The translations under genes were made by a program, and so were the position numbers. A stretch of 36,013 nucleotides of DNA from Neoconidiobolus thromboides FSU 785. Taxonomy: Eukaryota; Fungi; Entomophthoromycota. The notes beneath the pieces were generated by a model, which worked only from the letters and a program-made list of their open reading frames with translations, ran no database searches and was not told where the DNA came from. This document shows, piece by piece, positions 1-36,013 of the stretch. The stretch lies in contig MU626456.1 of the NCBI GenBank assembly GCA_025603075.1, positions 1 to 36,013 of the forward strand, written 5' to 3'. Position 1 is the stretch's first letter, and each line of letters starts with the position of its first letter.

Positions 1-1
1 T

Positions 2-70
2 AATTGTGGTCCAGGTACTACATGTATTGAGAATAATGGTAGCCTTTATTGTGGATATCCTCAATCTTAA
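2..70 (+). CDS. 3' end of a secreted-type protein with a C-terminal Cys-rich CBM19-like chitin-binding module (partial)
   Basis: Frame from nt 2 reads NCGPGTTCIENNGSLYCGYPQS-stop (TAA 68-70). It matches the reverse-strand gene ending at 35717 at 62 of 70 nt. Confidence 0.7.
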   Translation, partial: NCGPGTTCIENNGSLYCGYPQS

Positions 71-183
71 CTTGCTAATAAATAATTTATCAATAGTATT
101 ATTTGATTAATTATAATTTTACAGTTTATCAAGAGTTAAAAACTAGATTATAAATAAAAATACTTAAACAAATAAAGCTTTAT

Positions 184-2687
184 TTATTCTAAATCATTTG
201 AAGTGTTAATTAAAGGAAAATCCTGGATAACTTGTTGCCATGTTGTTTTTTCATGAACTAAATCACTTAATCGTGAAATAACATCAGTGATCTAAAAATT
301 ATCTTTAGATATTTTATATATAAAAATTATTGATTGAACTTACGGATCCACGGATTTGATTGGTAGTATCTCTTTCACGTAAAGTAATAGTTTCATCTTC
401 CATAGTAACCATATCTACAGTGATAGCAAATGGAGTACCGAGCTCATCATTACGGGAATATCTACGACCGATTGAGGCTGCTGAATCATCCACTTTTGAA
501 CTAATTCCTTTTTGACGGGTCAATTTTACTAATATTAAATTAGTTCATAAATAATTTATAACAGCAAAATATAGATTACAAAGTTTCTTGATAACTGGGT
601 TAAATTCTGGACGGTTTGAAATGGGTAAAATCAAACATTTGGTTGGAGCAACTGAAGGTGGGAATGATAAAACCTATTTATATTATTATTATTATTATTA
701 TTATCATTTTAATGCAAAATTACTCCACGCTCTTCGGATTCTTCACGAGTCCAGTAAACATGTTCTAACAATGAATATAAGATACGACCAATACCAAAGG
801 ATGGTTCAATTACATTTGGAGTAAATTCTCTGACTAAATTAAATATTATCATTGTAAAAGAATATTATATGTTATTTTTAGTAATTACCATGTTCTTTTA
901 CTTGAATTTTTTCAACTTTAACCATGTCTTCAGTAAGCTCATATTCTTTTCCATCTCCTGGAGATATAATGCATTTTCTATTTTTATTTTAAATACTATT
1001 TTATACTAATCAATTATTAATAATTACTCCTTTAAATCTACTGCTAACTTATTTAACTCCTCTTCATTGAGGTTGGTTAAATATTCTTCAACAGTTTTTG
1101 CATCTCTCTTAAGCTTAGATCCAAATACTTTTTTATTAATAACAGCTTGAGTTTTGTCATAAATGACTGGCTCAGCTAATGCTTTACGTACAACTAGTTT
1201 TTCTTTAGTACGCTTAGCATGTACTGTAAGATCATAAGCTGATCTATCAGCACATCCTACACACTCAATCCACCCCTAAGATAAAATTAAGATAATTTTT
1301 TTAATATACTATAAATATTTACGTAGGTTGTATGGATTTCAGCATCCCAACAATCAGAAGCATAATGGGCCATTTCATTTGGCATATGCTGACGAAATCT
1401 AAGTTTATCAGCTTTGATACCAATCTTAGTGAGGAAAAGATAGATACGGGCCAAAAAGTAACCTAAAGTTTGATTATCTACTAATTTCTATCATATTGTT
1501 ACCAAAATATACCAATATCATGTTAAATAATAATTTACCTTCTCAACAGCTTCACCAATAGCAACTTCAGTAAGCTCAGTTTTACCACTGATTTGAGTTT
1601 CAGCACTTAATAATCTTAATTTGATGTCTTTCACTTCATCGAACCTATCGTGGTTCTTATCTTCTGGGTCAACAAAATGCTCAATTTCTGCCATAGTGAA
1701 TTCACTAAACAACATTATAAACACAAAATAAAACACTTGAAAAACTAAATACCGAACACGTAATAAACCTGAGCGAGGAGAAATTTCATTGCGAAAAGCT
1801 CTACCAATAAGAGCTGAAGCAAAAGGTACCTTTTCATTATTAAATTCTAATAATTTCTTGAAGTTCAAAAATTGACCTTGAGCAGTTTCTGGACGTAAAT
1901 AACTAAATCGACTTATTAATACTGATAACATAATTTGAATTTATAATCTACCCCTTAATATTGCCAGAAGGACCAATAGCAGTTTCGAACATTAAATTGA
2001 ATTCTTTAGGTTCAGAAAGTGGGTTTTTAGCTTCTGGTGAAGTGATGTTATATTTCTTAATGATTTCATTTAAAGCTGGTCCATCATAATTATCAATCTA
2101 TTTTCAGCATGTTAAGCATAATCTTTAAAAAAAATAAAATTACTTGAGCTAAAATGGTTTCGTATTCCTGTTTAATTTGGTCATCTAACTTAATATTAAC
2201 AACTGCGTTCTTCTTCTTACGTCCCTTTTTAACTTCTTCTTTATTGTCTTCTTCTTTGGCCTCGATTTCAGTGGCTCTGGCTAATTTATCTCCTTCTAAT
2301 TGAGCCTCAATAAAACCCTCTACTAAGTGATCTGCTCTAAAAATTTCGCCATTAACTAAGTCTTTAACCATCCAATCAGCAAACTTTTCAACATGACCAC
2401 TAGTCTTTAAAACTTCTTCAGGTGTGGTGATACTACAGTCTAATTCCAGCATGTCTTCTTCCAATACAAAGTGCTGGCGCCATAAGTTAATAATATTTGC
2501 TTGCAAAGCAGTTCCTGGTGGTCCATAGTCAAACAAACCAGCCACACCTAATGATTGTTAGGGTCAATTATTTCATCGAGTCATTAATAAATAAAATACC
2601 TCCATAGATGGAAAATGAAGGAGCATAAAAGAAACGTTTGCTAAGAATCTGTTCAAGTGCACTACGATCAATGTCTTTTGTAGTCAT
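184..2687 (-). CDS. GRS1: Glycyl-tRNA synthetase (eukaryotic alpha2 type), multi-exon
   Basis: Spliced reading gives [74 protein letters not shown] and [24 protein letters not shown] at 2687, TAA at 184-186, canonical GT-AG introns. Confidence 0.97.
681..704. repeat. (TAT)8 microsatellite inside a GlyRS intron
   Basis: Eight perfect TAT units. On the minus strand they lie between a GT donor and the acceptor ...AAATAG preceding [10 protein letters not shown]. Confidence 0.9.
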
Positions 2688-3084
2688 TTTTTAAATTGAG
2701 TTATAGTCTTATCGATGATTATATACCCTTATTAATATAAAAAGCAAAGTTAACTATGATTTAAATTTGATTTTGTATCACAATGAGTAATCAAGAGTTG
2801 GATCAAATTTTGAGTTTTAATGGGATTTCTATGCATGATATCCCCTATTTGAGATATACTTTCCTGTTTGGAAAATGAAAAATTTGTAAGTATAATATGC
2901 CATTGTTTTGTAGTTTTATAGTTTTAGATACTATTTGAGCTTTCGTACTATTTTTTTCAATAGTTATAAACAATATGGCACAATATAAATGGGGAGCCAT
3001 CACTTTAAACATTTATAATTTTTAAAGCGTATTTAAATTAAATTGAGTATTAGCAAAAATGTTAACTTTATGCTTGCTGATACT

Positions 3085-3190
3085 ATATGGGGATGTATTT
3101 TTGTGTTTAAGAATTTTACTGACAGTCTTTCCACTCAAATAGTGCTTAAAAAATGGAAAAGTAATGAAATCGAAAAAAACATCCTCATAT
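3085..3190 (+). mobile_element. MITE copy 1 (~98 bp core plus ATAT duplications)
   Basis: ATAT-GGGGATGTATTTTTGTGTTTAAGAATTTTACT...AAAAAAACATCCTC-ATAT. It has terminal inverted repeats, and its internal sequence is shared with 10 other copies in the window. Confidence 0.88.
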
Positions 3191-3580
3191 CTAATTGTAA
3201 ATAGTAAAATGTAAATATACAACATTTATTTACAATTGTTGTAAGTAATACATTTACTACCAAAAAAATTGCTTTAAATTTTTAAAATAATTTATAAACT
3301 TTTACTAAAATAATTTTTGAATCTATTATAATTTAAAAATACTTAACACTTATAGGATAATTAAATAACGAAACACCAAAATAATATTGATAGTTTTATC
3401 AATTATCAATATTTTTAATTATTTGTTGTATGAATTTCTTAATTTATCGTAATTTATGTAAGAATAAAAATAAATAAATTTAGTATATAACAGGCTTAAT
3501 AGTTAGCTTTGTGATACATAATTGAGATAAGTAAAATATTATAGCAAATTAGAAATTTTTTATTAATCACAGTATTAGGT

Positions 3581-4727
3581 CTAAGTCATTGTCAGCCTAC
3601 AATCATCCTGATCTCTAAGCCCGAATTCTTGTATATTACTATCTGAGCTCCCTTCGAAATCATCTTTTTTAGTTGCATTGTCAATAGTAATCTCATTTGG
3701 TCCACCCAAATCATCATGATTTGTTGTAGTATTATCTTTGTCTTTTTTAATTCTTGGGCTATATGGTATTTGGGAGTAACGATCAACAATCGATGGATAG
3801 TACTGATGGTAACTAAAATATGACAATACAATGCCTATAATTCCTCCTACTAGTACATCTGACCAATGATGTCTAAAATCTTGTATACGAGTTATTGAAA
3901 TAAATAGTGCACCTAACATTGGTAAAATTACGATAAATGTTTTGTAAGTATGTCCCTTTCTATCAAATACATGCAACTTTCCAGCAAGGTAAAGACTCAA
4001 ATAGGTTAATCCACAGAACGAAACTAATAAAAATGCTTAGGAATTATAAAACAAAAATAGTCCTATTTACCTGCAGCATGACCTGAAGTAAAACTTCTTT
4101 GACCTTCTTTTATAATACTCTGATCAGGTTGAGTGCATATAGTTGCATCAAAAAGTGAAAATCTAGGGTCTGTAGTTAGACCCTCTGGCAATTTCGGCAT
4201 ACATCTGGCCAAAAAATCCGGTCGATGTCTTCCAATAGTAAATTTGAACGATATAATCAAAACTAGGGTTAATGATATTGCAAGGAATAGACCTAATAAA
4301 AATCAGCTTAATTATGAAATTCATTATTGTTGGCTACCTAGTGAACCATGGTGTAAATCATGAGGGCTTTTACGTATTATTATCGAAATAAAGAGTATTA
4401 TAAGGAATGGGATCAATGCGCCATATACCTTTTAAATATTAGAAAATTGATTTATTAGTATACAACTGTAATTACCGCTAACATAGGTTCCGATATTGTA
4501 TCATATACTTTATAAGGATAGCTAATAGATTTATCTTCTACTGAAAAAGGTCGTTGAAAAGGTGTAAGCAAATACATCAGCATAAATAGTAACAGTAAAA
4601 CCAGAGTAACAATCCAGTCTACTAAATAAGATAGCAGCAGTCTTACAATCCTGGATTGTCTCAAGTACCATCTTGTAAATCTATTTGGGGTTTTATTTTC
4701 GTGTACTTCTTTTCTCTTAAAAAACAT
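3581..4727 (-). CDS. PAP2-family lipid phosphate phosphatase (DPP1/LPP1-like), 4 exons
   Basis: Motif C1 KFTIGRHRPDF, C2 SFTSGHA, C3 TRIQDFRHHWSD, plus several hydrophobic helices. The exons join through GT-AG introns. Confidence 0.92.
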
Positions 4728-4918
4728 TATTTTGATTTTTGACTTTTCTCCGCAAAAATTATAATTATTTTCAACTCTTTTATACTTTGGTTATATTGAC
4801 AAGCTTTCTATTTGGCCATTATGATGTCAATCTCACACTATGATCTCATATTTTCTCATTACATAATACAACAGTTCACTATTTACTTTAGCTTAAATTT
4901 AATGCTATTATAATAAAA

Positions 4919-5004
4919 ATATGAGAGCTTTTTTTTAAAAATTTAACAATTTTCACTCAAATAATACTTAAAAAATGAAGTAGAAACAAAAAACACCCCT
5001 ATAT
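4919..5004 (+). mobile_element. MITE copy 2 (internally deleted, degenerate)
   Basis: ATAT-GAGAGC...TTTCACTCAAATAATACTTAAAAAATG...AAAAAACACCCCT-ATAT. The central block and right end match the family. Confidence 0.65.
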
Positions 5005-5935
5005 AGACTATTCAAAATATCTTTATTAAATGATATTTAGTACATCAACTATAGCAAAATATTTTAGTGTTAAATTAAATCAATTTGATTTTAGAGTGGC
5101 TAAGGGTTTGTAAATTATAAATAGTTAAAAAAGAAAATTCTGAACCAGATTTGATTTAAATGTACCTTAATTATATCTAAGAAACAAAAGCAAATTTCAA
5201 ATCAACTTAATCCATTATCTGCTTTGAAGTATGACGACGTTTTGATATTTTATTGCTCTCGGAAATGATACAAATATTAATAGTTTTATAGGTAATATCA
5301 TTGTTAAATAGCACAGTATAGTAAGGTATCAATAGTAATAATTTTGGCAGTCAAAATCAAATTCACAAACTTTGATCAATCATTGGGCAAAACTATTTTA
5401 AGGTTAAAAATTAAATAACTGAAAAGAATTCTCACTACTTTTTCCTAATATTTCAATAATTTAACATTTTAGTTATAAATAAATTCTATTAATAAACTAA
5501 TAGATGATAGCAACTACTAAAACTGTACAAAACCAACATTTGATTAAAAAATGAAATATTTTGAACTTGAATCCTATTTGTTTTATGAATCTACAATTGC
5601 TGCTCAAACAGTAGTTGTTTTCATCACTTAGTGATATAAAATAAAATTGTCCAAATAATTCCAACTATTAGAATAACTTTCAGCTAAATGGCTTTGTGTT
5701 TTTTAATTTGTGATCGATTTATTCTAAGATGAATTTAAGGGCTGGGACTTTTGTAAGGTTTTTAATTCATATTTAAAATTTTAACTCCAAGCTAAAAACA
5801 ATGAAAGACATCTAACTGCAAGCTGCCTTGGCCAACCTTGACTAATGCAAAATCCACAGCTAGTGGGCTAAAAGTATCACTGATGCAAAAGTTTATATAG
5901 TAACAGTAATAAATGAAGGCTGAGTTTTAAACCTA

Positions 5936-7896
5936 ATGGATGAAAAGATAGCAAGATTGAAAGAGATTTTTGAAGATATAGGTGTAGAGGATATAGCTAA
6001 CGTATTAAGTAAAAAAGTGAATGGGGATGTAGATTTGGCCGTTGAGCATTTGATTTCATGGCAAAGTGTTAAAAAGGCTAGTAACATTGATAATTTTATT
6101 AAAATTAAGTTGAAAAATAACAAAAGGAGTAAAGTAGGTAAGATTGATAGAATGATAAACAGTAAAGCGATCAATCAAAAAACTATAAAGTACATATTAG
6201 ATGATGAGAGTTCAAGAGATAATAAACTAAGTAATTCAAATAAAAATGAAATAGTAGAAGTGATTGACTTAGATGAAGAATTATCTGTTGATATCTCAAA
6301 GTCGTATAAGAATGATCCTCGTTCAAAAGCCAAAAGTATTGACAAATTTGAAGCCATAAACAAATGGAATAAAATATTAGAAAAGAAAACAAAAATTGAT
6401 AAATCAAATGATAATTCTAACATCAAGGCAAACTCAATTTCATTTCCTTATCTTACTAAATCTATTAAAGAGGATCCTCATGAAGACGATAATAAAGAAA
6501 ATCTGAATGAAACTCAAAGCGCTTTAGAAGGTAGTTCAAAAAATGAAGTTGAACTTGCTTCAAGGAATTTGGCGTTTAATCAAGGACGTACTACTCGTCA
6601 ATCTTCATCTTCATTGAGTACTTTGTCTCTAGTCAGACGCATTGATACAGCTGAAAAATGGAAAGAGATACTTAACACAAAAGCTGAAAATGAAACGGAT
6701 TCAAATAGGCTAGCAGATAATCAAGGAGGGGTAGTTAGTAAATCTTCCTCTTCATTAAGCACAGCTTCACTAGTTAAACGTATCAATGCAGTAGAAAAAT
6801 GGGAAGGCGTGCTATCGTCGAAACCAAAATATGAAGAGCTTGAAGATATACAAAAGCAGTTTGAAACTATGAATACATGGTCTGATTTGTTAAAGGCTAA
6901 GGAATTGAAAAATGAGTCACTAAAAAAAATAAGACAGAGAAACCCGGTACTTTATATCCATAATTTCGAACTTCTTAAAAGATATTTGCCAACTACTAGC
7001 GTTCACAATAGGTTCCTAGATAAACAGTTGGCTTTGAGTTTGTTTTATAAACTCAAAGAAGATAGCTTGCAATGGAATACATATAGTATGTACCTATTTG
7101 AAAAGAAGGTTGAGTCTCCACATAAAACTCATTCTTACTATATAAATGATGATAGTTTTCCAGATGGTCAGTACTATTTTAATGGAAACAAAGTAAGTAA
7201 GCCTACCCCATACTTTGATTTTTTAAAATTAGCTTCAGAATTGGTGACTGGGTTTGTGAATGAAGAAAGGATAAAACGAGAAGAGTATCTGATTACATGC
7301 TATAATTTATGCTATTTATTAATTCATTTAGGCATTCCTTAGATCTTGGTTCCAATCACACTTGGCAAGCCAACTATGCAGTAACTAACATATATGAAAC
7401 AGGAAAAAACTCAGTTGGTTGGCATACAGATAGATTGACCTATTTAGGACCAAGGCCGATCATAGCCTCTTTATCATTAGGACCAACACGTGAATTTCGA
7501 TTAAGAAAAATGGGCCCAGATTCTAACCAAACGATCTGCTCTATACCCTTACGTCATAATACTCTCCTCATCATGTGGGCTCCAACTCAAGAAGAATATA
7601 AACATTGTGTGCCGCCTCAACCTACCCTAACTCCTTATCCAGACGACAACACAGCAAGGATCAATATCACATTTAGATATTTTCCGGAAGCTTTTGGTCC
7701 AAAGAATACCCCCTTTTGCTATTGTAAAGTGCCGTGTGACCTTAGGGTGATTAATAAAGATCCCAAACAGTTTGGAAAATATTATTTCAAGTGTATAAGT
7801 GAAGAAGGGACAGGTAAAAAAGGGTGTGGATATTTTAAGTTTGTTGAGTTCCCAGATTACCCAGCCTCATATTTTAACATAGATATGTTAGATTAA
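5936..7896 (+). CDS. AlkB-family (ALKBH2/3-like) 2OG-Fe(II) dioxygenase with N-terminal CUE-like domain and C-terminal GRF-type zinc finger; one intron at 7285-7331
   Basis: GWHTD (HxD), LRHNTL (distal His) and RINITFR are the 2OG-binding motifs. The N-terminus LKEIFEDIGVEDIANVLSKKVNGDVDLAVEHL is CUE-like. The C-terminus CYCKVPC...GKYYFKC...GCGYFKF is GRF-type. The 47-nt intron joins the two ORFs in frame. Confidence 0.88.
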
Positions 7897-8126
7897 AATA
7901 TAATTTTAAAACATTCCAAATTATAAAGAAATTTATGTATTTTCATGAATTACTATAATCTAATAATATATATGAGTTTAAACGTGAAAATACAAATCAA
8001 AATCAAAATCAAAATCTAATATAAACATGATTCGAAATAAATCATTTATTCTACCTTCTATATAATAAACATTATACACTAGATTTCAAATGCTTATTTA
8101 AACCGTAATCATATAAATTTAATATA

Positions 8127-9354
8127 TTATTTATCTTCAATATTTAAAGACTCAACGTTTGGTAATTCCTGCTTATTTTCACCTTTTTTATCTTCTTGTT
8201 CTTTTCGGATAATATGATCAGGTTTAGGTGTATATTTCTTGACCTTCTTTTTAGTTTCTTTGACTGGAGCTGGATAAGCCAGTTCAATCAACTCCTTCAT
8301 TTCAGCTGAGCTAAAGTGTTCTCTAACAGGTGCCAACAAATCCGATAAATAAGAAGCAACTGCTTTTTTAAGGTCTCCAGGGTGTATCTTTTTATCGGCA
8401 AAGTCAGCTTCCAATGGTTGAAAGCTTTCGTAGGTGACATTACCACCCCATTCTTCAGCACGTTGGATAGTGAAGGTAGCTTTGTCCCCTCTTAAACTTG
8501 AAATTGGAAATAAAACAAACTTAACAAATGATAATACCCCATTATTTTCAATGTTACCTTCTTCACAAAAGGCCTTTTTAATCTTCTTTTCAATCGCTTT
8601 AGGTTCATCCAAGAGATCAATCTTTGAATCTGGATCAGAAGCTGACATCTTTGATCCTGTTAATCCAGGTACCATAAAATTCATTAAATGAGAACGTTTT
8701 TTATACCCTAATTGTGGTAAATACTTCTCAGCAAAAGTGAAAATCTTTCTTTGATCTACACCACCAAACTGAGCATCAACTTTAAGGTATTCTTCATCCA
8801 AGGCCTGTAAACCAGGATAAAGTAAACCACTCAGTAATGGAGACTCAACCTGTTTGACCACTTCGGCACCAGCTTTTTTGGCGTCGTGTTCGGTCACTGA
8901 AGCACAAAGCCTGTAATTATCCATGTTGTAGGCTTCGGTAAGTTGGTAGCTGGAACCTACTACGAATTTTAAATTTTCAATTGGCACATTGATCGACTTC
9001 AATAAACTTTTAATTGCATTTTCATAGTATTTAGTGCGATGTTTCACCAACTCTAAAGGTGCTTTCATGTTATCAAGGAAGGCATGTACATCGGCCAATA
9101 ATACAGTAACCTAAAAAAATCAAATTAAATAAGTATACATAATTATTAATAAGTATAGTTACCTCACAACCAGCCTTAAGGAAGTCAGCAATCTTAGACA
9201 TTGGTACAAAATAACCAACATGGGGACGACCGGTTGGAGCAGTACCCCAATAAATTTTAAGGTTACGTTCGGCTAAGACGTTTTTTATCTCTTGCTCTCC
9301 AAGTACCTCTTGTAAGTTACGTTTGATAAGTTCTAATTTTTGTTGGCTGTCCAT
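8127..9354 (-). CDS. TYS1: Cytosolic tyrosyl-tRNA synthetase; one intron at 9111-9162
   Basis: [14 protein letters not shown] (HIGH-like), [11 protein letters not shown] and KMSAS (KMSKS-like). Confidence 0.97.
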
Positions 9355-9552
9355 GATTAAACTTTAAAAAAGTAAAACTTTAGCTTTTTAAATTTTCTCA
9401 ATACCACTCCTTATTTTTTAGCATCCCTTTTATACTAACCAATGAAGTCGCAGTATTTTGCAGTTGTTTATGAGCTGGCTTGTAATCTAAATAATAGTGA
9501 GTCATAAACTCAAGCTCATTTTTTATAAATTAATTTCGCACTTTTTTTAAAA

Positions 9553-11319
9553 ATGTCCTTAGAAACTTTAACAGATTCTCAAAGATCAGCGTTAGAAACG
9601 TATTTGGATATTACTGGGGAGTCTGATATCGAAAATGCCATAGTCAATTTGAAAAAGTATGGTTTCGACTTAGAAAAAGCGTTAACTACTCACTTTGATG
9701 AACCGGAACAAAGCTCCTCAAACATAGAGCCTTCCTTACAAGATAGTTCAACTAACTTAAACGATAGTTTTAATAGTGGACCATCATCGAACACTAGGAG
9801 TCCTAACAATAGATCAACTAACAACTCAAGCGGTTTCAGTTTACTCTCTTTATTTTCATGGCCTTTCAACTTGGTGCTTGACTTACTTTTAAAAGTGATT
9901 TCCTTTCCAATGTATCTCTTTTCAGGTTATAGAACCATTGGTGCTGGTAGGCCCAGAGAAGCTGCCCATTTCCCATTTAATGTGCAATTTAATGAAGCTT
10001 ATGGAAATATTCATCCACAATTTATTTCCATGGAGTATCCACAGGTAAATTTTATTTGAGACTTCATAGCTTCATTTAATGTCAAATATAAATAGGTTGT
10101 AGAAAAAGCCAAGAGGGAGTTAAAATATCTGTTAGTAGTACTTCAGTCAGATGAGCATGATGACACTGACGAATTTTGCCGGTAAGATAAGCTAACTGAT
10201 AAATTTAATTTATTAATATTTTTATAGTAAAACTTTATGTTCGCCATTATTGTGTGATTTTATACAATCTAAAAATATTTTGGTTTGGGGTGGCAATGTT
10301 AGATATACTGAAGGTTATCAAGGTGAGTTAAATTAAATATATTGATACAAAGTTAACTTTATAAATAGTTAGCGTTACATTGCAAGTGAACACTTATCCC
10401 TTTCTTGCCCTGGTTGCTTTGAAACCAAGAGGAAGTGAAAACAGCTCAAATATTATGGCTGTATTGGATAGGATTGAAGGTAATAAGCAGGCTATTTAAA
10501 AATGGGTTGCTAATAAATAATTAAAGGGCTTACTGAACCAGAAGAAGTAATAGCAAGAATTACTAGACAAATGGAACGACTTGATCCAGAGTTGATTGTA
10601 TTGAGAAGCGAAAGAGCTGAACAAGAAGCAGCTAGGATGATTCGAGAACAACAAGATATGGCTTATCAAAATTCACTTTTAGCTGACCAAGAGAAGGTAA
10701 ATAGTAATAAACTACTGAATTTTACAATTTATTTATTATTTTAGGCTAAACGTCGTGAAAAACAAAGAGAGGAAGAAGAAAGAGAAGAGCGTAGATTAAA
10801 GGTGGAGTTTGAAAATAAAGCTTTACAAGCTAGAGTAAGCGTTACGAAGAAATTTTATATTGTTATTTATTTTACTTATTAATTTTATTATAGTATCATT
10901 ATCTCTACCACAATAAATTATTACAACAACTTAGTTTGGAGCCGAATTCAAGCGAACCCAACGTATCACGTTTTAGTATTCGATTATTAAATGGAGAAAG
11001 AGCAATACGTCGCTTTAGAGCAAGTGATACAATATTGGTAAGAGATCATTTCTATCATAAAAATATGTTTTTAACCTATGCTTTTATTTAGGATCTTTAT
11101 GAATATGTAGAAACTTTACTACCTTTGGAGGAGGATGCACCTACCACGCCTCATAGTGAAAGTATCGATGAGTTACCTGATGGCTACCAACACCAATTTT
11201 TATTTCGTCTTCATTCTGCTTTTCCAAGAACTTGCATTGAGCCTACTGAAACTGTATTAAGCGAAACTAATTTTTGGCCTGGAGCTAATTTGATGGTGGA
11301 ATCTATTTATCTAGATTAG
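9553..11319 (+). CDS. UBX-domain Cdc48/p97 cofactor (UBA-like, UAS, coiled coil, UBX; FAF2/Ubx2-3-like), 8 exons
   Basis: N-terminal UBA-like segment, YLLVVLQSDEHDDTDEFC and AGGYPFLAL-type UAS segments, a charged coiled coil, RFSIRLLNGERAIRRFRASD, and C-terminal FRLHSAFPR...FWPGANLMVE. Confidence 0.88.
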
Positions 11320-11430
11320 AATTAAATAGTATTTTAACACATTAAATAAATTTGCTCTTTGTTAAAAACAGTGATAATAATACATAAAATAACATATGTT
11401 TATTTAATAAATTAATAATAATTAATAGGT

Positions 11431-14400
11431 CTAATTATCATCTTTAAATCTTTTACTTAAAAACTCATCATCGTCTTGATTTTTATTTTTCTTTGGTAAC
11501 ATCCTAAACCCGTAATTTGCTTTTGAGTATGGATTGTATTTTGGCATTGGAATTACTACATCTTTAGGCTTCATAAAATTAAATGTTTTCTTTAATTTTT
11601 CCATCCTTGCATCATCAATTTCACTAATTGATGATTTAAATGAAGTCTAAAAATGAGTAAATGAAAAAATCATGTAATTGTTATTTAAAATCACCTTGTT
11701 AATACTATTAGTTATGCTATTGCTATTTCTTATGCTACGTACTCTCATCATACTCATACTTTGTTGAACTTGCTCCATAAAATGAGCATCTTCTTTATCA
11801 GATACTTTTTTGAATTTTAATAATTGAGCTTTTGTATGGTTTGGCTCCAAATACGATTTGATAACGCTGCTTGATTTAAATGTAATGTCTAATTTAGGCT
11901 CACGAATTTTTAAATTGGGTATGATCTTCTTTAACTTAGTTTGAATATCCATTTTCACTGTTCGATATGTTTCGTCCATAGCAGTTCTATTATTAATATG
12001 TAAAGCCCCATCTAAAAGTCTATTAAGTTACATTTAATAATATATAATTTATAATTTACCATCAAAAATCATATCACTTTCTTGTAGTGGAGCAGAATTA
12101 TTATTACGATATCTACGTTTATAATTTAAATCATCTTCTTCATCCCCTAAAATGGCATTATTTTTGTTATTTTTCCGGGTTAACATTTTATATCCCTTAA
12201 TTTCTGCTTCTCTATCATGTTTTCTAAATAACAAATTAATTGGTATAATTATTATTATTATTGTAAATCAATAGCTTACAGATTAAGTTCTCTTAATTTA
12301 TTTTGATCCACTTCAACAAAATCACTGGTAATTGACATTGTGTCATCAATATCAATATCCTCATCTTCTTCATCAGAGTGATTTATTACGATTTCGCCAT
12401 ACTCGTCCTCTTCATCGGCTTCTGCGATCACAAAATTTTTCATTATACTCTTATCCAATTCCTCCCTTTCTTTTCTTTTAGCTATAATATCAGCCTTCTT
12501 TTTCAATCTTACCAATCCACTATCATGATTAGTATCCTCAACTTCTCCTTGCTCAATCTCAATCCCTACTTTACGACGATAATTAATGATTTCCTCTTGT
12601 TCTTCATCGCTTTCAACAGTATTGTTATTTATCACTTCATTTTTGTCATCGAATTCATTTTCTGAATCATTGAAATCAAAATTCATATCAGGAATCGGAG
12701 AACGACTATCAAGGATCATATCTTCATCTAAAAGGTCGTCTACTTGTTTAAAGCCTCTACCGAAATGACCACCAAGGTCGTCACCAAAACTCCCAGATCG
12801 AATATTCGTTGGCGGAGTAGTTTGAAATGCTCTGATGTTTGTAGGTGGAGTAGTTTGAGTTGATGACACAACTGATTGATCTTCATCATGAACAAAGTTT
12901 GATTTGTTTAAATTTACATTATTTTTTGGTTTGAAGAATTCATTGATTATTGATTTCATTATATTATTGCTCTCCTTTTTATTTTTATTACCATCATCAT
13001 TTGATTCGTTAAGATCGTTTTCGCTATTACGCCCACTGTCTTCTTTATCTTCAAGCTCATTATTAACGTTTGGTTCCTTATTTCCATCATCTTCATTTTC
13101 ATTATTGAAATTCATCTTTTTTTCTTTTTGTTCAAGTAATTGTCTATTTTTAGCAGCTCTGTCATAGATTTCCTCTAATAATTTTTTATTTAATTCGGAT
13201 GGCGTCATATCTTTAAGCTTATGAGAAGAAGCTTTTGACTCCGTCCTACTAAGGAGAAGCTTTGCTCCAAAGTTACCCTAATAAATTAGTTTATGGATTG
13301 AATTATACAATGATATTTTACCTTGACTTCTTTCACTTTGTGAGTTTTAAGGTCAAGTACTATTTTATCTACATTAGGAAAAATTGCTATCCTAAAAATA
13401 ATACATGAATATAAAAAGTAATCTAACTCTATAATAACTTACTTGGTTTTTTCTGCTGCAATCTTCTTAGCTATGGCTTTATATTGTTTTCTTAAATTTT
13501 CCTCTCGGATCTTTTTTGCTTCTATTTCTTGAGCTTCTTTTTCTTCTCTTTCACTATTTCTAAATTAGCTTAACTCTAATTTTTATAAAATAAACATACC
13601 TTTCCTTCAATTGTGCATCATACCATTTACTAAAATCATCATCAACACCAGCTAAACTTTCATCTTTATTCACTTCTTGTGCAGTAGACTCATCAATATA
13701 AACTGGTGCCGTTCGTATCATGGCATCCTGGATTTTTTTAACTTCTTCTAACTTTTTTTTACTTATTTTGGATCTTTTTTCTTTATTATTATTATTCATC
13801 TTCTCAGTCGTTTTTTCAGCTGCTTTTTTTTGTTTGTTCATACTAGGTCCTTGTTCAAAATCATAGGTAGTAATCATTCCTTCATTATTTATATAATCGG
13901 CATATTCTGCCGTCTAATTAAGTGTTACTTAAGTTATTTTAAATTTTAAATTATTTACTTACATTACTAGGTTTAATAAAAGCCTCAATATTACTGAATA
14001 TTGCAGTATCATTGTTATTATTCTCAAACGCAGCCTTCTTAGTTTGAGCTTTATAGCTATCATCACAAGGTTCCGAACCCTCATCCTTGTTGATATAGCC
14101 TTTAACTTCTTTCCCAGAGTTGTAGTCATCAACCATATTCCTCCCCATCATCTTTGAAATCTTACTACTCTTAATAGCCAGTCCTTGAAATTTCGACTCA
14201 ATTTCTTCCACAGGCTGGATTTTAGTAAACTGATTGATATCATAGCGCACATGCTGGATCTCTTCCTCCTCTTCGCTGAACAAATTGTTGAAAATATCTC
14301 TATCCTCTCCTCCAGCTTCGTCACTCTCTTCTCCCTTATCTGTGGTAGTGTCTTCTAATCCCATTAGGTTTAATAAGTTGATTCCAGAGTTGTTATCCTC

Positions 14401-14436
14401 TTTGGCAGCTTTTTCTTTGTCTGCAAACGTTTTCAT
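11431..14436 (-). CDS. Mrc1/Claspin-like replication checkpoint mediator (acidic, low complexity), multi-exon
   Basis: Large acidic protein with SKKKLEEVKKIQDAMIR, SELNKKLLEEIY, KNFVIAEADEEDEYG and RKHDREAEIK segments resembling fungal Mrc1 blocks. Stop TAG at 11431-11433. The family call is by recall, not by search. Confidence 0.55.
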
Positions 14437-15103
14437 TTTAAATAAAGAAGCAAGTAGATGTAATTTTTTGCTTTTTAACTTTAATCTATCCTATCAATTG
14501 GTATATTAAGTTAACCAATCATTCTATTTTTTATTTTATAATTCGCGTTTGCTTTTTGGTGTTTATTTTTTAGCAAATCAGTAGCTAAGAGTTGATATAT
14601 AGAATTAAACGCGCCGAAATGGAGTTTTGATTGGATATTGATGATACAGACTATTTAATCTAAACTAAGGATTTTAATTTAATATGGTCAATTATGACCA
14701 TATATAATATTTTCTGGTTAACATATTTAATATAAAATACTAAAAGCTTATAAAAAACCAACTAAATAAATATCCATCTGTTAAATGTTGGTAAATTGCT
14801 AAAAAATATTTATAAAATTAGTAAACTTTGTTTATTATATTTTTTAGAAAAATGCTGTAAAAAGTATTTTAGATATTTTAAAGTATTAAATGCCAAATAT
14901 AATGTCAGACTTTAAGTTTTATTTAATTTATAATATAGATCTTTATATAAATTAATGTAAGATCTTTAATGTTTATCAATTAGACACAAATATTATTTTT
15001 GTAAAGCAAAGTGCCATATGAAATAAAAAGGAACGTTAAAGAGGACAGAAACAAAATATACCCCTGAGGCTCCTTAAAATTATTTTCTATCAAAAATTTC
15101 AGC

Positions 15104-15210
15104 ACATGGGGATATTTTTTTGGCTTCATTGCTTTTTCCATCTTTTAAGCACTATTTGAGTGGAAAGAATTGTTGGTAAAATTCTTAAACATAAAAATAC
15201 ACTCTCATAT
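15104..15210 (-). mobile_element. MITE copy 3
   Basis: ACAT-GGGGATATTTTTTTGGCTTCATTGCTTTTTCCATCTTTTAAGCACTATTTGAGTGG...AAAATACACTCTC-ATAT; opposite orientation to copy 1. Confidence 0.88.
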
Positions 15211-15260
15211 ATGAAATTTAAAAGATTGACCCCTAAAGTAGAAAGTGATTCTCATTGTTA

Positions 15261-16366
15261 TTATATTGTTTTTCTTTTTGGATAAACTTCTTTGGTTAAA
15301 AATGAAGGATTATTATATATTGATAGCTTTAAGTATGTAATTGTTGACATACCAAATATTGCATAAAAATGGTTGAACGGTAATTTGTCACTATAAGCTA
15401 AAGTTAGCTGATTCAATTTTAGAAATGTGATATTATATATATTTGCTTTGGCTATATTACAATATCTTAACATTAGCTCCTTTCTATTTGATGTTCCATT
15501 AAACGATAGCCTATAGTACTTCATGAAACAAAACATGCAAAGCTTTGGATAATTATTTAAATTTGTACATACCTCGACCAAATTTCTTATAGCTACATGC
15601 TAAATATAGGGACTTTTTTTCTGGTTTTATCACTTTTTGTTTTTTTAAGCACTATTTAAGTGGAAAAATTATTGGTAGAACTCTTAAACAAAAGATACAT
15701 CCACACATGTAACCTGTTTAATTGTAAAAATTGTTTGTTCAGGAAGTATTTAAACTCTTTCAATTTAAGTCTAATGTTTTTTAGTTCAGGTACCTTTAAA
15801 CTATCAAGCTTGACTAATAAATCTTCAAATATGGTGCTTCGCTATTATAACTATATTTAATTTTTAATGAAGTAACAGATGGTGGTATATATGGGACTAA
15901 CGATATTCTAAAATAATTATTTAAATTGGTAATTTCCAAACACTCTAAACCTTGAAATATTTCTTTAGCGCTAATTTTGTTTATAGATATACACTCTTGA
16001 ATTACCATGGAATCATTTAACCATATATAATAGAGACCTACTAAAGGGATATTTTTAAAACAATTTGCCTTTGTTAAATAATCTTTCAAAGGCAAATAAA
16101 GCTTTGTGGCATTAAGATACAGGGACGAATTAATCTGTAGCTTCGGATATACTATGAAATTTAAGTGCTTAACATAGTGAGCGTATTTTTTAAATATATC
16201 AATATCTGTACCTTGAGACTATATCTTCTCATAATATTAGCATTATCACCTTGTTCAATTCTTTACAGAGAGTTAGTAGATTGAATATATTTTTACCTGG
16301 AAGGTGGTATACCATCTTTTTAATTATTTTCATTCTAATGTTCTCAAATTTAAAGCTGCTGCTCAT
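15261..16366 (-). pseudogene. F-box-like/LRR-like pseudogene P1, with frameshifts, stops and a MITE insertion
   Basis: Fragments FKFENIRMKIIKKMVYHLPGKNIFNLLTLCKELNKVI, FKKYAHYVKHL, LNATKLYLPLKDYL, LLVKLDSLKVPELKNIRLKLKEFKYFLNKQFLQLNRLH and FLKLNQLTLAYS lie in shifting frames. They are collinear with P2. Confidence 0.65.
15604..15708 (-). mobile_element. MITE copy 4, inserted in pseudogene P1
   Basis: ATAT-AGGGACTTTTTTT...TTAAGCACTATTTAAGTGG...ATACATCCAC-ACAT. Confidence 0.82.
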
Positions 16367-16525
16367 TATGAGACAACTAAAATCAATGAATTCAAAAGTT
16401 AAATAGACCTTTTTATTTATAAGTGACATTTTATGAAAATAAAAGCCTCATCAAATAGTTAAACTATACTCTTCTACAATGTATTTCGCTTTAATTTTTA
16501 ATATACAATCAAATTCAAAAACAAA

Positions 16526-16628
16526 ATATGGGGATGTATTTTTGTGTTTAAGAATTTTGTTAGCAAATTTTCCGCTTAGATAGCGCTTAAAAAATGGAAT
16601 AATGAAGTTAAAAAAGACACTCCCATAT
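16526..16628 (+). mobile_element. MITE copy 5
   Basis: ATAT-GGGGATGTATTTTTGTGTTTAAGAATTTTG...AAAAAGACACTCCC-ATAT. Confidence 0.88.
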
Positions 16629-16827
16629 TTTAAATTTTATAATCAAAAATATTTATTGGTAAAATAGACTAATACTATAATGTAATTACATGTAAAAATA
16701 TTCAATTCTTTATTTTACTTTCGTTATGAACTCTGTTATTCGAAATAAATACTAAGTTGATGGCCTACTTTCAACATTGGTCGTGAATTGTACTGGTTGC
16801 TACAATTTATTAAAACTAATGAACATG

Positions 16828-16933
16828 ATATGGAGATGTGTTTTTGTGTTTAAGAATTTTACTAATAACTTTCCAGTCAAATAGTGCTTAAAAGATGGAA
16901 AAAATAATGAAGCCAAAAAAAACATCCCCATAT
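16828..16933 (+). mobile_element. MITE copy 6
   Basis: ATAT-GGAGATGTGTTTTTGTGTTTAAGAATTTTACT...AAAAAAAACATCCCC-ATAT. Confidence 0.88.
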
Positions 16934-17549
16934 GTAAACTAATTTTCGTATCTTTTCTGTAGGAAATTTTAAAAAAAGATATTTTATAAAAAATAATGCA
17001 TCCTTTTTAAAAACCTCAAGAATTCCTGTATTAAGAAACCTCACTATCGGCTTTTTACTTTATTTTTATTTCAATAAATAAAAAATTATACATAATAAGA
17101 GAAACTTTAAATATTATATAAAGATATATAACGAAGCATTACCAACTTTGAAAGTTTTGTAGATTTCAAAAAAATGGCTTATATAAAAATTGAGAATACA
17201 ATTTAAAAAAGGAAATGTATTTTTCTAAGTATTTAGTATTCTAAAAAACTGCTCTAAAAATTAGAGATCGCTATTTACCGTTCAACCTTTACATCCTCGC
17301 TTTCAATTCACTTTTGTTCATTCTCGCAAAACTAAGTCACTTGAGGTCTACTTACCTTGTAAGATTAAAAAAATATTAGAAAAATAAAGACTGAGCCATT
17401 GTAAACAAAAACGTATATTTTGACTATTTAATCAAAGTATATCGAAGAAGCACTTTTTACTTGAAACTTAACTTGAAATTCACATGTTGTATGAACCAAT
17501 TAGTCAATATGGTCCCATATCATCTACTAACTCGAAGGATAACGTAAGA

Positions 17550-17861
17550 GTAAATTTCAATCCATGAATATCAAAAAATTAGAAATAGTATAATTATACA
17601 TTACTTTCATATAGGGCAAACCCAAACTATTCACTTGGAATGAATTAAGCAGTGGAATAGTATCCATATAGGGAAAGTATGATTCCAGCTTATAACTATT
17701 ACTATAAAAATGTCTGCAGCAATTTTAAGAAACATGGTCAATATACTGGGCGTTTAGACCGTATAGCAACTTTAACTAACCTACACATTTTATTTGAGTA
17801 TATAAGATTGCATTTATTACCAAGACATTTAAGATTTCAAATACTAATGGTTCTTAAGTAA
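17550..17861 (+). pseudogene. 5' fragment of a third F-box-like paralog, P3
   Basis: GIVSI / ESMIPAYNYYYKNVCSNFKKHGQY aligns with P2 VIVSILWDYMIPKMNY...YNSFKKYGHY. It contains stops and a frameshift. Confidence 0.45.
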
Positions 17862-18089
17862 AATATACAGATGAAAATGATACCATTTTAAATAAACAAA
17901 TATTTTATTAACTAATAATTTAACAAGCATGAAAAAAACTTTAAAGCAGCTATAATACTCAATATTGGTAGAAACATAAACAATATTAGCTTTTATATAA
18001 TATATTAATAAAAAACAATATTAATGCTAATAATAAAAATTACGTTGAAATAATTCAATGATTTAATTAGTATTAAAACGAAATCTATT

Positions 18090-18196
18090 ATATGGGGATG
18101 TATTTTTGTGTTTAAGAATTTTACTAACAAACTTTCCGCTTAAATAGCGCTCAAAAAACGGAAAAAATAATGAAGTCAGAAAAAACACTCTCATCT
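18090..18196 (+). mobile_element. MITE copy 7
   Basis: ATAT-GGGGATGTATTTTTGTGTTTAAGAATTTTACT...AAAAAACACTCTC-ATCT. Confidence 0.88.
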
Positions 18197-18219
18197 ATAT
18201 TTACTTTAATAAGATTGTA

Positions 18220-18322
18220 ATATGGAACGATGTTTGACTTGATTATTTTTTCTATTTTTTAAGCACCATTTGAGTGAAAAAATTGCTAATAAATTCTTAA
18301 ACACAAGAATACATCCCCATAT
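18220..18322 (-). mobile_element. MITE copy 8
   Basis: ATAT-GGAACGATGTTTGACTT...TTAAGCACCATTTGAGTG...AAGAATACATCCCC-ATAT. Confidence 0.85.
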
Positions 18323-19364
18323 GTTGAATATATTACTTCTTTAATTGTGTAAGTCGCTTGTTTAATAAGTAGCCTGATTCTCCTAACTTCAAACCAATAT
18401 TATCTAATCTAAGTGCCCTCAGATCATTGAACTTATTAAATAATTAATTAAAACACACTTCCCATTTAAAAAAAGTATTTAGGACCCTTAATAAAGTGAT
18501 GATTAGTGGTACATACGGTATAATTATTGCTCTAAGATAACTTTTGAAATAACCATCAAAGTAATTATTTGCATTGTCAATTTCCGGATACTTTAAACTA
18601 TATATCATTTCCTTAATATAAATTCCATGCATAGGAATGTAATCTTCCACATACGTCTCGTCAATCAGAAGATTGTTATAGCTTGGGCCTGTCAAAAGGA
18701 TATTTTCTATATTTTCTATATTTTAAATAATAATCCAACGGTAGATAAAGCTTTGTGCTGTTTAGCCATACAGACAAAGGAATTAGTGGCCTTGAAAAAG
18801 GTTCAGTATAAAAATATTTAATATAATGACCATATTTTTTAAAACTGTTATATATGCTTTTCAAAGCAGTAATTCATCTTTGGAATCATATAATCCCATA
18901 GTATTGACACTATTACTTTATTCCACTTTTACAGCATAAAACCAAATTGAATTCATCTTTATATAATGGATGATACAAAACTCATTTTTGTCTCATTTCC
19001 AAGGTTCTTAAGTCTAAAGCCATCATCCATTGTTATTGTAATTCAATAAAGAAGAAAGTTTTTGCTTTTATTTATAAAGCGTCTTTTTTATTAGATTAAG
19101 CAAATGACTTGTTCTATAAAGTATCCCATAGCCTCAAAATATAAAAGTATAGTTAAAATGATAATAATTAATGTTATTAGGCCCTGCCCTAAAACATTGT
19201 CTAAAGTTATTATTGAGGGCAATATTTGTAAAAGTTATGTTAATAATTATATATGTGAAAATATCTGTAGAAAATAAGATACTCATATGTAAGATATGCT
19301 ACTGTAAAAATTTGTTAGTATAATTTGATAAACACAGAGATTCATGAGAAGTTCAAAATAAAGC

Positions 19365-19469
19365 AAATGGGGATGTTTTTTTATTTCATTACTTTTTCCA
19401 TCTTTTAAGCACTACTTGAGTGGAAAGATTGTTAATAAAATTCTTAAACACAAAAATACATCCCTAAAT
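19365..19469 (-). mobile_element. MITE copy 9, flanked by AAAT direct repeats
   Basis: AAAT-GGGGATGTTTTTTTATTTCATTACTTTTTCCATCTTTTAAGCACTACTTGAGTGG...AAAATACATCCCT-AAAT. Confidence 0.88.
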
Positions 19470-20692
19470 GATAAATTTTTTACGTAAGGTTCTCAGTACA
19501 TACTTTATCAAATGAACACATAAAAGATAGACTATTAGGCTATTGAACAAGATTATTAGAAATGAATTAATGATATTACAGAAAGCTGTGTGTTTTTTGG
19601 CTATAGCTTTTAATAATAAAACTTTTAAAGTTTTTTAAAGATTTTATTCAAATACTAGAATAATTAGTCTTACATTTTTAAATAAGTAAACTTCAACTTT
19701 GTCTTCTTGTTGAGATATTTAATAAGAACATTATTTACTATTTAGTATATTGAAATCAAAATATAAATAGATATATTGACGTTTAGATGCTATATTATAT
19801 AATACCTCAAATTGCCTGATATTTTTATAAGTCAAATACAGACTAATTATAACCTTGTCTAATAACATGCTAATTAACTTTTAGGAAGGCACTGCTTATA
19901 TTTGAAATATAACTCTAATTGATAAAACAGTAATATATTTATAGCTGATGCTTTAATTAATTGCAAAACGAATCGATAATGATTATTATTAAACTATATT
20001 AGTTTTTATGATTAAGTTAGTTTTGTTTCAAGAAGACTAGAAAAAATGGACTTTTATTAATTGGCGACTAAAAACATTTAGTTAATTAGCAGCCCAAGAT
20101 GTAAATATTTCACTTCTTACAATAACAATAACAATAACTTATTATTATCATTTAATTAATATATAGAATATAATATTAATTTGTCCCCTAAATTAATATT
20201 ATTTAGAGTAAATAAACACATGCATGACTAATGAAAATCATATTTTTCAAGTTAAACCACTTTCTGTTTTATTCCAAAGCAATAATCCCCTGACTTTATG
20301 GCAATAGCTTAAATAAGAACTCATCATAAAGTTATTTTTAATTGAAAGGCAATCAATTATACTTTTAAGTTAATTGATTAAGCGAACAAAATAAGCTGGG
20401 GACTTTACTTATCGCCATCGATTCCTTGTAAAAAGTTAAAATCAGTATAATTAAATTGATTGGCCAACCACAAATACTCCCCAATGAGATTAAAATTATA
20501 AATCCTTATTATTCCAAATGAGACCAATTACTAGTGGGGACTGTTCATTAATATCCACAAAAGCTGGATTTAGAATAGCTACCAAAAGATCAAAACTATT
20601 ATTTTATAATCCTTGATTTTTTCTGAGTTGTTTCTATTACTTTAATTAATACTATTAATACTATACTTTATTATTAATATCAGCCTTTCAAA

Positions 20693-21585
20693 ATGGTTTT
20701 ATTCAATTCAAATTATTGGATTAAAGTTTTCTTATTACTACTTATTTTGAATTGGATTCAAGGACAAGAACCGGCTTCTTCCAATCCTGAATCTACAGCT
20801 CCAGCTCCAGCTTCAACTTCTGTCCCTCCCCCACCAGCAGAAACGTCCTCAGTCCCACCTCCACCTCCTGCAGAAACATCTAGCGTTCATCCTGTTCCAT
20901 CTTCGGAACCTACGCCTGCTCCATCTTCGCAAACTCCTAGCATTATTGCTCCACCACCTCCACCACAGACATCAAATCCACCACCAGAAACCTCAAATCC
21001 ACCAAACCCATCGACTCCAATTTCAGAACCAACTCCAACTCAAAATGAGTCAAACCCAACTATAAACCCTACACCTACTGCTAGCCCAACTGAAGTTAAA
21101 GAGTCAGCTATACCTTGTAAGTTTGAATAACTATTTGATAACAAAATTAACTAATTCATCTCTTAGCTACTTCAATTGAAGTATCTACCTCTCAAAAAGT
21201 AGAAAACGGAACCACCCAAATTGTATCAACAACAATAGCAAAAACATTTATACCATCTAGTACTTCAAATCCAGCAAATAATAATAATGACAAAAAGGAT
21301 AGTAGTAAAAGTAGTTCAAGTGATGATTCTCCTTCCTCTACCAATGTAGGAGCAATTGTAGGAGGAGTCATTGGAGGCATTGCATTTATAGCCATTGTAG
21401 TAGCAATCTTTTTATACCTTAAGAAAACAAAGCTTAAGAGACGTATGAAACCATTCGAATCTGGAGCTAATTCAGTCTCCAATTTAATGACAACTATGCG
21501 TCAACCGACTTCTTCAGCTTCATTGCCCAAATTAAGAACCCATGAATCCGAAGCCGTGTTTTTAAAACACCTTAATGAGCCTTAG
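20693..21585 (+). CDS. Type I membrane surface protein (signal peptide, Pro/Ser/Thr-rich stalk, one TM, short tail; Mid2/Wsc sensor-like); one intron
   Basis: Hydrophobic N-terminus WIKVFLLLLILNWIQG and PPPPAETSSV repeats. An intron from about 21118 to 21167 joins to an exon with VGAIVGGVIGGIAFIAIVVAIFLYLKKTK. Stop TAG at 21583-21585. Confidence 0.8.
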
Positions 21586-21968
21586 GAGCTTTTATTCTAT
21601 TCAACTAATATTTTTGATACTTTAATCTTTAGCTAATTTAAAATTTTATTAAAAAAGTTTTTTTAAACAGAAATATATTTTTAATGGCTTGGCTTAAAGC
21701 TTTAATCACTATAGATTTTAAACTATATAATTGTTATTATTTTAACCCTTATCATTTCTTTTATGAGTATTAAATTTTGCTTATAGTTATAATTTGGCTA
21801 TTATTGATAAAAAAAAATCTAAATCTCGAGTGACCAATAAAAAATAAGAATTAAGTCATCAAATCAAGTCAAAATATGCAAAATGATAAATACAATAACA
21901 TTTGTAACTCAAAATTTTAAATAAAATCTTTTTCTTTTTAATTCATTCAAAAGCACCTTTAAAAAACA

Positions 21969-23684
21969 ATGGAAGAGAAAAAGTGGACTTTAACGTCAGA
22001 GCAAGAATTAAGACTAGAAGTGGATAAAAAGCAAGCATTCAAACTAAAAGTAAAGCATTAAACAATCACCATAACTAATATTCAACCATATTTCTCCAGT
22101 TAGAAGTAGGTACAGCTGAAGTGTTTGGAACTGAGTTGGTAAAGAACATATGGTATGAGTTCACCAATACTAAGATTGCTTTGTTTACCTGGCATGGATG
22201 TGAATTAATTATATCCTTTTTTTATTACAAAATTAAAAATAAAACTTATTATTTGATATTATTTCTTTAACTTTTTATTTTTACTCTGAAGGGGAATGTA
22301 AAGTAGGTTACGCGGTAGATGAAACACCAATGCCAACTTATTTAAATTTACATTTGGCACTAGAAAATTTAAGAAACAAAAGTGAACAGAATAAAGAATT
22401 CGGACCAAGGGTAATAGAAATTAGCAATGAAAATGAAGATGTTAATTTTATTAGGTATTAATTTTAGGTCCAAAAGACAGTGGAAAAACCTCAATTTGTA
22501 AAATATTATTGAACTATTCTTTGAGACAAAAGAGAAGGCCTTTATTTATTGATTTAGATACTATGAATGTACTCTATTATACTTATAGTTATTACATAAA
22601 ATAACATATATTACTAGGGCACCATAACGATACCAGGAAGTATAGGGGCGGTGAGCTTAGATTATGTATTAAGTGTAGAAGAAGGGTTTTCAAACCTGGT
22701 TTCCATTTCTCAAGCAGAGGATAAGCCAATTCAGCCATTAAGTTATTTTTATGGGTATCATAATCCAAGTGAAAATAGTAGCTTGTATCAGAGATTAGTA
22801 AATCAATTGGGCCAAATGATTGATAAAAGAATGAAAAAGAATTTAGACAATAAAGTATCTGGATGTATCATTGATACTATTGGTTTAGTAGATGAAAAAG
22901 CATTTGAGCTGCATTTGAATGCTATAAAAACTTTTAACGGTAGGTATATTGTAATTATATATAACATAACATTTTATACATTTTCTTATAGTTAATGTGG
23001 TGATTGTCGTTGGGCATGAGAGATTATATAGCGATATGGTGCGAGCCAACCAAGATAATAAAGACATAACTGTACTAAGATTAGCAAAATCAGGGGGAGT
23101 AATAGTATAATTGCTATAATTTAACAATTAATATATATATCATTATATTAGGTGGTAACGCGAGACCCAGAAACAATGAAAGAATTACAGTCTAATAAAA
23201 TAAGAGAATACTTTTATGGAACTGTCAATAATGAGCTTACTCCTTCTCCTAATGTTATTAAATTTAATGATATCAACATTTTTAAAGTAGGAGAAAGTAA
23301 AAGCATACTATTTCATACTTAACAAACACTAATATTATTTTAGGTAAAATGGCCCCAACATCAGCATTGCCCGTCGGTATGGATCGTAAATTAAGTGAAA
23401 CCAAGTTAACTAAAATGGAGCTTGGAGAATATTTATTACATTCTATATTAGCTGTCTGTAGTACTAACTCAGATCAAGAAGATGACATAATTACTTCAAA
23501 TATTCATGGTTTTGTTTATATGTAAGCTACTATATCACTGTTTAGTTTATAGAGTACTTAACTCTTCTTATTTAGTACAGATATTGACCAGGCAAATCAA
23601 ACCATTACTTTACTGCTACCCTCCACTGGTAAATTACCTAACTCCACTTTGCTTTTAAGCTCCTTCCAATGGTTTGATGTTTAA
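21969..23684 (+). CDS. CLP1: Clp1 (mRNA cleavage/polyadenylation factor, RNA 5'-kinase family), multi-exon
   Basis: [26 protein letters not shown]-loop [37 protein letters not shown] and APTSALPVG. Confidence 0.95.
22211..22284 (+). other. U12-type AT-AC intron (CLP1 intron 2)
   Basis: 5' site ATATCCTTTT, branch-like TTCTTTAAC at 22263-22271, and 3' end TTTTAC. Removing it restores [16 protein letters not shown] in frame. Confidence 0.85.
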
Positions 23685-23792
23685 TAAATATTTGAATTGA
23701 ACAATAACTATAATCTTGTTCTACAATATTAGTAGTGTGTTATTTCTTAGTTCTCCATTAATTATAATTACTAAAAACAGTCACTATTTTAT

Positions 23793-23853
23793 CTAGCCAA
23801 TAAAACATGAAGACAGAGGGGTTGAATATTTAGCATCTTCACTGATTGGCTAG
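23793..23853. promoter_or_regulatory. Inverted pair of CTAGCCAAT (CCAAT-box-like) motifs upstream of SCP2
   Basis: CTAGCCAAT at 23793-23801 and its reverse complement ATTGGCTAG at 23845-23853, 150-200 bp before the ATG at 24003. Confidence 0.35.
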
Positions 23854-24002
23854 GTTTAAAAATCAGGCTGATGTTACAAAAAGTCAAAGATAGGTTTAGC
23901 ATTTAGTATTAGCATTTAAAAACAAAAGCTTCAACTTTTCAAATTATATTTTTGAATATTTGATTGAATATTTTCCAATACCATCATTTTCTTATATAGC
24001 AG

Positions 24003-24565
24003 ATGCAAATAAAAAAAGACCTAAAAGCGGACATTCTATTCCAGCAATTAAAACAAGAGCTAAAGAAACAGGAGGATCCAAGCAAATTTAACAAGATAAG
24101 GGGTTTGTTCATTATTTCAGTTTTTAACAAAGGAAAGTATGAGAAAGATTGGTAAATTTGTTTTCTGTTTATTTAGTGCACTTTAATGTTCAACTATCTT
24201 TTGTTGAATTTTTAGGTATATGTATTTTCAAGGTAAATTTTAAAGTCTTACCTATCAACAATAATTCTAATCAAACTCATAAAGGAAATAATGAAGCTCC
24301 AATAATAACTGATGTTCGCTCAACAATTAACACGACTTCTAATCAGCAGAAAACAGCCATCGTCATAATAGAATTAGAAGATAAAGATTTAGTGAATTTT
24401 GTAGCAGGCGGAATCAGCGGTATTCAAAGTATTATGTCTGGTAGAGTTAAAATCGTAGGAGACTTTAATTTGGCTCAGCAACTTGAAACTTTATTCCTTG
24501 AACTTGGAGGTGTGGAGAAAACAATGTCGTATATTAAGAGTGGACAGGTACAATCAAAGCTTTAA
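24003..24565 (+). CDS. SCP2 sterol-carrier domain protein with C-terminal PTS1 (SKL); 3 exons including a 17-nt microexon
   Basis: KADILFQQLK...IRGLFIISVF...W|YMYFQG|...IELEDKDLVNFVAGGISGIQSIMSGRVKIVGDFNLAQQLE...QSKL-stop. Confidence 0.82.
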
Positions 24566-25253
24566 TTAAAGTTAAGTTTACCATGCAGATGCAATTTTTA
24601 ATTAAATTTATTCCATTTTTTTAATTTACGCAAATTTTAATATTAAAAATAGCTTTAATGAGGCTTAAAAATTGATTTATTCAGTATGCTAAATATTACA
24701 ATAAAATACTTATAGCAGGGGTTAAATAAAAATGCATTTATTTCGAAGTATAAATACCTTAAAGTATTATTTAACGATTATAGTTATAACTATCTAAAAG
24801 GTAAGTAAGTAACTTAACACATAAAACAGAAAAATGTTTGAACAACATTATCAACTTAAATTATATCTACAAATTACGATTTAATTAATTTAAACAAATA
24901 AAATAATAAGAATAAGATCCCCAAATTAAGAAGAATTTATTAGAGTTAACTTCATAATGACATCTATTAACATAATCCTCAAGAGAAACCGTGTAAGCCA
25001 ATAAATTGATTTGAACAGCAAAGTAACCAGATCTAAGCGAATGAAATCAAAAAAAGCCAGTAAATGATTGGCACAAAAATATTTTAGAAAAGTAACGGAA
25101 CTAAAAAGTAAAAAAAGGGTAACAGCAAAGTTTAAATTGACTCAAAAACAACTTAATAAAATTGAAGAAATACCAGAGCCCCACTTGGATCAAAAATCCA
25201 AGCCAAAATTATTTAAAAGAATTTCTACTTCTCTATCAATTAAGTTCAATTCA

Positions 25254-26715
25254 ATGAATTTTTTATTTAAATCAAAGAACAAATCCCCTGCTGAACTCGT
25301 TAAAGTGGTTAGAGAAACTATCCCTAAGTTAGAGCATGGTGATAAAAGAAAAGTATTGTTATATATCACATTAATGTTATCCTTTATTTATTTTTATTTT
25401 AAATAGGCAAAAGAAGAAGTAGCAAAATGTTTATCTTCAATGAAGGTAATATTATTTGGGGATGGAGGTAACTAAACAATTGAATAAAGATTTAAAGAAG
25501 ACTAATTTGAATTAAAAGATAACGAACCATCAATGGAACTAGTAGCCCAATTATCTCAAGAAATCTATAACAATGATTTATTATCTATTTTGATTAACAA
25601 CATTTCTCGTCTTGAGTTTGAAGTAAGTTTATAGAGAAGCATAAAATATATAGTATATCTAAATCATGTAGACTCGTAAAGATGTAGCACAAATATTTAA
25701 TAACTTGCTAAGAAGAAAGATCGGATCTAGATTACCAACTGTTGAATATTTAGCTAATAGAGAAAAGATTTTATTCTTATTATTAAAAGGGTAGGTATTT
25801 AGGTTTTGACGAAACACATTATTGACAATCATTAATGTATATTTAATAGGTATGAGACAGCAGAAATAGCATTAAACTGCGGAATGGTATTAAGGGAATG
25901 CTTTCGTTATGAACCATTAGCACAAATCATACTAAACTCAGAAGCTTTCTTTGATTTTTTTAATTATGTCGAAACAGGTACCTTTGATATTGCCTCTGAT
26001 GCTTTTGCCTCATTTAGAGTAAGAATAATTCGACTGATTATGATAAAGGACATCTTTTAATGATATTATTAGGAAATTTTAACTCGTCATAAAAAACTAG
26101 TATCTCAGTTTTTAGAAGCTAACTATGATAAAGTAAATTATTATTTGTTAAGTTGATTAATTGACTAATGTGCTTTATTTATAGTTTTTTGAAGAATATC
26201 AAAAGTTACTTAATTCACCAAATTACGTTACCAAAAGACAGTCCTTAAAGGTAACTTTTATTTTATTTATTAATACAAATAATTAATAATTGATATTTTT
26301 AGCTGCTAAATGAAATTTTATTAGAACGTTCTAATTTTACGATTATGACCCGCTATATTTCCGTTGGGGATACACTCAAATTAATGATGAACTTATTAAG
26401 GGATAAAAGTCGCAACATTCAATTCGAAGCATTTCATGTATTTAAAGTAAACTATTAACATTATATAACAAAAATAATATTAATGTAATATAATAGGTGT
26501 TTGTTGCCAATCCTAATAAAAGCAAACCAGTTTTAGATATATTGACCAAAAATAAAGATAAATTGGAAACTTTCTTGAGCAATTTTCATAACGATCGTAA
26601 TGGTAAACTTAATACTTATTATATGTTAATCAACTTATATTGACACATTAATTTAGATGACCAACAATTCCATGACGAGAAGGCATTTTTATTAAAGCAA
26701 ATCCAAAAGCTTTAA
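25254..26715 (+). CDS. HYM1: Mo25/Hym1/CAB39 scaffold protein, about 10 exons
   Basis: [80 protein letters not shown] and [16 protein letters not shown]. Confidence 0.95.
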
Positions 26716-26926
26716 TAATTTTATCTTTCTTTTTAATTATATAATCTTACTCATTTTATAGTAATAAATTAATAACCATTTTAACTTTGCCTTTTTTATT
26801 TTAAATTTGTTCTTACAGCTCCAGTTCTGTTGCTATGAATTCACTGCATTTAATTGGCTTAGATTTAACTCTTGTTTACTATTTACTTTGTTTTTAATCA
26901 TTTATTTAATATTAAATTTAATAACT

Positions 26927-27444
26927 ATGGTAAATAAAATCAACATAATACAATTTAAATACTAATTAAACTACAGATACCAAATATATCCTCGGCAACA
27001 ATCTTAACTTTAGAAGAGCTATTTCAGCAATATGATCAAGATAATGATGGCTATATATCAGCCTCAGATCTAAGTCTAACGCTTGAACAAACGGGTGCCT
27101 CCATAAGCTCTGAAGAGATTGAAAAGATGATAGCTTTAGGCGACATTGATAATCGAGGGAAACTGGATAAAGAAGAGTTTATCTTGCTATTTTACAATTT
27201 ATTCGAAAAAAAAGAAGAAAGTGATGATAATTTTAATCTATTTAAATTACTAGAAAATGGGGAAAGTGGATTTATTGATGCTGGGCAGCTAGGAATGGTG
27301 CTAGTAGCATTGAATAGTGAACTAATACAGGGAGTTAAAGAGGATCAATTGGAGCAGAGTGTTTTGGAACTTATTAGAGAAGTGGATTTGGACGGGGATT
27401 CGGTTATTAATTACAACGAGTTTTTGAAGATTATGGTAGTTTAA
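26927..27444 (+). CDS. Divergent calmodulin-like EF-hand protein; ATG-only first exon, intron 26930-26976
   Basis: Spliced protein begins MIPNISSATILTLEELFQQYDQDNDGYISASDL. EF loops are DQDNDGYISASD, DIDNRGKLDKEE, ENGESGFIDAGQ and DLDGDSVINYNE. Confidence 0.85.
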
Positions 27445-27554
27445 AATTACTATTTAGAATTTATTTATTTATTTATTTATTTTAGAATAACAATAATCAT
27501 GAACATTAAAAAATTATAACTTTATTTAGTTTATTCTATGTTTTTAGGGTAAAT

Positions 27555-28068
27555 TTATTCAAAGCGTACCTTCTTCTTTATCTATTTAAAATTAAAGTTT
27601 TATTATTATTATCAATCTTATTGATTTACCTTTTTTGCATTCTTGTTGGTAGTAGTAATATTTGAAGACTCGCTATTATTTGTAATGCTGTTTTTATTTA
27701 TAGTAGTATCCTTATTTTCAGTGACACTTTTTGTATTATTTTTAGTTTTATTTTTAGCTATCAACTTTTTCTTCATTTCTTCCAACTTCTTGTTCCTTTC
27801 ACTTTTTCGAATCTCCTTTTGCTCCTCTTTCTCTTTTAAATATTGTTGTTTTGAGCTCTAAACAAATTAGATTCCATATCATTTTGTTATACAAATTACT
27901 ATTACTTCTTTTAGCTTCTTGTTATTTATTGCTTCATTTTGTTTTTCAATAATCCCACCCATGATTTTAAGCATATCTTCCTTGAATAATCAAATCTTTT
28001 AGTTTTAATTTATTAGCTAATATTACTATAGTTACTCTCTCTACATATTTAGTTGCTTTCTTTTTCAT
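27555..28068 (-). CDS. Small Lys/Glu-rich nucleolar-type protein, Loc1-like (60S assembly); 4 exons, absent from the ORF track
   Basis: Three clean GT-AG introns give MKKKATKYVERE-DMLKIMGGIIEKQNEAINNKKLKE-SSKQQYLKEKEEQKEIRKSERNKKLEEMKKKL...-IKKKVRFE-stop. The layout resembles fungal Loc1 (by recall). Confidence 0.65.
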
Positions 28069-28278
28069 TTTTGAATAGATTTAATTATTGAGAAATAAAA
28101 ATAAAAAAAGTTATTTTTTGAATTTTTTTAAATAAAATTGGTAGATTTTATTGGTGTAACCTAGATCATATATTTTTACTCAAATCTAAAATAGTAGCTA
28201 GCCTTTACACAAAAATCACTACTATTATCATTTTATGATAGATTTCATCTAACGAAATTCTTTTTAAAATCTGTCTCT

Positions 28279-28383
28279 ATATTGAGATGTGTTTTTATGT
28301 TTAAGAATTTTACTAACAATTTTTCCATTCAAATAGCACTTAAGAAATAGAGGAAGTGATGAAGCAAAAAAACACCCACATAA
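28279..28383 (+). mobile_element. MITE copy 10
   Basis: ATAT-TGAGATGTGTTTTTATGTTTAAGAATTTTACT...AAAAAAACACCCAC-ATAA. Confidence 0.82.
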
Positions 28384-29414
28384 AATGGAACGCTATAACT
28401 AAAATAGCTGCGTCTTTATATAGTAGATTCAAACAAATCCAAATCCTCAGTAAAAGCACTAGGTAGTAACTTGAATTAAATCCTATTGATATAGTATCAG
28501 ACGCCTGTTAAAGTTAAATTTTAACTTTATAAGGTTTAAAGTCTGTTTAATATAGTTTTTCACTTATAATATCCTGATTATAGCTTTGTTTAATTTTATA
28601 AAATCAACCATTAGAGAATTTTCGTCTAAATAACTGCTTTGAGTAAAATCAATTTCTATAAAGCAAATTCAATCAATAAAGGTAGCCGAAGTCAATATAG
28701 AAAGATAGGTACTTTAAACGTTCTTTAATTTAAAATGGTATATCAAATTCTATTTAAAAAGGATTTCGTTATCACTATTGTTTTTGACTTTTTTCTCTTT
28801 GTAATTTGGAATATGCCTTGCTTCTTTTATGTAAGCTATTTTAACTCTATTTAAAGGGAATGTAAACCATTGACTTAGAATGAAAATCCTGCCCTAATTT
28901 AAACTAAAGGGAAAGTTAAAAAACAGTTGTTAGCGCTTTAGAGAAATGCAGTAATTTGGTTTAATGGAATAATATTTAAATAAATTGAAAAGTAATGCAA
29001 TGGTCGCAGTACTCATAAATTTCGAGATTAGTTTTCTATTGCCAAGAGTAGTCTTAAGAACTAATAAAAGTAAATTAATATCATTTTATTTTTAAATTCT
29101 AGAATTCCAAGTCTTTATTGTTCAAAAGCTAAACTTTAAATTGAAATAATAAGAATTAAAATGAAAAAATGTTACTTACTGAACAATAAACGCTAACGGT
29201 AATTTTTTTAAAATAGTTCTATTTAGAACATGAGGCTAACCTTGATTTCATCCAAAAACATAAAAAATCATGGTGACTACCAATGAAATTGAGGAAATCA
29301 TTACTTCGAAAGTTACACATTAGAGTGTAATAACTTGCATGGAAAGTTAAGAACAAGTTAAAAACAAATAAATTGGCTTTTATTAGAGTTAAACTTTAAT
29401 ACTTTTAATAAAAA

Positions 29415-30265
29415 ATGGTAGATATTAAATCTGAATTTCAATCAGGACAGTTTACACTTTACGGGCAATGGTAAGCATAATAATAAGTTCGATATATGTC
29501 TCACAATATATAATAATATTAACGATGATCCTTTATGTAATTTATATTAACATTGATTTAATCTAGGACTGGACTTCTTAGTTCAATATGTAAATCTCAC
29601 ATCAAAAATAATAAAAAGCATTAAATTAATTATCAAATAGTACTGATCATCCTTGGTATCGTGTCCTTCCTTTCTGTCGTCGTTTTCTCGATATTATCTT
29701 TGTAATTAGTACTTCGGTTTTAAGCTATAAAATTTTAATTGTTTTTAGCATATTCTCAGGAATCATTTTGTTATTAGAAATCCCATTGTTTGTTAAGGTA
29801 AGCTTATAGTTACATGGAAAATGATATCAATATTAAGTATCAAATATATAGGTTATTCCAGGAGGACCAAAGATGTAGGTTTAAACCAAAGATTTATTTT
29901 ATGTTTATTAACTATTTTCTAGTCAAACTTTCGTAGATTATTTCGAAAATCATTACTTCCGTGGAGCTTTATATTTAGCGTAAATTTTTGTTATTTATTT
30001 AAAACGAGATTTTTGAATTTCTATTTAGTTTCTCTATCGTTATCTTTTTATCCACCTTACAAGCTAATACCTCCCTTATTTTACCTGGTATTACTCTCTT
30101 AGCTACCTCAGCTTGCTACTGTAAGTGTTTATGTTTAATTTTTTATACATGCTAATCATTTATTATGTACATCTAGTTGTTGCTGGTTTTAAACATCAAG
30201 AAAGAGTTACTTCTTCCCTTTTAGGTGGCACTGGAATTATGGCTGGTGCTCAATCTTTAGCTTAG
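29415..30265 (+). CDS. TVP18: Golgi membrane protein Tvp18 (Flower/Cg6151 family); 7 exons, absent from the ORF track
   Basis: Spliced protein MVDIKSEFQSGQFTLYGQWTGLLSSILLIILGIVS...LLEIPLFVKVIPGGPKIQTFVDYFENHYFRGALYLAFSIVIF...SACYFVAGFKHQE is in frame across six GT-AG introns. Confidence 0.88.
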
Positions 30266-30432
30266 CTTTTTATAAATCTTAAATTTAAAGCATTCTTTTT
30301 TTACATTTTTCAAGTTTTAGTGGTAATAGCAGAAATACTAATATATAAACAACTAATAACATAAAGTAATGTTAATAAAATTTTATTCAAAAATAAAATA
30401 GATAAATAAACAAAGAATAATAGTGTATATAA

Positions 30433-32471
30433 TTATCTCCAAGGATCTAAAACTGGCTCATTAAATGTTGAATAATCGTTCACTTCTCTATTAACTAACC
30501 GTTTTAGTTCATTCTTCCAATCTTCTTTTGATGTTCCAACTAAATTTGATCCCCAAGGTGAAGAACTTAATGAATCACTACGTAAAATTGGAGTTGAATT
30601 TAAATTGGGTGTGCTGTTGTTAGTAGTATTACTATTACTGTTGCTTGGCTCCCCAGTATGATTAATAGACTCCAAAATAGCATCACTTGAATTACTTTTT
30701 AAATTATTCTTATTTATTTCTGTTTGAGATAGATTAGGCGTAGGCGTAGAATAATTTTTATTATGATGAATATTATTATTAACATTATTCTTGTTTTTAT
30801 TAACGTTATTATTACTATAATTGAATTTTATAAACGATTCAATTGTTGGTATATTATAATCCCCATACGAAAATACTCTTGAATTTTTGTATAATTCTTC
30901 TGCTACTTCATCTTCCATAACAAAATCAAATGTAATTGAACTTAATAAATCATTTTCATTTCTATTATCATTTGAGCTTATAGTGGAATGGCTTAATTTA
31001 CCTTGTGCACCTTTAATCCAATATTTATGCTGGCCATTTGATGAATATCTCAGACCAGCTTTCAATCGATTATTTAATCCACTTTCTGTAATTGGGGCAC
31101 CTTCTGCAGGCTCAAATGCGCGATAGTTAAATTTAGTACCTGAATAAGTCTCTACGGAATCCAAGATTATATCTTTGATACCTATTGCATCTCTTATCGC
31201 ATAAAATATCTTTAATCTCACTAAAATACCATTTTTGGGCATATAATCCTTGTATGTAAATGCATACCAATGTGCTATGGCTCCAAATAATAACTCTATA
31301 CATATTAAGGCATCTTGTAAAGCCACAGCTGTATGCTCTTCTGTTAACCCATTCCCTTTATTAATTTATTAGCTATTAGTAATAATACGAGTAATTAAAG
31401 GTCGCTATTACCTAGATGCACCAAGCCAGTAGAAACTAAAGCGGAAATCACCAATCCTTGCCAAAAAGAAAAGAAAACAATGGCTTTTACACATAAAAAT
31501 TTAGCCAAAGGACTAACAAGTAATAAGTCTATATTAATAAATATAATAAATAGACTTACTTATATTCTTTAATATCGTTTTTGATCGTTTGAAATAAAAA
31601 TACTAAGCAGTATAAACTAATACAAACGGAGATATTATAAACAAAAGTTATATAAAAATAACCAGAATAAATTGACAAATCATTCTCATCATAGTTATTG
31701 GTATATTTCAACACCATAGTAATAATTGCTATCATTGGTTTAATATACACATATTGTAGAATACCTCTCTGTAGATATCTTTAGTATTTTGTTTTTATTT
31801 TATATTGTTTTACTTACCTTTAATGATAAAAACGAATAAGGATCTCCAACCTATAATATTGTTTAATATAATGATATTGTAGCATGTTCTATTCTATTTA
31901 CCTCCATCTCTTTTGAAAAATAATAAGCAGGCCATAAATGCTTAATTGGTGCTCTACCATATAATTTTCTCAGTAGTGCCCTTTCGCCTCCCATATAGTT
32001 AACCATTAAATTAAAAAAACAATAAATTACAAAAGCCTAATTAAAATTAATAAGAATATTAAATATTAATAGACTAGTTACTTCATAAATATCTCTTATT
32101 GCATCCACATAAAATGCTGCATTTAACGATACCAGACTAATCCACGAGGACATGGCATATACTGGTACCCTAAGTTTTATTTATTACTTTATATTATTAT
32201 CAAAAATAATATCTCTTACATCCATTTTATTCTGATAATATATCTTTGTAAGTGCTAAGATGAATCAATAATATGAGTACCATTATTTTTATAAATTTTA
32301 AATTTGTACCGGCTTTGTATAATTTTTAAGGTGTGAAATCATTGCAATGATTGAAACCAAACTAGCCAAAATCGAGAACACCAAACATATGTTGATGATA
32401 GTTTCTCCTAACTCAGCTCCAGACCCTCCTTCACCCCATTCTTCCTTATCTTGTTCCCATTTGATTATCAT
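30433..32471 (-). CDS. TMEM184/OST-alpha family membrane protein, multi-exon
   Basis: HLQRYIIRIKWMVPVYAMSSW, RDIYEAFVIYCFF, RGILQYVYIKP, PLAKFLCVKAIVFFSFWQG and LQDALICIELLFGAIAHWYAF. Confidence 0.92.
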
Positions 32472-32949
32472 CTTATTTTTATTTTTTACTGATTAACAAA
32501 ATGAATTAAATAGTAAAATAAAAATGATGGAATTTTAGGTCACTATTTTTTAAATTAACGGTTTTTATGTAATAGTTTGCTAGCTATTAAAAAATTTTCA
32601 TTTATCACAGACATTAGTATCTGAGACAGATTTAATGAGTTTGGCTTTAGGCTTAGCCTGTTTTCTTAAAACTTGATTTTCAAATTTCATATTTAGTATA
32701 TTAGCTTAGTTTATATAAAACTTTCTTTTTAAAATTTAAATAAATATTAATGAAAACTATATATCACTTTTGTCTATTCAGTTCATTTACAATTCTTGGC
32801 ATTTTATCATATCAACTTGTATACTTCGATACCATATAAAATATATCCTGAGCCAGATACCCCATCACTTTATTATAAAGTTATTATAATCAATTATTAA
32901 ATTTTGCCCAATTGTAGAACTTGCTTAAATTAATACCATTCACTTATTT

Positions 32950-33630
32950 GTTATATCAACTTCAAAATAATAATATCTGCTATATTTTTCCACAATATCT
33001 TGAAATTATAAAGGGTACTGCCATCATATTGCCAATTAGTGATACCGATAAGCTTATTATCTTTAAGGATAAAAGATTTATTTGAATGTGAGGGTGTTTT
33101 TTTTGACTTCATTACTTTTTCCATCTTTTAAGCGCTATTTTAGTAGAAAAATTGTTAATAAAATTGTTAAATATAAAAATACATTCCCATATAGAGTCTA
33201 AGTAATTAGTATTTTCGAGTTTTTCTAATAACTGCTTTCTCATATAGCTAATAATTGACTTGGTATAGCATGTCATCATTTAATTTTCTATATCCTACTC
33301 CTGATTTATAATCTTAACTAAATCAAAAACATTATATATTTATCCTACAGCTTTTTATTGTAATATTAGAGTACGTTTTCTTAAATTTTTAAATGGTATA
33401 CCAACAAAAATCACATTTTTGTATCTTTTGTTTGTTCTCCATTTGTAAAATGTTTTTAAAAATTAACCAAATGTATTAGCAACTTGTTGTATCTCATATT
33501 TATATATATAAGTTTTTCGTCTTTCTGGATTAGAGATATTTTCCCTTTTGATTTCTATGTTAAATCCTGCTTCTTAGTCCCCTTTTAATTGATTATAAAC
33601 GGCAAGTGCGTTACAACCTTTAGGATTCGT
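32950..33630 (-). pseudogene. Decayed ORF, possibly an APH/kinase-like phosphotransferase, split by MITE copy 11
   Basis: Long stop-interrupted frame upstream of the MITE. Downstream, FILKDNKLIGITNWQYDG resembles the NILV...IIGIIDWE.AG motif of APH-like kinases. Weak evidence, judged by eye. Confidence 0.3.
33086..33192 (-). mobile_element. MITE copy 11
   Basis: ATGT-GAGGGTGTTTTTTTTGACTTCATTACTTTTTCCATCTTTTAAGCGCTATTT...AAAATACATTCCC-ATAT. Confidence 0.86.
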
Positions 33631-33860
33631 CAAGTCTTCTCATCTTTTTGATAGTGCTTAAATCAGATTAAAACTTTAAGTATTACTTGTTTTGACAAAT
33701 GGTGGATTTCAAAAAAAACCCAGATTAAAAGGATATTAACCTTTTAATAAGATATTTGATTTCTGTTATCCTAAGTATATTACTAATATATATGTATATT
33801 TGATTAAACCCAACATATTTATTGACATTTTAACAATAATGAATTTTTCCTAAAAATTTA

Positions 33861-33882
33861 CTAGCCAATAACAGTACGTCAT
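33861..33882 (+). promoter_or_regulatory. CCAAT-box-like and CRE-like motifs upstream of RPT4
   Basis: CTAGCCAAT (33861-33869) followed by TACGTCAT (33875-33882), about 100-115 bp before the ATG. Confidence 0.35.
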
Positions 33883-33977
33883 CTCAAAAAATTTACTCTT
33901 CTAAGCTTTAAAGAAGCATTTCAATTTTTTATTTCAACTAGATTTTATTTTTTAAATAAAAATAATTAAAGAAAACA

Positions 33978-35474
33978 ATGTCACAACCAAGCACTAGTGG
34001 AATGGCCTTAGACTCGCGTCGAGTCAAAGTACTCAAAGAATACCGCAAAAAAATTGGCGAGCATAGGGAGTTGGATGATAAATTAAGAGAACGTAAGTGA
34101 ATAAAATTTAGTGATTTTTAAATTTTAACTAATTATTAGTTCGTCTTGGTTTAAGGGACCAAGCTAAATCCTTTGATAAGAGTGAAAACGATATCAAAGC
34201 TTTACAAAGTATTGGTCAAGTGGTTGGGGAAGTACTTATACAATTGGATGACGATAGATGTAATTCAACTTAATCGGAATTTTTAACAATATCTAATATG
34301 CTTTGTTTTAGTTATTGTTAAAGCTTCAAGTGGACCTAGATATGTAGTGGGATGTCAAAAAAAAATTGACAAAACAAAGCTTAAAATTGGCTCTCGTGTT
34401 ACTTTAGATATGACTACTTTAACTGTAATGAGACATCTTCCAACTGAAGTTGATCCTTTAGTTTATAATATGACTTTGGAAGACCCTGGAGATATTTCAT
34501 TTGCTGGTATTGGTGGTTTATCCGAACAGATTCGTGAACTGAGAGAGGTAATTACAATTTTCCCATATAATGTATATACATTATAACATCCTATTGTAAA
34601 TAGGTTATTGAGCTTCCATTAATGAATCCGGAATTATTTTTAAGAGTCGGAGTTAAACCACCAAAAGGAGTGCTCTTATATGGACCCCCTGGAACTGGTA
34701 AAACATTATTAGCAAGAGCAGTCGCTTCTTCGTTAGAAACCAATTTCTTAAAGGTGGTTTCATCTGCTATTGTTGACAAATATATTGGTGAATCAGCACG
34801 TTTGATTCGTGAAATGTTTAGTAATTTTAACAGCTTAATATTTGCTATTAAACGTTAATATTATATTAGGTTACGCTAAAGAGCATGAACCATGTATTAT
34901 TTTTATGGACGAAATTGATGCGATTGGAGGACGTCGATTATCAGAAGGTACTTCAGCTGATAGAGAAATCCAACGTACTTTAATGGAATTACTTAATCAA
35001 ATGGATGGGTTTGATTACCTTGGTAAAACTAAAATTATCATGGCTACAAATCGACCAGATACTCTTGACCCTGCTCTCCTTCGTCCTGGTAGATTAGATC
35101 GTAAAATTGAAATTCCACTTCCCAATGAACAGGGCCGTATGGAAGTACTGAAAATTCACGCCGGGCCTATTACTAAGCATGGTGAAATAGGTAAGTTTAT
35201 TCTACTTTCTAGAAAGCAGAAATTAAATGAGTTTTAGACTATGAAGCCGTAATCAAGCTTGCTGATGGATTTAATGGAGCTGATTTACGTAATGTTTGTA
35301 CGGAAGCAGGTAAGATCAATGTTCAAATATTTGTTAAAATGTTGAATTATTTTAGGTATGTTCGCTTTGAGAGAGGAAAGAGAATACGTAGTACAAGAAG
35401 ACTTTATGAAAGCTGTGCGTAAGGTTGCAGAATCTAAAAAATTGGAAACCAAACTTGATTATGAAACTATTTAG
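33978..35474 (+). CDS. RPT4: 26S proteasome AAA-ATPase subunit Rpt4 (PSMC6), multi-exon
   Basis: [90 protein letters not shown] and [15 protein letters not shown]. Confidence 0.97.
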
Positions 35475-35716
35475 TTTGCCTTTTATAGGAACTTTTCTCT
35501 CACCCCCTACCCTACAGCGTATCTCATGGTAAATAAATTTTTTTGACCTTTCACTAAGCTGATGCTTTATTTGCGTATGACTTTATTGATTTAATATTTA
35601 GTTAAATTATCCAGAAAACTCCAACTATTAATTTACATGTTTCTGCTAATACAAAAATAAATATATAAAATGAAATTATAGTCAAGGGTTTTATTAAAAA
35701 ATACTTTATTATTGAA

Positions 35717-36013
35717 TTAGCTTTGGGAATATCCGCAATAAAGACTACCATTATTCTCAATACATGTAGTACCTGGACCGCAATTACGATAAACCCAAGT
35801 ACCTTCAGCACAAGTCCAAAACCCATATCCATAATAATCACAATACATAGCACCTTCAATACATTGATATTGATTTGTTTTGATGTTGAATTGACCAGAG
35901 TATTTACCAAGTGGAGTATTTGAAGCTACAACAACATTAGAAATAACAATTTCAGGTGTTTGATTTGAATTAAAAGCAGCAGGAATTAAATTGTTTTGAG
36001 CTTTTTGAGCAGC
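35717..36013 (-). CDS. 3' part of a protein with a C-terminal CBM19-like chitin-binding module (runs off the window end)
   Basis: Open frame from the window end reads AAQKAQNNLIPAAF...QCIEGAMYCDYGYGFWTCAEGTWVYRNCGPGTTCIENNGSLYCGYSQS-stop (35717-35719). The 6-Cys spacing is typical of CBM19. The ORF track shows a different frame here. Confidence 0.75.
   Translation of the reverse strand, partial: AAQKAQNNLIPAAFNSNQTPEIVISNVVVASNTPLGKYSGQFNIKTNQYQCIEGAMYCDYYGYGFWTCAEGTWVYRNCGPGTTCIENNGSLYCGYSQS

Follow-up and report, generated by a model that had tools for sequence, protein, structure and literature searches.

U12-type AT-AC introns were reportedly defined by Hall & Padgett and by Tarn & Steitz. 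In U12-type introns, some 10-20 nt separate the branch site from the downstream 3' splice site. The type is recognized by the sequence ATATCCTT at positions +1 to +8, by a TCCTTAAC branch site, and by an AC acceptor (PMC2831892). Phase 0 is the least common phase among minor introns. AT-AC termini are also found in introns of the U2-type, known from sodium-channel genes, in which positions +4, +5 and +6 are occupied by A, G and T, respectively (PMC2831892). Early-diverging fungi have been documented to possess minor introns, along with the full set of four minor snRNAs and with minor-specific proteins (Larue & Roy 2023, PMC10639083); 205 minor introns are on record in Rhizophagus and 249 in Basidiobolus (Zoopagomycota). 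An earlier note on this DNA had stated that the minor spliceosome is kept in some of these fungi. U12-type introns in early-diverging fungi are a kind already known.

The intron of the CLP1 gene of Neoconidiobolus thromboides analyzed here resides in a window (the whole stretch of DNA that was analyzed) of 36,013 nt. It resembles the catalogued U12-type AT-AC introns in the ATATCCTT 5' site, in a branch site resembling TCCTTAAC and located near the 3' end, in the AT-AC termini, and also because found at a position kept among distant species, in an old housekeeping gene. It differs from the catalogued introns in one C-to-T change in the branch site, in the phase, which is 0, in the short size (74 nt) and in the low GC content (11% G+C). 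With the U2-type AT-AC introns it shares the termini. The 5' sites of these introns, however, are ATAAGT-like and carry G at +5, while the CLP1 intron begins with ATATCC, and has C at +5. The earlier note had claimed a U12-type AT-AC intron at 22211-22284 in CLP1. The claim is sustained by a joint found in RNA, by the 5' and branch signals, and by introns located at the same site in three other fungi, and we hold with high confidence that 22211-22284 is a U12-type (minor-spliceosome) intron.

The CLP1 gene is organized as follows (coordinates are those of the window).

21969-23684, forward strand: CLP1 coding region, 9 exons, 430 aa plus a TAA stop
21969-22049, 22100-22210, 22285-22410, 22455-22568 and 22618-22939, forward strand: exons 1-5, junctions from RNA contigs
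22992-23098, 23152-23296, 23344-23521 and 23576-23684, forward strand: exons 6-9, junctions from RNA contigs
22100-22210, forward strand: exon 2, ending with ...FTWHGCELI (last codons TGG CAT GGA TGT GAA TTA ATT)
22285-22410, forward strand: exon 3, beginning with SEGECKVGY

Translation of the RNA-supported junctions gives a single open frame. The products of single exon pieces match PF16573 (CLP1_N; E 4e-14, 1e-06), PF16575 (CLP1_P, P-loop; E 4e-11, 9e-18) and PF06807 (Clp1 C-terminal; E 1e-10), all above the curated Pfam cut-off. The three-domain Clp1 architecture (CLP1_N, CLP1_P, Clp1) is complete in the spliced protein, which features the Walker A sequence GPKDSGKTS, and is 47-49% identical, over the full length, to the Clp1 proteins of Conidiobolus and Massospora. 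As judged from homology, N. thromboides CLP1 probably encodes a polyribonucleotide 5'-hydroxyl-kinase, which belongs as a subunit to the mRNA 3'-end cleavage factor.

Exons 2 and 3 are colinear with other Clp1 proteins. On the CLP1_N profile exon 2 covers positions 24-58 and exon 3 positions 61-91, the two abutting without a gap when unaligned end residues are taken into account. On the human CLP1 chain 8hmy_E, exon 2 aligns with residues 59-92 and exon 3 with residues 97-136; the exon boundary corresponds to chain residues 94/95, which are contiguous, and to residues 71/72 of C. elegans clpf-1 (4ohv_A). When more than 100 homologues were aligned, no gap was found at the junction within the C-x5-G-x5-Y block; the earlier note gives HGC-x5-G-x5-Y as the spacing of other Clp1 proteins.

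Excision of the intron joins WHGCELI to SEGECKVGY. The elements of the intron are listed below.

22211-22284, forward strand: AT-AC intron of CLP1, very probably U12-type; 74 nt, phase 0, RNA joint 22210->22285
22211-22220, forward strand: 5' splice site ATATCCTTTT, of the U12-type, matching the ATATCCTT consensus at +1 to +8
22264-22271, forward strand: branch-site motif TCTTTAAC, with 1 mismatch (C-to-T) from TCCTTAAC
22283-22284, forward strand: 3' splice site, terminal AC; the intron ends with ...TTTTTAC
22268-22270, forward strand: in-frame TAA met upon intron retention (ORF 22121..22270, read-through translation)

Logan contigs of four RNA runs were aligned to the interval 20600-26500 of the window. 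Run X1 carries organism code A; runs X2 and X3, from another study, organism code B; run X6 organism code C. The joint 22210->22285, which skips 74 nt with AT..AC ends and has a positional ambiguity of 0, was found in contigs of X1, X2 and X3, where the shorter flank of the joint measures 111 nt. In X6, which derives from a relative (~92-95% identical), the contig begins within exon 3, outside the 22210/22285 junction. The contigs carrying the joint also remove the flanking GT-AG introns, and therefore represent spliced mRNA. The cuts in the pre-mRNA fall precisely between 22210 and 22211 and between 22284 and 22285, and splicing gives the full 430-aa Clp1, with the N-terminal beta-sandwich domain intact. 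The other seven CLP1 introns defined by the RNA contigs are of the GT-AG type, and measure 44-54 nt.

Much of what the earlier note had drawn from the letters alone is recovered in these data: the junction 22210/22285 is present in three runs of two studies, the conserved frame breaks after WHGCELI, a branch-like motif lies about 14 nt before the terminal AC, the 74-nt intron is longer than the GT-AG introns of the gene, and retention leads to the in-frame TAA. In this case the stop comes after 20 further codons.

The RNA evidence is made up of assembled contigs, not raw reads; contigs drop rare variants, and give no level of splicing efficiency or of intron retention. A junction known from assembled contigs might in principle reflect an assembly artefact, or a 74-bp deletion polymorphism, instead of splicing. 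The probability of this is negligible: the flanking GT-AG introns are precisely absent from the same contigs, two independent studies yield the same junction, the ends of which coincide with AT/AC and with U12 motifs, and the homologous position carries an intron in three further genomes.

Additional features were observed in the RNA contigs aligned to this interval. Over 20600-26500, X2 and X3 contain the genes in two sequence forms: identity to the window is at least 99% in the first and 90-95% in the second, which matches X6. The two forms could denote a mixed culture, sibling species or divergent haplotypes. In X1, one 2018-nt contig (23576-24165) runs from the last CLP1 exon through the poly(A) site (~23707) and the intergenic region into a SCP2-like gene, and may be either a read-through transcript or an assembly merge; in X2, X3 and X6, depth is zero at 23752-23948, and poly(A) tails are found at 23707. 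The downstream SCP2-like gene contains a 17-nt microexon (GTATATGTATTTTCAAG) at 24216-24232, flanked by GT-AG introns (24152-24215 and 24233-24284). A "TG..TA" joint, 24165->24282, found in all four runs, was considered as a second non-canonical intron and rejected as an alignment artefact of the microexon: between the start of the latter and the 14 bases at 24152-24165 there are exactly 3 differences, in agreement with the 3 mismatches of the contig piece.

The CLP1 locus features a second, nested pair of potential splice sites.

22200-22291, forward strand: nested GT..AG pair (GTGAAT...CTGAAG), 92 nt; its use would swap CELISEG for W

The pair is in frame, and the locus might be twintron-like, the nested sites being also used to make a Clp1 isoform 6 residues shorter. 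Use at a low level is compatible with contigs which drop rare variants, and analogous nested GT-AG sites were picked by predictors in the Gigaspora and Cetraspora models. We nevertheless regard this as unlikely. The corresponding 22199/22292 joint was not seen in contigs of any of the four RNA runs, removal of the Cys and of five more residues would hit a block which is gap-free in essentially all Clp1 proteins, and the GT of the pair is simply due to the Gly-Cys codons.

At the AT-AC intron itself, ATATCCTT is found exact at 22211-22218, followed by TT, in agreement with the extended [A/G]TATCCTT definition of the 5' site. The sequence TTCTTTAAC spans residues 22263-22271, and the branch A within it (22270) precedes the 3' end of the intron by 14 nt. 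The C-to-T change in TCTTTAAC would still permit a G-U pair with U12. The U12 branch motif was absent from the seven GT-AG introns of CLP1 in a motif search. In number, the U12 motifs are not in excess: RTATCCTT is found 4 times in the window, which has a GC content of 28%, vs. 4.6 times expected, and a loose version of the full pattern (5' site, branch site and AC) occurs ~0.9 times per shuffled window. The three other RTATCCTT matches (18696-18703, reverse strand; 27706-27713, forward strand; 33729-33736, reverse strand) are likely chance matches, being off frame breaks or on the wrong strand, and none is followed downstream by a U12 branch motif plus AC/AG. Since the motifs alone do not rise above chance, the proof that the motif ends are used comes from the RNA junction and from the colinear protein.

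AT-AC termini by themselves do not prove dependence on U12, and the intron might be removed by the major (U2-type) spliceosome, as in sodium-channel genes. A rare pathway leading from AT-AC introns of the U12-type to AT-AC introns of the U2-type has been described (PMC2831892), and an Rfam scan of the 36-kb window gave zero matches to snRNA or other families. Yet removal by the major spliceosome is very unlikely. The C at +5 is part of the invariant U12 site, and is at odds with the G found there in U2-type AT-AC introns; a U12-type branch motif is located at a short distance, typical of U12 introns; and the same U12 signals are kept at the CLP1 site over three fungal phyla. For an intron of the U12-type, the established mechanism predicts that the 5' site ATATCCTTT would be recognized by U11 and later by U6atac, and the branch site TCTTTAAC, upstream of the terminal AC, by U12.

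Intron conservation was monitored in homologous CLP1 loci, obtained by exact protein look-up. AT-AC introns reside at the same site in an entomophthoralean (Massospora), a glomeromycete (Gigaspora) and a chytrid (Spizellomyces).

L001:2315-2380, Massospora cicadina: 66 nt; 5' site ATATCCTTTT; branch TCCTTGAC; branch A to 3' end, 17
L011:2421-2504, Gigaspora rosea: 84 nt; 5' site ATATCCTAAA; branch TCCTTAGC; branch A to 3' end, 16
L012:1980-2046, Spizellomyces 'palustris': 67 nt; 5' site ATATCCTTTT; branch TCTTTGAC; branch A to 3' end, 10

All three are in phase 0, and interrupt CLP1 at a codon boundary identical to that of N. thromboides (third residue after HGC), the outcome of a comparison of intron positions among fungal CLP1 genes which the earlier note had proposed. 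No intron interrupts this site in Conidiobolus coronatus (L004), Lobosporangium transversale (L013), a Pneumocystis assembly (L008) or Populus euphratica; in the latter, the GT-AG introns of CLP1 lie elsewhere. Human CLP1 is not known to carry an intron here.

Further variation was observed in other fungi. CLP1 of Furculomyces boomerangus contains a GT-AG intron (GTATATTTTT...TTTACTAG; L005:826-887 approx.), in phase 2, located 5 nt downstream of the U12 site. It may have arisen separately from the ancestral minor intron, or have descended from it by shift and conversion. At L002:2408-2496 (GCA_027575805.1), the conserved spacing is restored only by non-canonical ends, either ATAAGT..AC (ATAAGTAT...GATTAC, with the +4A/+5G/+6T signature of the rare U2-type AT-AC introns) or ATATAA..AG (ATATAATC...TTAAG); the public model P0069 lacks 12 conserved residues at the site. 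The L002 intron may be a U12-to-U2 conversion which retained AT-AC ends. At L003:2333-2442 (GCA_025201365.1), ATATCCTTT and a TTCTCTTAAC motif follow the homologous site at a distance of 9 nt; in this locus the conserved spacing is restored by none of the end combinations, and the public model P0020 contains a frame shift at this point. On the simplest reading of these sequences, the minor intron would go back to an ancestor shared by chytrids and terrestrial fungi, and would have undergone later losses, and possibly conversions.

The public protein P0175 ([quoted passage not shown]) is 351 aa long, contains the CLP1_P and Clp1 domains only, and is identical to the spliced protein from residue 80 to the C-terminus.

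22330-22332, forward strand: ATG of Met80, start codon of P0175, placed by the suffix match

As P0175 starts just downstream of the AT-AC intron, 79 N-terminal residues, and with them the whole CLP1_N domain, are missing. The expectation that standard predictors would mis-model the gene holds true for P0175, and for more species. Automatic predictors allow GT-AG introns only, and public models are consequently wrong at the CLP1 site. The Massospora model translates through the intron, and features a 22-aa insertion beginning with ISF; two transcript-derived entomophthoralean proteins (P0151 and P0152) have a clean junction, and lack this insertion. The Gigaspora rosea model lacks seven conserved residues at the site, and the Spizellomyces 'palustris' model is garbled, conserved residues being deleted. 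The models of Entomophthora muscae and Diversispora epigaea are truncated at the same Met as P0175, and those of Cetraspora, Geosiphon, Bifiguratus and Polyrhizophydium exhibit deletions or odd residues at the site; the models of these six taxa are consistent with the presence of the same intron. A 350-aa model from Lobosporangium was also considered as truncated by the intron, and rejected, because the model is cut by the contig end and the site is intronless.

A literature search gave no paper on a minor intron in CLP1, or on U12 splicing in N. thromboides. New are a CLP1 intron verified by RNA and missing from the public model, the use of one boundary over three phyla, and a systematic mis-annotation of the Clp1 N-terminus. 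The finding does not change what is known on the workings or the occurrence of minor splicing.

The antiquity of the CLP1 AT-AC intron is well supported. It may be asked whether a pan-fungal CLP1 minor intron, older than the split between chytrids and terrestrial fungi, was kept because the level of Clp1 is set by slow minor splicing. We deem this improbable, and the role of the intron as a regulatory "gate" on Clp1 expression is pure conjecture; if true, the minor spliceosome and mRNA 3'-end processing would be linked by slow splicing via Clp1.

Corrections of the Clp1 models are due in N. thromboides and at least in Massospora, Gigaspora and Spizellomyces, each model being wrong in a different way. 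As a result of such mis-models, minor introns will be under-counted in early-diverging fungi by surveys based on annotation. The CLP1 intron provides a phylogenetic marker common to Chytridiomycota, Glomeromycotina and Entomophthoromycotina, and helps to reconstruct the loss and the conversion of minor introns.
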